Assembly: GCA_963708135.1 (NCBI GenBank) | Contig: OY970192.1 | Span: forward strand, 4,896,001-4,960,000 | Direction: 5' to 3' | DNA: 64,000 nucleotides | Source of the DNA: an uncultured Gemmatimonadales bacterium | GTDB lineage: Bacteria > Gemmatimonadota > Gemmatimonadetes > Longimicrobiales > RSA9 | Shown: piece after piece, positions 1-64,000 of the stretch | Layout of the letters: every line of letters starts with the position of its first letter | Numbering within the stretch: the stretch's first letter is position 1 | Position numbers and translations under genes: made by a program | Notes under the pieces: generated by a model | Databases searched by the model: none | What the model was told of the DNA's origin: nothing | The model's input: the letters and a program-made list of their open reading frames with translations, nothing else

Positions 1-516
1 CACGTCCTTACGAGTGACGAGGCCCATGCGCAGCGCCCTGGCCAGCGCCTGCTCCACCTCCCGGGAAGGGAGCGTCTCCGCGATGTCGAGCAGCGTCCGG
101 GCAGGGGTCGTCACCGGAATACCCTCGCGAATCGTCACCTCGTCCGCCCACACGTCACGCCGGCGGTGGATCCGGACCCCTTTGAGTCAACGTCGCTTTC
201 GGCGTGGCACGGTCACCTCCACGGTTGGGCGAGCGGCGGCGTCCAGCACGCCCTGCATTGCCGCCGCGCTCATGTGACTGATCCTGCCTTCCGGGCCACA
301 CGCGAGCGTCGCGGCCGCTTCCGCGGCACATTCGGCCGGCAGCGGGCCGATCTGGTAGACGCCGCGCCACAACACCACGACGCGTCCCGCGCGTACCATT
401 CCGTCGATCGTATGGGCCGTCAGTCCGCGGCCCAGGAGCTGCGCGCGCGTCGCCACCCCATGCTGTGAGGCACCCAGCTCCCGCAGGATGCCTTCGACCT
501 CCACCCGCGTGCTCAT
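1..516 (-). pseudogene. AbiEi-like (type IV TA antitoxin N-domain)/DUF559-type gene with an in-frame TGA; runs off the window edge
   Basis: MSTRVEVEGILRELGASQHGVATRAQLL...RGVY...ISHMSAA. After TGA (187-189) the same frame continues LKGVRIHR...GIPVTTPARTLLDIA, collinear with the paralog at 13846-14772. Confidence 0.75.
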
Positions 517-824
517 CCGTTCAAGTTTTCCATTTCTCACCGCTCCTCGCCGTTCCCCGCCTCGGCTCCGCTGCGGGCCGCGCGTCGGCAACTCCACCCC
601 GGCAACCCCGGTCGGATCCTCGAGGCGCACTTGGCCGCTTCCAGTGCGGGTAGACCGTCCCCAAGAAGCGGTTGGATGACGGCGGGGCCGCCCCCACGCG
701 CCATAGCAACGCCAAGTGGGCCCCGTTCCCGGTGATCTCTGCGACGGGGCATGGTCAACGGCGCACCGGAACCCACTCCGATACGCTCATCTCGCCAACG
801 CGCCCGGGCGCCATCCTCCGCGTT

Positions 825-1220
825 GCCAGTCGGCACCCCCGCCAGCCGGCACCCCGCCAGCCGGCACCCCGCCAGCCGGCACTCCGCCAGTCGGCACCCC
901 CGCCAGTCGGCACCCCGCCAGCCGGCACTCCGCCAGTCGGCACCCCCGCCAGCCGGCACCGCCAGCCGGCACTCTGCCAGTCGGCACCCCGCCAGCCGGC
1001 ACCGCCAGCCGGCACCGCCAGCCGGCACTCCGCCAGCCGGCACCGCCAGCCGGCACTCCGCCAGCCGGCACCCCGCCAGCCGGCACCGCCAGCCGGCACG
1101 CCGCCAGCCGGCATCCGCCCGCCGGCACTTACGGCCCGGCACCCGCCCACCGGCACGTACGACCCGGCATCCGCCCGCCGGCACGTACGACTCGGCCCCC
1201 TGCCCGCCGACACACCGCCA
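825..1220. repeat. Imperfect tandem array of 13-16 bp units (GCCAG[C/T]CGGCAC[C/T]CC), decaying at the right end
   Basis: Read directly from the sequence; it generates repetitive shadow ORFs. Confidence 0.9.
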
Positions 1221-1322
1221 GCCCTGAGGCCCCAGGATCGTGCGGCGGCCGGGGCAGAGCCATGGCCATCCGGGTCATGTTCGGCACGCCTGTACTCGCG
1301 CCGGTCAGGTCGTGCAAGATGT

Positions 1323-1356
1323 GCGTCTTGACACCAAGTGTGGTAACACCTATATT
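1323..1356 (+). promoter_or_regulatory. Sigma70 promoter (TTGACA-17-TATATT) with an overlapping palindromic operator GTGTGGTAACAC
   Basis: -35 at 1328-1333, -10 at 1351-1356, ATG 6 nt later. The operator-like motif recurs at 1866-1892. Confidence 0.75.
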
Positions 1357-1362
1357 CTCGCC

Positions 1363-1830
1363 ATGACTGAAACGCTTCGTGACGAGATCCGCCAGCGCCG
1401 CCCGTTCCAGAGCCTCGAGCAGGAGGCGCACCTCAACGTCGTCCGCACGGCGGCGGTCTTGAGCGATGCCTTCGAGCAGATGCTCCGGCCGGCGGGCATC
1501 AGCGCCACGCAGTACAACGTGCTGCGCATCCTCCGCGGCGCGGAGCCGGAGGGGCTCTGCCGCAACGAGCTGCGCGACCGGATGCTCACCCGGATGCCGG
1601 ATGCGACACGCCTGCTCGACCGCCTGGAGGCCGCCGGCCTGGTCACCCGCGCGCGAGAGGCCGAGGACCGGCGCCTGGTCACCGCCCATATAACGGAGCG
1701 GGGCCGCTCGCTGCTGGATGAGCTCGACGCGCAGGTCGCCGCCGAGCACCGGCGGCGCCTCGGACACATGGACGAGAACGACCTCCGCACGCTCGTGACC
1801 CTGCTCGGCCGCGTGCGGCAGGCCCAGTGA
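1363..1830 (+). CDS. MarR family transcriptional regulator
   Basis: [14 protein letters not shown]...[26 protein letters not shown]...ITERG winged-helix signature. Confidence 0.92.
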
Positions 1831-1865
1831 CGTTGGTCGTACCGCGTTTCGTCTTGGCATATCGC

Positions 1866-1892
1866 GTGTTGTAACACCAAGTGTCGTACCGC
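1866..1892. promoter_or_regulatory. Putative MarR operator upstream of doxX (GTGTTGTAACAC-CAA-GTGTCGTACCGC)
   Basis: Palindrome matching the motif in the marR promoter, including a shared ACACCAAGTGT. Confidence 0.6.
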
Positions 1893-1930
1893 TGAATGCG
1901 ACACCCAGCAACCGATCAGGAGACCTTCCT

Positions 1931-2410
1931 ATGTCGCTATTCCAGGCTCCAACCGCCCGCCGGCACGATGCCGGACTGGGGATCCTGCGCGCCACCGTCG
2001 GCGCGATCTTCGTCGCGCACGGCGCGCAGAAGCTGTTCGTCTACGGCTTCGCCGGCGTGTCTGGCGCCTTCGCTCACATGGGCGTCCCGCTGGCGGGCGT
2101 GGTCGGCCCGGCGGTCGCGCTGCTGGAGTTCTTCGGCGGTCTGGCGCTCGTGCTCGGCCTTCTCACCCGCCTCGCCGCGCTGGGCCTCGCGCTGGACATG
2201 CTGGGGGCGATCCTGCTGGTGCACCTCAAGGCGGGCTTCTTCCTGCCGGGCGGGGCGGAGTTCGCGCTCTCGCTGCTCGGCGCCTCAAGCCTGCTGGCCC
2301 TTTCCGGCGGCGGCGCCTTCTCGGTAGATGCCCGGCTCGGGCGAGGGGCGGAGGGTCGGGAGATGGAGGCGCCGGCATCACTGCCTGCGGCGACGCGGCG
2401 TGCCGCCTGA
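1931..2410 (+). CDS. DoxX family membrane protein
   Basis: [18 protein letters not shown]...[19 protein letters not shown]...GGAEF...GGGAFSVD. Confidence 0.92.
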
Positions 2411-2487
2411 TTCGGGCGCGAAGCACCGTGCTGGAGGCTGGAAATTCGTTGCTGGGGTGGCGGCGACGAGGGCGGCGCGGGCAGCGG

Positions 2488-2797
2488 CGCCATCCTCGTG
2501 GGTCGAGAAGGGCTGGATCGCGCGTCCCATCGAGGTCATGACCTGCGTTGCCAGGCGCTGCAGAGCCCAGTAGCGAAGCTTCTGGTTGGTGACCACGAGG
2601 GTGATGGTCGCGTTGTGGGTGGGGCCCCCGCGGGAGGCGGATCCTCCCCCTGCGGCGCCATCCACGGCGGGCTCACGGGATGATGGCGCTCCACCCGCGA
2701 AGGCGACGGCGCTCACTCACGGCGTCTCGTAGCCGCGCTCGGCATACGGGACGTTAATGGTTCCCGGGGCGCCGCCGCGCACGTCGGCCGCCGCCAC
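2488..2797 (-). pseudogene. Relic of a DmpA/NylC-like (peptidase S58, P1) hydrolase gene
   Basis: One frame reads AAADVRGGAPGTINVPYAERGYETP*VSAVAFAGG...THNATITLVVTNQKL...QVMTSMGRAIQPFSTHEDG. N- and C-terminal family motifs are joined by an internal deletion, with TGA at 2717-2719. Confidence 0.65.
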
Positions 2798-2850
2798 GTT
2801 CGAGGACCGGCTCATTGCGGAGGCATCGGGGTTGACCAGCAAAGGCGTCC

Positions 2851-4335
2851 TCAGGACGCGGCGCTGCCAGCCGAGGTGCTGGCCGTGATCGGGACGGGCG
2901 CGGCGTCGCGGGCCGAACGCGGCGATGTGGCCGCGCAGACACCGATCGTCACCGCGAGATTGAGAGCCAGCGCCAGGAAGCCGGCGTTCAGGCCCATGAA
3001 GGGATCGCGTCCTGACAGCATCAGGAAGGCGGCAGCGGCGATACCCACGGCCAGGCCCGAGAACACCCCGACGGCGTTGGCCCGGCGCCAGAAGAGCCCC
3101 AGGACCACGCCCGGGAAGAACTGCGCGACGCCGGCGTAACCTACGAGCAGAAGCGCCACGATCGTCTTCGAGTTCATGAGCGCCAGAACCACGGCCACGC
3201 CCATGATCACGACGGCGGCCCGCCGCGCCAGAGTGGCCACCTCCATGTCGCTCATGCCGGGCGCGAACAGCGGGCGGTAGAGGTTCTTGGCGAACAGGGT
3301 CGAGGCGGTCAGCGTCAGGATGGCCGAAGGCACCATCGCCGTGAGCGCCCCTGCTCCGCCCACGATGCCCAGCAGCCAGGGCGGGAACGTCTGCCGGACG
3401 AGCGTCAACAGGGAAAGGTCCCCGTTCGAGAGTCCCGGAACGACCAGCACGGCGGCGAAGCCGGCGAACAGGAGGAAGGGCAGCGTGAGCGAGTAGAGCG
3501 GCATGACCACGGCATTCCGGCGCAGGGTGTCCGCGCTCCGGGCCGTGAAGCTCGCGCCGAAGAGGTGCGGCCAGCAGAACCCTCCCAGCGCCGTGAGGAG
3601 CACCGTCGAGATGTACCAGCTGTGCCCCTGCGTCGTGGTGGCGCCCGGCATGGTGAGGTGCGAGGGGCTGGCGTGGATCAGCGCCCTGAACATGGGCCCG
3701 ATCCCGCCGAACCAGTGGAGCGGCACGACGATGCCGATGACGAGCGCGGCGCCGAGCATCAGCAGGTCCTTCAGCACGCCCACCCAGGCCACGGCGCGGA
3801 TCCCGCTCGCAAAGACGAAGGCCGCCACCAGGACCGCGCCGATGACCAGCGCGCCGGTGCGGCCGATGGCGCCGTAGCTCGACGCCTCCACGATGATCCC
3901 CATCCCGGCCAGCTGCAGCTCCAGGTACGGAATCGTGAACACCACTCCCGCCAGCGCGACCAGGGCGGCCAGCGCCACGCTGCCGTAGCGTTGGCGGAAG
4001 TAGTCCGACTCGGTCTGCAGGCCGTGCTCCCGCGCCACCTCCCACACCGGCGGCAGGACGAAGAACATCACGACGTAGGCCAGCGTGATGTAGGCCAGGA
4101 TGTAGAGGGTCGGTCCTCCGCGGGAGTACGCCCAGCCGCTCGCGCCAAGGAAGGAGAACGTGGTGTAGACCTCGCCCGCCATCAGGAGCCACACCAGCAC
4201 CACCCCGAAGCCCCGCCCGGCCACCGTCCACTGCTCCAGGTCCATCTCCCGGTGCGCGCCCGCCCGAAAGCCGATGAACGAGCCCAGGAGGATGATGGCG
4301 AGAATGATGACCAGCGCCGTGGCCGGGGCGCTCAT
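2851..4335 (-). CDS. Sodium:solute symporter family protein (YhjB-like)
   Basis: EQWTVAGRGFG...LMAGEVYTTFSFLGASGWAY and many TM helices. Confidence 0.92.
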   Translation of the reverse strand: MSAPATALVIILAIILLGSFIGFRAGAHREMDLEQWTVAGRGFGVVLVWLLMAGEVYTTFSFLGASGWAYSRGGPTLYILAYITLAYVVMFFVLPPVWEVAREHGLQTESDYFRQRYGSVALAALVALAGVVFTIPYLELQLAGMGIIVEASSYGAIGRTGALVIGAVLVAAFVFASGIRAVAWVGVLKDLLMLGAALVIGIVVPLHWFGGIGPMFRALIHASPSHLTMPGATTTQGHSWYISTVLLTALGGFCWPHLFGASFTARSADTLRRNAVVMPLYSLTLPFLLFAGFAAVLVVPGLSNGDLSLLTLVRQTFPPWLLGIVGGAGALTAMVPSAILTLTASTLFAKNLYRPLFAPGMSDMEVATLARRAAVVIMGVAVVLALMNSKTIVALLLVGYAGVAQFFPGVVLGLFWRRANAVGVFSGLAVGIAAAAFLMLSGRDPFMGLNAGFLALALNLAVTIGVCAATSPRSARDAAPVPITASTSAGSAAS

Positions 4336-4619
4336 CGCGACTCCTCCGGCGGGCCGCGTCGACTGTCATCGGGCGGCCGGCGCTCCGCGGCTGCCTCGGG
4401 CTCACCGACCCCGTCCCGCTCCTCGCCCGTCCGACGCTCCAGCCGGTACGCGCCCCACATGCACACCGGGGCGAGCACCATCCACAGCATGAGCCAGAAG
4501 ATGTTGAACGGCAGGCCCGCCACCACCGGGTGGATCCGATCCCAGACGCCGACCGTGAAGCAGATGGCGATGAAGGGGATCAGGCCGAGCGCGAGCGCCG
4601 GCCAGGAGGGTCTTCTCAT
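4332..4619 (-). CDS. DUF3311-like small membrane protein, partner of the symporter
   Basis: Two TM segments, DRIHPVVAGLPFNIFWLMLW; 4-nt overlap with the symporter. Confidence 0.8.
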   Translation of the reverse strand: MRRPSWPALALGLIPFIAICFTVGVWDRIHPVVAGLPFNIFWLMLWMVLAPVCMWGAYRLERRTGEERDGVGEPEAAAERRPPDDSRRGPPEESR

Positions 4620-5022
4620 GCCGGTCACGTGGTCAGCTCCATGGCACGCGGCCCACAGGTTCTCGGAGGGATTCAGGCGAACGTACGCCCCGAAACGCGC
4701 ATCGGCAAGCCGACACGCCGGGCCCGCCGCGACTCTCAATCCACGAACGTGTTCCGACTCAGCCGCCCCCGGCACGCGTCCTCATGAGGTCGTACCAGAG
4801 GCACGTGAGCTGCTCCGGGTGCGCGCGGACCAGGTCCAACCGAGCACCGAAGTTCGGCCCCCCGGGGTTCGGCCCTTGCGTGGGGCGGCCGGCCATGATC
4901 CTCCGTCCGGCCGACCGGGGGGCGTCCGCCGATCGCCTGGCCAACGCGTTGAAGGCCACCGCGACCCGGTCGTTGCCGATCTCGAGATGTTCGACCTGGT
5001 CTGGCGCACCGAGGACCGCTTC

Positions 5023-5375
5023 GGGTGCCGCAGTCGGGTGCCGCAGTCGGGTGCCGCAGTCCGGGTGCCGCAGTCGGGTGCCGCAGTCCGGGTGCCGCAG
5101 TCGGGTGCCGCAGTCCGGGTGCCGCAGTCCGGGTGCCGCAGTCGGGTGCCGCAGTCCGGGTGCCGCAGTCGGGTGCCGCAGTCGGGTGCCGCAGTCGGGT
5201 GCCGCAGTCGGGTGCCGCAGTCGGGTGCCGCAGTCGGGTGCCGCAGTCGGGTGCCGCAGTCGGGTGCCGCAGTCGGGTGCCGCAGTCGGGTGCCGCAGTC
5301 GGGTGCCGCATCCCGGGTCCCGGGTCCCGGGTCCCGGTCCCGGTCCCGGACCCGGGCCCGGGCCCGGGCCCGGAC
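5023..5375. repeat. About 22 tandem copies of 13/14-bp GGGTGCCGCAGTC(C), followed by CCCGG[G/T] short repeats
   Basis: Read directly from the sequence, immediately downstream of the potC stop. Confidence 0.92.
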
Positions 5376-5381
5376 CCCCCC

Positions 5382-6254
5382 TCATTCCCTCCCCTGCCAC
5401 CACACGGTCCCCCCCAGCAGCGCCAGAAGCACCACCAGGATCCCCGTGGCCACCACGTTGATCTGCGCCGGGAACGCGGCCCGCCGCGCGCCGTAGACGT
5501 AGAGCGGGTACGTGACGCGCGTGCCGGCGTTGAAGAGGGTGATGATGAAGTCATCGAGCGAGAGGGCGAAGGTGAGCAGCGCGGCCGCCGCGATGCCCGG
5601 GGCGATGAGCGGCAGCGTGACCCTCGTCGCCACGCGGAGCGGCCGGGCGCCGAGGTCCATGGCGGCCTCCTCCAGGCGCCAGTCGAAGCCGCGCAGCCGC
5701 GCGCGAACGGTGATCGCCACGTAGCTGATCGAGAACATGATGTGCGCCACGACAATGGTGCCGAAGCCGGTCGGGATGCCGAGCTCGAGGAAGAGCGAGA
5801 GCAGCGAGGAGCCGAGCACCACCTCCGGCACCGCGAGCGGCAGGATGAGCAGCAGGCTCACGAGCCCGCTGCCGCGGAACCGGTAGCGGGTGAGCGCGAG
5901 CGCGACGAGGGTGCCGAGCACGGTCGCCACCGACGTCGCCACCGCGGCCACCTCAACGCTGAGCCTGAGCGCGTCCACCAGCGCCGGGTACTCGAAGGGC
6001 GCCAGCCACGCGTGCAGCGAGAAGCCCTTCCAGACGAAGTTGAACTTGCCGACCGGGGCGTTGAAGCTGTACAGCACGACCACGAAGATCGGCAGGAACA
6101 GGTACAGCAGCACCGCGAGGGCGACGCCATCCAGCAGCCTCCCCGGCCAGCGCGCGCCCACGGCACCCGCAGGGCCCGCGGGCCTCGCGCCAGCTGCGGG
6201 ACCCGCGGCGCCCGCGGCACCACCGGGCGCCCGCGCCGACGCTGCCGTCCTCAC
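5382..6254 (-). CDS. potC: Polyamine ABC transporter permease (PotC-like)
   Basis: LYLFLPIFVVVLYSFN...LEEAAMDLGA...FALSLDDF; GTG start overlaps the potB stop (GTGA). Confidence 0.85.
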   Translation of the reverse strand: MRTAASARAPGGAAGAAGPAAGARPAGPAGAVGARWPGRLLDGVALAVLLYLFLPIFVVVLYSFNAPVGKFNFVWKGFSLHAWLAPFEYPALVDALRLSVEVAAVATSVATVLGTLVALALTRYRFRGSGLVSLLLILPLAVPEVVLGSSLLSLFLELGIPTGFGTIVVAHIMFSISYVAITVRARLRGFDWRLEEAAMDLGARPLRVATRVTLPLIAPGIAAAALLTFALSLDDFIITLFNAGTRVTYPLYVYGARRAAFPAQINVVATGILVVLLALLGGTVWWQGRE

Positions 6255-7126
6255 GCCAGGTCCTCCGTCCCGAGGAAGCGCGTGTACATGCCCACCAGCG
6301 TGAGGATGATCGCCACCAGCACGACTGAGAGCGACGCCGCGAGGGCGTAGTCCTGCACCACCAGGAACCGCACCTGCACGACCGAGCCGATCATCTGCTG
6401 GTTCGGGCCGCCCAGCAGCTCGGCGTTGACGAAGTCGCCGGCGGCGGGGATGAACGTGAGCAGCGTGCCCGCGAACACGCCGGGTAGCGAGAGCGGGAGG
6501 ACCACGCGAAGGAAGGCCCGACGCGCGTCGCAGTACAGGTCCTGCGCCGCCTCCACGAGCCTCCGATCGATCTTCTCCAGGCTGACGTAGATCGGCAGGA
6601 TCATGAACGGCAGGAAGTTGTAGGTCAGCCCGCCCACCACCGCCCAGACCGTGTCCAGCAGCCGCCCCTGCGGCGGCAGCAGGTGCAGCCCCCCGAGCAG
6701 CGCCACGGCCGGCCCGCCGTCGTTCAGGATCGTCTTCCACGCGAAGGTGCGAACCAGAAACGTGACGAAGAAGGGCAGCGCCACGAGCCCGAGCAGGAGG
6801 TTCTTCAGCCGGCCCGAGCGGAAGGCGATCACGTACGCCAGCGGGTAGCCCAGGAGGAGCGCCAGCGCCGTGGCGGCGCCAGCGTAGCCAAAGCTCCGCG
6901 CAATGTGCCCGCCGTACTGCGTGAACGCACGCGCGTAGGCCATCCACCACGCGCCGCTGCCGGCGCCGAACGACGTCCGGATCAGCGCGCCCACGGGCAC
7001 GACGCAGAAGGCGACGAGCCAGAGCACCCCCGGCGCGATCAGCAGCCAAGGCGCGAGCCGCCGGCGCCGATCCGGCCGGGCCGCGGCCCGGCGTCCCTCC
7101 ACGGCGTCCCGCACGACGGTCGCCAC
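6251..7126 (-). CDS. potB: Polyamine ABC transporter permease (PotB-like)
   Basis: LPFFVTFLVRTFAW...YNFLPFMILPIYVSLEKIDRRLVEAAQDL. Confidence 0.88.
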   Translation of the reverse strand: MATVVRDAVEGRRAAARPDRRRRLAPWLLIAPGVLWLVAFCVVPVGALIRTSFGAGSGAWWMAYARAFTQYGGHIARSFGYAGAATALALLLGYPLAYVIAFRSGRLKNLLLGLVALPFFVTFLVRTFAWKTILNDGGPAVALLGGLHLLPPQGRLLDTVWAVVGGLTYNFLPFMILPIYVSLEKIDRRLVEAAQDLYCDARRAFLRVVLPLSLPGVFAGTLLTFIPAAGDFVNAELLGGPNQQMIGSVVQVRFLVVQDYALAASLSVVLVAIILTLVGMYTRFLGTEDLA

Positions 7127-7131
7127 GCCGC

Positions 7132-8255
7132 TCAGACGCCCATGGCGCGGTAGAAGAGGCGGTTGTAGCTGCGGTCCTCCTCGTCGCTCAATGCCCGGAA
7201 GTCATGCAGCCGCGCGCGCAGCGCGGGACCCGGGTTGACGAGGGGATTCCTCGCCAGCGCCGGCGCCGTCCTCGCCAGCTCGCGCCCCGTGCCCGCGACC
7301 GGCGAGATGTAGAGCGTGGCCTCCACGATGCGCGCGGCCACCGCCGGCTGGTAGACGTAGTTCATCCAGGCCATCGCCACCCTGACCCGGTGCGACGGCG
7401 CCGGGATGAACATGCAGTCCGAGAACCACATCCCGCCCTCCTCCGGCACCACGAACCCAAGGTCCGGGTTGTCCTGGGCCAGCCCGGCCGCGTCGCCGGA
7501 GTATGCCACCGCCACGGCGATGTTGCCGCTGGCCAGGTCCTCCGTGTAGTCGTTGCCGGTGAAGGCGCGGATCTGCCCGTTCTCGCGGTAGCGCTGCACC
7601 AGCGCGCACGCCGCGTCGACGTCCGCCATCGTCGCGCGCTCCGGCGCACGGCCGTTGGCCAGCATCACGAGGCCGAGCGTGTCGCGCATCTCCGTGAGCA
7701 TCGTGACCCGGCCGCGAAAGCGCGGGTCGAACAGATCCCGCATCCCCGTCAGGTCCCGCCCCGTCCTGCGCCGATTGTACGCCAGCCCCGTCATCCCGGA
7801 CATCCACGGCACCGTGTACCTCCGGCCCGGATCGAAGGACGGGTGCCGCAGCTCCGGCAGCAGCCGCGCCTTGTCCGGGAACGCCGCATTGTCCAGCGGC
7901 CGGCACCACCCCAGCCGGATCATGCGCCCGACCATCCAGTCCGTGAGCACGACCACGTCCCGCTCGATGCTCTGCCCCCGCGCGAGCGCCGGCGCCACCT
8001 TCGCGAAGTACGCGTGCGTGTCGTTCACGTCTTCCGTGTAGCTCGCGTGGATGCCGGTGGCGTTCTCGAATAGCCTCGTCGTGGCCGAGTCGATGTAGAG
8101 CGGCCAGTTCGAGATGCGTACCGCATGCGACGCATCCGCCGCCGCCTCGCCGGCGATCGCCTCCCGCTCGCCGCGGCGGCACCCGGCCAGCAGCGGCCCG
8201 CCCAGGGCGAGGCCGCCGGCCAGCCGTGCGCCGCGAGCGAGAAAGCGGCGGCGGT

Positions 8256-8259
<4 letters not shown>
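7132..8259 (-). CDS. potD: Polyamine ABC transporter substrate-binding protein (PotD/PotF-like), Tat lipoprotein
   Basis: NRRRFL Tat motif, LAGC lipobox, ISNWPLYID, SFDPGRRYTVPW, PEEGG. Confidence 0.85.
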
Positions 8260-9362
<1,103 letters not shown>

Positions 9363-9442
9363 GCGGAGCAAGATGGGTCTTGACCTCGTCCGCGCAAAGG
9401 AGCTAGCCTGCGGCCTCGACCACTCTCTGCCCGGAGCATGCC

Positions 9443-10213
9443 ACGCTCGCTCTCACCCGCGCCGTGAGCCCCGCGCTCGACGCCTGCGAGCTCACGCACC
9501 TCGAGCGACAGCCCATCGACCACGCGCGCGCGGCGCTCGAGCACGCCGCATACGAGGATGCGCTGCGTGCCCTCGGCGCGACGGTGGTTCGCATCCCGCC
9601 CGCGCCGGAGCTGCCGGACTCCGTCTTCATCGAGGACGCGGCCATCGTGCTGGACGAGGTCGCGGTGATCACGCGGCCCGGTGCCGCCTCCCGGCGCGCG
9701 GAGACGGCCGCCGTGGCCGAGGCGCTGCGAACTTACCGCCCGCTCGCGCACATCACGGCGCCGGCCACGCTCGACGGCGGCGACGTGCTGCGCGTCGGCC
9801 GCACGCTGTATGTCGGCCGCTCCTCGCGCACCAACGCGGCCGGGCTCGAGCAGCTCACGGAGCTGCTCAGCCCCTGGGGCTACCGCGTCACCGCCGTTCC
9901 GGTGTCGGGTTGCCTGCACCTGAAGAGCGCCGTGACCGAGGTGGCGGACGGGCTGCTGCTGGCGAACCCGTGCTGGGTGGCGCCGGCCGCCTTCGCCCCG
10001 CACGAGGTCCTCCCGGTAAGCGACGGCGAGCCCGCCGCCGCCAACGCCCTCCGCCTCGGCCGCGCCGTGGTCTTCCCGGCGCACCACCCGCGCACCGCGC
10101 ACCGGCTGGAGGAGGCCGGGCTGCGCGTCGTGCGGGTGCCCGCCGCGGAGCTGTCGAAGGCCGAGGGCGGCGTCACCTGCTGCAGCCTCATCGTCGGGAG
10201 TCCCCCGGGGTGA
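9443..10213 (+). CDS. Dimethylarginine dimethylaminohydrolase / amidinotransferase family; start uncertain (first canonical in-frame start is GTG 9464)
   Basis: LPDSVFIED, LDGGDVL, CLHLKS, SKAEGGVTCCS. Putative promoter TTGACC(9380)-18-TAGCCT. Confidence 0.88.
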   Translation, partial: TLALTRAVSPALDACELTHLERQPIDHARAALEHAAYEDALRALGATVVRIPPAPELPDSVFIEDAAIVLDEVAVITRPGAASRRAETAAVAEALRTYRPLAHITAPATLDGGDVLRVGRTLYVGRSSRTNAAGLEQLTELLSPWGYRVTAVPVSGCLHLKSAVTEVADGLLLANPCWVAPAAFAPHEVLPVSDGEPAAANALRLGRAVVFPAHHPRTAHRLEEAGLRVVRVPAAELSKAEGGVTCCSLIVGSPPG

Positions 10214-10316
10214 GGGATCGCTGCCGCGCCGCGAGGGGAGGCTGCTCGTGGAGCGCTTCCGGCGCGCGCTGGGACATTCGGCGTGCTAAGGCGCTTGCCG
10301 GGTGGGGTCCCGAGCC

Positions 10317-11084
10317 TCAGCGCACCACGCGCAGCAGCTCGTCGCGGTAGGTCCGGCTCACCCGCAGCCGCTCGCCGCCACGCAGCATGGCGAGGTAGTC
10401 GCCGCCGAACCAGCTGTGGACCTCCTCGATCCACGCGATGTTGACCACCGCCGAGCGATGGACGCGCACGAAGACGGCCGGATCGAGACGGCGCAGCAGC
10501 CCCTTCAGGGAATAGCGGATCACGTGCGCGTCGTCGCCTTCGGTGTGCAGTCGTACGTAGTTGCCGGCGGCCTCGATCCACGCCACGTCCTCGACCGCCA
10601 CGAAGCGGACGCGGTCGCCGTCGCGGATGGCGATGCGGCTGGCCCAGGCGCCTCCTCGCGCCTCCGCCCGCATCTCCTCGAGCAGCGTGGCCAGGCGCTC
10701 GCCGAGGGCGGCGCTCCGGCCGGCCTCGACCCGCCCGCTCGCGTGGGTGATCGCCGCGGCGAGGCGCTCCGGCTGGAACGGCTTCAGCACGTAATCGACG
10801 GCGTGCACCTCGAAGGCGTGCAGCAGATGCTCCTCGTGCGCGGTGACGAAGACCACCTCCGGCATGGAGGCGGCACCGACGCGCTCGATGACGTCGAACC
10901 CGCTCATCTCCGGCATCTGCACGTCCAGCAGCACAAGGTCCGGTCGGAGCGTGGCGATCGCGGCCACCGCCTCCGCGCCGTCGCCGCACTCGCCGACGAT
11001 TTGCACGCCCGGCAGGGAGTCGGCGGTCCGGCGCACGAAGTCGCGCGCGAGCGGCTCATCGTCGACGATCAGCGCCCGCACCAC
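10317..11084 (-). CDS. LytTR family response regulator
   Basis: IVDDEPLAR, LLDVQMPEMSG, FVTAH, FVRVHRSAVVN, LRVSRTY. Confidence 0.93.
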   Translation of the reverse strand: MVRALIVDDEPLARDFVRRTADSLPGVQIVGECGDGAEAVAAIATLRPDLVLLDVQMPEMSGFDVIERVGAASMPEVVFVTAHEEHLLHAFEVHAVDYVLKPFQPERLAAAITHASGRVEAGRSAALGERLATLLEEMRAEARGGAWASRIAIRDGDRVRFVAVEDVAWIEAAGNYVRLHTEGDDAHVIRYSLKGLLRRLDPAVFVRVHRSAVVNIAWIEEVHSWFGGDYLAMLRGGERLRVSRTYRDELLRVVR

Positions 11085-11091
11085 GTCCCCC

Positions 11092-12237
11092 TCAGCCCGC
11101 AACGAGCACATCCTCCTCCACGCGGAACGGCAGCCGCAGCCGCACCTCGGTGATCCCGTGCTCGCGGCGCGCCGGCTCGACGGCGGCCGCGTCGCCGTAC
11201 AGCGTGGCGAGGCGGCTGCGGGTGTTGCGCATGCCGAGGCCTTCCCTGGCACCCGCGCGCGGCCCCGGGCCGCTGTCGCGCACGGCGATCTCGAGGGAGC
11301 CGCCGGCCACGTACGCCTCCACCTCGACGCGCGCTTCGCCGCGCGTGGCCTCGACGCCGTGGCGGATCGCGTTCTCCACCAGCGGCTGGAGGATGAAGGC
11401 GGGCACGAGCGCGCCCGCCGCCTCCGGCGCCACCTCCACGCGCGTGGCCAGGCGCGGGCCGAAGCGGGTCCGCTCCACCTCCAGGTAGAGGTTCAGCAGC
11501 TCGATCTCCTCCGTCAGCGGCAGCTCCGGCTCGAGGGTCTCGTCGAGCGTGCGGCGCAGCAGCGCGCCGAGCCGCGCGAGCATCGCGACTGCCGCCTCGC
11601 TCTCGCCGCGGCCCGCCAGCGCCGACACGCCGTTCAGGGCGTTGAAGAGGAAGTGCGGGTTCAGCTCCATGCGCAGCGCCTCGAGGCGCGCCTCCGTCAT
11701 CTGCGCCTCCAGCCGCGCCCGCTCCGCCTCGAGCTGCACCGTGCGCAGCTCCAGCCGGCGCGTCTCCTCCTGCTCGTCCCGCAGGCGCCGCCGCGACGCG
11801 TACGTGCCGTACGCCGCCGCGATCGCCCAGTAGGTGACCAGGTCGGTGAAGAAGTAGCCCACGAGAAGCCCGCGCAGCGTCGTGCCATAGCTCTGGAAGC
11901 GGCTCGCGGAGCCCGCCCACACGACGAGGGCCGACGTGACCAGGTGCGCCACCGAGGCCAGGATCGAGGCGACGCCGTTCGCGGCGAGGAACGTCGCGCG
12001 TCCGGCCCCGCGCCGTGACAGCCGCGCGTTCAGCGCCACCGGGACCGGCGCGAGCAGCGACCAGAGCAGCCACCACGGCAGGTTCGTCACCGCGGCGCGG
12101 ACCCAGCCGAAGCCCGGGTCCGATGCGGGCGCGACCACGACCGCCTTGATGGTCTCGAGGCCGCCGAGTACCACGCCGATGAGGAGCGCCCAGGCGGTGA
12201 AGCGGGGCCAGTCTCGGTCGGGCTCGGCTGCGGGCAT
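11092..12237 (-). CDS. LytS-type membrane sensor histidine kinase
   Basis: LRMELNPHFLFNALN, LQPLVENAIRHG, DSGPG, GLGMRN. Confidence 0.92.
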   Translation of the reverse strand: MPAAEPDRDWPRFTAWALLIGVVLGGLETIKAVVVAPASDPGFGWVRAAVTNLPWWLLWSLLAPVPVALNARLSRRGAGRATFLAANGVASILASVAHLVTSALVVWAGSASRFQSYGTTLRGLLVGYFFTDLVTYWAIAAAYGTYASRRRLRDEQEETRRLELRTVQLEAERARLEAQMTEARLEALRMELNPHFLFNALNGVSALAGRGESEAAVAMLARLGALLRRTLDETLEPELPLTEEIELLNLYLEVERTRFGPRLATRVEVAPEAAGALVPAFILQPLVENAIRHGVEATRGEARVEVEAYVAGGSLEIAVRDSGPGPRAGAREGLGMRNTRSRLATLYGDAAAVEPARREHGITEVRLRLPFRVEEDVLVAG

Positions 12238-12299
12238 GACGGCTCACCGGTTTGCGGAGGAGGGCCGGACGGGTCGCCCCCGTCCGGCCCAACGTGGCG

Positions 12300-12917
12300 C
12301 TAGCGCCGCGGCGAAAGCAAGATCGTCGTCACGTTCTCGCTCCAGTACGCCGGGTTGTTCGGATCCTGCGCATCGGCCGTGAGCTGGTACGTCTCGCTGA
12401 GGTGCAGCGGCGTGCCATCGACGCCCTCGATCCAACCGCCCCAGTGTGCCGCGAAGCTCGCGTTCGAGAACGTCTGCGTCTGCTGCACCGTTCCCTCCGC
12501 GATCCTGGTCGGCCCCAGCAGGAACGCGCACGTGAGGTCGTCCAGGGAGCTGGCGTGGTAGACGGCGACGCGCGCGTCGTCGTCCTGGATCCGGACCAGC
12601 CGCTGCGCGATCGCGGACCGCGTCGTGATGGCCGTGCGGGCGCCCACGTTGTAGTCCCCCGTGAGGCAGAGGTCCGAGGGCGCGTGCACGCTCAGAAGCT
12701 GCCGCGCGGCGTCGAAGTTGAAGAAGATCGTCTGCGTCGAGTCGATCACGATCATCGCGCCCTGGGACTGCGGCGGCGTGACGACGTCGCCTCGCGGCGA
12801 CGACGCCGCGGCCGGCGTCAGCGGCCCTTCCCGCTCACACGCGCCCAGCGCACCCAGCACCGCCAGCGCCCCCAGCACGCCGAGCGCCGTTGCCGGCCAT
12901 CCGGCTCCGCATCGCAT
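12300..12917 (-). CDS. Hypothetical lipoprotein
   Basis: GGAGG RBS, hydrophobic signal ending in LGAC, then a non-repetitive, protein-like sequence. Confidence 0.7.
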   Translation of the reverse strand: MRCGAGWPATALGVLGALAVLGALGACEREGPLTPAAASSPRGDVVTPPQSQGAMIVIDSTQTIFFNFDAARQLLSVHAPSDLCLTGDYNVGARTAITTRSAIAQRLVRIQDDDARVAVYHASSLDDLTCAFLLGPTRIAEGTVQQTQTFSNASFAAHWGGWIEGVDGTPLHLSETYQLTADAQDPNNPAYWSENVTTILLSPRR

Positions 12918-13218
12918 GGCACCCTCCTCCACTCTCGTTCCCGGCCGCGGGCGAGTCCCGCCGGCCACGGCCTCCAGCATGCCGCCGAGCAGCCGTGGAT
13001 CGAGCGGCGGCGACGCGAGCCGCAGCCGCGCGGGATGAGCCGCGGCCGTGAGGGCCGAGACGGCGCGAGCAGGGGCCGCCTCGGGCCGCCAGCGGAGCGG
13101 GTCGGCTCCCTGTCGCGGGCTGGCGGGGCAGGGCCTCCAGCACTCGGTGGTGGGACCTCGAGGGGCAGCTCCGGCAGCGTCGTGCAGCTTCGCGTCGGCC
13201 TCCACGCGGACCGGGACG

Positions 13219-13494
13219 GAGGGAGTCGGCGCATCCCGCCATGGACGCGCCCCATCCAGCGAGCGATCGTCGGACCAGGAGGGAGAGAGGGTCGGCGCAT
13301 CCCGCCATGGACGCGCCCCATCCAGCGAGCGATCGTCGGACCAGGAGGGAGAGAGGGTCGGCGCATCCCGCCATGGACGCGCTCCGTCCAGCGAGCGATC
13401 GTCGGACCAGGAGGCAGAGGGAGTCGGCGCATCCCGCCATGGACGCGCCCCCATCCAGCGAGCGATCGTCGGACCAGGAGGCAGAGGGAGTCGG
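13219..13494. repeat. Four tandem copies of a 66-bp unit
   Basis: GTCGG anchor at 13225, 13291, 13357, 13423 and 13490; copies nearly identical. Confidence 0.92.
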
Positions 13495-13560
13495 AACCCC
13501 CCGCCGCGGAAGCGACCCCCGGGACCGATCGTGGGAGCCCCCGGCGGCGGGGGAGCGGGC

Positions 13561-13740
13561 CGCCGCAACCCGCCACTCGGGGCCGATCGGCAAACGAGTG
13601 GCGGCTTTGGACGCCCGCACGAGCTTGCGTCGCCGCTCGATCTCCGGTGCCGCGACGAGTGGCGGGTGCCGCAAGCCAGGCGTGCAGAACCCGGCCGCCG
13701 CTCGCGCCAGTGCGGCGAGTGGCGAGTTGTGATCCCGGCG
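13561..13740 (+). repeat. Palindromic ~170-bp unit (diverged copy of the core of the 229-bp repeat)
   Basis: About 138/180 ungapped identities to 14863-15042 by manual count; CGAGTG motifs at 13595, 13656 and 13716. Confidence 0.85.
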
Positions 13741-13845
13741 GCGGTGGACCGCGCGCCATGGGTGGACCACGCGCCGCGGTGCCCTGGGTTGCCACGTCGA
13801 GCCTTGCGCGCCACGCCCCCGGAGCTGGAGAGCGAATCGTGCACG

Positions 13846-14772
13846 ATGCGCCGTGAAGTCGAAGTCAGGATCGCCGCGGTGGCCGCGGGCCAGCACGGCG
13901 TGGTTACGCGCGGGCAGCTGCTCGAGGCGGGGCTGTCACGCGCGGGGATCGCGCACCGCCTGGACGCGGGGTCGATCCGGCGGCTGCATCGCGGCGTGTT
14001 CCTGGTGGGGCCGCTGCTCGCCCCGCACACGGCGGAGATGGCCGCGGTGCTGGCGAGCGGCGGCCACGGGCTGGTCAGCCACACGAGCGCAGCGTCGCTC
14101 TGGGCACTTGGTGCCGCGCGCGCGGCGGGTGAGCCGGTTGAGATCGTGCGAGCCGGCACGAGCCGCGCGTGCCACCCCGGCATCCGGGTGCATCGCACCG
14201 CGGGGCTGGAGGCGGAGGACCGCGCGGTGGTCAACGCGATCCCGGTCACCGCGCCCGTGCGGACCCTGGTGGACCTGGCGGGGGTGGTCGGCAGCGGGGA
14301 GCTGGAGCGGGCCGTGGCGCGCGCGGAGCGGGAGGGCCTCGTCACCCGCGAGGCGCTGCTGGCGCGGGTGGCGCGGAGCGGAGGCCGGCGCGGCATCGTC
14401 GCACTTCGTCGCCTGCTCGGCATACCCGGCGGACCGGCGCTCACGCGCTCGGAGGCGGAGGCGGCCTTCCTCGCCCTGGTCCGTGAGGCAGGGCTTCCGG
14501 CGCCGGAGGCGAACGCCCCATTCGGCCGATACGAGCTCGACTTCCTGTGGCGCGCCGAAGGAGTCGCGGTGGAGGTGGACGGGTTCCGGAGCCATTCGAC
14601 ACGGCCGCGCTTCGAGGGCGACCGGCGCAAGGACGCGCGGCTGCTGGCCGCCGGAATCAAGGTCCTGCGCGTCACGTGGCGGCAGATCGCCGACGACGCG
14701 GTGGCCACCGCGGTCCAGGTCGGCCAGGCCCTCGCCCGGGCCGGGGCCGAGCGGGGCGGACGGACCAGGTAG
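13846..14772 (+). CDS. AbiEi-like N-terminal domain plus C-terminal DUF559/Vsr-like endonuclease
   Basis: QHGVVTRGQL, RLHRGVF, SHTSAA, IPVTAPVRTLVDLA, RSEAE, ELDFLW, VEVDGFRSH, DRRKD, VLRVTW. Confidence 0.88.
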   Translation: MRREVEVRIAAVAAGQHGVVTRGQLLEAGLSRAGIAHRLDAGSIRRLHRGVFLVGPLLAPHTAEMAAVLASGGHGLVSHTSAASLWALGAARAAGEPVEIVRAGTSRACHPGIRVHRTAGLEAEDRAVVNAIPVTAPVRTLVDLAGVVGSGELERAVARAEREGLVTREALLARVARSGGRRGIVALRRLLGIPGGPALTRSEAEAAFLALVREAGLPAPEANAPFGRYELDFLWRAEGVAVEVDGFRSHSTRPRFEGDRRKDARLLAAGIKVLRVTWRQIADDAVATAVQVGQALARAGAERGGRTR

Positions 14773-14836
14773 GCGACGCCGGGTCCTCCGTCCTGCCTCC
14801 CGCGACCACGGCAGCGCCGCGCCCCGCGACGGAGGG

Positions 14837-15522
14837 GACCAGCCGGCGTCGGCGGACGCAGTCGGCACAACTCACCACTCGAGACGGATCGGGAAGCGAG
14901 TGATGGGTTCGGACGCCTCCACGAGCCCGAGCCGCCCGTCGATTTCCGGTGTCCGGACGAGTGGCAGCTTGTGCCGGCCAAGCGTGCAGAAACCCGCCGC
15001 CGCATGCGCCAGTGCGACGAGTGGCGCGTTGTGCACCCGGCACACGCGCGCCGCGGGTGGCCCGAGACCAGCCGGCGTCGGCGGACGCAGTCGGCACAAC
15101 TCACCACTCGAGACGGATCGGGAAGCGAGTGATGGGTTCGGACGCCTCCACGAGCCCGAGCCGCCCGTCGATTTCCGGTGTCCGGACGAGTGGCAGCTTG
15201 TGCCGGCCAAGCGTGCAGAAACCCGCCGCCGCATTTGCCGGTGCGACGAGTGGCGAGTTGTGCACCCGGCACACGCGCGCCGCGGGTGGCCCGAGACCAG
15301 CCGGCGTCGGCGGACGCAGTCGGCACAACTCACCACTCGAGACGGATCGGGAAGCGAGTGATGGGTTCGGACGCCTCCACGAGCCCGAGCCGCCCGTCGA
15401 TTTCCGGTGTCCGGACGAGTGGCAGCTTGTGCCGGCCAAGCGTGCAGAAACCCGCCGCCGCATTTGCCGGTGCGACGAGTGGCGAGTTGTGCACCCGGCA
15501 CACGCGCGCCGCGGGTGGCCCG
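14837..15522 (+). repeat. Three near-identical tandem copies of a 229-bp unit, each containing a ~170-bp core with 17-bp inverted ends
   Basis: GACC anchors at 14837, 15066 and 15295; arms GCACAACTCACCACTCG and CGAGTGGCG[A/C]GTTGTGC. Confidence 0.93.
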
Positions 15523-15549
15523 CGCACTGCCCGCAGGCGCGGGTTGGTC

Positions 15550-15690
15550 CGCCGCCTGCACCGGGGCGTGTTCCGCCGCCTGCGCCGCGGCGTGTTCCGC
15601 CGCCTGCGCCGCGGCGTGTTCCGCCGCCTGCACCGGGGCGTGTTCCGCCGCCTGCACCGGGGCGTGTTCCGCCGCCTGCGCCGCGGCGTC
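15550..15690 (+). repeat. Six tandem 24-bp units encoding RRL[H/R]RGVF
   Basis: Unit CGCCGCCTGC[A/G]CCG[G/C]GGCGTGTTC; the same peptide is encoded at 13978-14001 in the AbiEi-like gene. Confidence 0.88.
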
Positions 15691-15699
15691 GGGCGGCCC

Positions 15700-16005
15700 C
15701 TACGGCAGTTTTGCGGCCAGGACCTCCACCTTCCGGATGTCGGGATCCTCGGCGAGCAACTCCGGCGCCTTCTCCATCAGGGCGCCGGCGATGCGCCCCG
15801 CCAGGTGCGCCTCGCGGCCGGCATCGTCGGCGAAGGTGTCGAAGATGCCGAAGGTCGCCTCGTCGAGGCGGAGGGCGAACCAGGTCGTCGTCGCCTGCTC
15901 ATCGCGCGCCAGCGGGAGCGCGCCGCGCAGGAAGGCCCCGAGCTCCTGTTCCTTGCCGCTCCGGGCCTTCAGCAGGGCGAGCAGTGCGAGATTGGCTTCG
16001 GCCAT
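15700..16005 (-). CDS. Antibiotic biosynthesis monooxygenase (ABM) family protein
   Basis: LKARSGKEQEL...TTTWFALRL...FGIFDTFADDAGREAHLAG; GGAGG RBS. Confidence 0.85.
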   Translation of the reverse strand: MAEANLALLALLKARSGKEQELGAFLRGALPLARDEQATTTWFALRLDEATFGIFDTFADDAGREAHLAGRIAGALMEKAPELLAEDPDIRKVEVLAAKLP

Positions 16006-16183
16006 GGTGGGTGCCTCCTCGGATCGAGTTTCCGGAACACGTTGCCGCGGAACGGTTTCCGCGCGGGCGGGCCGGTGGCGCGGAAGGCGACGGCGCCCCG
16101 CGCCTGCCCGTCCGGCCAAGGCTCGCGGCGCCGCGCCGGTTCCCGGCTTCCTCGCTCGCACGGCCGCGGATGCCCCGCGGGGG

Positions 16184-16220
16184 CGCCGCGTGCCCATCTC
16201 CCCTGAACCGGCCGCCCCGG
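16184..16220 (+). repeat. 37-bp exact direct repeat, copy 1
   Basis: CGCCGCGTGCCCATCTCCCCTGAACCGGCCGCCCCGG, identical at 19967-20003. Confidence 0.9.
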
Positions 16221-16385
16221 GCCGCGTCACGACGGCGGCGAAGCCCTGGTCCGGCAGGGCCGGCGGAAGGAGGCAGCCAGCCGACGAGCGCGCCGCCGCG
16301 GCGGTGGCGCGGGTGGCGCCCAGCCACGGGATCGCGGTGGAGCCGTTCCGCCCGCGCCGGCGTCGCGGTATCTTCACCGGAACGT

Positions 16386-16436
16386 GGCGATGGAGTTCGC
16401 CCTGAACCACCGCGACACGCGCGGTTGATGACTCCT
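16386..16436 (+). ncRNA. Fluoride riboswitch (crcB motif)
   Basis: GGCGAUGGAGUUCGCC-CUGAACC-ACCGCG...CGCGGU-UGAUGACUCCU. P1 is GGCGA/UCGCC, the pseudoknot is GGAGU/ACUCC, and the conserved UGAUGAC is present. Putative -10 TATCTT at 16369-16374. Confidence 0.88.
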
Positions 16437-16469
16437 GTTCGGCCAAACGGCCGGGCGGGAGTTCTTCGT
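16431..16469 (+). terminator. Riboswitch expression-platform hairpin (putative intrinsic terminator)
   Basis: 14-bp stem ACUCCUGUUCGGCC/GGCCGGGCGGGAGU with loop AAAC and a short U-rich tail; it uses the pseudoknot strand ACUCC. Confidence 0.7.
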
Positions 16470-16493
16470 GCTCCCCCCGCGGAAAGGAGTGCG

Positions 16494-18242
16494 ATGCCAG
16501 CGGAGCGCGAGGGTCCTCCCTCCGCGGCCGTGTCTGCCGGCCCCACGGCGGCGGACCCGCTCGAGCGCCTCGCCGACCTGGCCGATGCACTGGGCGCCGG
16601 CCGGGCGGCCCGGGAGGCGCGGGCGCTCGCGGAGCGCGTGGCGGAAGGCCGCTTCAACGTCGCCTGCGTGGGGCAGTTCAAGCGGGGCAAGTCCACGCTG
16701 CTGAACGCCCTCGTGGGCCGGTCCGTCCTCCCCACCGGCGTCATCCCGGTGACCGCGACGCCGACGATCCTGCGCTGGGGGCCGAAGCCGGCCGCGCTCG
16801 TGCGCCTTGCGGACGGCGAGACCCGGCGCATCGAGCTCGGTGCGGTGGCGGATTACGTCACGGAGGAGCGTAACCCGGCGAACGCCAGGGGCGTGGACGC
16901 GGTGGAGATGCTGCTGCCCGCGCCCCTCCTTTATGGCGGGCTGTGCCTCGTGGATACGCCCGGGCTGGGCTCGGTCTTCGACGTGGCCACGGGCGCCACC
17001 CACGCCTTCGTGCCGCACATCGACGCGGCGCTGCTCGTGCTCGGCGCGGATCCGCCGATCTCCGCGGACGAGGCCGAGCTCGCCGCCGCCGTGAGCGCGC
17101 AGGTGCCGGATGTGATCGTACTCCTGGCCAAGGCGGACCGGGTCCCCGCCGCCGAGCGCGCGGAGGCGGCCCGCTTCGCGGCGCGCGTGCTGGAGGAGCG
17201 CACCGGCCGCGCGCCGGGGCCGATCCTGGAGGTCAGCTCCACCGAAGCCCTGGCTGGTGAGCGCACGCGCGACTGGGGCCGGTTGGTCGAACGGCTGCAC
17301 GCGCTGTCGGCGCGGTCGGGCCGCGCGCTCGTCCGCGCCGCGCGGGAGCGGGCCGTCCGGCGGCTCGGCGCGCAGCTGCTCTCCCTGGCCGCCGAGGAGC
17401 GGAGCCTGCTGGCCGCCAGCGCGGACGAGCGCGAGCGCCGGCTCGAGGCGCTGCGCCGGTCGGAGGGCGCCCTCGAGGAGCGGCTGCGCTACCTGAGCCG
17501 GATGCTCGCGGAGGAGGAGGAGCGGCTCGCCGACGCGTTCCGCGGGCGGGGGCAGCGGTTCCTGGCGGAGAGCCTCCCGCCCGCCGTCGATGAGCTGGCG
17601 CGCGCGCTGGGGGACGAGCGCACGCGGGGCCCCGCCTTCCGCCGGCGCGCCGCGGAGCTCGCGCGCGACGTGGCCCGACGCCGCATCGAGCCGTGGCTGG
17701 CCCGGGAGGAGGCGGCGGCGGACGAGGCGTACGGCGAGGTGGCCGCGCGTCTCGTGGACAGAGCCAACGGCTTCCTGGATGAGCTCGCCGCGTCTGAGCG
17801 GACGGGACTCCGCGCGCTGCCGCACGCGCTCGGGCCCGAGCCCGCGCTCCGGGGCCGGCGCCGCTTCAGCTTCAACGCCTTCCCCACCCACTTCGTCTCG
17901 CCCGGCCCGCTCCAGTGGCTCTTCGACACGCTCGCCCCGCCGCGCTGGCTGCGCGCGCGCGTCCAACGACAGGCCGCGGAGTTCCTCCAGTGGCTGCTCG
18001 AGGCCAACGCCGTGCGCGTGCGGAGCGATCTCGCCGAGCGCGTGGCCGGGAGCCGGCGCGCCCTCGAGGGAGAGATCCGCGCGATCCTGGAGGACGCGCG
18101 CGCCTGGACGGGGGCGGCGATCGAACGCGCGCAGGCGCTCCACGCCGCCGGCCTCGAGGCGACGCGGCCCGAGCTCGCCCGGCTCGAGACCATCGAGGGC
18201 GCGCTCCGCACCGTCACCGGCGAGGTGGCTCGGCCGTCATAG
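16494..18242 (+). CDS. Bacterial dynamin-like GTPase
   Basis: G1 GQFKRGKS, PTGVIPVT, G3 LVDTPG, G4-like AKAD, long helical C-terminus; AAGGAG RBS. Confidence 0.88.
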   Translation: MPAEREGPPSAAVSAGPTAADPLERLADLADALGAGRAAREARALAERVAEGRFNVACVGQFKRGKSTLLNALVGRSVLPTGVIPVTATPTILRWGPKPAALVRLADGETRRIELGAVADYVTEERNPANARGVDAVEMLLPAPLLYGGLCLVDTPGLGSVFDVATGATHAFVPHIDAALLVLGADPPISADEAELAAAVSAQVPDVIVLLAKADRVPAAERAEAARFAARVLEERTGRAPGPILEVSSTEALAGERTRDWGRLVERLHALSARSGRALVRAARERAVRRLGAQLLSLAAEERSLLAASADERERRLEALRRSEGALEERLRYLSRMLAEEEERLADAFRGRGQRFLAESLPPAVDELARALGDERTRGPAFRRRAAELARDVARRRIEPWLAREEAAADEAYGEVAARLVDRANGFLDELAASERTGLRALPHALGPEPALRGRRRFSFNAFPTHFVSPGPLQWLFDTLAPPRWLRARVQRQAAEFLQWLLEANAVRVRSDLAERVAGSRRALEGEIRAILEDARAWTGAAIERAQALHAAGLEATRPELARLETIEGALRTVTGEVARPS

Positions 18243-18250
18243 TGGACCAA

Positions 18251-18418
18251 CTAGTGGACCGTATCCGAAGTAGCGATGGCATTCGCCGGCGGATCGGACG
18301 CGACCCGCCGCGTTGCTCGTCGTCGAAATAGCGCTGCTATTCCTTCCTCCTCGCGCCTTGCGCTTCGCGCCCGCTCCGCCGGCTCGGTGCTCACCGAACT
18401 TCAGATACGGTCCACTAG
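18251..18418. mobile_element. MITE-like element with 21-bp terminal inverted repeats ending in CTAG
   Basis: CTAGTGGACCGTATCCGAAGT ... ACTTCAGATACGGTCCACTAG (1 mismatch); internal hairpin AATAGC-GCT-GCTATT; no transposase. Confidence 0.75.
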
Positions 18419-19794
18419 CCATCGGCCGCGTCGCCGGCGCCGGCGGATCCGCGGCGTGCTCGATCCGAGCCGTCCTCCGCCGTTTCCGGCCCGGCCGCCG
18501 CCCGCTCCGCGGCGCGCCTCGCGACGAGCGCCGCCGCGGCACGCTCTTCGAGGTGCGCCAGGCGCCCCGCGAGCCGGTCGCCAGGTGAGCGCGCCCAGGC
18601 CAGCGGCTCGAGGACCTCGGCCCGGAGCGGCTCCAGCGTGGGGTCCAGGCCGGCGGCGGTGGAGACCGGCAGGACCGCCGGCACCGCGCCCCCCAGCGCG
18701 CGGGCGGCCTCCCCGGCGAGGTACGCGAGGGAACGTTCCAGCTCCGCCTCCGAGAGCAGGTCGGCCTTGCTCAGCAGGAGGCGCCACTCCACACCCGCGG
18801 AGGAGAGCCCCGCGAGCAGGGCGAGGTCCTCCTCGTCCAGCGCGCTCCCGGCCGCCACCAGGACGAGGCCGAGGTCGCACCGGGCCAGCCACGCGAAGGG
18901 GAGGGCCGTGGTGGCCGTGACGCGCGAGGCCACGCCCGGCGTGTCCAGGAACCGGATCCGTGCGGGCGCCGTGGGCACCCATATCTCGAGCGACGCCACG
19001 CCGAGCCGGTTGCCGGGGTTCTCCTCTTCGGCCGCGAAACCCGCCACGGCCTCCAGCGGGTGCCGCTCGGTGCGCCCGCCCGCGAACCGCACCAGCACCC
19101 CGGCCTCGCCCTGCTCGACGCGGAGCGGCAGGGCCGTGACCGGGGTGGCGCCCACCGGCAGGGCCGGGGCGCCCACGAGGGCATTGATGAGGGAGGACTT
19201 CCCGGAGCTCGTCCGGCCGAAGATGCCTACGTCGACCATGGACGAGGTGGCCCGCTCCGCCAGCGCCGCGATCTCGGGGTAGAGCTCGACCAGCTCGTGA
19301 TCGCGCGCCAGGCTGAGAACCGCGCGCAATGTCTCCGCCGTGGGCTCCGGCACCGCCTCGAGACGGGTCTCCAGGTCGCCGTATCCGCTGCCCCGGAGCA
19401 GCTCGCGCGCCGGGGCGAGCCGGGCGCGGAGCTCCGCCGCCACGCGCTTCACCGACTCGGCCGAGGCGGCATCCAGCGCGCCGTAGCGGCGGAGCGTCGC
19501 CGGCTGGAGCTCCGAGAGCGCGATGTCGATGAACGTCAGCGCGGTGAGCGCGCTCCAGCGGGCGGAGATGGCCGGCTCGGGGAGCGGGATGTCGAGCCGG
19601 CCGAGCGCCTCCAGCAGCGCCGCCCTGAGCTCCGCCACGAAGGCAAGGAGCATCCGCGACTCGTACGCCGAGAGGTCCGCCCGCTCCTTCGAGAAGGCGG
19701 AAAGGTCCTCCCGCGCCAGCCGCGCAATGCCGTCGACGAGCTCGCTCGTGTGCGCGAACGTCGAGGTGACGAAGCGGTTCTGCAATGGATTCAT
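18415..19794 (-). CDS. Second dynamin-like GTPase, possibly truncated at the C-terminus
   Basis: G1 GRTSSGKS, PVGATPVT, FLDTPG, LSKAD. The stop codon lies inside the MITE end and the tail is low-complexity. Confidence 0.8.
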   Translation of the reverse strand: MNPLQNRFVTSTFAHTSELVDGIARLAREDLSAFSKERADLSAYESRMLLAFVAELRAALLEALGRLDIPLPEPAISARWSALTALTFIDIALSELQPATLRRYGALDAASAESVKRVAAELRARLAPARELLRGSGYGDLETRLEAVPEPTAETLRAVLSLARDHELVELYPEIAALAERATSSMVDVGIFGRTSSGKSSLINALVGAPALPVGATPVTALPLRVEQGEAGVLVRFAGGRTERHPLEAVAGFAAEEENPGNRLGVASLEIWVPTAPARIRFLDTPGVASRVTATTALPFAWLARCDLGLVLVAAGSALDEEDLALLAGLSSAGVEWRLLLSKADLLSEAELERSLAYLAGEAARALGGAVPAVLPVSTAAGLDPTLEPLRAEVLEPLAWARSPGDRLAGRLAHLEERAAAALVARRAAERAAAGPETAEDGSDRARRGSAGAGDAADG

Positions 19795-19966
19795 GGGCTG
19801 CCCCCGCGCGCATGATCGTCCCGGCCGCGACGCGAGGCAAGGAGCCGGGATGCGCGCCGCGTCGCCGCCCGCGCGGCCCGGGTGGGCGCGCCCGCGCCGC
19901 TCGCGGGCCCCGCTCGCCTCCCTTGACTCGGTGCCGGCCCGCGGGTAGCGTCGGATCGCGCCGCCA

Positions 19967-20003
19967 CGCCGCGTGCCCATCTCCCCTGAACCGGCCGCCC
20001 CGG
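19967..20003 (+). repeat. 37-bp exact direct repeat, copy 2 (just downstream of promoter TTGACT-17-TAGCGT at 19923-19951)
   Basis: Identical to 16184-16220. Confidence 0.9.
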
Positions 20004-20017
20004 CCGCCGGAGCGATC

Positions 20018-20332
20018 ATGGACCCACGGCAGTTCGTCCTGACCCTGATCATCCTGGGCATCCCCGCGGTCTCGCTCAGCACCTGGCTGCTGAGCAGGCC
20101 GTTCCTCAACGCCTTCCTCCGCAGCCGCGAGCTGAAGGCGGGCGTGCGGATGGATCCCGCGCGTCTGGACGCGCAGGACCAGCGCATCGCGGAGCTCGAG
20201 GGCGAGGTCGCGGCCATGCGGCACGAGATGGAGCGGCTGTCCAGCGTGGAGAGCTTCTACGCCCAGCTCGGCGCCGGAAACCCGAAAGGCGTTCCACCCC
20301 CGGGCGCAAAGCCCGCCGGCCCCGGCGTCTGA
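20018..20332 (+). CDS. Small single-TM coiled-coil protein
   Basis: N-terminal TM helix, then RIAELEGEVAAMRHEMERL; GGAG RBS. Confidence 0.7.
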   Translation: MDPRQFVLTLIILGIPAVSLSTWLLSRPFLNAFLRSRELKAGVRMDPARLDAQDQRIAELEGEVAAMRHEMERLSSVESFYAQLGAGNPKGVPPPGAKPAGPGV

Positions 20333-20391
20333 ACGAACCCGATCGCGCTCCGAGCCCCGATTGCCGGAAAGATGGACGGTGGCCGTGCGCC

Positions 20392-20427
20392 TTGACACAA
20401 CTGTGCCATAAATATACCTATGTGTCA
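20392..20427 (+). promoter_or_regulatory. Promoter/operator of the TetR gene
   Basis: TTGACA overlaps the palindrome TGACACA-AC-TGTGCCA; a second half-site TGTGTCA abuts the ATG. Confidence 0.6.
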
Positions 20428-21029
20428 TGACGGCCGACTCGCTGCGTACCCGACAGGCCGCGGTCGCGCGCACCGCGATCATGGAGGCGCTCGTCCGGCA
20501 CCTCGAGGATGGCGCTGCCGACGGGCTCTCCATGGAGGAGCTGGCGCGCGAGGCGGGGGTCTCGCGGCGGACGCTGTACCGCTACTTCCCGGGCCGGGCG
20601 GAGCTGCTGGCGGCGGCGGGGGAGTGGATCCGGGGGGACGTGCTGGGGCTGCCGATAGAGATCGGAGCGGAGGGGATCGCGGCGAGCTTCCGCGCGGCCG
20701 CCGCGCGGCTCCAGGAGAAGCCGCGGCTCGCGCGGGCGTTGCTCCGGACGGAGACGGGGCGCGCGGTGCGGAGCGGCTACCGGCGGGACCGTGTGGAGGC
20801 GATCCGGCGCGCGGTCCGGGGGGAGGCGCCCGGCGCGCCGGAGGACGAAGTGGCGCGGGCGGCGGCCGTGCTGGCCTGCCTGTGCAGCTCGAGCGCGTGG
20901 ACGACGATCCAGGACGAGTCGGGTCTCGATGCGGCGAGCGCGCAGGCGGCGGTGGAGTGGGCGATCGAGAGCCTCCTGGCGCGGCTGCGCGGGGAGGGTG
21001 GAGCGACTCCGGATGGAGGTGGGCAATGA
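20427..21029 (+). CDS. TetR/AcrR family regulator
   Basis: LSMEELAREAGVSRRTLYRYFPGRAELL. Confidence 0.9.
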   Translation: MTADSLRTRQAAVARTAIMEALVRHLEDGAADGLSMEELAREAGVSRRTLYRYFPGRAELLAAAGEWIRGDVLGLPIEIGAEGIAASFRAAAARLQEKPRLARALLRTETGRAVRSGYRRDRVEAIRRAVRGEAPGAPEDEVARAAAVLACLCSSSAWTTIQDESGLDAASAQAAVEWAIESLLARLRGEGGATPDGGGQ

Positions 21030-21469
21030 CATCGGACCGGGTGATCCGGTTCCTGGGCAACAACGAGATCACGGTCCTCGTGTCCGGCGAGGAGTCTGGC
21101 GGCGGTTACTGCGTGCTGGAGCTGGTCGTCCAGCCGGGCGGCGGCGCGACGGCGCTTCACACGGACCGCTGGATCGAGACGTTCCACGTGGTCGAGGGCG
21201 CGGTCGAGTGGACGCTCGAGCGCGATGGCCGGCTGGAGACGTGGACGGCAGAGCCGGGAGACACGATCGTCGTGCCGCGCGGCCGGAAGCACCGGTTCGC
21301 GGGCGCAGGCGACGCTCCCTCCCGCATGCTCACCGTCGGGCCGTCGGAGTTCGAGGCGTTCTTCCGTGCTCTGGCGGCCGCGTGGTCGGGTCCCTACGAC
21401 CGCGAGCGGACCCCGGCGGCGGTCGGGCCGGTGTTCGAGTCGTTCGGGATGCGGCTCGTCGCCGCGTAG
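21026..21469 (+). CDS. Cupin domain protein
   Basis: HTDRWIETFHVVEG...PGDTIVVPRGRKHRF; ATGA overlap with tetR. Confidence 0.85.
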   Translation: MTSDRVIRFLGNNEITVLVSGEESGGGYCVLELVVQPGGGATALHTDRWIETFHVVEGAVEWTLERDGRLETWTAEPGDTIVVPRGRKHRFAGAGDAPSRMLTVGPSEFEAFFRALAAAWSGPYDRERTPAAVGPVFESFGMRLVAA

Positions 21470-21531
21470 CGCCTCGCGCGGCGGGGCGGTACCATCACGC
21501 CGGCCGGCTCTCTCCCAACCGCGAGGATGCG

Positions 21532-21867
21532 ATGATCACCCTGACGGCGCAGTTCACGATGCAGGCGGACCAGGTTGCGGGGGCGCTCGAGCTGGTGCAG
21601 GCCGTGAAGGCGCAGTCGGACGCGGAGCAGCCGGGGACGCTGCTCTATCTCGCCCACCGCGTGCTGGACGGGAGCGGCGCGCCCACCGCCGGGCTGCTGT
21701 TCTACGAGTGCTACCGGGACCACGATGCGCTGGAGGCGCACCTGAAGAGCACGTCCTGGACGGCGCTCACCGCGCAGTGGTCGAAGTACTTCGAGGGCAC
21801 GCCGGACTCCGTCGCGGTCACCTCGCTCGACCGGATCGCCGGGTTCGTGCACCTCGAGGCGCCCTAG
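21532..21867 (+). CDS. ABM/putative quinol monooxygenase family protein
   Basis: EQPGTLLY...FYECYRDHDALEAHLKS. Confidence 0.82.
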   Translation: MITLTAQFTMQADQVAGALELVQAVKAQSDAEQPGTLLYLAHRVLDGSGAPTAGLLFYECYRDHDALEAHLKSTSWTALTAQWSKYFEGTPDSVAVTSLDRIAGFVHLEAP

Positions 21868-22912
21868 GTCCACTCGCCTTCGTCGCGGTCGTCGTGGCGC
21901 GCGACGACGGCGTGTACTCGAAGCTCGGCCCGACCGTGGTGCCGTCGCCCTTCCCGGAGGGGATGGCCATGAGCGCCTGCCCCGCGTAGCGCAGCGCGTA
22001 CATCTGCGGCACCGCCTCCATCAGCTGCTCCGGTGCGCCGTTGAAGGCGGCGTGCAGGGTCGCGAGGAGGCCGGTGTAGCGGCGGTTGAACTCGACCATC
22101 AGGCGGTGGACCTCGGGGCGGTCCTCGTACTCCGCGGCCTTCGGGTTCGGGCGCATCGGGTAGCGCGCCGTCCAGTCGACGGGGAGCTCCGGCCCGGTGG
22201 GGCCGCCCTTCGGCGTGTCCGTGGGGAGGTAGCGGCGGCCGGCCAGGATCTCGTTGAACCGGAAGTAGTGGGCGAGCTCGTCCACCTGCCCGAAGCGCTG
22301 GTCGCCGTCGAAGATCGTGTGGTCGAGGCCCTCACCCTGCTCGGCGATCTCCGCGATGGCCCTCTTCGCGGAGGCGAGGTCCGTGACGGCGATCGGCTCC
22401 CCGCCGCCGCCGTAGTAGTAGCGGCTGCCGCCGACCTGTGGTGCCTTCCCGGTGAAGACCTTCGCCGGCCCCAGCTCGTCCGTGAGCCGCTCGATCGCCT
22501 CGGCGATCGCCTCGTAGAACTGGCCGATCGTCTCGTAGCCCTCCGGCTCCGGCTTCGCGCCGGGCGGGGCAGGCCGCTCGATCCGGAGGAACGTCTCGAT
22601 CGCGCCGGTGGAGAAGGGGAGCAGCTCCACCAGGAAGGCATCGTTGCTGTACGGCAGGTAGGTGGGGTAGGCCGGGATGAAGTCCGGCTTGTCGATGAAG
22701 GGCTTGCCGCCGACGGCGTTGAGCACGTTGGCGGCGAGGGTCATGTGCAGCATCTCCTCCATGACGACGCTGCGGATGACCGCGGTGGCCCCCGTGTTGG
22801 CCCCCTCCGGGATGGAGTAGAGCGCGCACAGGTAGGGTGGGATCGTCGAGTGCTCGAGCTCGACGGCCCACTGGAGGTGACGGCGGAGATCGGGCAGATC
22901 CTCGATCGGCAT
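21818..22912 (-). CDS. Ferritin-like protein (VioB/RebD-type ferritin-like domain)
   Basis: LQWAVELEHSTIPPYLCALYS, EEMLHMTLAANVLNAVGG, TIGQFY, EQGEG, LAHYFRF. Confidence 0.85.
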   Translation of the reverse strand: MPIEDLPDLRRHLQWAVELEHSTIPPYLCALYSIPEGANTGATAVIRSVVMEEMLHMTLAANVLNAVGGKPFIDKPDFIPAYPTYLPYSNDAFLVELLPFSTGAIETFLRIERPAPPGAKPEPEGYETIGQFYEAIAEAIERLTDELGPAKVFTGKAPQVGGSRYYYGGGGEPIAVTDLASAKRAIAEIAEQGEGLDHTIFDGDQRFGQVDELAHYFRFNEILAGRRYLPTDTPKGGPTGPELPVDWTARYPMRPNPKAAEYEDRPEVHRLMVEFNRRYTGLLATLHAAFNGAPEQLMEAVPQMYALRYAGQALMAIPSGKGDGTTVGPSFEYTPSSRATTTATKASGPRAPRGARTRRSGRAR

Positions 22913-22953
22913 GGGGCGCACCCGCGCTGGACGGTGGACGGTGGCGAGCCGGC

Positions 22954-24783
22954 TCAGTGAAGCTGCTTCAGCATCTCCTTCGTCAACATCAGCGTGAGGG
23001 CGAGGGCCGTGAGCGTGGGGTTCGCGGTGCCGGTCGTCGGCAGGCTGCCGCAGCCCACCACGAACAGGTTCTCGTGGTCCCAGCTGCGCTGGTGGCGGTC
23101 CACCACGCTCGAGGTGCGGCTGACGCCCATGCGGTGCGTGCCGATGTGGTGCCCCGCGCCGACGAAGTGGAGCCGGTAGTCCTTGCCATCGGTCGCGCGG
23201 TAGACGCGCTCGTCGGGCAGCCCCTTCGGCGGCACGTGGAACGTGTCCTTCTCGGGGATCCCCATGGCCTCGTAGATGGCCGCCGAGACCTTGATGGCCT
23301 CGACCATGGCCTGCCACGTGTAGTCGGAGATCCGGTAGTGGATGATGGGGCGGAAGCAGCCGGCGGCATCCCTGTACTCGCGCGAGATGGTGACGCGGTT
23401 CGTCGCCTCGGGGAGCTGCTCGATGTCGAAGCCGATGCGGAGCTCCCGGGGCAGCGTCCGCCCCAGCTGGTCGCGCAGCTTCCTGCCGAAGATATTCTTG
23501 CCGAGCCGCCCCGTGACGTCGCCATCGGGCGGGAAGTTCACGATGTCCCAGCCCCAGTTGCCGAGATCGACGCGGAACGCCGCGAACTCCTTGCGGAACG
23601 CGCCGTCGCGGAGCGACTCCACGCCCGAGGTCTGGCCCGGCCCGCGGAACATCCCGAGCGACTGCGGCGCCAGCGCCCAGGTGTAGAAGAACGGGTGGTC
23701 CATGAGGTTGCGGCCGACCTGATCGCTGCTGTTCGCGGCATTCGAAGCCAGCAGCAGCTTGGCGTTCTCGATGGCGTGGCCGGCGAGCACATAGATCGTG
23801 GCCGTGGCCGTGTGGCGCTCGAGCGGACCCCCCTCCTCCTCGTAGCGGAGGTACTCGACGCCGTCGATCCGGCCGTTGGGCGCGATGCGGAGCTTCGTCG
23901 CGATCGCCTGCGTGCGCAGCGTCACCACGTCGCGGTCGAGCTCCGCCAGCGTCTTGAGCGACGAGTACTTGGCCTGCACGGGGCAGATCGGGATGCAGGA
24001 CGCGTTGCCCTCGCAGCGCTGCCCGATGTCGGGGTTGCCCGCAGCGCCGACGGGCCGGTAGCCGTGCCGCTCCGTGCCGCCGACGCGGATCGTCCCGCTG
24101 CGCGGGATCGAGTTGCGGGCCTGGGCCAGGCTGGAGACGCGCACGGGGTAGGCCTTCCCGGCGAGGCGGACGGAGAGGCTCTTCGTGGCGGCCGCGATGA
24201 CCTGGTCGCTGTAGCTCATCGGGATCCGCTCCATCGGGTAGTCGTAGCCCTCGGGGAACCAGACGCCGAAGCGCTCCTGGTCCTCCCGGTTGGCGGCCAC
24301 CCCGATCGACCACTCGGCCTCGCAGTAGGCGTCCTGGATGTCGTCGTAGCTGACCGGCCAGTCCACGCCCACGCCGTACGTGGTGTTGATGTGGAAGTCG
24401 TTCGGCAGGAAGCGCGGCGTCGTCCCGAGCCAGTGCAGCGAGGTGCCGCCGAGCGAGCGGAGATAGGTCGAGCCGAAGCCCTGCGGCCCCTTCTCGACCT
24501 GGTACCCCGTGAGGTCCGGCGTTCCCTTGCGGATGCGCAGGATGTCGGTCGAGAGCGGGGACGGCGCGCTGGCGTTCTGCGGGTAGGGCGCGTTCGGCTC
24601 CTTCACGACCGCCGTGTAGAACGTGTCCACGTACGAGCGGTAGCCCTCGTACGTGAGCCCGGACGCGCGTCCGGCCTCGAGCAGCAGCACGCGCTTGCCG
24701 CGCGCGCCGAGCTCTCTCGCGACGTGGGCGCCGATCGGCCCCGAGCCGACGACGATCGCGTCGTAGCGCTCGCTCTCGCTCAC
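22954..24783 (-). CDS. GMC family flavoprotein oxidoreductase
   Basis: IVVGSGPIG, GGTSLHWLG, CEGNASCIPICP, VGRNLMDH, HHIGTHRMG, TANPTLT. Confidence 0.92.
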   Translation of the reverse strand: MSESERYDAIVVGSGPIGAHVARELGARGKRVLLLEAGRASGLTYEGYRSYVDTFYTAVVKEPNAPYPQNASAPSPLSTDILRIRKGTPDLTGYQVEKGPQGFGSTYLRSLGGTSLHWLGTTPRFLPNDFHINTTYGVGVDWPVSYDDIQDAYCEAEWSIGVAANREDQERFGVWFPEGYDYPMERIPMSYSDQVIAAATKSLSVRLAGKAYPVRVSSLAQARNSIPRSGTIRVGGTERHGYRPVGAAGNPDIGQRCEGNASCIPICPVQAKYSSLKTLAELDRDVVTLRTQAIATKLRIAPNGRIDGVEYLRYEEEGGPLERHTATATIYVLAGHAIENAKLLLASNAANSSDQVGRNLMDHPFFYTWALAPQSLGMFRGPGQTSGVESLRDGAFRKEFAAFRVDLGNWGWDIVNFPPDGDVTGRLGKNIFGRKLRDQLGRTLPRELRIGFDIEQLPEATNRVTISREYRDAAGCFRPIIHYRISDYTWQAMVEAIKVSAAIYEAMGIPEKDTFHVPPKGLPDERVYRATDGKDYRLHFVGAGHHIGTHRMGVSRTSSVVDRHQRSWDHENLFVVGCGSLPTTGTANPTLTALALTLMLTKEMLKQLH

Positions 24784-25328
24784 CGCCCCTCCTCCTCGAC
24801 CGCGTCCGGCTTCAGGGCCCACGAGCCGAAGCCCGGCTGCTTCGCGCCCGGCGGATGCGAGTGGATCGCCTTCCACACCAGCCCCGCGGAATACGCCCGG
24901 GGCGAGATGATGTACGTCTGGTCGCCCGCCCATGCGCCGTTCGCGTCGCGCCACTCGGCCGGCAGCTGGTTCCACATGCCGAGGTACCAGAGCGCCGCGA
25001 GGTTGCGCGCGATCGGGCCGAGCGTGGCGTCCTCCAGCAGCTCCGTCTTCACCAGCTGCTCGAGGAACGGCGGATCGCCGCCGCCGCGCACCTGGATGTC
25101 CGACCACCGCGTCAGCAGCCGGCCGAACAGCTCCTCTCCGATGGTCGACGGGATCAGGCCGTAGTAGGTCGGCAGCATCCCCGTGCCGTGCAGCTCGGCC
25201 TCATCGAACCCCGTGAGGATCACCGACAGGGCGACGAACTGCTCGATCGGCGTCCCGGGCTCCGGCACCGCCGCCGCGGCCGCGCCCTCGCTGCCGCCGC
25301 CCGGCCGCTTCGCACGCGTTGGGCTCAT
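24780..25328 (-). CDS. Sorbitol/gluconate dehydrogenase small-subunit-like protein
   Basis: FVALSVILTGF...LWYLGMW...AYSAGLVW...PGFGSWA; overlaps the GMC start. Confidence 0.72.
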   Translation of the reverse strand: MSPTRAKRPGGGSEGAAAAAVPEPGTPIEQFVALSVILTGFDEAELHGTGMLPTYYGLIPSTIGEELFGRLLTRWSDIQVRGGGDPPFLEQLVKTELLEDATLGPIARNLAALWYLGMWNQLPAEWRDANGAWAGDQTYIISPRAYSAGLVWKAIHSHPPGAKQPGFGSWALKPDAVEEEGR

Positions 25329-25334
25329 GGTGCC

Positions 25335-26237
25335 TCACAGGTCCGCGTAGTAGGCGGTCGCCTCGGCGATGCAGGTGGGGCTGGCGAAGTGCTGGATCGC
25401 GGCCGGCGTCGCCGTCCCGATGAGACGCTCCATGTCCTGGCGCATCGGGTGCTCGCTGTTCCCGTACGAGATGGAGAACGCGCCGCTACCGGAGGGCACG
25501 GAGTACGTGTCGTACATGCCGAAATAGTTGCGCCGCGACGCCACCGGCCGCTCCGTCCCCCGGTCCCAGCTGAGGTCGATCCACTCCGACATGTTCGAGG
25601 TCACCGGGCCGAGCCCCGACAGGTCCGCCGTGGCCTTGTAGATCGTCGCGTCCGCCTTCGGCGAGTCGTAGCAGGTCCAGTCCCAGCCCGTCACCCCCGG
25701 GAGGTTCGCCGAGGGCGCCGTGTAGGCGTAGGCCGCGAGGAACTTGTTCTCGAAGAAGAGCTGCTGCCCGAAGGCCACGGCGATCGCGTCGTCGCAGGCC
25801 ACCCACAACCGGAAGTTGCCCACCCGCTTCGTCTGCTCGCCCAGCAGTAGATAATCCTTCAGCGAGAGACCCTGCGGGACGCGCTCCCCGACCTTCGTGG
25901 CGTACGCCGCCACGTTGACCTCCGTCTCGTTGAACCCGGAGATCCCGGGGTTGCCCGGCTGCCCCGTGCCGTACAGCGCCGCCGCGTTGAAGAAGTTGAT
26001 GTTCACCGCCCCCTTCCCGCCGAAATCGTACGGCGTGCACTGGAACGGCTCCAGGTACGACGTGAGCAGCTCCAGGTCCACGCTCCACCAGGCCCACAGC
26101 GACTGGATACCCGCGTAAAAGAAGCCCGTCGTCGCCGGCACCTCGAGCGTGCCGTTCGACTGCGTCGTGACCTGAATGTTCGGGATCTTCACTTTCGCGG
26201 GGAGCGGCGGGATCGGGCCAGCATTGGCCGGTGGCAT
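25335..26237 (-). CDS. Hypothetical protein, possibly acetoacetate-decarboxylase-like fold
   Basis: Strong GC3 bias; FNETEVN...LWVACDDAIAVAFGQQLFFENKFL resembles the ADC GRE..G.PK region. Confidence 0.55.
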   Translation of the reverse strand: MPPANAGPIPPLPAKVKIPNIQVTTQSNGTLEVPATTGFFYAGIQSLWAWWSVDLELLTSYLEPFQCTPYDFGGKGAVNINFFNAAALYGTGQPGNPGISGFNETEVNVAAYATKVGERVPQGLSLKDYLLLGEQTKRVGNFRLWVACDDAIAVAFGQQLFFENKFLAAYAYTAPSANLPGVTGWDWTCYDSPKADATIYKATADLSGLGPVTSNMSEWIDLSWDRGTERPVASRRNYFGMYDTYSVPSGSGAFSISYGNSEHPMRQDMERLIGTATPAAIQHFASPTCIAEATAYYADL

Positions 26238-26548
26238 GACGCAGCCTCCAGGGGGAGAGGATCGGGAAATGTCGGGGAATGCGCGGGCCTGTGACGCAAC
26301 AGGCAGGTAACCGCCGTGGATCGGCCGCGCAAGGGCGTCCACCGCCTTGGCATGCCGGCGGCCGGCGGCCTGCCGCCTTCGCCGACCCCGTCCGCGCCCG
26401 GTGCAGTCGAGGGGCGTCGCCGGCAGGACCTTCCGGCGGGGGCACTCCGGCGGGGCTGCGCTCCCGGCGGTGGGCGCTCCCGGCGGTGGGCGCCGGTCTA
26501 CGGCGCAAAGTACTTGACAACGCGCGGGAACAGCGCGACCATTCCCTC

Positions 26549-27163
26549 ATGCACGACGCACCCGCGCGACGAACGAACGACTCCGCGCCCGTGGCGCTCC
26601 ACGACCGCGCCGCCGACAACCTCCGCTACATCCGCGAGGCGATGGAGCGGGCCGGCGCCTTCACGGCCGTGCCGGGGTGGGGCGGCGTGATCATGGGTAC
26701 GACGGCGGTGGCCGTGGCGGCCCTCGCCGCGCGCCAGCCGACCCCCGGGCGCTGGCTGGCGCTGTGGCTGGGGGAGGCGGTGGTGGCGGTGGCGATCGCG
26801 GTGGTGGCGATGGCCGTGAAGGCGCGCCGGGCGGAGTCGCGCCTCTTCTCCGCCGTCGGCCGCAAGTTCGTCCTGAGCTTCCTGCCGCCGGTGCTCGCGG
26901 GCGCCATCCTGACGGCCGCGCTCGCGCGCGCCGGCTTCCTCACGCCGATCCCCGGCATCTGGCTCCTGCTCTACGGCGTGGGGGTCGTCACGGCGGGGAC
27001 GTATTCGGTCCGGGCCGTGCCGATCCTGGGCGGCTGCCTCATCGTCCTGGGCGCCGCGGCGCTCTTCTCGCCGCCGACGTGGGGTGACGCGTATCTGGCG
27101 GCGGGCTTCGGCGGCCTCCAGATCGGCTTCGGCCTGTGGATCGCGCGGAGGCACGGTGGCTAG
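26549..27163 (+). CDS. Multi-pass membrane protein
   Basis: ADNLRYIREAMERAGAFTAVPGWGG and about 6 TM helices; TTGACA at 26514. Confidence 0.8.
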   Translation: MHDAPARRTNDSAPVALHDRAADNLRYIREAMERAGAFTAVPGWGGVIMGTTAVAVAALAARQPTPGRWLALWLGEAVVAVAIAVVAMAVKARRAESRLFSAVGRKFVLSFLPPVLAGAILTAALARAGFLTPIPGIWLLLYGVGVVTAGTYSVRAVPILGGCLIVLGAAALFSPPTWGDAYLAAGFGGLQIGFGLWIARRHGG

Positions 27164-27560
27164 GCGCGGCGCGGTGCGGAAGACGGAGGCCGGAGCGTCC
27201 GCGGGCGACGACGCGCCGGCGGAGGGACGCATGGGCGTGGCGAGCGGCGGCGCGGCCGAGGCGAGCCCGGTCACCCTGGACCGGCTCATCCACGGGCGGG
27301 TCCGCCTGGGAATCGTGAGCGCGCTCGCCGTGAACGACGCGCTCAGCTTCAACGACCTGAAGTCCACCCTCGGCATCACCGACGGCAACCTCAGCGCCCA
27401 CGCCCGCAAGCTCGAGGAGGCGGGCTACGTCAACTGCGTCAAGTCCTTCGAGGGCCGCGTCCCGAGGACCGAGTACCGGCTGACGCAGAAGGGGCGCGCG
27501 GCGCTCGGGCGCTACGTGGACCACATGGAGGCGCTGATCGGCACGCTGCGCGAGGGGTGA
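27156..27560 (+). CDS. Winged-helix transcriptional regulator (ArsR/MarR-like)
   Basis: LDRLIHGRVRLGIVSAL...TDGNLSAHARKLEEAGYV...KSFEGRVPRTEYRLT. Confidence 0.88.
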   Translation: MARRGAVRKTEAGASAGDDAPAEGRMGVASGGAAEASPVTLDRLIHGRVRLGIVSALAVNDALSFNDLKSTLGITDGNLSAHARKLEEAGYVNCVKSFEGRVPRTEYRLTQKGRAALGRYVDHMEALIGTLREG

Positions 27561-27644
27561 GGGGAACGCACATGAGCCCCGCACATGGGTGCGCCTCGGC
27601 TCCGTCCTGTAACGGCGGCCATTTTTTTGAGAGGCAACTTTGAC

Positions 27645-28451
27645 ATGCAAAGAGCTTTGACGAACCCGGAAACCGCCGGCCAGGACGCGGCGCGCAACGA
27701 CGCCGGCACGACCCACGTCGCCATCATCATGGATGGCAACGGCCGCTGGGCGGCGCGACGGGGACGGCCGCGCTCGGACGGGCACCGGGCGGGGGCGCAG
27801 GCGGTACGGCGGGTGGTGGAGGCGGCGCCGGGCGTCGGGATCACCGACCTGACCCTCTATGCGTTCTCGTCGGACAACTGGGCCCGTCCGGCCCGCGAGG
27901 TGTCGGCGCTCCTGGGACTGCTCGGGGACTACCTGCGGCGGGAGGCGCCGCGCTGCCGGGCGGAGGGGGTGCGCGTGAGCGTGATCGGGCGGCGGGATCG
28001 CCTGCCGGCGGCGCTGCGCCGGGCGATCGGGCGTGCGGAGGCCACCACGGAGGGCGGAACGCGGCTCCACCTCCGGCTGGCGCTGGACTACTCGGCGCGG
28101 GACGCGCTGGTCGAGGCGGCGGCGCGCGCGCGGGCCGCGGGGCGGGGCGGAGCGGACGGCGTATTACGCGACGAGCGGCGGGAGCGACGGGAGGCGTTCG
28201 CTCGCGCGCTCGCGGACGGTCTCGGCGCCCGCCTGCCGGTGCCCGATGTGGATCTGCTCATCCGGACCGGAGGCGAGCAGCGCCTCAGCGACTTCCTCCT
28301 GTGGGAGTGCGCCTACGCGGAGCTGTACTTCACGGCGTGTCCGTGGCCGGAGTTCGGGTCGGCGGCGCTCGCCGAGGCAGTGGCGGAGTACCGCCGGCGC
28401 GAGCGGCGCTTCGGGCGGGTGGGGCCGGTGGCGGTGGAGCGGGCCGGCTGA
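27645..28451 (+). CDS. uppS: Polyprenyl (undecaprenyl) diphosphate synthase
   Basis: [56 protein letters not shown]. Confidence 0.93.
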
Positions 28452-28521
28452 GGCGGCGGACGGATCAGACCTCCAGTCGTCCCGGTCTTGACCCATCCAT
28501 GACTATTGATACATTTCCTTC

Positions 28522-28854
28522 ATGACGAACGACACGCTGCAGCACGACGCGCTGCTCCAGCGCTTCCAGGCCGTGGCCGAGGAGACGCGCTTCCGGATCG
28601 TCCAGCTCCTGGCGGACGGAGAGCGGTGCGTGTGCGAGCTCCAGGACCAGCTCGACGCCGCGCAGTCGCGCCTCTCCTTCCACCTGAAGAAGCTAAAGGA
28701 CGCCGGCGTGGTGGCGGACCGCAGGGACGGGCGCTGGGTCCACTACTCGCTGGTACCGGAGGCGCTGGAGGAGATGCGGGTTTTTTTGGGCGAGGTGAAG
28801 CCGGCGGAGGGATGGCTGCCGGTGGTGTCTCGCGAGGATGGCTGCTGCGGTTGA
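28522..28854 (+). CDS. arsR: ArsR/SmtB metalloregulator
   Basis: [31 protein letters not shown]-terminal CC; promoter TTGACC-16-TACATT 6 nt before the ATG. Confidence 0.88.
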
Positions 28855-29153
28855 GCGGCGGGTCGTCTCCAGTCCTTCCCCAACTCTTCTGACGACAACT
28901 CTTTCCACGACTCCTTCCACGATCGGATCGGGGCCTCGCCGGGGCGCAGATCGGAACGGGGCTTGCGGCGCTGCGCCTTGGGCGCGGCGCGGGGAGCTTC
29001 GAGGCCCCCCGCGGGATCCAGGGAGTCCCCGTGGGCCGCGCACCCGGCCGCGCCGCGCGAGGCCGGTGAGCCGAGATGAGCCGCGGGCCGGCGGCCGCCG
29101 CGACGCAGGCCGCGCGGGGGCGGGCCCGGAGCCGGAACCGGGAAAGAGGAATC

Positions 29154-32100
29154 ATGGCCGTCGTCGCTTCGGAAGTCAGGCGCTGGACGAGCAGCGTGCC
29201 CGCCGCCGATACGTACGCGAAGGAAGCGCCGTCGCTGGCGCGCGAGCTCGGGCGCCGCACGGAGGCGGAGATCCGCTTCGAGCCGGGGGACCGCTCGCTC
29301 TACGCGACGGATCTCTCGGTCTTCCGCCAGCTGCCGATCGGGGTGGTGATCCCGCGCACGGTCGAGGACGTCATCGAGACGGTCGCGATCTGCCGCGAGC
29401 ACGATGTCCCGGTGCTCGCGCGAGGCGGCGGCACGGCGCTGGCTGGCCAGACCTGCAACCTGGCCGTGGTGATCGATTTCTCGAAGCACCTCCACGAGAT
29501 CCTGGAGTACCGTCCCGGGGAGCGCTACGCGTGGGTTCAGCCGGGCGTGATCTGCGACCAGCTCCGCCACCGCGCGTGGAAGGACCAGCTCACGTGGGCG
29601 CCCGATCCCGCCACGCACGCCTACAACACCTTCGGCGGCATGATCGGCAACAACTCGTGCGGCGCGCACTCGGTGATGGGCGGGAAGACGGTGGACAACA
29701 TCGAGGCGCTGGAGGTGCTGACGTACGAGGGGGAGCGCTTCACGGTGGGCCGGGTGGGCACGGAGGCGGAGCTGGAGCGGATCATCCGGGCGGGCGGAGC
29801 GAAGGGACGGATCCACGCGGCGCTGCGGGAGCTCCGCGACCGTTACGCGGACGAGATCCGGGCGCGTTATCCGCGGATCCCGCGGCGGGTCTCCGGCTAC
29901 AACCTGGACGACCTGCTGCCGGAGAAGGGATTCCACGTGGCGCGTGCGCTCGTGGGCAGCGAGGGCACGCTGGTCACGGTGCTCGGGGCGAAGGTGCGGC
30001 TGATCCCGCGGCCGCCGAAGCGCTCACTCCTGGTGCTGGGCTACGACAGCATGGGAGAGGCGGGCGACCACGTCCCGGAGCTGCTCGCGCTCGAGCTCAC
30101 GGCGCTCGAGGGGATCCACGAGTCCGTGCCGCGGAACATGGCGACGAAGGGGCGTCCTCTCGCCGGCGCGAGGCTGCTGCCCGAGGGCCGCATGTTCCTC
30201 ATGGCGGAATTCGGCGGCAGCTCGCAGGAGGAGGCGAACGCGCGGGCCGAGGACGCGCGGCGCCGGGTCGAGGCGGCCGGCGGCCACCGCGGGCTGCGCG
30301 TGTTCGACAACAAGGAGGACGTGTCGGCGATCTGGGAGATCCGCGAGTCCGGCGTGGGGGCCTCGCGGGTGGACCACACCGAGGCCGGCTGGCCCTGCTG
30401 GGAGGACACGGCGGTGGACCCGGAGAAGGAGGGCGACTACCTGCGCGAGCTCGAGGCGCTGCTCGACCGTTACCAGTACAAGTGGACCGGCTACGGCCAC
30501 TTCGGGCAGGGGTGCTTCCACATCCGGATCGACTTCGACTTCGGCACACCGCAGGGCGTGGCGCAGTACCGCGCGTTCGCGGACGACCTCTCGGACCTGG
30601 TGGTGGAGTATGGCGGCGCGCTCTCCGGCGAGCACGGCGACGGGCAGGCGCGCGCCGAGTTCCTGCCGAAGATGTTCGGGCCGGAGCTGATCGAGGCGTT
30701 CCGCGAGTACAAGCGGATCTGGGATCCGCGGCTGATGATGAATCCGGGCAAGGTGGTGGACCCCTACCCGATCGACACGAACCTGCGGGTCGGCCCGGAC
30801 TACCACCCGGTCGAGCCGGGCCTGCACTTCCGTTTCCCGCAGGACCGCGGCAGCATGGCGCTGGCCACGCAGCGCTGCTTCGGGGTGGGGAAGTGCCGGC
30901 AGCCCGAGGGCGAGCTGAGCATGTGCCCGTCGTTCCAGGTGCTGCGCGACGAGAAGCACACGACGCGCGGCCGGGCGCACCTGCTCTTCGAGGCGATGCG
31001 GGACGGCTCGCTGCTGGCGGGGGAGGGGATGCGGAGCGACTACGTGCGGGAGTCTCTGGATCTCTGCCTCGCGTGCAAGGGGTGCAAGGGCGACTGCCCC
31101 GAGGACGTGGACATCGCGACCTACAAGGCCGAGTTCCTCTCCCACTACTACGATGGCCGCCTGCGGCCGCGGCAGGCGTATGCGTTCGCGCTGATCGAGT
31201 GGTGGGCGCGGCTCGCGTCGCTGTCTCCGGACGCGGTGAACCTCCTGACGCACACGCCGGGGCTCAGCCGCGGGGCCAGGTGGGCGGCGCACGTCGCGCC
31301 GGAGCGCGAGATCCCGCGCTTCGCCGCGCGCACCTTCACGCGCTGGTGGCGCGAGCGTCCCCGCCGGCCGGGCACCGGCTCCGCGGCGATCCTCTGGCCG
31401 GACACCTACAACAACCACTTCCATCCCGGCGTGCTGCAGGCGGCCGCGGAGGTGCTCGAGGAGGCCGGGCTGCGGGTGGTGGTGCCGCAGGACTTCATGC
31501 CGACGGGCCGGCCGCTCTACGACTGGGGCATGCTCGACCTGGCGCAGTGGCAGCTCCGGCGGATCCTGCGGACGCTGCGGGAGGCGATCCGCGCGGGCAC
31601 CCCCGTGGTCGTGCTCGAGCCGAGCGACGCATCGGTCTTCCGCCACGAGCTCGGGCAGCTCTTCCCGGACGACGACGACGCGCGTGCGCTCGCCCGCCAG
31701 ACCTTCACGCTCGCCGAGTTCCTCTCCGACCACGCCGACGGCTGGAGCCCGCCGCGCCTCGAGCGGAAGGCGCTCGTGCACGTGCATTGCCACCACCGCG
31801 CCGTCCTGGGCGAGGCGGAGGACCTGGCGCTGCTCGAGCGCATGGGCGTCGAGGCCGAGGTCCCCGACCCCGGCTGCTGCGGCATGGCGGGGCCGTTCGG
31901 CTTCGAGGATGGGCAGAAGCACGAGATCAGCGTGGCGCGCGCGGAGCAGCGGCTGCTGCCGGCGGTGCGGGACGCCGGGGAGGACACGCTCATCATCGCC
32001 GACGGCTTCAGCTGTCGCGAGCAGATCGCGCAGGGCACGGAGCGCCGGGCCATGCACCTGGCGGAGGTGATCCGGATGGCCCAGCGCGCCGGCCCGTCGG

Positions 32101-32264
32101 CGCGCGGGCGGCGGCCGGAGGAGGAAGGGCGTCGGCTCGTCCCCGGCGAGCTGGCGCGCCCGACGTCACCGCTGCGCGGCGCGGCCGTGCTGGCCGGCCT
32201 GCTCGCCGTGGGCGGCGCGGCGGTGGCGGGCACGGCGGCGGCGCTGCGGGCGAGGCGGCACTGA
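29154..32264 (+). CDS. FAD-binding plus Fe-S oxidoreductase (GlcD/GlcF-like fusion)
   Basis: [61 protein letters not shown]. Confidence 0.9.
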
Positions 32265-33514
32265 TGAAAGGACGCGGTGGAATGACGAAGTCGACGGAGC
32301 CCCGGACATACGGCGCCACGCCCGCGAGGGATGGCCCTCAGCCGAGCCACGGCGACCGCGGCGCCACGATCCTCGGGCCCCGGAACCTGCCGGTCGAGCG
32401 CGAGAACCCGAGTCTCTTCGCCTCGCCGTACACGGATTCGGGGACCCTCCCGAACATGAAGTTCCCGTTCTCGGCCGCGCGCACGCGGCTGGCCACGGGA
32501 GGGTGGGGTCGGGAGGTGACGACGCGCGAGCTGCCGGTGGCAAAGACGCTCGCGGGCGTGAACATGCGGCTCGACCCGGGCGGCATCCGGGAGCTGCACT
32601 GGCACAAGCAGGCGGAGTGGGCGTTCATGCTGGCGGGTCGGGCCCGCATCACGGCCGTCGATCCCGAGGGCCGGAACTTCATCGATGACGTCGGCCCGGG
32701 CGACCTGTGGAACTTCCCCGCGGGCATTCCCCACTCGATCCAGGGGCTCGAGGAGGGCTGCGAGTTCCTGCTGGTCTTCGATGACGGCGACTTCTCGGAG
32801 AACGAGACCTTCCAGGTCTCGGACTGGTTCAAGCACACGCCGGTGGAGGTCCTGGCCAGGAACTTCGGCGTGCCGGAGTCCGCCTTCGCCGACCTGCCGG
32901 AGGACCTCGGCCACACGCGCTGGATCTTCGCGGGCAAGGTGCCGCCGCCGCTCGAGGAGGACGCGGTCGAGGCGCCGGCCGGGCGGGTGCCGATCACGTT
33001 CAGCCACCACCTGCTCGCGCAGCAGCCGATCGAGGCGCCGGGCGGCCGGGTGCGGATCGCGGACTCGTCCAACTTCCCGGCCGCGCGGACGGTCGCCGCG
33101 GCGCTCGTCGAGGTGGACCCCGGCGGCATGAGGGAGATGCACTGGCACCCGAACCAGGACGAGTGGCAGTACTACATCAGCGGGCGCGCCCGCATGACCG
33201 TGTTCGCCTCGTCCGAGAAGGCACGCACCTTCGACTACCAGGCGGGCGACGTCGGCTACGTGCCCTTCGCCATGGGCCACTATATCGAGAACGTGGGCGA
33301 TGAGACGCTGCGCTTCCTCGAGTTGTTCAGGAGCGACCACTACGCGGACATGTCGCTCAACCAGTGGATGGCGCTCACGCCGCCCGAGCTCGTGAAGCAC
33401 CACCTGAATCTCGACGACCGCACGATCGCGGCGCTGAAGAAGGAGAAGCCGGTGGTCGTCGCCTCGACGCGCCCGGCCGCGCGGGAGAGTCAGGTCCCCA
33501 CAGGTCGGTCGTAG
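32264..33514 (+). CDS. oxdC: Oxalate decarboxylase (bicupin)
   Basis: [21 protein letters not shown], lid [28 protein letters not shown] overlap with the upstream gene. Confidence 0.9.
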
Positions 33515-33730
33515 AATCGACGCCTGGGGAGTTCACGGCGGCCGTACGCGGCGGAGGCGCACGCGGCGGCCGCCGCACCGCCGGTTTCCGGTCAAACCAG
33601 AAACCGGCTGGAACCCGAAGCCCTTGCGCCCGGCGGCCGCCGGCGCGATCCTGCCGCGGCACTTCGGGGACTTCACCTCACAGATCGGGCTGTGCATCCT
33701 CGCTCGCGGCCGCCAACGGCCGGGGGTTTC

Positions 33731-35239
33731 ATGCGCGTTGTGTTCGCCGGTTCCCTCCCCACCCCGCTCGCGCGGGGCGGTTTCCTCGTCGCCCTGGCCG
33801 GATGCCTGGCCGCGGCCGCGAGCCCCGCTGCACGGCCGGCCGGAGGCGCGCGGGCGGGCCCGGCGGCGGCGTCGCCCGCCACGGACACGTCCCTGGCCCC
33901 GTCCCGCGACACGCTGCGCCAGCCGCCAACCCTGCGCAATCTCTCCCACGTGCCCGGCCTGGTGGAGGTCGAGCTCACCGCCGCGCCCGCGCGGCTCCGG
34001 CTGCGGCCGGGCGGGCCGGCCGTGGAGGCGTTCGCCTACAACGGCACGGTGCCGGGGCCGACGCTGGATGTGCGCGAGGGCGACAGCGTCATCATCCACT
34101 TCCACAACGGGCTCGCCGAGCCGACCACGGTGCACTGGCACGGCCTGCACCTGCCGGCCGGCGTCGATGGCAGCCCGCTCGATCCGGTCGAGCCCGGGCA
34201 GGACCACGTCTACGCGTTCCGCATCCCGGCGGGCGAGGCGGGCACGTACTGGTACCATCCGCACCCGGACCGACGTACGACCCGCCAGGTGGGCATGGGC
34301 CTCTTCGGCGGGATCATCATCCGCGCCGCGGATGACCCGCTGGCCGCGCGGCACATCCCCGAGAAGCTGCTGATCCTCTCCGACGACCGGTTCGCGCCGG
34401 ACGGCTCGGTCGCGTTCCCGGATTCGACCTCGATCCAGGCGGACATCGACTTCGAGAACGGGCGGGAAGGCAACGTCCTGTTCGTGAACGGCCAGGTCAT
34501 GCCGACGCTCGCGCTGCGGCCGGGCCAGCTCGAGCGGTGGCGGATCGTGAACGCGTCGGCGGCCCGCGTCTACCGGCTGGCGCTCGCGGGCCAGCCGCTC
34601 ATCGACGTCGGCAGCGACGGCGGGCTGTTCGCGCGCCCGGTCGAGGTGCCGGAGATCGTCCTGCCCAACAGCGGCCGCGTCGAGGTGCTCGTCCGGGGCG
34701 GCGCCGCGGGCGGCGGGGCGACGACCCTCCAGGACCTGCCCTACGACCGCTACATGCCCCAGACGCGGCCGGCGGACTGGGACAGCACGCGCACCCTGCT
34801 CTCCCTCCGTACGCTCGCCGGGCCGCCCGCCGAGCCGGTCGCGCTGCCGGCGGTGCTGCGGCGCATCCCGGCGATCGACACCACGCACGTGGCCGCGCGG
34901 CGGACGATCGTCATGTCGCAGGGGCTCATGGACGGCAAGCGGATGGACATGAAGCGGGTGGACATCAGCGCCCGCCTGGGCTCGACCGAGATCTGGGAGG
35001 TGCAGAACGTGGTCGGCATGGACCACCCGTTCCACCTGCACGGGTTCCACTTCCAGGTGCTCGACCGGGACGGTGTGCCTGAGCCGTTCCGGAGCTGGAT
35101 CGACACGGTCAACGTGCCGAAGCACTCCGCCGTGCGGATCGTCGTGCGGTTCGACGACTTCCCCGGCCGCTGGATGTACCACTGCCACATCCTGGACCAC
35201 GAGGACGCCGGGATGATGGGTGTGCTCCTAGTCAACTGA
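33731..35239 (+). CDS. Multicopper oxidase (exported)
   Basis: VHWHG, WYHPH, HPFHLHG, MYHCHILDHEDAGMM. Confidence 0.93.
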   Translation: MRVVFAGSLPTPLARGGFLVALAGCLAAAASPAARPAGGARAGPAAASPATDTSLAPSRDTLRQPPTLRNLSHVPGLVEVELTAAPARLRLRPGGPAVEAFAYNGTVPGPTLDVREGDSVIIHFHNGLAEPTTVHWHGLHLPAGVDGSPLDPVEPGQDHVYAFRIPAGEAGTYWYHPHPDRRTTRQVGMGLFGGIIIRAADDPLAARHIPEKLLILSDDRFAPDGSVAFPDSTSIQADIDFENGREGNVLFVNGQVMPTLALRPGQLERWRIVNASAARVYRLALAGQPLIDVGSDGGLFARPVEVPEIVLPNSGRVEVLVRGGAAGGGATTLQDLPYDRYMPQTRPADWDSTRTLLSLRTLAGPPAEPVALPAVLRRIPAIDTTHVAARRTIVMSQGLMDGKRMDMKRVDISARLGSTEIWEVQNVVGMDHPFHLHGFHFQVLDRDGVPEPFRSWIDTVNVPKHSAVRIVVRFDDFPGRWMYHCHILDHEDAGMMGVLLVN

Positions 35240-35248
35240 GGAGGGCGT

Positions 35249-35995
35249 ATGGCCGGTCGTCGGAAGTGGTCGGTCGCGGCGCTGGTGTCGTTCGCCGCGC
35301 TCACGGTGCTGGCGTTCGCGGGCGCGCGGGCGGGCGGTCCGGGACGAGGCTCGGCCGCGGCGGCGATCGCCCCGGCGGCGGAGCGCGGCGGGAGGGCGGA
35401 CGTGGCGCCTCCGGACCCGGTGCAGCGGGGGCGCTGGATCGTGGTCTCGCACGACTGTGGCGGGTGCCACGGTGGCGACGGGAATCCCAGCGCGCCCGGT
35501 TGGCTGGCGGGGGAGATGCGCCCGGAGCAGCAGTTCCTGATCGGGCCGTGCTACCTCAAGCCGGGCGCCCAGCCGTGCTTCCATACCCACCCGCGCAACC
35601 TGACGCCGGACAACGAGACGGGGCTCGGCCGCTTCACCGAGCGCCAGATCTTCAACGCGCTCCGCTTCGGCCTGCGCCCCGAGGAGACCCCGGATGTCAC
35701 CATCACCTCGATGACGCCGGGGCAGGGCAACTTCCCGCTGCACCCGCGCTACCTGGCCGTTCCGATGCCGTGGCCGACGTGGCGGCACATGCCCGACGCG
35801 GACCTGTGGGCGATCGCGGCCTACCTGAAGCGCGGCCTCAAGCCGGTGCACAACAAGGTGCCCGAGAGCGAGGGCCCGCCCGACTTCTGGGCGAGCGCGT
35901 ACACGGTGGACAAGATCGGGCCCTACCCGCTGCCGCCGTTCCCGACCGCCAACGAGGTGGGCGCGGCCGTGAAGGCGGCGTCGGGCGGGCGATGA
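35249..35995 (+). CDS. Exported c-type cytochrome
   Basis: Signal peptide, CGGCH, RNLTPDNETGLG, MPW, DLWAIAAYLK. Confidence 0.82.
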   Translation: MAGRRKWSVAALVSFAALTVLAFAGARAGGPGRGSAAAAIAPAAERGGRADVAPPDPVQRGRWIVVSHDCGGCHGGDGNPSAPGWLAGEMRPEQQFLIGPCYLKPGAQPCFHTHPRNLTPDNETGLGRFTERQIFNALRFGLRPEETPDVTITSMTPGQGNFPLHPRYLAVPMPWPTWRHMPDADLWAIAAYLKRGLKPVHNKVPESEGPPDFWASAYTVDKIGPYPLPPFPTANEVGAAVKAASGGR

Positions 35996-36065
35996 GACGG
36001 GGCCCGGGGATGGGCTGGTAAAGACTCGCGACGACGCCGGCGGACGCGGGGCCGTCCCGTCCGGT

Positions 36066-36104
36066 GACGCCGGCGCCCGGGGCGATCCGCTCCGGGCGCC
36101 GGCG
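36066..36104. terminator. Long hairpin between convergent genes
   Basis: ACGCCGGCGCCCGG ... CCGGGCGCCGGCGT. Confidence 0.5.
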
Positions 36105-36108
36105 TGCG

Positions 36109-36606
36109 TCAGCCGGCCGCGTGTCCGGTCGCGCCGCGGGCCATGCTCTCCGGCATCCGCACGGCGACGACGCGGCCGCGGGCGCACTCGGCGCCGCCGG
36201 CCCCGACGGAGACCTCCACCACCACCTTCCGCTCCTTCACCTCGACGGGCAGGGCGCGCGCGATGAGCTCGACGCCCGCCGGCGTCGGCTTCAGGAAATC
36301 GACCGTGAGCGACGCCGTGACGAAACGCGGCGAGGGGTCCGCGCCCGGCCGGAGGCCGGCGGCACGCATGGCGGCGGCCGCCGCGGCGCCGATGCCGTGG
36401 CAGTCGATGAGCGACGCGATCAGGCCGCCGTAGACGAACCCCGGCAGGGCGAGATGGTACGGTCTCGGCTCGAGGCGCGCGACGCCCTCGCCGGCCTGCC
36501 AGAACGTCCGGATGTGGAGCCCCTCCGGGTTCAGCCGCCCGCAGCCGTAGCAGTGGGCGAAGTCGTCGGGGTAGAGGTCCTGGATGGCCTTCGGGTTGGC
36601 GTCCAT
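36109..36606 (-). CDS. PaaI family (hotdog) thioesterase
   Basis: HCYGCG, YGGLIASLIDCHG, FVTASLTVDFLKPTP. Confidence 0.88.
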   Translation of the reverse strand: MDANPKAIQDLYPDDFAHCYGCGRLNPEGLHIRTFWQAGEGVARLEPRPYHLALPGFVYGGLIASLIDCHGIGAAAAAAMRAAGLRPGADPSPRFVTASLTVDFLKPTPAGVELIARALPVEVKERKVVVEVSVGAGGAECARGRVVAVRMPESMARGATGHAAG

Positions 36607-36924
36607 GGCGGGAAGGTGAGGGTGAGCGGCCGTCTCCGGCAAGGCCCCGGGCGTGCTCTGCCGGAGAGTGGGATAGAGGGAGAGTGGGAGACGGGGCGAC
36701 CTCCGCGGGGGAGGACCGCGGCCGGGCCAGTTGCGGGACCGGGCGGACGCACCTCCATCCGGCGTCCGCGCGATCCCGCCCATCCCGCACGCGGCCCGGC
36801 GCGGCCCGCCGCCGCGCGGCTCGCGGCGCGGCGGGCGCGGCATTACCGTGGACCCCGAACGGGGGCGGGCGCGGCGGCCGGGTGGCCGCGGCGCGGAGCT
36901 CCCCGCCGGGGGCAGCGGGGGCGT

Positions 36925-37431
36925 ATGGCGATCCGGGTGTTCGCGACGGGCGGCACGTTCGACAAGGAATACGACGAGCTGGGGGGCCGGCTGGTCTTCA
37001 ACGAGACGAACGTGCCGGAGATGCTGAGGCTGGGCCGGTGTCGGCTGGAGGTCTCGGTGCGCACGCTCATGATGGTGGACAGCCTGGAGATGACGGACGA
37101 GGACCGCGCCACCATCGTGGACCACTGCCGGCGGTGCGCGGAGACGCAGATCGTCATCACGCACGGCACGGACACCATCGTCGAGACGGCGCGGGCGCTG
37201 GCGGCGGCCGTGGCGGAGAAGACGATCGTGCTCACGGGCGCGATGGTGCCGTACGCCTTCGGCAGCTCGGACGGGCTGTTCAACCTGGGCAGCGCGCTGT
37301 CGTTCGCGCAGGTGCTGCCGGCGGGCGTGTACGTGGCAATGAACGGGCACTGGTTCCCGTGGGATGACGTCCGGAAGAACCGCGACATCGGCATCTTCGA
37401 GCGGGTCTCCGGCGCGGAGCGCGGGCGGTGA
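36925..37431 (+). CDS. Short asparaginase-domain protein
   Basis: TGGTFDK, THGTDT, VLTGAMVP, GVYVAMNG. Confidence 0.9.
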   Translation: MAIRVFATGGTFDKEYDELGGRLVFNETNVPEMLRLGRCRLEVSVRTLMMVDSLEMTDEDRATIVDHCRRCAETQIVITHGTDTIVETARALAAAVAEKTIVLTGAMVPYAFGSSDGLFNLGSALSFAQVLPAGVYVAMNGHWFPWDDVRKNRDIGIFERVSGAERGR

Positions 37432-37544
37432 GGCGTCCGGCCGAGGGAGGTGCCGGCGCCGATCCGCCCCTTGCCAGACGGCGACGCCGAGACGAACTTT
37501 CACGCGAGAAGTAGCGTCATCCAGGCGGCTTCCCCGAGAACAGC

Positions 37545-38798
37545 ATGAACCGCGCAGCGCCGCGCGTCGCGAGCCGATTCGCGCCGCGTGCCCTCGTCCT
37601 CCTGGCGATGGCTGCCACCGCTCTGGTCCGGCCCGTGTCCGCCCGGCCGCTCGTGCGTGCCGCGGCGCGCGCCGTTGGGACGCGGGGTCTCAACGCCGCT
37701 CGCCTCGCGCGCATCGATTCGATCATCGAGGCGGCCATCCGGGACGGGGCGACGCCGGGCGCGGCGATCGCGATCGGGCGCCGATCGGGAATCGTGCGCC
37801 TGCAGGGATACGGGCGGATCGACTGGGCCGACGACGCCGCCGCCGTGACGGACTCGACGCTGTACGACCTGGCGTCGCTCACGAAGGTGGTGGGCACGAC
37901 CACGGCGGCGATGATGCTGGTGCAGCAGAAGCGGCTCCTGCTGGATGCGCCGCTCCGGCGCTATCTGCCGCAGTGGCCGCGCACCGGATCCCGTTCCCGC
38001 ATCACGATCCGCCAGCTGCTCATGCACACCTCGGGGCTGCCCGCGGGAGCGGACCTGTGGTGGGTGCCCGGGAGCCGCGCGGAGCGGGTGCGCTGGATCG
38101 CGACCCGGCCGCTGGTCTCGCGGCCGGGGACGCGCACGCTCTACAGCGACCTGGGGATGATCGTGCTCGGCGCGGCCATCGAGCACATGACCCACGAGCG
38201 GCTCGATGCGTTCCTCGACACGCGCGTCTACCGGCCGCTGGGGATGAGGGACACCCGGTTCAACCCCCTCGCGCCGCTCGACAGCTCGCCGTTCAACCTC
38301 GCCCGCATCGCGCCGACCGAGCTCGATCAGGACATCCGCCACACCCACCTGCACGGGGAGGTCCAGGACCTCAATGCGGCCGCGCTGGAGGGGGTGGCCG
38401 GACACGCCGGGCTCTTCTCGTCCGCCCGCGACCTGGGCCGCTTCGCGCTCGAGATGCTGCGCGGCGCGAGCGGCCGCGACACCGAGCTGCTGCGGCCGAG
38501 CACCGTGCGGCGCTTTCTCGCCCACGCCGACTCGCGGCGGCCGCTCGGCTGGGACGCGCCGCGCACAGCCGCGGACTTCTCCCGCAGGGCGTTCGGCCAC
38601 ACCGGCTTCACGGGCACCAGCATCTGGATCGACCCCGACCGCAATGTCTTCGTCGTGCTGCTCACCAACCGCGTCGACCCCACCGCCGCCAACACCAGGC
38701 ACCTCGCCCTTCGCCGCGCGATCAGCCAGGAAATCCGCCTGGCGGCCGATGAAGGCGCGGCCGCGTCCGCCGCGGCCGCCAGCCACGGATCCCGCTGA
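37545..38798 (+). CDS. Serine hydrolase (beta-lactamase class C-like)
   Basis: ASLTK (SxxK), LLMHTSG, YSD, GHAGLFS, FGHTGFTG. Confidence 0.9.
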   Translation: MNRAAPRVASRFAPRALVLLAMAATALVRPVSARPLVRAAARAVGTRGLNAARLARIDSIIEAAIRDGATPGAAIAIGRRSGIVRLQGYGRIDWADDAAAVTDSTLYDLASLTKVVGTTTAAMMLVQQKRLLLDAPLRRYLPQWPRTGSRSRITIRQLLMHTSGLPAGADLWWVPGSRAERVRWIATRPLVSRPGTRTLYSDLGMIVLGAAIEHMTHERLDAFLDTRVYRPLGMRDTRFNPLAPLDSSPFNLARIAPTELDQDIRHTHLHGEVQDLNAAALEGVAGHAGLFSSARDLGRFALEMLRGASGRDTELLRPSTVRRFLAHADSRRPLGWDAPRTAADFSRRAFGHTGFTGTSIWIDPDRNVFVVLLTNRVDPTAANTRHLALRRAISQEIRLAADEGAAASAAAASHGSR

Positions 38799-38837
38799 GC
38801 CTCGCCGCGGCCGGGTCTGGCCGGTGGCGCGCCCACG

Positions 38838-39941
38838 TCAGGGCGCGAGCGGCCGCGCGCGGACGGAGTCCCACACGGCCGCGGAGAGCTTGGGGGTGAA
38901 GGCGGTATCGACGATCCCCATGCGGGCGAAGTTGGAGAGGCCGGCGGCGCGCTCGGGCGGCAGGCCGTAGCTCGGGATGTCCAGGTCGGTGTAGAGCAGG
39001 AAGACCCAGGCCTGCGCGTGCACGCCGTCGAGCAGCGCGGCGATGCGGCGGAAGAAGGCAGCCTGCTTCTCGGGCGTGCCGGTGAGCGAGCCGGTCGGCG
39101 CGGAATTCCAGCCGCCCTCGACGAGGAGCAGCGGCTTCGTGGTCGCGGCGGCGAAGCGGGCGAAGAAATCGTCCGGCAGCTGCGCGGGGTCCTGGAGCAC
39201 CGCGCCGGGATAGGTGGAGAGCCCGAGCCCGTCGACGTCGAAGGAGTCGGCCAGCGCGAAGTGGTCGATGCCGCGCGGGATCCCGCCGAGCCCCCAGGCC
39301 TCGTCGGCCTGGAAGGAGACGAAGGTGCGCGTGCCCGGCGACACCGCCTCGATCTGCGGCGCGAGCTCGTTGACCATGGCGCGCACGGCCGCGTAGAGGT
39401 CGGGCGGACCGAGGTCGGCGAGCGTGTTGACCTCGGAGGCCAGGCCGAACCACTCGGGATGGATGCGACGCGCGATCTCGAGCGCCCACTGCTCGTGCAT
39501 CGCGCGGATCTCGGGCTCGCGGATCGAGCGGCCGAGCGCGACCAGCCCCGGGTCCTCCTTGCGCCGGTCGAGGCCGTCCAGCGGGTCGAGCAGGAAGATG
39601 ATCCGGAGGCCAAGCGCCCGCAAAAAGCTCGCGAGCTGCTCCCGCTCGGCGAGCGCCTGCTCCATGGTCTTCGTGCCGCCGAGGAGCTCCGCCCACGGCA
39701 CCGGCTGCTGGATGATCGTCACCTCGGACACGCGGGCGACGGCCTGCGCGGTGCGGATCACCGCCGAGTCGGTCGGCCGCGGCGGCGTGGGCGCGAAGCC
39801 CATCTCGTAGCTGCGCGCGGTCGTCCCCGGTGCGGGGCCGGTCGCGGAATCAGAGCTCCCGGAGCACGCGACGAAGAGCGCGGCGAGCACTGTGGCAGCG
39901 GCGAGCGAGCGCAGGAGCCTGGATCCGGGATGCGGGAGCAA
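38838..39941 (-). CDS. Lipoprotein with a probable TIM-barrel glycoside-hydrolase-like domain
   Basis: FVAC lipobox; ASEVN, GLSTYP, KPLLLVEGGW. Confidence 0.6.
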   Translation of the reverse strand: MLPHPGSRLLRSLAAATVLAALFVACSGSSDSATGPAPGTTARSYEMGFAPTPPRPTDSAVIRTAQAVARVSEVTIIQQPVPWAELLGGTKTMEQALAEREQLASFLRALGLRIIFLLDPLDGLDRRKEDPGLVALGRSIREPEIRAMHEQWALEIARRIHPEWFGLASEVNTLADLGPPDLYAAVRAMVNELAPQIEAVSPGTRTFVSFQADEAWGLGGIPRGIDHFALADSFDVDGLGLSTYPGAVLQDPAQLPDDFFARFAAATTKPLLLVEGGWNSAPTGSLTGTPEKQAAFFRRIAALLDGVHAQAWVFLLYTDLDIPSYGLPPERAAGLSNFARMGIVDTAFTPKLSAAVWDSVRARPLAP

Positions 39942-40119
39942 GGAGACGGACAGCAGGAAGGATGCAGGATTCAGGGGCCACGGGCCAGGATTCAGGACCC
40001 CGAACCCTGGCCATGCGGGGCGCCAGGTGCCCGCCCTGGATCCTTCCGGGCGGAAAGGCGGTTAGAGGGACGGGTGGGGGCGGTTCGGGACCGGGAGGAT
40101 TCTCGCGCACACGGGAGGC

Positions 40120-40833
40120 GTGGTGCCGGTGGGGCTGAGCGAAGCGCTTCAGCACAATCCGCTCGTGGCGGTCGCGGTGCTGTTCGGCGCGGGGGTGCTG
40201 ACCAGCCTGACACCCTGCATCTACCCGATGATCCCGATCACGGCGGGCGTGATCGCCGGGACGTCGGGCGGGGTGGGGGCGGGCCGGAGTCGGCGGCGGA
40301 CGGCCGTGCTGACGTTGGCGTACGTGGTCGGGCTGGCGCTGGTCTATGCCCTGCTCGGGCTGCTGGCCGGGATGAGCGGCTCGCTGTTCGGGTCGGTCGC
40401 GTCCAGCCCGTGGGCGAGGATCGCGGTGGGCAACCTGCTGCTGCTCTTCGGGCTCGCGATGCTGGACGTCTTTCCGCTCGCGCTGCCGGCGCGGGTGGTC
40501 GCGTGGGCGGGGCGGCGGCGGGGCGGCTCCGTGCCGGCCGTGTTCCTGCTCGGGGCGACGTCGGGGGTGGTCGCGGCCCCGTGCGGCGCGCCCGCCTTCG
40601 CAGCCGTGCTGACGTGGGTGGCCACCACCCGCAGCGCGCTGCTCGGGTTCGTCTACCTGTTCGTCTTCTCGCTCGGGATGACGGCGCTGCTCGCGGCGGT
40701 CGGCCTCTTCTCCGGGACGCTGGCCAGCCTGCCGCGCGCGGGGGTGTGGATGCTCTGGAGCAAGCGGGTCGCGGGGATCCTGATCCTGCTCGTCGCCGAG
40801 TACTACTTCATTCAGGCAGGGATGGTGATGTGA
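40120..40833 (+). CDS. ccdA: CcdA/DsbD-beta-like disulfide transporter
   Basis: LTSLTPCIYPMIPIT and VAAPCGAP. Confidence 0.85.
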   Translation: MVPVGLSEALQHNPLVAVAVLFGAGVLTSLTPCIYPMIPITAGVIAGTSGGVGAGRSRRRTAVLTLAYVVGLALVYALLGLLAGMSGSLFGSVASSPWARIAVGNLLLLFGLAMLDVFPLALPARVVAWAGRRRGGSVPAVFLLGATSGVVAAPCGAPAFAAVLTWVATTRSALLGFVYLFVFSLGMTALLAAVGLFSGTLASLPRAGVWMLWSKRVAGILILLVAEYYFIQAGMVM

Positions 40834-41357
40834 TGTCGAGCCACACCCGCAGGGTCGTTCTCTCCGGCGCGCTCCTCGGCGCCGCGCTGCTTCTCGCTCC
40901 GGGCGCCGCGCGCGCTCAGGACGTCGGGCTCGCGCTCGGCTCGAGGCCGGCGCCCGTGGTGATCCAGGACCTGGCGGGCCGGCCGGCGGACCTGGGCCGG
41001 TGGATCGGCCGCAAGCCGGTGCTGCTCGAGTTCTGGGCGACGTGGTGCCCCCTGTGCCGCGCGCTCGAGCCGCGCCTGGCCGCGGCGCGGAAGGCGTTCG
41101 GCCAGCGGGTCGCCGTCGTCACCGTGGCGGTCGGCGTGAACGAAAGCCCGCGCTCGATCAAGCGCCACCTGGAGGACCACCCGATCGGCGGACCCGTGCT
41201 GTGGGACGGCGACGGCAAGGCGACGAGGGCGTTCGAGGCGCCGTCCACCTCCTACATCGTCGTGCTCGACCGTTCCGGGCGCGTGGTCTACACCGGCGCG
41301 GGGGCGGATCAGGATGTCGAGGCGGCGATCCGGAAGGCCCTTCCGCCCCGCTCCTGA
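40833..41357 (+). CDS. TlpA-family thioredoxin-like protein (exported)
   Basis: Signal peptide (ARA-Q), EFWATWCPLC; TGATG coupling to ccdA. Confidence 0.88.
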   Translation: MSSHTRRVVLSGALLGAALLLAPGAARAQDVGLALGSRPAPVVIQDLAGRPADLGRWIGRKPVLLEFWATWCPLCRALEPRLAAARKAFGQRVAVVTVAVGVNESPRSIKRHLEDHPIGGPVLWDGDGKATRAFEAPSTSYIVVLDRSGRVVYTGAGADQDVEAAIRKALPPRS

Positions 41358-41358
41358 A

Positions 41359-41490
41359 CGGACGGGCAGGGGAACGGGCAGGGGGACGGGCAGGGGGACG
41401 CGGACGGGCATGTACCGCAGGCAGATACCGCAGGCACGGGCAGGCTCACGGGCAGGCTCGCGGGCAGGCTCGCGGGCAGGCTCACGGGCG
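41359..41490. repeat. Two short 12-bp tandem arrays (ACGGGCAGGGG[A/G]; GCAGGCTC[A/G]CGG)
   Basis: Read directly from the sequence, between convergent genes. Confidence 0.75.
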
Positions 41491-41573
41491 GCGGAAGGGG
41501 CGGCGGCGCGGGCACCCGACCATCGGCCCTTGCCGCTGCCCCTGTCCGGTGCCGCCGACCTTCCCATGGCGTC

Positions 41574-42176
41574 CTACTGGGACGGCTCGGCAGCGGGGCC
41601 GGGCTCCAGCTTGTCGATCGCGGCGGCGAGATCCTTGTACGCGGTCGGGTCGATCTCCCGGAACGGCGTTGCGGTGTAGGCGATGCGGCCGTCGGGGCCG
41701 ATCACGAACAGGTTGCGGTTGTCGAAGTTGCGGCCGGGGATGGTCGCGCCGTAGCGCCGGCCCAGCGCGCCATCGGCGTCGCTCGCCATGACGAACTGGA
41801 ACTGGTCGTCGTGCGCCCAGGCGGCCAGCGTGTCAACCGGATCGGTGCTCACGGCGATGAGCACGACGTTCTGGCCGGCGTGGAAGAGCTGCGCGTACTG
41901 ATCACGGTACGCGTGCATTTGAATCGTTCAGCCCTTGGTCCGGGCCTTTATGAAGAAGGACAGGACGACGGTCCTCCCCTTGAAGTCGCTCAACTGGATC
42001 GGCTCCTTCAGCACGCCGTAGCGCGTGGCCCCGGGGAGCGAGAAGTCGGGCGCGACGGTGCCGACCTCGAGGGGCGGGTGCGCCTCCTTCGTGGCCGGCT
42101 GCTGCTGTGCCGCGGCGCCCGCCAGGGGCAGCGCGGCGAGGCCGAGGGCGAGAAGCAATGAGCGGCTGCATCGCAT
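41574..42176 (-). CDS. Exported peroxiredoxin (BCP/AhpC-TSA) selenoprotein, Sec at codon 83
   Basis: GGAGG RBS and signal peptide; APDFSL...LSDFKGRTVVLSFFIKARTKG-TGA(41928-41930)-TIQMHAYRD...IAVSTD...RNLFVIGPDGRI, all in one frame. Confidence 0.88.
41890..41917 (-). promoter_or_regulatory. Putative bacterial SECIS element
   Basis: Starts 10 nt after the UGA: UGC-AC-GCGUAC-[CGUGAUCA]-GUACGC-GCA. Confidence 0.72.
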
Positions 42177-42240
42177 GGAAGAGCCTCCGGAACGGGGAAA
42201 GCGAGAACCGGGACGGCAGTGAACATAAGGGGCCGGCGGG

Positions 42241-43836
<1,596 letters not shown>

Positions 43837-43846
43837 CGCTTCCGTG

Positions 43847-45397
43847 TCAGTCCATCATCAGCTCGACCTCGCCGTCGGCCATGTGGCCGGCGCGGGGGAG
43901 CAGGAGCGCGAGCGGCACGGCGACGAGGAAGAGGCCGGCCACGAGGACGAAGATGTGGTCGTACGCGAGCACCGTCGCCTGCCGCATCACCTGGAGGTTC
44001 ATGAGCGCGAGGGCGCGCTCGCGCGCCTGCGCGAGGCTCGCGCCGAGGCCGTGCATGGCCGCGGTCACCCTCGCGAGCCACTGATGCGCCACGGCGCTGC
44101 CGGTGTCCTCCGCCAGGATCGCGTGGTAGCGCGCCTGGCTGTGGGTCAGGATCGTCGCCACCGCCGCGATGCCGATGCTGCCCATCACCTGCCGCACCAC
44201 GTTGTAGAGCCCCGTGGCCGCCGTCATGCGCGTCCTCGGGATGGACGACAGCGCGGCCGTGCTGAGCGCCGCGAACAGGAAGCTGAACCCCGCGCCCGTG
44301 CACAGCTGCGGGACCACCAGGTTCCAGAGCCCGGTGTCGGACGTCATGTGCGAGAGCTGCACGTAGCCCGCGATGATGAAGCCGACCCCTGTCGCCACCA
44401 GCAGGCGCGGCCCGGCCCGGTTGTAGAGCCGCCCCGCGATCGGCATCACGACGAGCATGGCCAGGCTGCGCGGCATGAGCGCGATCCCCGACTGCATGGC
44501 CGTGAAGCCGAGCAGGTTCTCGAGGAAGAGCGGCAGCACGAACAGGCTGCCCATGAGCCCGGCCCCCATCACGCCGCCCAGGAAGGTGGCCGCCGTGAAC
44601 GGGATGTTCCTCAGCACCTTCAGGTCCACCGCGGGCCGCTCGGCCGTCAGCTCGCGCCAGATGAAGAGCCCCATCCCGACGGCGGCGATCACGGCCAGCC
44701 GCACGATGAACCCCGACTGGAACCAGTCGTTCCGCTCGCCCTCCTCGAGCATCAGCTGGAACGCGCCCAGCCCCGCGATCATCAGCCCCAGCCCCAGCAG
44801 GTCCAGCCTCGCCTTCGTGCGCTCCAGGTATGGCGGATCCTCGAGCACCCGCTGCACCATCAGCAGGTTCAGCAGCCCCAGCGGCACGTTGATGAAGAAG
44901 ACCCACGGCCACGAGTAGTGGTCCGTCAGCCACCCCCCCAGCGTGGGGCCGATGGCGGGCGCCAGCACCACGCCCATGCCGTACACGCCCATCGCCATGC
45001 CCTGCTCGGCCGGCGGGAAGCTCTCCCGCAGGATCGCCTGCGGCACCGTGATCAGGATCCCGCCCGAAAGCCCCTGCAGCGCGCGCGCCGCCACCAGCAT
45101 CGGCAGGCTCGCCGCCATGCCGCACAGCGCCGACGCCGCGGTGAACCCCACGATCGACAGCATGTACATGTTCTTCCGGCCCCACCGCGACGACAGCATC
45201 CCCACGATCGGCATCACCAGCACGTTCGCCAGGATGTAGCCGGTCACCACCCAGGTGATCTCCTCGACCGTCGCGCCCAGGTTCCCCGCCATGTCCGGCA
45301 GCGCCACGTTCACGATGCTCGAGTCCAGCACCGCCATCACGTTGCCGATCATCACCGTGCCCGCGATCACCCACTTGCCGTGGCGCGACTCGCTCAA
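43847..45397 (-). CDS. DHA2 (EmrB/QacA) MFS efflux permease
   Basis: LDSSIVNVALPDM, WVVTGYILA, APAIGPTLGGWLTD, WVFFINVP; TTG start overlaps the marR stop. Confidence 0.9.
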   Translation of the reverse strand: MSESRHGKWVIAGTVMIGNVMAVLDSSIVNVALPDMAGNLGATVEEITWVVTGYILANVLVMPIVGMLSSRWGRKNMYMLSIVGFTAASALCGMAASLPMLVAARALQGLSGGILITVPQAILRESFPPAEQGMAMGVYGMGVVLAPAIGPTLGGWLTDHYSWPWVFFINVPLGLLNLLMVQRVLEDPPYLERTKARLDLLGLGLMIAGLGAFQLMLEEGERNDWFQSGFIVRLAVIAAVGMGLFIWRELTAERPAVDLKVLRNIPFTAATFLGGVMGAGLMGSLFVLPLFLENLLGFTAMQSGIALMPRSLAMLVVMPIAGRLYNRAGPRLLVATGVGFIIAGYVQLSHMTSDTGLWNLVVPQLCTGAGFSFLFAALSTAALSSIPRTRMTAATGLYNVVRQVMGSIGIAAVATILTHSQARYHAILAEDTGSAVAHQWLARVTAAMHGLGASLAQARERALALMNLQVMRQATVLAYDHIFVLVAGLFLVAVPLALLLPRAGHMADGEVELMMD

Positions 45398-45900
45398 GAG
45401 GCCGCCGGAGACGGGGACGAAGACGAAGACGAAGACGGAGACGCGCGAGAGAAGCAGGGCAGGATGTGCTCCATGGCGGCCGCGACCTCCTCGCGCGCGG
45501 CGGCTGAGAGGACGGCCAGTCGCGCGGTCACCAGCGCCCGCGCCGCGGTGAAGTACTGCTCCACGCACGCGCGGCCCGCCGCCGTCGGCGTGAGCACCAG
45601 GCGACGTCGGTCCTCCGGGTCCGTCTCCCGCTCCAGCAGCCCCTTCCTCGCCAGCTCATCCAGCAGCCGCGAGACCGCCGGCCGGCTCAGCAGCAGCGCC
45701 TCCGCCAGCTGCGAGGGCCCGTACGACGCATCGGCCGCCACCATCGCCAGCGCCCGGAACTGCGGCAGGGTCAGCTCCGCGGGGCGCGCGTGCCACATCT
45801 GCGCCCGCACGTAGCGCGAGACGAGGAGCGCGGCCTCGAGCACGTCCGCGGCGCAGCGCTGGAGCGCGGCGGCGTCGGTTTCCGGTGTTAACTGTTGCAT
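45394..45900 (-). CDS. MarR family regulator with a poly-Ser tail encoded by a GACGAA repeat
   Basis: LTLPQFRAL, LSRPAVSRLLDELARKGLLERETDPEDRR. Confidence 0.88.
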   Translation of the reverse strand: MQQLTPETDAAALQRCAADVLEAALLVSRYVRAQMWHARPAELTLPQFRALAMVAADASYGPSQLAEALLLSRPAVSRLLDELARKGLLERETDPEDRRRLVLTPTAAGRACVEQYFTAARALVTARLAVLSAAAREEVAAAMEHILPCFSRASPSSSSSSSPSPAAS

Positions 45901-45935
45901 TCTGTTAACTATAATGGCTCCGGGCGGACGGTCAA
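45886..45935 (-). promoter_or_regulatory. Promoter TTGACC-16-TATAGT with two GTTAAC palindromic operator cores around the start codon
   Basis: On +: GGTCAA at 45930-45935, ACTATA at 45908-45913, TGTTAACT at 45886 and 45903. Confidence 0.68.
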
Positions 45936-46193
45936 GGTGGTCGGGCGCCGCGGAGGTCGCGAGGGCCGGTATCGCGCCGCCGAGGGAGAGGCGGCCCGGG
46001 GTCTCCCACTCCCCCACTCTCCTCCTCTGCCGTTCCAGCCGCCGGGCAGACGCTACGCCGGCCCTTCCAGCCGCCGGAGCGAGCCCGGGCGCGGCAACGG
46101 CCCCGCGCCCAACGCTCGGGTGGAGGAAACGGTATGCCCGACGGGGGGTAGGGCAGCGGTGGAGGAACCGATTCCCTGGAGATGAGAAGGGCC

Positions 46194-48254
46194 ATGAGCG
46201 AGACGAGTCGCGGGATCCTGGGCCGGCTGACGGTCGGCGCGGCGGTGGTGGCCGTGCTGGCGGCGGCGCCGGCCGGGGCGCAGCAGCAGAAGCAGGCGCC
46301 GGCGCGTGCGCTGGGGGTGGACACGACGAACTTCGACCGTTCGGCGCGGCCGCAGGACGACTTCTACGAGTTCGTGAACGGCGGCTGGATGCAGAGGTCG
46401 GAGATTCCGCCGGATCGCTCGAGCTGGGGCTCGTTCGTGGAGCTGTCGGAGCGGAGCCAGGAGGCGGTGCGCGGGATCATCGAGGCGGCGGCGTCGTCGC
46501 ATGCGGCGAAGGGTACGGACGAGCAGAAGATCGGGGACTTCTACGAGAGCTTCATGGACACGGCGCGGATCGACGCGGCGGGGCTCGGGCCGCTCGAGGC
46601 GGAGCTGAAGCGGATCGCGGGGCTGTCCTCGGAGTCGCAGCTCCCGTCCGTGCTCGCGCACCTGGCGCGGATCGGCGTGGGCGGCCCGTTCGGCGCGTTC
46701 GTGGGGCAGGACCAGAAGAACTCGAACGCCTACATCGTGTCGGTGAGCCAGGGCGGGCTGGGGCTTCCGGACCGCGACTACTACCTGCGGCAGGACGCCA
46801 AGTTCGAAAGCATCCGCTCGGCCTACACGGCGTACCTGGGGAAGCTGTTCACGCTGGCGGGGCAGCCGGATCCGGCGGGCGCGGCGCGGCGGATCGTGGC
46901 GCTGGAGACGCGGCTGGCGGAGAAGCAGTGGCCGCGGGCGAAGATGCGCGACCGCGACGCGACGTACAACAAGCGGACGGTGGCGGAGCTGGACGGACTG
47001 ACGCCGTCGTTCTCGTGGGCGGGGTACCTGAAGGCGGCGGGGCTCTCGAAGTCGGCGGACGTGATCGTGCGGCAGCCGGACTACTTCCAGGCGCTGGACG
47101 GGATCCTGAAGGCGACGCCGGTCTCGACGTGGCGCGAGTACCTCACGGCCAGGCTGCTCTCCGACTACGCGGCGTACCTGCCGGCGGCGTACGAGACGGC
47201 GCGCTTCGACTTCTACGGCAAGGTGCTCTCCGGGCAGCAGGAGCAGGGGCCGCGCTGGAAGCGGGGCGTCTCGACGGTGCAGCGTGCGCTCGGCGAGGCG
47301 GTGGGGCGGGAGTACGTCGCGAAGTACTTCAAGCCGTCGGCCAAGGCGCGCATGGACCAGCTGGTGAAGAACATGCTCGCGGCGTACCGGCAGAGCATCG
47401 ACGAGCTGGACTGGATGAGCCCGGCCACGAAGAAGGCGGCGCAGGCCAAGCTGGCCAAGTTCACGGTCAAGATCGGCTATCCGGACCACTGGCGCGACTA
47501 CTCGAAGCTGGTGGTCGAGCCGCTCGACCTGATCGGCAACGAGATGCGCTCGCGCGAGTTCGGCTACGACGACATGGCGGGGCGGTTGGGCAAGCCGGTG
47601 GACCGCTCGCGCTGGGGGATGACGCCGCAGACGGTCAACGCGTACTACAACGCGACGAACAACGAGATCGTCTTCCCCGCGGCGATCCTGCAGCCGCCGT
47701 TCTTCAACCCCGAGGCGGATGACGCGGTGAACTACGGCGGCATCGGCGCCGTGATCGGGCACGAGATCAGCCACGGCTTCGACGACCAGGGCAGCAAGTC
47801 GGATGGCAACGGCAACCTGCGCGACTGGTGGACGCCCGCGGACCTGTCGGCGTTCAAGGCCCGCACGACGGCGCTGGCGGACGAGTACTCGGCGTACGTG
47901 CCGATCGACGACATCCACATCAACGGCCGGCTCACGCTGGGCGAGAACATCGGCGACCTGAGCGGGCTCACCGTGGCGCTGCGGGCCTACCACATGTCGC
48001 TGGGCGGCAGGCCCGCCCCGGTGATCGACGGCTACACGGGCGACCAGCGCTTCTTCCTCGGCTGGGCGCAGGTGTGGCGCACCAAGATGCGGCCCGAGGC
48101 GCTACGCCAGCAGCTGCTGACGAACCCGCACTCGCCGGGCCAGTACCGGGCCTTCGTGCCGCTCACGAACATGCCGGCGTTCTACAAGGCCTTCGGCGTC
48201 CAGCCCGGCGACAAGATGTGGCGGGACCCGAAGGATCGCGTGACGATCTGGTAG
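46194..48254 (+). CDS. M13 family metallopeptidase (PepO/neprilysin-like)
   Basis: QDDFYEFVNG, VNAYY, GHEISHGFDDQG, TLGENIGD. Confidence 0.95.
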   Translation: MSETSRGILGRLTVGAAVVAVLAAAPAGAQQQKQAPARALGVDTTNFDRSARPQDDFYEFVNGGWMQRSEIPPDRSSWGSFVELSERSQEAVRGIIEAAASSHAAKGTDEQKIGDFYESFMDTARIDAAGLGPLEAELKRIAGLSSESQLPSVLAHLARIGVGGPFGAFVGQDQKNSNAYIVSVSQGGLGLPDRDYYLRQDAKFESIRSAYTAYLGKLFTLAGQPDPAGAARRIVALETRLAEKQWPRAKMRDRDATYNKRTVAELDGLTPSFSWAGYLKAAGLSKSADVIVRQPDYFQALDGILKATPVSTWREYLTARLLSDYAAYLPAAYETARFDFYGKVLSGQQEQGPRWKRGVSTVQRALGEAVGREYVAKYFKPSAKARMDQLVKNMLAAYRQSIDELDWMSPATKKAAQAKLAKFTVKIGYPDHWRDYSKLVVEPLDLIGNEMRSREFGYDDMAGRLGKPVDRSRWGMTPQTVNAYYNATNNEIVFPAAILQPPFFNPEADDAVNYGGIGAVIGHEISHGFDDQGSKSDGNGNLRDWWTPADLSAFKARTTALADEYSAYVPIDDIHINGRLTLGENIGDLSGLTVALRAYHMSLGGRPAPVIDGYTGDQRFFLGWAQVWRTKMRPEALRQQLLTNPHSPGQYRAFVPLTNMPAFYKAFGVQPGDKMWRDPKDRVTIW

Positions 48255-48274
48255 CGCCGGCCTGAGGCCGGCGC

Positions 48275-48491
48275 CGCAAGGCGCAAGCGCAAGGCGCAAG
48301 CGCAGGACGCAAGGCGCAAGGCGCAAGCGCAAGACGCAAGCGCAAGCGCAAGCATGGGGGAGGGGGCGCTCCCCTGCGCTTGCTCTTGCTCTTGCTCTTG
48401 CTCTTGCTCTTGCTCTTGCTCTTGCTCTTGCTCTTGCTCTTGCTCTTGCTCTTGCTCTTGCTCTTGCTCTTGCTCTTGCTCTTGCTCTTGC
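48275..48491. repeat. (GCGCAAG)n-type array followed by about 19 copies of CTTGCT
   Basis: Read directly from the sequence; the two arrays are roughly complementary. Confidence 0.9.
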
Positions 48492-48701
48492 GGGTTGCGC
48501 TGGGTTAGCTTCAACATGGGTTCGGGTCTTCCCTCCTCTGGCTACCGCGCAGAACGCCGCGAAACCTGACCTGCCGGCCCCGCCCCCTGGCGATCTCTCC
48601 AGGAGCTTCTCCCGAGCCCAGGATGCATGACGTGTCGGCGGCCGCGAGTTCGAACGCGATGACGGACGTGCGCGGCTGGTTGCACTCGGCGCTGGCGGAA
48701 C

Positions 48702-51494
48702 ATGCCCGCTGAACGAGAGATCGGGGGAGCCGGAGCGCGCTGGACGGAGCTGCAGCGGGTCCTCGACGGAGCGCTCGACCTGCCGTCGGACGCGCGTGAA
48801 GCCTACCTGGCCCACGAATGCGAGTCGGATCCCGCGCTTCGATCGGAAGCCCGGGGACTGCTCCATGCGTGCGAGCGAGCGTCCCGACCGGGCGGCTTCC
48901 TGTCGGCGCCGGCGCTCTCCGTGGCGGCGCCCCTGTTCGCCGCCACGGATGACGCGGGTCTTCCGCGCACGGGCGATCCGGCTCCCGAGGGTCTCCTCGA
49001 GAAGCTCACGACCGCACTGGCGGGCCGCTACGCCGTGGAGAGGGAGATCGGTCGGGGAGGCATGGCCACCGTGTTCCTGGCTCGCGACCTTCGTCACGAC
49101 CGCGCCGTAGCCGTGAAAGTCGTGGATCCCGGGCTCGCGATCGGCGGAGGGCGTCGATTCCTGCGTGAGATCCGGACCGCGGCGCGTCTCAGCCACCCGC
49201 ACATCCTCGGTGTCCACGACTCGGGCGAGGCGGGTGGTCTGCTCTATTACGTGATGCCGTTCGTCGATGGCGAGACGCTGCGTGCGCGGCTCGCGCGAGA
49301 GCGGCCAATGCCCCTGGCGGACGCGCTGCGGATCCTGCGCGAGCTGGCCGACGCCGTGGCCTATGCCCACGCCCAGGCCGTCGTCCACCGTGACCTGAAG
49401 CCGGATAACGTGCTGCTCTCGTCGGGGCACGCCCTGGTAATGGACTTCGGAATCGCGCGGGCGATCGCGGCGGCGCGAACGCCGCTGCTGGACGCCGACG
49501 ACGCCACGGCCGACGCCGGCTCGGCGGACGAGTCGCGGATCACGGGGACCGGGCTGGCCATCGGGACGCCCGCGTACATGGCGCCCGAGCAGGCCGCCGG
49601 CGATGCGGGCACCGACCACCGCGCGGACCTGTACGCGCTCGGCGCGATCGCGTACGAGATGCTCGCGGGCGAGCACCCCTTCGGGGCGCGCCCCGCGCGT
49701 CAGATGCTGGCGGCGCACGTGACGCGCATGCCGGCGCCACTCTCGCGCCTGCGACCGGGCGTACCATCCGCCGTGTCGGCGCTGGTCATGCGCCTCCTCG
49801 CGAAGGACCCCGCGCAGCGCCCGCAGAGTGCCGGCGACGTGGTGTCGGCGCTGGACGCCGTGAGCGGTTCCACGCAGTCGCTGTGGCTCACCGGACGCCG
49901 GCGCGTTCTGGTCGCCACCGCCGTCGTCGCGCTGGCACTGACCGCAGTCGCGTACGCACTGCACATCGAGCGGAGCCGGAGCGGATCGCCGGCCGCGAAC
50001 GGTGCTATGGCCGGTCCGGTTGCGGGCGACGTCGCCCCGCGCACGCTCGCCGTGCTCCCATTCGTCAATACGAGCGGCTCACGCGACGACGACTACTTCA
50101 GCGACGGGCTCACGGACGAGCTCTCGTACGCGCTCGGCCGGCTGCCGGGTTTGAGTCTCGCGGGTCGCACGTCGGCGTACGTTTTCAAGGGAAAGACGGC
50201 GTCCGCGCAGGAGATCGGTCGGGCGCTGAGCGTGCAGGCGATCGTCAGCGGCACGGTCCGACGTTCGGGGGACCGGCTCCGGGTCGGGACGCAGCTCGTG
50301 AGCACGGCCGACGGCCGCGTGCTGTGGGACAGCGTCTACGAGAGCCGCTCCGGGGACGTGTTCGAGGTGCAGGAAGAGCTGACCCGCGCGATCGTGGCCG
50401 CGCTCGCGCCGAACCTGGTGAACACGCCCGCACTGGCCGTCGCCAGCAGCGGACGGGGCACGGAGGACCAGGAGGCGTACGACCTCTACCTGAAGGGGCT
50501 CTACTTCTGGCACCGGCGAGGCGCGCAGAACGTCACCCGCTCGATCGGCTACTTCCAGGAAGCCATCGCGCGTGATCCGAGGTTCGCCCGCGCGTACGCG
50601 AGCCTCGCGCTCGCCTACAGCGTCCTGCCGGTCTTCCAGCCCGATGCGGCCGACTCCGCGGTGGCGCTCACGACCAGCAACGCCGCGCGTGCCGTGGCGC
50701 TCGATTCGACGCTCCCCGAAGCCCATCTCGCGCTCGGCGCAGCCCTCGACTTTCAGCTGCGTTTCCGCGACGGCCTGCGCCAGGACCGGCTCGCGGTCGC
50801 CGTCGATCCGTCCTCGGCCTTCGCCCATCACGGGCTGGGATTCGACCTGCTCAACGTCGGCGAAACCGATGAAGCCATCGCGGAGCTGCGACGCGCCACC
50901 CAGCTGGATCCGCTCGCGCCGTCGGCCGGCAGCCTGTTCGGGCTCTCGCTTCTCTTCGCGCGCCGCTACGATGAATCGATCGCGGAGTTGCGCCGCGTCC
51001 TCGCCTTTGATTCCACGTTCCAGCTCGCGATCATGAACCTTGGACAGGCGCAGCTCTTCGCGGGCCAGGCCGACAGCGCCGTGCGGACCCTCGAGCGCGC
51101 CCGTCGTCTCGATCCGAGCGATACCAGGAACACGTCCTCGCTCCTCCTGGCGTACGCCGGCGCCGGCCGCTGGGCCGATGCCGCCCGCCTCCGGAAGCAG
51201 CTCCACGCCCCCGGCTCCTCCGAGCTCGACGCCGCCATGGCCGACCTGGCCTTCGGCGACTCGGCGCCGATCCTCCGCCTGCTCACGTCGGAGGAAGGAC
51301 AGCGCCACTACGTGTCGATTGGGTTTCTCTTCGGCTGCAGTCCCCTCATCGACCCGCTCTGGACCGACCCTCGTTTCCGCGCCGCGATGCACGCCCTCAC
51401 CATAGAGCCATGCCCCCTCGCGCGCCCATGGCCACTCGCGACCCACGCGCCCAGCCCCCAGCGACGCGAAGCGAGCGTGCCCCCCGCGAGGTGA
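48702..51494 (+). CDS. Ser/Thr protein kinase with TolB-like and TPR domains
   Basis: IGRGGMATV, AVK, HRDLKPDN, DFG, GTPAYMAPE, TM helix, LAVLPFVN...DYFSDGLTDEL, TPR repeats. Confidence 0.93.
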   Translation: MPAEREIGGAGARWTELQRVLDGALDLPSDAREAYLAHECESDPALRSEARGLLHACERASRPGGFLSAPALSVAAPLFAATDDAGLPRTGDPAPEGLLEKLTTALAGRYAVEREIGRGGMATVFLARDLRHDRAVAVKVVDPGLAIGGGRRFLREIRTAARLSHPHILGVHDSGEAGGLLYYVMPFVDGETLRARLARERPMPLADALRILRELADAVAYAHAQAVVHRDLKPDNVLLSSGHALVMDFGIARAIAAARTPLLDADDATADAGSADESRITGTGLAIGTPAYMAPEQAAGDAGTDHRADLYALGAIAYEMLAGEHPFGARPARQMLAAHVTRMPAPLSRLRPGVPSAVSALVMRLLAKDPAQRPQSAGDVVSALDAVSGSTQSLWLTGRRRVLVATAVVALALTAVAYALHIERSRSGSPAANGAMAGPVAGDVAPRTLAVLPFVNTSGSRDDDYFSDGLTDELSYALGRLPGLSLAGRTSAYVFKGKTASAQEIGRALSVQAIVSGTVRRSGDRLRVGTQLVSTADGRVLWDSVYESRSGDVFEVQEELTRAIVAALAPNLVNTPALAVASSGRGTEDQEAYDLYLKGLYFWHRRGAQNVTRSIGYFQEAIARDPRFARAYASLALAYSVLPVFQPDAADSAVALTTSNAARAVALDSTLPEAHLALGAALDFQLRFRDGLRQDRLAVAVDPSSAFAHHGLGFDLLNVGETDEAIAELRRATQLDPLAPSAGSLFGLSLLFARRYDESIAELRRVLAFDSTFQLAIMNLGQAQLFAGQADSAVRTLERARRLDPSDTRNTSSLLLAYAGAGRWADAARLRKQLHAPGSSELDAAMADLAFGDSAPILRLLTSEEGQRHYVSIGFLFGCSPLIDPLWTDPRFRAAMHALTIEPCPLARPWPLATHAPSPQRREASVPPAR

Positions 51495-51548
51495 AGCGAG
51501 CGTGCCCCGCCCGAAGGGCGGAACACCCCGCGCGCGGCGCGGCAAGGC

Positions 51549-54449
51549 TCACGGCGCGGAACCCCCCCGGCGTAGCGTGAGCACAACGGTGGGGTCCAGG
51601 GGGTAGCGTCCGAACCGTCGCCCGTAGATGGCGAGCCCTCCGGGGAGGGCATCCTCGACATCGAGTCGGACGACCAGCCCGCCCGCGGCCGCGGCGCGGA
51701 CCAACGCCTCGCGGGGAATCTCGACGCGCAGCAGCTCGCCGTAGGAGCCGGCCTCATGCAGGTGGCCGTCGTGCAGCTGGGCGTGCCAGGAGAGGATGCC
51801 GCGGTGGTCGGCGGCGTCGTTGGCGAGGAAGCGGCGGCCGGCGACGAGGCCGTTCACGCGCACCGTGACGGCGCTCGGGGAGCGCGAGCGGTCGGTCATC
51901 GGGTACGAGTTGGGGTTCAGCGTGGGGTCGAGGGTGCCCTTCCCGCGCATGAAGTCGCCGCGGATGCGGCCGGCGTCCGGGCGATCCTTGCCGAGCAGGC
52001 GCTTGGCGGAGACCTCCGCCAGGAAGCTGGCCGCGTCCAGGTCCTCGGGGCGGAGCCCCGCCGGCCAGGGTACGCGGTACTCGAAGAAGCCGGCGCCGGC
52101 CCCGTCCACCTTGAGCCCGTCCATCACCTTCCAGTGCCCGAGCGACCACGCCGCGGAGTCGAAGCTCGCGGGGTCGATCCGGATGAGCCGCGCGACGCGG
52201 CCGTCCGCGAGCGGCATGGCGGTCGGGAGCTCTCCCCCGACGTCGAACGTCGTGAAGTTGCGCTGGAGCACGTTGCCGACGGCGTCCTCGAGGCTGACCG
52301 CGAGCACGGCGACGGCGGGCTCGTCCGGCATCGGCACCGAGAGGGGCGCGAGGGGCGCGGAGAGCCAGGGACGGTAGGGAACCGCCCTCGTCGCCTGGAA
52401 CCATTGCTTGCGCTCGCCGAGCGCGTTCCAGCCGTACAGCTCGGCGTGCAGCCGGAGCGAGTCGCCCCAGGCGGTGCTGCCGGTCAGGAAGGACGCGTAG
52501 AGCGGCACATCGACGCGCTGCCCCGGCCGCACACCGCGGCAGAGCGAGTCGCCGACCACGAGGTAGAGCGGCGCGTGCAGGTCCCGGAGCGACATGCCGT
52601 CCACCAGCGCGCCGAGCCCGGTGTCCTTGGGGGAGCGGTCGAAGCGCCAGTAGCCGTTCCACTCGTTGATCACGTCGTGGAGCTCCGTGTAGAGCCAGCC
52701 GGCCACGCGCGGATGGCGGCGGAACGCGTTCAGGGCGCGGTGGTAGTCCCAGCTCCAGTCGACGTCGCCGGTGCTGCCCTCGTATCCCCAGACGTTGCCG
52801 AACTCGGCATTCAGGTCGGGCTGTGCCGCCTGGCGGTAGCCCGCCTCGAAGTTCCAGGGCGAGCCGGGGAAGGTGCTGTCGCTCACGGTGTCGAGCAGCG
52901 AGGCCCAGGCGTAGCCGGGCAGGTACATGTGCCAGGTGTTCAGGTCGGTCCCCGTGTGCCCGTGGCCGCAGCAGGGCGAGTTGTCGTCCACGAGCCGCGT
53001 GGGGTCGCGCGCCTTCGCGAGGTGGTAGACGGAGTCCACCCAGCGTTGCGTGCCGGGCAGGTAGCGCTCGTGGCCGGCCTGGTGGGTGAGCAGCCCCCAC
53101 GCCTCGTTGAAGGTGACCCAGGCGAAGATCGAGGGGTGGTCGTAGTCGCGCTCGATCATGGCCCGGAGCGTCGAGTCGACCTCGTGGCGCATGGCGGCGT
53201 CCGGCTCGCCCCACGAGTTGGGCACGTCCGCCATGAGGAGCAGCCCCAGCCGGTCGGCCCAGTAGAGCTTGCGCGGCGCCTCCACCTTCACGTGCTCGCG
53301 CAGCCCGGTCAGCCCGATCTGCCTGGCGCGCAGGATCTCCGCTTTCAACGCGCTGTCGCTCGGGAACGTGTAGAAGCCGGCCGGGTGGAACGCCTGGTCG
53401 AGCGCCATCTCGAGGTAGATCGGCCGGCCGTTCAGGGCGACGTAGCGGTTCGTCGTGCCGGGCACCGTCGCCACGGAGATGCTCCGCATCCCGAAGTAGG
53501 TGTCCACCACGTCGGGGACGAAGCCGGTCGTGTCGCCAGCGGCGGCGAGGGTGGCGGTGATCTCGTAGAGGAACGGGTCGTCGAGCGTCCACAGGTGCGG
53601 CTCGGGGATCTCTACGTCGAAGGCGACGCTGTCCACGCCCGCGCGCAGCCGCTTCGTCACTTCCGGGACCGTCACGTTCCGGAAGCGGAGGGTCAGCGCG
53701 AGCGGACGGGGTGCGGGGCCGAGCAGGCGCGCCGCGACGTGCACGTGCGGCCCGCCGCTGCCGGCCGGCGCCGCGCGGCCGAGGTCGGGCGAGAAGTGCA
53801 CCCAGCGCAGCGGCGCATCCCCGCGCGCGTCGAGGTACACCGTCTGCCAGATGCCGCGCGCGTTTCCGTACCCCTGCTTTCCCTCGAGCTTGAACGGCCG
53901 GGACGCATCGTCCACGCGCAGCACGAGGCGGTGCACCCCGCCGGCGGACCCGGCGGCGCCCGGTGAGCTGCGCGGGGGCGCCGTCGCCGGCAGCTCGAAT
54001 TCGAAGGGGGTGTAGCCGCCCTCGTGCGTGCCCAGCTCGTGCCCGTCCAGCCATGCGGTGGTACGCCAGTCGGACGCCCCGACCACGAGGAACACGCGCC
54101 TGCCACGCCAGGCCTCCGGAATGCGGATGTCCCGCGCGTACCAGCCGATGTAGGTCGTGTCGCCCACGCCCGATGCGGGGCTCGCCCACGAGAAGGGCAC
54201 CACGATGGTGTCGCCGCGCGGCGGCCCGGCGCGCGACCACCCCGCGGCGAGTCCGGTATCCTCCGGGTCCAGCCGGAAGTCCCATGTGCCGTTCAGGTTC
54301 AGCCAGGCGGGGCGCTGGAAGTCGGGGCGCGGGTGCTCCGGGAGCGGGATGGCGGGCTCCGGCGCCTGGGCGCGGGCGGGCGCGGCGGCGGCGAGCAGGA
54401 GGAGCAGGGCCGCGGCGCGGCGTGTCGGGGAGGCGAGGTCGTGAGGCAT
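51549..54449 (-). CDS. Glycoside hydrolase family 2, exported
   Basis: PEHPRPDFQR..WLNLNGTW, GIWQTV, YFGMR, LDQ, WVTFNEAWG, NAEFG. Confidence 0.88.
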   Translation of the reverse strand: MPHDLASPTRRAAALLLLLAAAAPARAQAPEPAIPLPEHPRPDFQRPAWLNLNGTWDFRLDPEDTGLAAGWSRAGPPRGDTIVVPFSWASPASGVGDTTYIGWYARDIRIPEAWRGRRVFLVVGASDWRTTAWLDGHELGTHEGGYTPFEFELPATAPPRSSPGAAGSAGGVHRLVLRVDDASRPFKLEGKQGYGNARGIWQTVYLDARGDAPLRWVHFSPDLGRAAPAGSGGPHVHVAARLLGPAPRPLALTLRFRNVTVPEVTKRLRAGVDSVAFDVEIPEPHLWTLDDPFLYEITATLAAAGDTTGFVPDVVDTYFGMRSISVATVPGTTNRYVALNGRPIYLEMALDQAFHPAGFYTFPSDSALKAEILRARQIGLTGLREHVKVEAPRKLYWADRLGLLLMADVPNSWGEPDAAMRHEVDSTLRAMIERDYDHPSIFAWVTFNEAWGLLTHQAGHERYLPGTQRWVDSVYHLAKARDPTRLVDDNSPCCGHGHTGTDLNTWHMYLPGYAWASLLDTVSDSTFPGSPWNFEAGYRQAAQPDLNAEFGNVWGYEGSTGDVDWSWDYHRALNAFRRHPRVAGWLYTELHDVINEWNGYWRFDRSPKDTGLGALVDGMSLRDLHAPLYLVVGDSLCRGVRPGQRVDVPLYASFLTGSTAWGDSLRLHAELYGWNALGERKQWFQATRAVPYRPWLSAPLAPLSVPMPDEPAVAVLAVSLEDAVGNVLQRNFTTFDVGGELPTAMPLADGRVARLIRIDPASFDSAAWSLGHWKVMDGLKVDGAGAGFFEYRVPWPAGLRPEDLDAASFLAEVSAKRLLGKDRPDAGRIRGDFMRGKGTLDPTLNPNSYPMTDRSRSPSAVTVRVNGLVAGRRFLANDAADHRGILSWHAQLHDGHLHEAGSYGELLRVEIPREALVRAAAAGGLVVRLDVEDALPGGLAIYGRRFGRYPLDPTVVLTLRRGGSAP

Positions 54450-54760
54450 GGCTGACGAAAGTCGGGCTCGGGGGCGGGATCTCGGTCGGTCGGACGCGCG
54501 GCGCATGGGGGAGAAGGTCGCCCGCACGCAACCGGCCGGCAAGCGGCGGTGCCCGGGCGCGCGTGTAAGGCGATGGGGCCGAGAGCCGGTCCACGCGGAG
54601 ACGCCGGCGAGCGGAGCCCGGCGAGCCGGTCACGACGGCAGCTGGCCGGCGACGTGGAGTCCGCGCCTCGCCGGAGAGGAGCTCCAGGTCGATCCTGCCT
54701 TCTCCGGCCTCCCTGCGTGCCGGCGTGGAACGATACGGATCCGTGCGCCTTGCGCTTGCG

Positions 54761-56206
54761 CTACCAGTCAATGCGGCCGCGCTTCAGCACGTGGACCACG
54801 CTCGTGGTGTTGCGGATGTCGGCGAGCGGGTCGCGGGCGAGGATGACGATGTCGGCGTCGCGGCCGGGGGCGAGGGTGCCCGTGCGGTCCTGGATGCCGA
54901 GGACGCGGGCGGCCACGGACGTGGCGGCCTCGAGCGCCTCCATCGGCGTGAGGCCGCCGCGCTCGACGAGCAGCGCGAGCTCGCGGTGGACGTTGGGGAG
55001 GTCGCCGGGCTGGTCGGCGCCGATGGTGTCGGTGCCGGCGGCGATGGCGACACCGAGCTCGTGGGCGCGTCGGGTGGCGGCCGCGGCCCAGAGGAAGCCG
55101 GCGGAGTCGCGGCCGAGGGACTGCACGTAAAGCGTCGGCTCGAGGATCGTGCCGCGCGCGGCCATGTCGTGGAACAGGTGGTCGAAGGCCGGATCCGCGA
55201 GCGAGACGTGCGCGTAGTCGGCATGGTAGCGGTGGGTGTAGTCGGGGATCGGGCGGGCGGCCTCCCAGACGAGCAGCGCGGCATGGGAAAGGACGTCGAT
55301 GCCGGCGTCCACGCAATCGGACGGGCGGGCGGGGAAGAGGGTGGCGTGGCTCCACACCCTGAGCCCCTGGCGATGCGCCTCCGCGACGAGAGGCGTGAGC
55401 GGCGCCGCTGCGACGGCGGCGTAGACCTTGATCCCGGTGGCGCCGGTCCCTTTCGCCTCCGCGATGGCGAGCGGCCAGTTGGTCCTGTCCGTGACCGCCC
55501 GCGCCCACGGCGCCTGCCCGGGCGGCACGCCGCGCGCCGCGGCCAGCACGCGCGGGTCCTTGAAGAAGTCGGGGCCGGCGAACAGGGCCGAGTAGTGGAT
55601 GTCGGGCGAGGCGATCTCGCCGAGCTCCGCCGCGCGCGCGAGGCCTGCGAGCACGCGGGCGTCGCCGGCCATGTCGCGCACCGTGGTGACCCCGCCGAGG
55701 ATGGCGTTCCGGAGCCGCCGCGCGTTCACGTCCCACGTGTCGGTGCCGCTGGGGTCGGTGGCCAGGTGGACGTGGGTGTCGATGAGCCCCGGGATGGCGT
55801 AGCGGCCGGCCAGCTCCAGCCGCTCGGCGCCGGCCGGCAGCGGCCGCGCGCCGTCGGCGAACACGGCGGCGACGCGCCCGTCCTCGATGAGAATCGTGGT
55901 GCCGGGCCGCGCCGGCGCGCCGGTGCCGTCGATCACGGTGAGGCCCGTGAGCGCGAGCGGCGCGCCGCCGGGCGTGCCCGTGCGCGCGGAGCCCGTGCCG
56001 GCTGGCTCCTGTGCACGCAGGTGACCGGGAGCGCACAGCGTGGCGCCGGCCAGCAGCAGGGCGCCGAGCGCGGCATGGATCCCGCCATGCGACGCGGCCT
56101 GAATCCCTGGAGGGCGAGCGGTGCCGGGGGAGGTCGATGGGCGGGCCGCGACGGCGGCTCTCGCAGCGGGACGGGAGCGTAGCTCTGGCGTGAAGCCGGA
56201 CGGCAC
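54761..56206 (-). CDS. Amidohydrolase family protein
   Basis: IPGLIDTHVH, GVTTVRDM, IKVY, AGTD, GRDADIVIL; AGGAGG before GTG 56206. Confidence 0.88.
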   Translation of the reverse strand: MPSGFTPELRSRPAARAAVAARPSTSPGTARPPGIQAASHGGIHAALGALLLAGATLCAPGHLRAQEPAGTGSARTGTPGGAPLALTGLTVIDGTGAPARPGTTILIEDGRVAAVFADGARPLPAGAERLELAGRYAIPGLIDTHVHLATDPSGTDTWDVNARRLRNAILGGVTTVRDMAGDARVLAGLARAAELGEIASPDIHYSALFAGPDFFKDPRVLAAARGVPPGQAPWARAVTDRTNWPLAIAEAKGTGATGIKVYAAVAAAPLTPLVAEAHRQGLRVWSHATLFPARPSDCVDAGIDVLSHAALLVWEAARPIPDYTHRYHADYAHVSLADPAFDHLFHDMAARGTILEPTLYVQSLGRDSAGFLWAAAATRRAHELGVAIAAGTDTIGADQPGDLPNVHRELALLVERGGLTPMEALEAATSVAARVLGIQDRTGTLAPGRDADIVILARDPLADIRNTTSVVHVLKRGRIDW

Positions 56207-56450
56207 GTCTGTCCTCCTGCGGTCGGTCTGTCGAGGGGTGCGGGAGCGCCACAAGCTACGGCACCCGAAGGGGCGGAGCAAAGCGTCACGCGGGCGGGCG
56301 GGCGAGGGGGCATCGGGCCGCGGCGCCAGCGTACGGATCGGGGCTTGCCGCGTGTACCGGAAACCGCGTACTTTTCGTCATATTCCTGCCGTACGGCCGC
56401 CAACGGCGGCTGCCGCCGGTGGTCGAACCACCTCAATTGGATATCCCTCG

Positions 56451-56855
56451 ATGGAGTCGGCGCACCCACAGTCCGGCCGCAGTGCGGTCATCCTGGTCGT
56501 GGACCGGGACCCGAACGTGCGTGAGCTGGAGGCGTACTTCCTCCGCGAGGCGGGGTTCGCGGTGGAGTTCGCGGACGACGGGCGCTCGGCGCTGGAGCTG
56601 GTGCGCGAGCTGCGCCCGGCGATGGTGATCACGGAGATCCTCGTGCCGGGGGTGGATGGTCTGGCCGTGTGCCGGCGGATCAAGGAGGACCCGGAGCTGA
56701 GCGAGACGCGGGTCCTGATCTTCAGCATCCTGGCGGCGTCCGGGCGCGCGCGGGAAGCGGGCGCGGACGCCTTCCTGTTGAAGCCTCTGGCCGAGCGTTC
56801 GCTGCTGGGGACGGTGCGCGCGCTGCTCGAACCGAGCGAGGAGCGGAGCGTATGA
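56451..56855 (+). CDS. Single-domain receiver protein with Glu in place of the phospho-Asp
   Basis: ILVVDRD...MVITEILVPGVDG...GADAFLLKP. Confidence 0.85.
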   Translation: MESAHPQSGRSAVILVVDRDPNVRELEAYFLREAGFAVEFADDGRSALELVRELRPAMVITEILVPGVDGLAVCRRIKEDPELSETRVLIFSILAASGRAREAGADAFLLKPLAERSLLGTVRALLEPSEERSV

Positions 56856-58276
56856 GCGAGCCGCTGGTGGTGGGGGCCGGTGCCCACCGGGTCGGCACGG
56901 GCAACCCGGAGCTGGACGAGGTTCTGCGCGGCGGGTTCCCGGTGGGCTCGATCAACGTGATCATGGGGCATCCGGGCACGGGCAAGACGGTGCTGGCGGA
57001 GCAGATGCTGTTCGCGAACGCGGTCGGCCCGCGGCCGGGCGTGTACCTGACGACGCTGTCGGAGCCGTTCGCGAAGGTGGTCTCGCATCTGCAGACCTTC
57101 ACGTTCTACGACGAGGAGCGGATGCTCTCGTCGGTGGTGTACGAGGATGTGGGCTCCGGCATCCTCGAGGGCGGCCCCGCGTTCGTGCTGGAGCGGGTGG
57201 GGCAGCTGATCCGGGAGCGGCAGCCGCGGATCCTGGTGATCGACTCGTTCAAGGCGCTGCACGACCTGGCGGAGTCGCAGCAGTCGATGCGGCGGATGGT
57301 GTCCGAGCTGGCGGGGCTCCTCTCGGCCTACTCGGTCACGACGTTCCTCGTGGGCGAGTACTCCGAGGCGGAACTGGTGGAGTACCCGGAGTTCGCGGTG
57401 GCGGATGGCATCATCCAGCTGGTGCGGCACCCGTCAGGTAGGCGCGACGAGCGCTACCTGCGCGTGCTGAAGCTGCGGGGCAGCGCGTACCGGGAGGGGC
57501 TGCACGCCTTCCGGATCGGGGCGGCGGGGATCCGGGCGTTTCCGCGCAGCGTGACGCCGCGCGTGCCCACCGAATACATCGCGATGGACACGCGGGTCTC
57601 GACGGGGGTGGCGGGGCTCGACCGGATGCTGGGCGGGGGCCTCTGGGCGGGGAGCGCCACGCTGGTCACGGGGTCGGTCGGCAGCGGGAAGACGACGCTC
57701 GCGCTCACCTTCGCGATGGCGGGGCTGCGGCAGGGGGAGCCGAGCCTCTTCGTCAACTTCCAGGAGAATCCGACGCAGCTGGCGCGCGCGATCGCGGCGC
57801 TCGGCCTGGATCCATCGGAGCTGGAGGGGCGCGGGCTGCACCTGCTCTACTCCTCGCCCGTCGAGATGCAGATCGACGCGATCATGGTGGAGATCTACCG
57901 GCACGTCCGCGCCGGCCTCATCCGCCGCGTGGCGATCGATGGGCTGGGCGACCTGGCGCTCGCGGCATCGGACCGCGAGCGGTTCCACGACTATGTCTAC
58001 ACGCTGGTGCAGCACCTGGCGGCGGCTCGGATCACGTCCGCGATGACACTCGAGGTCGGCTCGGGGCTCCCGTCGAACACTGCGCGCGACGCGGAGCGCT
58101 TCAGCTCGCTCTCGGATGCGATCATCGCGCTCGAGATCGACTGGAGGCGCGAGCCGCCGCGGCGGACGCTGCGCATCGTGAAGGCACGCGGGATGCCGCA
58201 CCCGCTCGCGGCCGTCCCGATCCAGATCGAGCGCACGGGGATCCGGGTGCTCGAGGAAGAGGTGTCGAATGGCTGA
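56852..58276 (+). CDS. KaiC-like double-domain ATPase
   Basis: Walker A motifs GHPGTGKT and GSVGSGKT, LVIDS, VLKLRG, IVKARG. Confidence 0.9.
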   Translation: MSEPLVVGAGAHRVGTGNPELDEVLRGGFPVGSINVIMGHPGTGKTVLAEQMLFANAVGPRPGVYLTTLSEPFAKVVSHLQTFTFYDEERMLSSVVYEDVGSGILEGGPAFVLERVGQLIRERQPRILVIDSFKALHDLAESQQSMRRMVSELAGLLSAYSVTTFLVGEYSEAELVEYPEFAVADGIIQLVRHPSGRRDERYLRVLKLRGSAYREGLHAFRIGAAGIRAFPRSVTPRVPTEYIAMDTRVSTGVAGLDRMLGGGLWAGSATLVTGSVGSGKTTLALTFAMAGLRQGEPSLFVNFQENPTQLARAIAALGLDPSELEGRGLHLLYSSPVEMQIDAIMVEIYRHVRAGLIRRVAIDGLGDLALAASDRERFHDYVYTLVQHLAAARITSAMTLEVGSGLPSNTARDAERFSSLSDAIIALEIDWRREPPRRTLRIVKARGMPHPLAAVPIQIERTGIRVLEEEVSNG

Positions 58277-59487
58277 GCAGACGAGGGACCGGCGGCCGGC
58301 GCTGAGCCGGCTCACGGCGGTGAGTCGGGCGCTGACCTACGCGGCGTCGCTCGAGGAGGTGCTGGACATCAGCGTGGAGAGCGCGGTCGAAATGCTCGGG
58401 GCGCACGCCGCGCTGCTTCTGCTGACCGATGCCGATGGGCTGCTCCGGATCGCCGCCTCGCGGGGGCTGGCGCCCTCCGTTGCGGAGCGGTTCCACGAGC
58501 CGCTGGACGAGCGGCTGGCGGGGCGGCTCGCGAGCGCGCTGGGCGCGGACTCGCCGGCGCTGTTCCTGGGCGTGCCGCTGGTCGTGCGTGGCGCGGTCAC
58601 GGGGCTGCTCGCGGTGCTGCGCGCGGAGGCGGGACCGATCAGCGAGAGCGACGAATGGCTGCTCTCCGCGCTGGCCGACCAGGCCTCCGTGGCGCTCGAG
58701 AGCGCGCGCGACCAGGAGGCGCGGGTGCGGCTCGAGCGGAGGGTGAACGAGCTCGAGCAGCTGTCGAGCGCGCGCGAGGAAGCGCTCCGGATGGTCGGCC
58801 ACGACCTGCGCTCGCCGCTCTCCGCGATGCTCGGCTACATCCGAGATGCTCTCGGCACGAGTCTTCGGCCCGCTGACGGAGGCGCAGGCGGAGCGGCTCG
58901 GGCGGGTGGAGTCGATCGGTCGCCATCTGGCGGCGCTGCTGGACATGGTGCGGGACATGGGCCGCCTGGCGGCGGGCGAGCTTGAGCTGCAGGTGGCACC
59001 GGTCCGGCTCGAGCCGATCGTCGCGGAGGCCGTCGAGATCGTGGCGCTGGAGGCCCGGGAGGCGGGGGTGGACATCCGCGCCGTGACCGCTGGCGAGATC
59101 GTCGTGCGCGCGAGCCGCGACCGCCTCCGGCAGGTGCTCGTGCATCTGCTGGACAACGCCATCAAGTACAGCGCCATGGGGACGCAGGTGTCGGTTCTCG
59201 CGGCGGCGGAGGACGCGCAATCGCCGCGGTGGGTGGAGATCCGCGTCACCGACGACGGCCCTGGCATTCCGGCGGACCAGCTCGAGACGGTGTTCGAGCC
59301 GTACCGGCGGCTTCCGGGCACCGCGACGCTCAAGCCCGGCGTGGGGCTGGGGCTCTCCCTCGGCCGCGCGCTCGTCGAGCTGATGGGCGGGACCCTGATC
59401 GCGGAATCGGCCGAGAGGGGGGCGAGCTTCCTCGTCCGGCTGCCGCGGGCGGGGCCGCGCGAGCCGAAGGATTCGGCCGAGCTCTGA
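58269..59487 (+). pseudogene. GAF-domain sensor histidine kinase split by a +1 frameshift near 58841
   Basis: H-box GHDLRSPL is in one frame; LLDNAIKYS, DDGPG and GVGLGL are in the next. Removing one C gives LGYIEMLSARVFGPL. Confidence 0.8.
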
Positions 59488-59498
59488 ACAGCCGAGCG

Positions 59499-62400
59499 CT
59501 ACCTCGACCTCAACTCCTTCCAGCGCGCCTTCACGGCCTCGAGCTTCTCCCCATAATCGTGGTACACGGCACGCTGCCCCCGGGTGGGGGCGGCGTCGGC
59601 GCTCTCCACGGCCGTGAAGAGGCTGGCCAGCACGCCATCGATCTCCTGCAGGCCCCCGGTGCCGGAGCGCAGGTCGGCGAAGCGGCCGGCGACGTCGGGG
59701 CCCGCCGTCGCTTTCTTCTGCTGGAGCAAGGCGCCGATGGCGCTGTCGGCGGCGGCGGCGGCGCGCAGCGAGGCGGCGATGCTGTCGGCGAGGGCGAGCT
59801 GGCTCTCGAGGGCGCCGGCGGGCGGGTGCACGCGCGGGTCGAGCGTGACGGTGAGCGGCTGGGTCAGCGTGCTTCCGGCGGCCTCGAGCGTGACGGTGTA
59901 GCGGCCGGGCAGCACGAGGGCGCCCTCGGGGAGGAGCGGCGTGTGCTCGGGCCAGACGGCGGCGATCGAGTGCTCGTAGTGGAGCGCGGGCGGGCGCGGC
60001 CCGCGCAGGTCCCAGACGTAGCGGTGCATTCCGGCCGCGGTGGACAGGCGCTGCGGCGCGCCGAGCCAGTCCTTCGTGAAGTAGCGTTCGGCGGGCAGCT
60101 CGGGCGGCGGCTCGTCGCTCGAGAAGCGGCGCACGAGCGCGCCCGCGGCGTCCTTCACGGCGAGCGTCACGGCGCCGCTCGTCGAATCGGCCAGCCAGTA
60201 GTCGATCACGGCGCCCGTCGGCGGGTTCTCCCCGAGGGGTGTCGAGGGCGGCCAGGGGGTGTCGCGGTTCTCGTCGGCGCGCAGGCGGATGGCGGTGTCG
60301 GGGCGGAACAGGTAGGCGGGTGCCGCGGCCACGTCGGCGCCGGCCTGGCGGAGCGGGCTCACGTCGTCGAGCACCCAGAGGCCGCGGCCGTTCGTGGCGG
60401 CGATGAGGTCGCCGTCGTGGACGAGCAGGTCGCGGACCTGCACGGTGGGCAGGTTCAGCGCGAGCGACTGCCAGTGCGCGCCGTCGTCGAAGGAGACGTA
60501 GACGCGGCGGCGGGTGCCCGCGTAGAGGAGCCCCGGCTTCACGGGGTCCGCGCGGACCGTCATGACGTAGTCGTCGGCGTGGATCCTGTCCGTGATCCTG
60601 GTCCAGGTCTTCCCGAAGTCCCCCGTCCGGAGGACGAGCGGCGCGTCGTTGCCGATGCGGTGCATGTCGACCACGGCGTAGGCCGTGCCATCCGTGAAAC
60701 GCGACGGCGAGATCGCGTCGATCCGGCCCCACGCCGGCACCGCGGGCGGCGTCACGTTCGTCCAGTGCGCGCCGCCGTCCCTGGTCAGCTGGATCAGCCC
60801 GTCGTCCGTGCCGACCCAGATCTCGTCCGCCTGCAGCGGTGAGGGCGCGATGGTGTAGATGACGCCGAACCCGCAGCGCACCGCCTCTGCGGGCGATGGA
60901 TCCTGGCAGGGGGGCGCGGCGCGGCGGCTCTCCCTCGCGTCCGCCTTCGCAACAGCAGGGTCGCTCGGTGGAGCCGCCGCGCCGCGACCCCCGCCAGGGG
61001 CGGCGCCGGTGAGGTCGGGGCTGATGGTGCGCCACGTGTCGCCGTCGTCATCCGAGCGGAACAGGACCTGGGCGCCGAAGAACATCGGGTGCGGCGGCAG
61101 CGGCGAGAACTCGAGCGGCGTGATCCAGGTGTAGCGGTACTTCACGGTGGTGGGCCGCGCGCCGTAGGTGGAGACGGGCCAGGGCGAGGCCTCGGCGACC
61201 TGGCGGGTGGTCTCGTCGAAGCGCGAGAGGTGGCCGCCGAGGCCGCTGCCGAAGACGGTGTCCGGCGCGCCCGGCTTCGGCACCATGTAGTCGCGCTCGT
61301 CGCCGCCGACGGGGTGCCAGTCGCGCAGCTCGATCACGCCGTAGGGGCCGCGGCTGAGGATGCCCACGGTGCCGTTGTCCTGCTGGCCGCTGTAGATGCG
61401 GTAGGGGAAGCGGTCGTCGGCGGCCACGTGGTAGAACTGGCCGGTGGGCTGGTTGTACCAGCTCGACCACATGCGGCCGCCGTCCACCGTGACGGCCGCG
61501 CCCTGGTCGGCGCCGGTGACCATGTGGGAGGGATCGGCCGGGTCGATCCAGAGGAAGTGGTAGTCGTCCCCGCCGGGCGCGCCCTTGACGATGGTGATGG
61601 TGCGCCCGCCGTCAGTCGAGCGGCGGATCGACTGGCCCATGACGTAGACGGTGTTCGGGTCGTCGGGCGCCACGGTAACGCGCCCGAAGTAGTCGCTGGC
61701 CAGGGCGGCGTCGGCGTTCACACGCGTCCAGTGCGCGCCGCCATCGCCGGAGCGGTAGAGCCCGGATGCGTCGCCGGAGGCGACGATGCTGGCGTAGACG
61801 ACGTCGCCCGACACGGCGATGCCGATGCGGCCGAGCGGGCCAGGCGGCAGCCCGCCGCCGGAGAGGCGGGACCAGTGCGCGCCGCCGTCGGTGCTCTTCC
61901 AGATGCCGGAGCCGGGGCCGATGCGCGGCTGGAAGTAGTCCAGCCACGGGTGCATCTGCGTCTGCCAGGTGGCCGCGTAGACGACGCCGGGGTGCGCATC
62001 GTCCCGCGCCAGGTCCACAGCGCCCGTGCGGTCGTTCTCCGGCGCGAGCACCCGCGTCCAGCGCGCGCCGCCGTCGGTGGTGAGGTAGACGCCGCGGTCG
62101 CGGCTCGCGGCGAAGTAGGGCCCCAGGGCGGCCACGAGGACACGGTCGGGGTCGTGCGGGTCCACGAGGATGCGGCCGATGTGGCGCGACTCGCGAAGGC
62201 CGGTGTTCCTCCACGTCTCGCCGCCATCGGCGGAGCGGTACACGCCGTCCCCCTCGAGCACGTCGTAGCGCGCGGCCACCTGGCCGGTGCCGACGTAGAG
62301 CACGCTCGCATCCGAGGATGCGACGGCGAGCGCGCCCACGGACGCCGCGCTCTCGTGCTGCATGAGCGGCCGCCATGTGCGGCCCGCGTCGTCCGTCCGC

Positions 62401-62621
62401 CACACCCCGCCGCCGGCCGCGCCGAAATAGAACGTGTTCGGCTTGCCCGGCACGCCGGTGGCCACCGTGGCCCAGCCGGCGCGGTAGGGGCCCACCAGCC
62501 GCCAGCGCATCCCGGCGTAGAGGGAGGAAGGGACGCCCGCCTGCGCGTGGAGCGGCAGGGCGGGCGTCGCCATGGCCAGACCGGCCAGGGAGAGTGCCAG
62601 CTTGGTGGTGCGCATCCTCAT
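59499..62621 (-). CDS. VPS10/BNR-repeat beta-propeller glycosyl-hydrolase-like exported protein
   Basis: WRLVGP, repeated S.DGG.TW motifs, NQPTGQFY, GQQDNG, ENPP.GA.IDY. Confidence 0.88.
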   Translation of the reverse strand: MRMRTTKLALSLAGLAMATPALPLHAQAGVPSSLYAGMRWRLVGPYRAGWATVATGVPGKPNTFYFGAAGGGVWRTDDAGRTWRPLMQHESAASVGALAVASSDASVLYVGTGQVAARYDVLEGDGVYRSADGGETWRNTGLRESRHIGRILVDPHDPDRVLVAALGPYFAASRDRGVYLTTDGGARWTRVLAPENDRTGAVDLARDDAHPGVVYAATWQTQMHPWLDYFQPRIGPGSGIWKSTDGGAHWSRLSGGGLPPGPLGRIGIAVSGDVVYASIVASGDASGLYRSGDGGAHWTRVNADAALASDYFGRVTVAPDDPNTVYVMGQSIRRSTDGGRTITIVKGAPGGDDYHFLWIDPADPSHMVTGADQGAAVTVDGGRMWSSWYNQPTGQFYHVAADDRFPYRIYSGQQDNGTVGILSRGPYGVIELRDWHPVGGDERDYMVPKPGAPDTVFGSGLGGHLSRFDETTRQVAEASPWPVSTYGARPTTVKYRYTWITPLEFSPLPPHPMFFGAQVLFRSDDDGDTWRTISPDLTGAAPGGGRGAAAPPSDPAVAKADARESRRAAPPCQDPSPAEAVRCGFGVIYTIAPSPLQADEIWVGTDDGLIQLTRDGGAHWTNVTPPAVPAWGRIDAISPSRFTDGTAYAVVDMHRIGNDAPLVLRTGDFGKTWTRITDRIHADDYVMTVRADPVKPGLLYAGTRRRVYVSFDDGAHWQSLALNLPTVQVRDLLVHDGDLIAATNGRGLWVLDDVSPLRQAGADVAAAPAYLFRPDTAIRLRADENRDTPWPPSTPLGENPPTGAVIDYWLADSTSGAVTLAVKDAAGALVRRFSSDEPPPELPAERYFTKDWLGAPQRLSTAAGMHRYVWDLRGPRPPALHYEHSIAAVWPEHTPLLPEGALVLPGRYTVTLEAAGSTLTQPLTVTLDPRVHPPAGALESQLALADSIAASLRAAAAADSAIGALLQQKKATAGPDVAGRFADLRSGTGGLQEIDGVLASLFTAVESADAAPTRGQRAVYHDYGEKLEAVKARWKELRSR

Positions 62622-62767
62622 CGGCTCGCCTCCGGGCGGCCCCGTCCCCCGGCGTGCCGACGGTCGGCGGCGCGAGGGGGGCGTGGGTGGGGGGCGAATC
62701 TAGGGAGTGGGGGAGGGACTGCAACCGAGGGACTGTGAGCTGCGGGGGGGACGGCGGGTGAGGGGGG

Positions 62768-64000
62768 TCAGGGGTCGTCGAGGACGGCGGCGGGGGGGAT
62801 CCGGGCGGCGCGGCGGGCGGGGAGGGCGGCGGCGGCGAGGGTGGTGGCGGCGGTCACGGCGGCGGCGGCGAGGTAGACGGCGGGCTCGGTGGCCGAGGTG
62901 TCGAAGAGCAGGGAGCGGAACGGGCGCGCGAGCAGGGCGGCGGCGGCGGCGCCGAGCATGAAGCCGGGCACGGCAATGGTGCCGGCGTCGGTGAGGACGA
63001 GGCGACGGACCTGTCCGGCGGTGGCGCCCAGGGCGATGCGGATCCCGATCTCGCGGGTCCTCGCCCGCGCACGGTAGGAGATGACGCCGAAGAGCCCGAG
63101 CGCGGCGAGCAGCAGGGCGGCGGCGGCGAAGGTGGCGACGAGGCCGGCACGGAACCGGGGGGCGGCGGTGGCGCGCCGGAGCGAGGCGGCCACGGGCTCG
63201 AGGGTGGGGACGGGGAGGTCGGGGTCGACCTCGTGGATGGCGGCGCGGACGGCGGCGGCGATGCGGGTGTCGGGGAGTGCGCTGCGGACCACGAGGGAGA
63301 CCCATGGCCAGTCGCCGTCGTCGGGGAAGAAGAAGAGGGGCACGGGCGCGCCGGTGAGCTCGCGGTCGCGGACGTCGTCCACGATGCCGATGATGCGGCG
63401 CCAGTTGGTGCCATGGACGCCCATGGCAATGCGCCGGCCGATCGGGTCCTCGCCGGGGAAGACGGCGCGCGCGAAGGCGCGGGTCACGACCACGACCGGC
63501 TCGGCCGAAGGCCGGGCGTCGTCGGATCGGAGGAGGCGGCCGCGGGCGAGCCGCACGCCGGCGGCGTCGAAGTAGCCCGGCGTGATGCTGCGCCAGCGGG
63601 CGAAGGTGGTCTGGCCGGGGCCGGAGGGACGGCCCTCCACGGCCACATCGACGGTGGTGTTCCACTCGCCGAAGGGGGCCACGTTGGTGGCGCCGGCCGC
63701 GGCCACGCCGGGCACGGCACGGACGCGTGCGACGAGCGAGCGGAGCGTCGCGCCGTCGTCGTGGTAGCGGGGTGCGGTGAGAGCGAGGGGCGCGACCAGC
63801 ACGTGCTCGCGGGCGTAGCCCGGATCGACGGCCTGGAGGCGGGCGTAGCTGGTCACGAGCAGCCCTGCGCCGACGAGCAGGAGCACGGCGAGCGAGGTCT
63901 CGGCGACGGCGAGCAGGCGGAGCGCGCGTCCCGGGCCGGAGGCGGTGCGGCCGCCGGCGCGGAGCGCCCCGGCCAGGTCCACGCGGCCGGCGCCGAGCGC
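62768..64000 (-). CDS. ABC transporter permease (MacB/FtsX type), partial; the 5' end is outside the window
   Basis: LLVGAGLL...VDPGY, ITPGYF, DPIGRRI, RTREIGIRIALGA, PARRAARI. Confidence 0.88.
   Translation of the reverse strand, partial: ALGAGRVDLAGALRAGGRTASGPGRALRLLAVAETSLAVLLLVGAGLLVTSYARLQAVDPGYAREHVLVAPLALTAPRYHDDGATLRSLVARVRAVPGVAAAGATNVAPFGEWNTTVDVAVEGRPSGPGQTTFARWRSITPGYFDAAGVRLARGRLLRSDDARPSAEPVVVVTRAFARAVFPGEDPIGRRIAMGVHGTNWRRIIGIVDDVRDRELTGAPVPLFFFPDDGDWPWVSLVVRSALPDTRIAAAVRAAIHEVDPDLPVPTLEPVAASLRRATAAPRFRAGLVATFAAAALLLAALGLFGVISYRARARTREIGIRIALGATAGQVRRLVLTDAGTIAVPGFMLGAAAAALLARPFRSLLFDTSATEPAVYLAAAAVTAATTLAAAALPARRAARIPPAAVLDDP

Follow-up and report, generated by a model that had tools for sequence, protein, structure and literature searches.

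A Fluoride Riboswitch Upstream of a Dynamin-like GTPase Gene in a Gemmatimonadota Genome: A Probable Single-Gene Fluoride-Responsive Unit

Introduction

Known bacterial defences against fluoride comprise export, pH and ion homeostasis and the replacement of inhibited enzymes, and the genes classically controlled by crcB-motif RNAs, that is, by fluoride riboswitches, are crcB/Fluc, eriC-F/CLC-F, Na+/H+ antiporter, ppa, eno, usp and mutS-like genes. Metal-fluoride complexes trap GTPases together with GDP in a transition-state-like form. To our knowledge, what bacterial dynamin-like proteins (BDLPs) do physiologically is still poorly defined; IniA from Mycobacterium is induced by isoniazid, i.e., by a chemical stress. 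As to the RNA itself, a section of PMC2864571 describes many crcB RNAs in which the terminator overlaps the 3' part of the motif, and a passage in PMC11139923 treats enolase and pyrophosphatase as fluoride-sensitive enzymes.

Our literature searches found no paper tying dynamins to fluoride riboswitches, in agreement with the initial annotation of the DNA studied here, which knew of no characterised function for this pairing; the gene table of Baker et al. (2012) lay outside the scope of the search and could list such GTPases. The words "dynamin" and "GTPase" are absent from PMC11139923 (a 2024 review), PMC7266159 and PMC5473149, as well as from the text and eight supplements of PMC2864571.

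Here we analyze a 64-kb stretch (the window; C1:4896001-4960000) of a 5.4 Mb genome and read its positions 16377-18242 as a single-gene fluoride-responsive unit with a membrane role assigned by analogy, a reading to which we give a probability of roughly 80%. The unit resembles the classical ones in its aptamer family, in the companion genes found at related loci and in an expression platform where a terminator-like stem overlaps the 3' part of the motif; it differs from them in that the controlled gene encodes a dynamin-like GTPase, here called P0001, and the exporter gene is not under the switch.

Results

A complete fluoride aptamer precedes the GTPase gene

RF01734 was the sole Rfam family above threshold when the window was searched with cmscan; it reached 49.9 bits, well over its gathering score (34), at E = 7.5e-11, with the model covered end to end (positions 1-64 of 64; Table 1). 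Alignment to the consensus identifies P1 (GGCG/CGCC) and a second helix (ACCGCG/CGCGGU), both of which also appear in the minimum free energy (MFE) fold, together with the conserved GAUGG and UGAUGAC and a pseudoknot between GGAGU in the P1 loop and ACUCC in the 3' tail. In an alignment of nine Rfam-confirmed aptamers, GAUGG, UGAUGAC and the pseudoknot-strand positions are invariant. The complete crcB-type aptamer proposed in the initial annotation is thus borne out by the Rfam score and by an alignment that contains every element it named: this is a bona fide crcB-motif fluoride aptamer, predicted from its class to bind fluoride and to switch expression. It ends 50 nt before the GTPase ATG on the same strand, and the ribosome-binding site (RBS) and start codon were located as annotated, with GGAG at 16486-16489 and ATG at 16494. 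A scan of 15600-16700 for a sigma-70 consensus returned no promoter; a TATCTT hexamer that could conceivably serve as a -10 element precedes the aptamer here and, at a different spacing, in the leader of the G012 orthologue.

Table 1. Features of the two-GTPase block and its flanks (positions in the window)
Feature	Position	Strand	Basis
Left copy of 37-nt perfect direct repeat	16184..16220	+	Repeat family D5
TATCTT hexamer, possible -10 element (weak inference)	16369..16374	+	Reading of sequence
Fluoride riboswitch aptamer (crcB motif, RF01734)	16377..16444	+	cmscan; same site in whole-genome search
5' pseudoknot strand GGAGU	16392..16396	+	Sequence; conserved in alignment of nine Rfam-confirmed aptamers
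Terminator-like hairpin, 15 bp, loop AAAC, then UUCUUCGU	16430..16463	+	RNAfold
3' pseudoknot strand ACUCC	16431..16435	+	Common to aptamer and terminator stem
Predicted second hairpin pairing the GGAG ribosome-binding site	16466..16494	+	Part of MFE fold
Dynamin-like GTPase gene P0001, 582 aa	16494..18242	+	Dynamin_N, AF2 model, fold match, alignments
168-bp MITE-like element, 21-nt terminal inverted repeats, between convergent GTPase genes	18251..18418	.	Inverted repeat I7
Second dynamin-like GTPase, 460 aa, truncated member of larger partner family	18415..19797	-	Dynamin_N, 59.7 bits
Right copy of 37-nt direct repeat	19967..20003	+	Repeat family D5

The aptamer is also the single RF01734-type element that covariance-model searches found genome-wide, with 150 of 640 candidates scored in one search and 32 of 626 in another, and of the four candidates that a descriptor scan across the full 5.4 Mb yielded, the one in the window alone has the full consensus. 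CrcB is matched once in the genome (C1:4092132-4092470) and CLC three times (at 0.15, 0.56 and 1.68 Mb), in every case outside the window, as expected from the earlier remark that it holds neither fluc/crcB nor eriC. The crcB-DUF190 pair is 820 kb from the unit, and no aptamer was found before it at E up to 1. A single fluoride riboswitch was thus found in this genome, with P0001 as the sole gene under it, and the exporter is regulated elsewhere.

The expression platform follows the usual ON-switch design

Downstream of the aptamer, RNAfold predicts a terminator-like hairpin (-28.5 kcal/mol, z = -3.87, equalled by 1 of 200 shuffles) with ACUCC in its 5' arm at the base of the stem and 4 G-U pairs among its 15. 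The terminator-like stem of the initial annotation, built from the 3' pseudoknot strand, is thus present, with 15 bp rather than the 14 bp given there. Its tail, only UUCUUCGU, is modestly U-rich and makes a poor U-tract, and a simple scan of 15600-16700 that required five T in eight returned zero sites, so that the terminator call is built on folding rather than on a consensus match. A nearly identical stem is found in the G012 leader; clear U-runs follow the stem in several orthologous leaders (L093, L066, L025, L074 and L113); and by manual reading of MFE folds, a local hairpin with the pseudoknot strand in its 5' arm is present in 10 of 16 leaders that immediately precede related GTPase genes. 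With the aptamer and the pseudoknot strands constrained to the bound state, the hairpin lost seven pairs and kept 8 bp. Taken together, the data support the usual ON-switch design, with the platform competing with the aptamer. From the known mechanism of the class, the hairpin would form in the absence of fluoride and stop transcription, or at least keep expression low; fluoride and Mg2+ would lock the pseudoknot at the cost of the seven lowermost pairs of the stem; and the opened foot would allow RNA polymerase to read through and the GTPase to be made.

Control could instead be translational, the hairpin at 16466-16494 hiding the RBS and the "terminator" acting as a mere alternative pairing partner, a variant that is compatible with the main reading and that we consider unlikely. 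The poor U-tract and the empty terminator scan would fit it, as would an RBS-covering hairpin predicted both here and, with a different sequence, over GGAGG and AUG in the G012 leader. Against it, the RBS hairpin persists in the constrained bound-state fold, the probability of the RBS being unpaired barely moves (0.54-0.78 free versus 0.64-0.98 bound), and the orthologous leaders just named have their U-runs. Since 8 bp of the stem and the whole RBS-covering hairpin survive in the constrained fold, the exact switching step is uncertain.

P0001 is a full-length bacterial dynamin-like protein

The ORF has a strong third-position GC signal, and its product matches Pfam Dynamin_N over residues 56-213 with 89.9 bits against a cut-off of 27. 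The P-loop GQFKRGKS (G1), T87 (switch-I/G2) and DTPG (G3) are invariant in an alignment of 79 sequences; G4, (N/T)KxD in dynamins, reads AKAD, with K and D retained, where at least 90% of the family have the N of NKAD. The AF2 model (pLDDT 87.7, pTM 0.76) places a neck and trunk in helices 261-579, and Foldseek returns full-length matches to IniA (6j72), BDLP1 (2j69) and DLP1/2 (5owv), the closest being 6j72 (E = 3.5e-18, 604 aligned columns, 20% identity); by sequence, 5owv_C is the top match among solved structures and IniA the second. P0001 is a full-length BDLP. Its subfamily, marked by the signature DYVTEERNPxN, is a large and distinct BDLP group: a search at E up to 1e-30 gave 1,463 cluster representatives, and relatives were found in at least 611 species genomes. 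Among named equivalogs, P0001 scores 41.7 bits for DynA (cut-off 1600) and 30.1 for CrfC (cut-off 1146); all its NCBIfam matches are far under their cut-offs, and those in PADLOC are weak and partial, the LeoA match (34.7 bits) having its best stretch at residues 38-75, mainly in the P-loop region.

No transmembrane segment was found in P0001, where the highest 19-residue Kyte-Doolittle mean is 1.61 and falls within the GTPase domain. In the AF2 model, a candidate membrane tip would be formed by the unstructured residues 434-464 and short helices up to residue 480, a region in which F460, P472 and a PLxWL motif are conserved, and it is from the fold that we infer membrane binding.

The closest full-length fold, IniA (6j72/6j73), is similar in size and differs in its low sequence identity, in its inducing signal and in its control device, which for P0001 is an RNA switch; P0001, in addition, has the subfamily signature. 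Campylobacter DLP1/DLP2 (5owv), Bacillus subtilis DynA and Nostoc BDLP1 (2j68) share the arrangement of a GTPase domain on a helical neck and trunk, DynA being set apart by the NCBIfam score given above. As in the paired bacterial dynamins, relatives of P0001 often have two different dynamin genes per operon, whereas the partner in the window is convergent, switchless and truncated.

Fluoride aptamers recur before related GTPase genes

In a first set of 13 loci found with P0001, Rfam fluoride aptamers are present in 7 (8 matches); five of these loci have the aptamer upstream on the same strand, in one it drives the next gene (a pyrophosphatase) and in one it is divergent. A second set comprised 80 loci kept from at least 611 relatives; most of the 80 come from related Acidobacteriota and are not independent. 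Our own model, R1, which is looser than Rfam (we report both counts), matched at 30 bits or more in 55 of the 80; in 47 the match is upstream on the same strand within 4 kb, and in 21 there is no aptamer within 4 kb. By our own gene calls, no ORF intervenes between switch and GTPase in 14 of the 47. Rfam re-scanning of 19 of the 47 put 15 above the gathering score and 4 below it, and four loci without an R1 match were again negative. R1 matches under ~42 bits went mostly unconfirmed (L027, L044, L058, L055, L081 and two of three in L092), and L094 and L065, at 43-47 bits, also failed Rfam. As a baseline, five of the related genomes (26 Mb in total) hold 10 aptamers, or ~0.38 per Mb, a rate at which the 738 kb scanned would hold ~0.3 aptamers; two of the five genomes have the aptamer ~6 kb upstream on the same strand, beyond the scanned flank. 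The dynamin-aptamer pairing is far above chance, and the possibility raised at the outset, that homologous dynamin genes never carry the motif, is ruled out by the Rfam count in the first set and the R1 count in the second.

Between switch and GTPase lie 90 ORFs, with DUF190 (28), CrcB (13), Na_H_Exchanger (8), AAA_16/ATPase_2 (7), a larger Dynamin_N (4), Usp (2), enolase (1), SAICAR synthetase (1) and MFS (1) matches, and 25 with no family. The usual acidobacterial order is switch, (antiporter, Usp), CrcB, DUF190, DUF190, dynamin, and in G014 it is switch, DUF190, dynamin; subfamily genes behind a switch either follow it directly or come last in CrcB/DUF190/Na+/H+ antiporter/Usp/enolase operons. 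Such arrangements occur in Acidobacteriota, Gemmatimonadota, Thermoanaerobaculia, "delta-proteobacteria"/Myxococcota, Methylomirabilia, Verrucomicrobiia and Actinomycetes. In the organism's own family, full-length orthologues are present in 2 of 24 other genomes, both with an Rfam aptamer upstream, directly before the gene in one (L113, 50.3 bits) and with DUF190 between in the other (L104, 44.7 bits). When 30 top-scoring riboswitch loci from the organism's phylum were examined, 2 had a dynamin as the first ORF downstream and 12 had CrcB, which makes the dynamin a minority member of the regulon; as subfamily genes usually stand behind fluoride riboswitches, the GTPase is a regular one. P0001 itself is very probably a fluoride-induced member of the regulon.

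The second GTPase is truncated and the block may be an insertion

The second GTPase is convergent to P0001 and aligns to a 719-aa protein of L070 (35% identity over 394 aa, from ORF M141); its stop codon falls within the terminal repeat of the MITE, at which the protein is C-terminally truncated. The lost C-terminus was sought on the antisense strand of P0001, with zero similarity found, and no aptamer was found upstream of the gene at E up to 1. Switchless, truncated and on the opposite strand, it does not suit the earlier proposal to express one or both GTPases in a fluoride-tolerance test. The MITE has four full 168-bp copies in the genome, with 99-100% mutual identity.

The two-GTPase block is bracketed by the 37-nt direct repeats, the right copy lying 14 nt ahead of a small membrane/coiled-coil ORF whose likely ATG is at 20018. 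The 37-mer has exactly two copies in the genome, even with up to six substitutions allowed, and is absent from every other locus searched. A search for an "empty site" among 40 relatives returned G002 alone, with a match at the edge of a 1.4-kb contig, so that an insertion of the block between the repeats is suggested and no more. Further upstream (12252-16405), most ORFs have neither a coding signal nor a Pfam family; an AbiEi/DUF559 gene lies 1.7 kb upstream.

Discussion

The aptamer, its platform and the related loci argue that P0001 is very probably made in response to fluoride. By analogy with IniA, DynA and BDLP1, the tip of the helical trunk would attach the protein to the cytoplasmic membrane, where it would spend GTP to preserve or reshape the membrane under fluoride/HF damage. 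It is from homology and fold that we infer membrane remodelling in response to fluoride, and we hold membrane maintenance as the job of P0001 tentatively, at slightly short of even odds.

The cell might, alternatively, make more of a fluoride-sensitive dynamin as compensation, as with enolase and pyrophosphatase, because AlF4-, MgF3- or BeF3- traps the GTPase-GDP complex. Such trapping is established biochemistry, and enolase and pyrophosphatase do share riboswitch-controlled clusters with the GTPase; yet an ON switch would leave the protein scarce without fluoride, unlike a housekeeping enzyme in need of topping up, and essential GTPases (EF-Tu, FtsZ) are not seen in the related operons. Nor does the genome contain a second copy of the subfamily: its three Dynamin_N matches are the two at the window locus and a third of 24.8 bits, which leaves the initial annotation's "back-up for a fluoride-inhibited GTPase" unsupported. 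We regard compensation as distinctly unlikely.

A role as an export helper, in which CrcB/Fluc and the PII-like DUF190 proteins have the dynamin as a partner that, e.g., arranges the membrane surrounding the channels or sheds vesicles or membrane laden with mineral, is suggested by the gene orders in the acidobacterial operons and in G014. We find it improbable: here crcB-DUF190 is far away and has no switch, the dynamin directly follows the switch in the 14 loci counted above, and co-regulation is not the same as physical cooperation.

Very improbable in our view, fluoride might be both inducer and working ligand of this dynamin subfamily, locking a transition-state GTPase dimer together with GDP and Mg2+ (or trace Al3+). 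If so, the protein would assemble on or tether membranes only in the presence of intracellular fluoride. Such a membrane machine, gated by fluoride, might seal membrane that HF has damaged or shed vesicles loaded with fluoride, acting jointly with two proteins encoded beside its relatives, the larger partner dynamin and a small AAA_16 ATPase.

That the dynamin acts as a module against general stress or phages, of the LeoABC "dynamins" type, incidentally riding mobile fluoride islands, is hardly credible: LeoABC does include dynamin-like GTPases, P0001 has its weak LeoA match, the gene is patchily distributed, with 2 of 24 genomes in the family having it, a repeat unique in the genome flanks the block, which contains a MITE, and the AbiEi/DUF559 gene is nearby, but across many unrelated contexts and phyla it is the switch that directly precedes the gene, its neighbourhood consists of fluoride genes rather than LeoB/C or other defence genes, and the LeoA match is mostly P-loop, with NCBIfam matches far below their cut-offs.

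We favour a fluoride-responsive GTPase unit with a possible membrane role by analogy. In many soil phyla, this subfamily is wired to fluoride riboswitches, which provides a BDLP group with a defined inducing signal and a simple NaF on/off experiment, and the window holds the cleanest form of the unit, with one switch, one gene and the exporter elsewhere. The wiring also suggests that membrane integrity or remodelling may be a further, undescribed branch of the bacterial fluoride response.

A fluoride riboswitch precedes the gene for a dynamin-like GTPase

The initial annotation had placed a crcB-type aptamer and a terminator-like stem in front of the gene for P0001, a dynamin-like GTPase, and both are borne out. 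Searching Rfam 15 with cmscan yields a full-length, plus-strand match to RF01734 (fluoride, crcB motif) that spans 16377-16444; it scores 49.9 bits (E = 7.5e-11), where the gathering score is 34, and no other Rfam family rises above threshold in the whole window. Alignment to RF01734 and the sequence give P1 (GGCG/CGCC), a second helix (ACCGCG/CGCGGU), both pseudoknot strands, GAUGGAGU and UGAUGACUCC; the fluoride riboswitch before P0001 is real. When 16377-16500 is folded with RNAfold (-61 kcal/mol, z = -3.41, none of 200 shuffles equal), both aptamer helices form, and the stem, the ribosome-binding site and the dynamin start codon follow in the order that had been claimed (see table). The single weak point of the observation is the tail after the 15-bp stem, UUCUUCGU, which is not recognized by a consensus terminator scan (0 sites accepted).

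With the aptamer helices held and the pseudoknot strands blocked, as they would be in the bound state, all that is left of the 15-bp stem in the constrained fold is an 8-bp hairpin, 6 nt from the U-rich run; crcB RNAs usually act as ON switches of this design, according to the part of PMC2864571 consulted. A local hairpin with the CUCC strand in its 5' arm is present in 10 of 16 leaders located directly before related dynamin genes (MFE folds, read by eye), and clear U-runs follow it in five of these 10 (loci L113, L093, L066, L025, and L074). The hairpin over the ribosome-binding site is hardly altered in the constrained bound-state fold. An RBS-covering hairpin of different sequence is also seen in the leader of the same-family genome G012 (L113, ~1436-1474). 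Judging from the predicted folds, the RBS hairpins of the window and of G012 could constitute a second, translational control layer.

Features of the locus, the genome's crcB region (C1, the genome's contig), and the related loci (L-numbers) carrying the GTPase-ATPase module
Feature	Position	Strand	Basis or remark
66-nt tandem units, x4	13219-13518		repeat search
Gene with AbiEi_4 antitoxin-like N terminus and DUF559/REase-like C terminus	13825-14772	+	domain matches
229-nt tandem units, x3	14809-15534; diverged copy at 13507		repeat search
12/24-nt tandem units	15514-15705		repeat search
101-aa gene, nearest upstream coding signal	15700-16005	-	no Pfam or NCBIfam family
Perfect 37-nt direct repeat	16184-16220 and 19967-20003		brackets block 16221-19966 (3.75 kb)
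Pseudoknot strands	16392-16396 and 16431-16435	+	alignment, sequence
15-bp hairpin	16430-16463	+	RNAfold; alone -28.5 kcal/mol, z = -3.87
RBS-pairing hairpin (over GGAG)	16466-16494	+	RNAfold of 16377-16500
GGAG	16486-16489	+	sequence
P0001 ATG	16494	+	sequence
P0001 ORF, 582 aa	16494-18242	+	Dynamin_N 89.9 bits, cut-off 27
MITE, 168 bp, 21-nt terminal inverted repeats	18251-18418		folds at -90 kcal/mol
Second dynamin-like GTPase, 460 aa, convergent with P0001	18415-19797	-	Dynamin_N; start at M141 of the ORF
Small membrane/coiled-coil ORF	20018, beyond right repeat copy		ORF analysis
TetR gene	20427-21029		domain match
DUF190 gene, adjoins crcB	C1:4091777-4092064	-	DUF190 match
crcB gene, genome's single copy	C1:4092132-4092470	-	CrcB match; outside window
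Module downstream of dynamin	L023, L024, L026, L031, L035, L038, L044, L046, L053, L055, L066, L080, L090
Module upstream of dynamin	L055, L070, L075, L094

P0001 has the fold of bacterial dynamin-like proteins

The P0001 ORF displays the codon-position GC pattern of genuine genes in this 72-77% GC genome. In the AF2 model (pLDDT 87.7, pTM 0.76; 79-sequence alignment as input), a GTPase domain precedes helices at 261-579; these are broken by a segment without structure (434-464) and by short helices that reach residue 480. The best Foldseek match is IniA (6j72; E = 3.5e-18), whose fold is like that of P0001 over 604 columns, yet with only 20% identity; BDLP1 (2j69), DLP1/DLP2 (5owv), and SynDLP come next, and a sequence search of solved structures is consistent with this ranking. 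G1 (GQFKRGKS), T87, and DTPG are invariant among the 79 family sequences, whereas G4 (residue 212) reads AKAD in P0001 versus NKAD in at least 90% of them, K and D being retained; the orthologues have TKAD in G012 and NKAD in G014, a second same-family genome. The sequence check gives no transmembrane segment; F460, P472, and a PLxWL motif at the trunk tip are candidate membrane-contact residues. We infer that P0001 acts on the membrane, where the initial annotation had envisaged a remodelling response to fluoride. No curated family of PADLOC or NCBIfam claims the protein, and its subfamily is large: after clustering at 50% identity, 1,463 representatives match at E <= 1e-30 and 14,501 at E <= 0.001.

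The riboswitch-GTPase unit appears to be accessory

Because the nearest upstream coding signal is a minus-strand gene of 101 residues, the riboswitch sits between two divergent genes 488 nt apart. Farther upstream, ~2.5 kb (12900-15700) is rich in tandem repeats and has a weak coding signal. On the other side, the start of the second GTPase was set by alignment with relatives; it matches a 719-aa protein of L070 (35% identity over 394 aa, E = 2e-55), relative to which ~260 C-terminal residues of its family are missing, and its stop codon falls within a terminal repeat of the 168-bp element that occupies the 172-nt gap between the convergent genes. The missing C terminus was not found antisense to P0001, and an Rfam search (E up to 1) gave no aptamer before the gene. 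From its sequence, the second GTPase is probably a truncated copy, despite a still-strong coding signal. Since the 168-bp element has four full genomic copies that are 99-100% identical, as well as partial copies, it is a MITE. The 37-nt direct repeat bracketing the riboswitch and the two GTPases has no third copy anywhere in the 5.4-Mb genome, even when up to 6 substitutions are tolerated. It resembles the mark that would be left by DNA inserting into the leader of the small ORF (20018), and the block contains no integrase.

Full-length P0001 orthologues are present in two of 24 other same-family genomes, G012 (60-68% identity) and G014 (44%), the remaining matches being weak P-loop ones. In G012 (L113/L103), an Rfam aptamer (50.3 bits) lies directly before the gene, and aptamer and terminator stem are nearly as in the window; the orthologue is frameshifted between G3 and G4, reflecting either a pseudogene or an assembly error, with riboswitch and terminator intact. 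In G014, DUF190 stands between the upstream Rfam aptamer (44.7 bits) and dynamin. No empty site for the repeat-bracketed block was found in relatives. The scattered occurrence of the unit, its MITE, and a flanking repeat unique to this site suggest accessory, acquired DNA.

The GTPase is the sole target of the fluoride switch found in the genome

The window (C1:4896001-4960000 of the single 5.45-Mb contig) holds the only fluoride aptamer found by covariance model among the candidates scored (150 of 640 from a first look, 32 of 626 in a second search), and a descriptor scan over every base of the genome gave four candidates, with the full consensus in the window's aptamer alone. As had been noted, crcB is absent from the window; the genome's one CrcB gene lies outside, next to DUF190, and three CLC genes are also encoded. 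At this crcB-DUF190 locus, Rfam gives nothing even at E up to 1, so that no fluoride riboswitch is detectable there; the exporter is therefore under separate control from the RNA-sensed gene. Dynamin_N matches are limited to both window genes and one weak match (24.8 bits) elsewhere. The single fluoride switch found in this genome has the dynamin-like GTPase as its only target.

Fluoride aptamers recur beside related dynamin genes

To judge whether the pairing exceeds chance, comparison loci were picked by protein, not RNA. Thirteen loci found with P0001 (35-53% identity; Acidobacteriota, 'Deltaproteobacteria', Gemmatimonadales, Thermoanaerobaculia, Chthonomonadales, Myxococcaceae, Vicinamibacterales, Acidimicrobiales, Actinomycetes, and Planctomycetales) contain eight Rfam fluoride aptamers in seven loci. 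By gene calls and Pfam, the aptamer is directly 5' of dynamin in L012, L019, and L010; an antiporter intervenes in L011, and an antiporter fragment, CrcB, and three DUF190 domains do so in L015. In L009, it lies just 3' of dynamin, driving a pyrophosphatase, and in L018, it is divergent, driving a His_Phos_1 gene. The six loci lacking an aptamer include L013 and L014, where dynamin follows an antiporter and Usp and, at the 5' edge, the sequence runs out or its first ORF remains open.

A second set came from species genomes, in which A1, an alignment of 10 orthologues, detected 611 relatives or more; the best 80 were taken with 4-kb flanks, are mostly Acidobacteriota, and are not independent loci. 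R1, a covariance model trained on nine Rfam-confirmed aptamers, gave 76 matches in 738 kb of this DNA: 59 of the 80 loci have a match (55 at >=30 bits), 47 have one upstream of dynamin on the same strand, and 21 have none. In an Rfam re-scan of 28 of the 80 loci, 15 of the 19 with such an upstream R1 match passed the gathering score; L055, L092, L094, and L065 fell below it, L033 has only 28 bits on R1 yet exceeds it, and four re-scanned loci without an R1 match were also negative by Rfam. Since five of the set-2 genomes (26 Mb) contain 10 aptamers, ~0.3 would be expected by chance in the DNA scanned; in two of these five, an aptamer lies ~6 kb upstream of dynamin on the same strand, and the 4-kb flank therefore undercounts. 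At least five groups with different titles contribute Rfam-confirmed pairings. The motif accompanies dynamin homologues in 7/13 loci by Rfam and 47/80 by R1.

In the 47 loci, a crude ORF caller gave 90 ORFs between dynamin and the closest aptamer upstream of it, 80 on the same strand and 10 on the opposite one; the latter are taken as miscalls because they have no Pfam family and at least one of them, in L039, occupies the place of the sister loci's same-strand DUF190. Pfam assigns the 90 to DUF190 (28), CrcB (13), Na_H_Exchanger (8), AAA_16/ATPase_2 (7), a larger Dynamin_N of ~700 aa (4), Usp (2), and enolase, SAICAR synthetase, and MFS (1 each), with 25 in no family. Downstream, in a hand-picked same-strand subset (76 of 152 called ORFs), a ~248-aa AAA_16-type ATPase is present in 13 loci, followed in six (L023, L024, L031, L038, L046, and L053) by a 142-143-aa protein of no family; MutS_V pairs, pyrophosphatase, CrcB-DUF190, antiporter-Usp, enolase, and HEAT proteins also occur. 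Such companions are classical for fluoride riboswitches in the parts consulted of PMC11139923 and PMC2864571.

A module recurs in the relatives, consisting of the larger dynamin (~700 aa), the AAA_16/ATPase_2 ATPase (~250 aa), and the P0001-type dynamin, with the 142-143-aa protein in six loci; no ATPase or 142-aa gene is seen beside the window's GTPases. Two further RNAs lie near acidobacterial dynamin loci: a group II intron domain (RF02005, 176.7 bits; L092, 646-863) and an Acido-Lenti-1 sRNA (RF01687, 45.7 bits; L066, 139-184).

The GTPase as a member of the fluoride regulon

Full-text searches returned nothing pairing a fluoride riboswitch with dynamin, or fluoride and riboswitch with DUF190. 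By title or abstract, nothing relevant appeared for fluoride riboswitch and GTPase, and no bacterial fluoride response for bacterial dynamin and fluoride; by title, no hit for riboswitch and dynamin-like concerned fluoride. The fluoride-riboswitch gene lists in the consulted parts of PMC11139923, PMC7266159, PMC9971707, PMC5473149, and PMC2864571, with eight supplements of the last, contain no dynamin or GTPase ('GTPase' appears in the part of PMC9971707 covered only in its reference list); Baker et al. (2012), which lies outside this scope, could list one.

Across the phylum, a covariance-model search detects a fluoride aptamer in 46 of 151 genomes. The first ORF after it, in the 30 top-scoring loci, is CrcB in 12, an antiporter in three, DUF190 in two (one being L151, from G026, flagged unpublished), Dynamin_N in two (L139 and L147), another family in two, and of no family in nine; in L134, dynamin is the second gene, because this is the same DNA as L084/L011. 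By these counts, dynamin belongs regularly to the fluoride regulon but forms a minority within it. The dynamin-like GTPase is a conserved component of this regulon that the literature searched does not yet describe.

Follow-up and report, generated by a model that had tools for sequence, protein, structure and literature searches.

The locus lies in a window of 64,000 nucleotides, by which we mean the whole stretch of DNA analysed, from the genome of an uncultured Gemmatimonadales bacterium present as one contig with 72% GC. It contains a predicted peroxiredoxin gene (prx) with an in-frame TGA codon and a hairpin downstream of it, as well as a ccdA-tlpA gene pair on the opposite strand (Table 1). 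Reverse-strand translation of 42176..41574 yields 200 residues with a single internal TGA at codon 83, in the context KARTKG*TIQ, which bears out the proposal of a preliminary description that two open reading frames here are one frame broken by this codon. GC3 is 0.94 upstream of the TGA and 0.91 downstream. The only Cys of the encoded protein is residue 3, within the signal-like N-terminus, so the mature protein would have none, as had also been claimed.

The interval between the convergent tlpA and prx stops (window positions 41360-41514) may be a terminator region for both genes; two short 12-bp tandem arrays are present in it, as is a long GC-rich hairpin. A promoter scan at prx found no sigma-70-like site and one intragenic terminator-like match, which is at chance level. 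Tandem repeats are also present elsewhere in the window, at 14837-15522 (3 x 229 bp at 99%), 5021-5310 (22 x 13 bp at 97%), 825-1213 (15/28-bp arrays), and 48375-48491 (19.5 x TGCTCT), and a cluster of 22 tRNA genes occupies one strand of about 4 kb elsewhere in the genome (G000:C1:5377229-5381066).

Table 1. Features of the prx locus, with positions counted from the first letter of the window.
Feature	Position	Strand	Basis and remarks
CcdA/DsbD-TM membrane electron carrier (putative)	40120..40833	+	Pfam PF02683 1.9e-44, synteny
TlpA-like thioredoxin with signal-like N-terminus and WCPLC motif; candidate reductant	40833..41357	+	Pfam Redoxin/Thioredoxin, translation, synteny
Exported 1-Sec peroxiredoxin CDS (predicted)	41574..42176	-	200-aa precursor, about 177 aa mature; ends TAG; translation, Pfam AhpC-TSA, model
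Signal-peptide-like segment, residues 1-23	42108..42176	-	Sequence anatomy: basic N-region, hydrophobic core, cleavage-like site between AAA and Q
Ile76 at Pro position of PxxxTxxC/U	41949..41951	-	F, Y, I or V in 91/100 TGA copies
Thr80 of TxxU motif	41937..41939	-	Conservation of 90% or more in alignment A2
In-frame TGA, inferred Sec83 at peroxidatic position, first turn of active-site helix	41930-41928	-	Alignment, column reading, model
Bacterial SECIS	41890..41917	-	Core stem 41913-41907 / 41898-41892, loop CGUGAUCA 41906-41899, weak outer extension
Arg154, catalytic Arg of peroxiredoxins	41715..41717	-	Invariant in 75/75 rows of A2; aligns with Arg of 2ywn

In an alignment with BCP/PrxQ proteins of solved structure (2ywn, 2cx3), the TGA column corresponds to the peroxidatic Cys, in agreement with the preliminary description; however, the motif expected there, P...TPGCT.E, is not the one found, which reads I-KAR-T-KG-U-TIQ and is missing the Pro. 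We read the catalytic column in 150 distinct Gemmatimonadota copies (151 loci), a set from which duplicates and partial hits were removed and to which stop-free forms were added on purpose, so that it is enriched for Cys forms and its kin are not independent: the column is TGA in 100 copies, Cys in 48, Tyr in one, and Asp in one. Homologues were thus found to carry the Cys or conserved TGA that had been proposed as a check. As the same column is TGA in 100 distinct gene copies, chance can be rejected, and the sequences on both sides of it are conserved, with mean identities of 70% and 55%. The copies with Tyr (TAC) or Asp (GAC) at this column (L081:841-843 and L138) are probably inactive or contain sequence errors. 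At the prx locus the public protein collection holds only the downstream 114-aa fragment, which indicates that gene callers split the gene, as had been predicted of standard annotation.

The hairpin downstream of the UGA has a core stem of 7 bp (CGCGUAC/GUACGCG) and an 8-nt loop, CGUGAUCA, whose second and third letters are G and U; the core stem begins 14 nt and the loop 21 nt after the UGA. An earlier placement of the stem-loop 10 nt after the UGA with G at loop position 2 is therefore correct as to the G and not as to the start, as outer stem pairs beginning at 10 nt occur only in some folds. According to the accessible text of PMC13188914, a bacterial SECIS has a loop of 3-9 nt, a stem of 4-16 bp, G in the first two loop positions, a distance of 16-37 nt from the UGA, and an MFE <= -7.5. 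The prx hairpin conforms to each of these rules, its distance being that of the loop and its energy -10.5 to -12.4 kcal/mol. Folding energy was rejected as evidence for the SECIS, because the hairpin is no more stable than shuffled sequences (z 0.04), and no compensatory changes are found in the stem among TGA copies, where it is invariant. The reality of the element thus rests on conservation. The 6-bp core stem is intact in 100/100 TGA copies versus 3/48 Cys copies, and even of the 12 Cys copies encoding the same AYR..Y residues just three have the full stem. One loop sequence is shared by 96 of the 100 TGA copies. At synonymous sites the TGA copies are frozen: the Arg codon is CGT in 98/100 (versus 9% elsewhere in these genes), the Asp codon is GAT in 97/100 (versus 27%), and the Ala codon is GCG in 100/100 (versus 48%). 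This codon freezing is the evidence for the SECIS, and the expectation that relatives would keep both the TGA and the hairpin was confirmed.

The genome also encodes the machinery for Sec insertion. Matches to selA (573 bits), selB (320), selD (383), and tRNA-Sec (69.7) all exceed the family cut-offs, and ARAGORN identifies a tRNA-SeC(tca), so that selA, selB, selC, and selD, which the preliminary description had proposed to look for, are all present (with tRNA-Sec(UCA) for selC). Of 60 relatives, 39 have a close TGA-bearing match, and selA was found in 38 of these, the lone miss being a genome that is 62% complete; in family f3, selA was found in 0/12 and a close match to prx is likewise absent. 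In a comparison set of 55 hand-picked genomes, tRNA-Sec was found for 22 of the 23 in which a TGA copy had been checked at the column; 17 genomes gave no tRNA-Sec, and in 16 of these all copies are non-TGA. The exceptions are G107, with a TGA copy and no tRNA-Sec found in its 210 contigs, and G026, with a Cys copy despite selA and tRNA-Sec. We conclude that what looks like an internal stop is almost certainly a codon for selenocysteine in the active site.

Across the phylum, a search detected a homologue in 346 of the 401 genomes sampled (E <= 1e-25), a tally that takes in one unpublished genome, G202, used nowhere else. TGA is held by 145 of the best 150 listed matches, with the column checked only for part of them. 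Records name Gemmatimonadota for 14 of 15 related loci. One Sec-type copy with the same SECIS and with ccdA-tlpA nearby (L050) belongs to a record titled Rokuibacteriota, reflecting either transfer or mis-binning. Loci of genus g89 (L101, L102, L104, L106, L139) contain a Sec copy and a Cys copy in tandem, both with Pro, possibly as a selenium-independent backup. A plasmid search for prx returned one 45% match and no close relative of the Sec type.

Other in-frame TGA codons are present in this genome. The selD gene (L004, G000:C1:4175745, minus strand) contains one of its own (AG-U-ACK), with a strong hairpin unlike the prx SECIS. An AhpC-TSA-family frame (L159:1095-1571, plus strand; TGA at G000:C1 3721223) includes FYRGRW-TGA-SHC, a Prx-like UxxC arrangement with a hairpin after the TGA and no signal peptide from the nearest ATG, and is likely a second selenoprotein of this genome. 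A genome-wide scan for TGA plus hairpin gave 51 candidates; most are ordinary gene junctions, and the list should not be taken for a selenoproteome.

The Pfam AhpC-TSA match of the prx protein spans the TGA (3.2e-28, residues 38-167), and among solved structures BCP/PrxQ and AhpE peroxiredoxins match it best. A structure model, computed from the 75-row alignment A2 with C modelled for U, has a mean pLDDT of 94 and a thioredoxin-type peroxiredoxin fold, with residue 83 opening the active-site helix and the peroxidatic residue thus in its first turn; a fold search with the model returned only peroxiredoxins among the listed hits (TM 0.76/0.83 to Bcp4). Two residues characteristic of peroxiredoxins are present, Thr80, three positions ahead of the peroxidatic residue, and the distal Arg154, as are family-specific segments invariant in A2, such as GATRxG and PFRExDP. 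There is no resolving Cys: Cys after residue 25 occurs in 0/100 TGA copies, consistent with the 1-Sec enzyme originally proposed. The protein departs from the strict PxxxTxxC/U motif, with Ile76 at the Pro position seven residues before the peroxidatic residue, and it reaches none of the NCBIfam peroxiredoxin cut-offs, scoring 55.7 against 270 bits for NF040737 (PrxU) and about 65.7 against 140 bits for NF006960 (BCP), with no match to NF045827 (Prx-SUH) at 1e-5. Because both the strict motif and all the equivalog cut-offs fail, it is a variant and not a canonical Sec peroxiredoxin, although its sequence indicates that it works like one.

The absence of the Pro is a property of the Sec form at large. 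In the 100 TGA copies this position is F in 56, Y in 30, I in 3, V in 2, and Pro in 9, whereas Pro is kept in 50/50 non-TGA copies of the 150-copy set. Among the best 120 database hits, 119 are full-length homologues, of which 114 are Cys proteins, 110 of them with Pro; overall, 158 of 162 Cys forms have Pro and four lack it. The five further database homologues, which have a Sec-type context, contain W (two), L (two), or V (one) at the catalytic column. Based on this pattern, the motif Pro may be dispensable or disfavoured with Sec, while near-universal in Cys forms.

The N-terminus of the prx protein resembles a signal peptide, and by a crude hydropathy heuristic 75 of the 100 TGA copies fit one; based on these features, the protein is probably exported to the periplasm. 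The stop codon of the neighbouring ccdA shares one base with the start codon of tlpA, and tlpA is convergent with prx. The same pair recurs elsewhere: tlpA adjoins 56 of the 100 TGA copies, convergently in 54 and co-directionally in two, so prx and tlpA are not co-transcribed at these 54. Of 23 distant Cys copies, 17 also adjoin tlpA, with ccdA, tlpA, and prx following one another in the same direction, versus only one of 27 closer non-TGA copies. No tlpA is present in the available flanks of the other 44 TGA copies (36 of 87 when at least 1.2 kb is available on both sides). In a control that clustered the ORFs around 98 TGA loci, ccdA was found at 47 and the next genuine family at no more than 6. 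The ccdA-tlpA pair is the only recurrent neighbour of the TGA copies; prfC was considered as a conserved neighbour and rejected, as it is next to prx in this genome only. A single-Sec enzyme without a resolving Cys needs a thiol reductant from outside, and by analogy with the ScsB-TlpA-PprX system of Caulobacter, CcdA, TlpA, and Prx may well form an envelope relay, a proposal we hold with modest confidence. In the accessible text of PMC3322552, electrons pass in Caulobacter from ScsB to TlpA and on to the periplasmic PrxQ-type peroxiredoxin PprX. Other partners exist in the genome, which contains a second DsbD-TM gene and 11 matches to the AhpC-TSA family.

These elements can be assembled into a mechanism that, as a whole, is likely: a UGA-decoded, exported selenoperoxiredoxin reduced by the neighbouring TlpA and CcdA. 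SelB and Sec-tRNA-Sec would be recruited to the in-frame SECIS and the UGA translated, with Sec inserted at codon 83, a step about which we have very little doubt, to give a 200-aa precursor that the signal peptide would carry into the periplasm. There Sec83, held by Thr80 and Arg154, would attack H2O2 or organic peroxides and form a selenenic acid; judging from the fold and these residues, it probably reduces peroxides as other peroxiredoxins do. A TlpA-type CxxC protein would then reduce Prx, and CcdA would keep TlpA reduced using cytoplasmic thioredoxin.

That the TGA instead reflects a pseudogene or a sequencing error, or that it separates two small genes, one for an 82-aa exported fragment and one for a 114-aa protein from Met87, is barely credible. 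Gene callers do report the 114-aa fragment, and Met87 is kept in 98 of the 100 TGA copies; however, it is also found in 41 of 48 Cys copies, which makes it a residue of the protein and not a restart signal. A check of related-strain contigs, mostly from relatives, gave no other letter at the TGA codon, and is weak, with no strain-level read over the codon and a near-identical contig ending before it. Among the sequencing runs listed as containing this DNA, none was of RNA. The recurrence of the TGA in distinct copies from several families, with both halves conserved, argues against decay or error, and each half would be without the catalytic residue and a single fold would be split. Very improbable as well is a UGA read as Cys or Trp, or only conditionally, the main product being a Cys-type enzyme or else a truncated peptide that serves as a selenium-dependent switch. 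Sulfur can substitute for selenium in Sec pathways, and W or L stands at the catalytic column of three database homologues with Sec-type context, although the W and L codons differ from TGA by a single base and could reflect errors. TGA also serves here as a normal stop (in tlpA and prfC, and as the terminator of 32 of the 100 TGA copies) and the anticodon of tRNA-Trp is CCA, on which grounds reassignment of UGA to Trp was rejected, and the TGA codon is accompanied by a SECIS and by the Sec trait. An exported selenoprotein with a peroxiredoxin fold could, finally, act mainly as a redox relay for, or reductase of, some other substrate in the envelope (e.g., oxidised thiols or selenium/sulfur species) and not as a peroxide scavenger. 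We regard this as unlikely: the bulky residue that replaces Pro in most TGA copies, the basic K/R-A-R loop, the scores below all NCBIfam cut-offs, and the family-specific invariant segments are compatible with it, as is a Caulobacter Prx-like protein, PrxL, without detectable peroxidase activity in the accessible text of PMC3322552, yet Thr80, Sec83, and Arg154 are all retained, close Cys orthologues have a complete PxxxTxxC, and the best structural matches are all peroxiredoxins.

Within the preferred reading of a peroxide-reducing selenoenzyme, the association of Sec with the loss of Pro may itself be explained in two ways. Three trees were used: a quick one, a careful one of 67 rows in which the columns of the active site and the SECIS were masked, and a FastTree of 269 rows. 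In the masked tree, starred branches place Pro+Cys rows inside groups of non-Pro Sec rows at least twice (L032 at 100/88; L026, L079, and L082 at 98/92), monophyly of all Pro rows is rejected (p-AU 0.016, the group and rows having been chosen after the first tree), and the nested Cys copies keep the residues of the Sec clade between both sites (FFPKARTRGC). These observations suggest co-evolution of Pro and Sec, with repeated coupled switching. The pattern could also be one of shared ancestry, or of a short active-site segment transferred from Cys paralogues, without any functional coupling, a substantial possibility even if not the one toward which we lean. The two sites are just 21 nt apart, nine TGA copies contain Pro and four Cys proteins do not, and many tree branches are weak; in the 269-row FastTree, Pro+Cys needs 25 changes, only four of which are forced by starred branches. 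A sign test of Pro versus Sec on independent pairs gave about three in the same direction and none opposite (p 0.25, not significant), so repeated coupled switching is suggested only and short-segment transfer is a live rival. The nesting that persists after masking, the rejected single clade, and the retained neighbouring residues all argue against this rival.

Periplasmic peroxiredoxins are known, and selenium peroxiredoxins are as well. In the accessible text of PMC13188914, Sec peroxiredoxins (TxxU) count among the families verified by experiment and PxxxTxxU is called highly conserved, and that of PMC1794560 counts 12 Prx selenoproteins and five Cys-to-Sec events, with no Sec-to-Cys event. 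In the accessible deep-Sep supplements (PMC12013277), three Sec-Prx sequences keep the Pro (YPKDSTPGU, YPGDFTFVU) and have no signal peptide; the terms Gemmatimona and Longimicrob have no match there. The prx protein shares with the Sec 'Prx' family (PF00578/COG1225, PrxU of Eubacterium acidaminophilum, WP_011365628.1) a UGA at the peroxidatic position, TxxU, a downstream SECIS, and the AhpC-TSA domain, and differs from it in that the Gemmatimonadota form is, by its sequence, signal-bearing, is without a resolving Cys, and has mostly lost the Pro. BCP/PrxQ and AhpE proteins (Sulfolobus Bcp4 3hjp, 2ywn; Aeropyrum 2cx3; M. tuberculosis AhpE 1xvw/1xxu) are the best matches in sequence and fold (TM 0.72-0.78 by query), with Thr, the peroxidatic residue, and Arg aligned, and AhpE is likewise single-Cys; compared with these, the prx protein is 25-29% identical, has Sec for Cys, no Pro, and a signal peptide-like N-terminus, and is below the NCBIfam BCP cut-off. 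As far as the accessible text of PMC3322552 extends, PprX of Caulobacter crescentus is an exported BCP/PrxQ-like Prx, as is predicted here, and its reductants there, a DsbD-family carrier and TlpA, correspond to the conserved neighbours here; however, PprX is thiol-based, and the carrier at the present locus is of the CcdA type, with 237 aa and the transmembrane domain only, and the relay is deduced from synteny. Searches of the open-access literature, with subscription papers and bioRxiv supplements outside their scope, found no paper on selenocysteine or selenoproteins of Gemmatimonadota or on signal-bearing bacterial Sec peroxiredoxins. The form widespread in Gemmatimonadota departs from described Sec peroxiredoxins in that the Pro is mostly lost and that the gene is often beside a likely membrane electron-supply pair.

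Because gene callers split prx, a common selenoprotein of the Gemmatimonadota has been concealed in protein databases. The link to ccdA-tlpA names a testable electron source for it, and the Sec/Pro pattern lends itself to a four-way mutant test of the effect of selenium on a peroxiredoxin active site. We tentatively propose, while considering it somewhat doubtful, that the Gemmatimonadota envelope contains a CcdA-TlpA-selenoperoxiredoxin pathway that has switched repeatedly between two coupled states, Sec with F, Y, I, or V and Cys with Pro. If this hypothesis is correct, it would be sulfur chemistry that makes the 'universal' Pro of peroxiredoxins necessary, and selenium would remove that need, or alternatively the bulky residue that replaces the Pro may shield the selenenic acid in an oxidising periplasm; in these proteins, nature would then have run the same experiment several times on the reason for Sec in enzymes.
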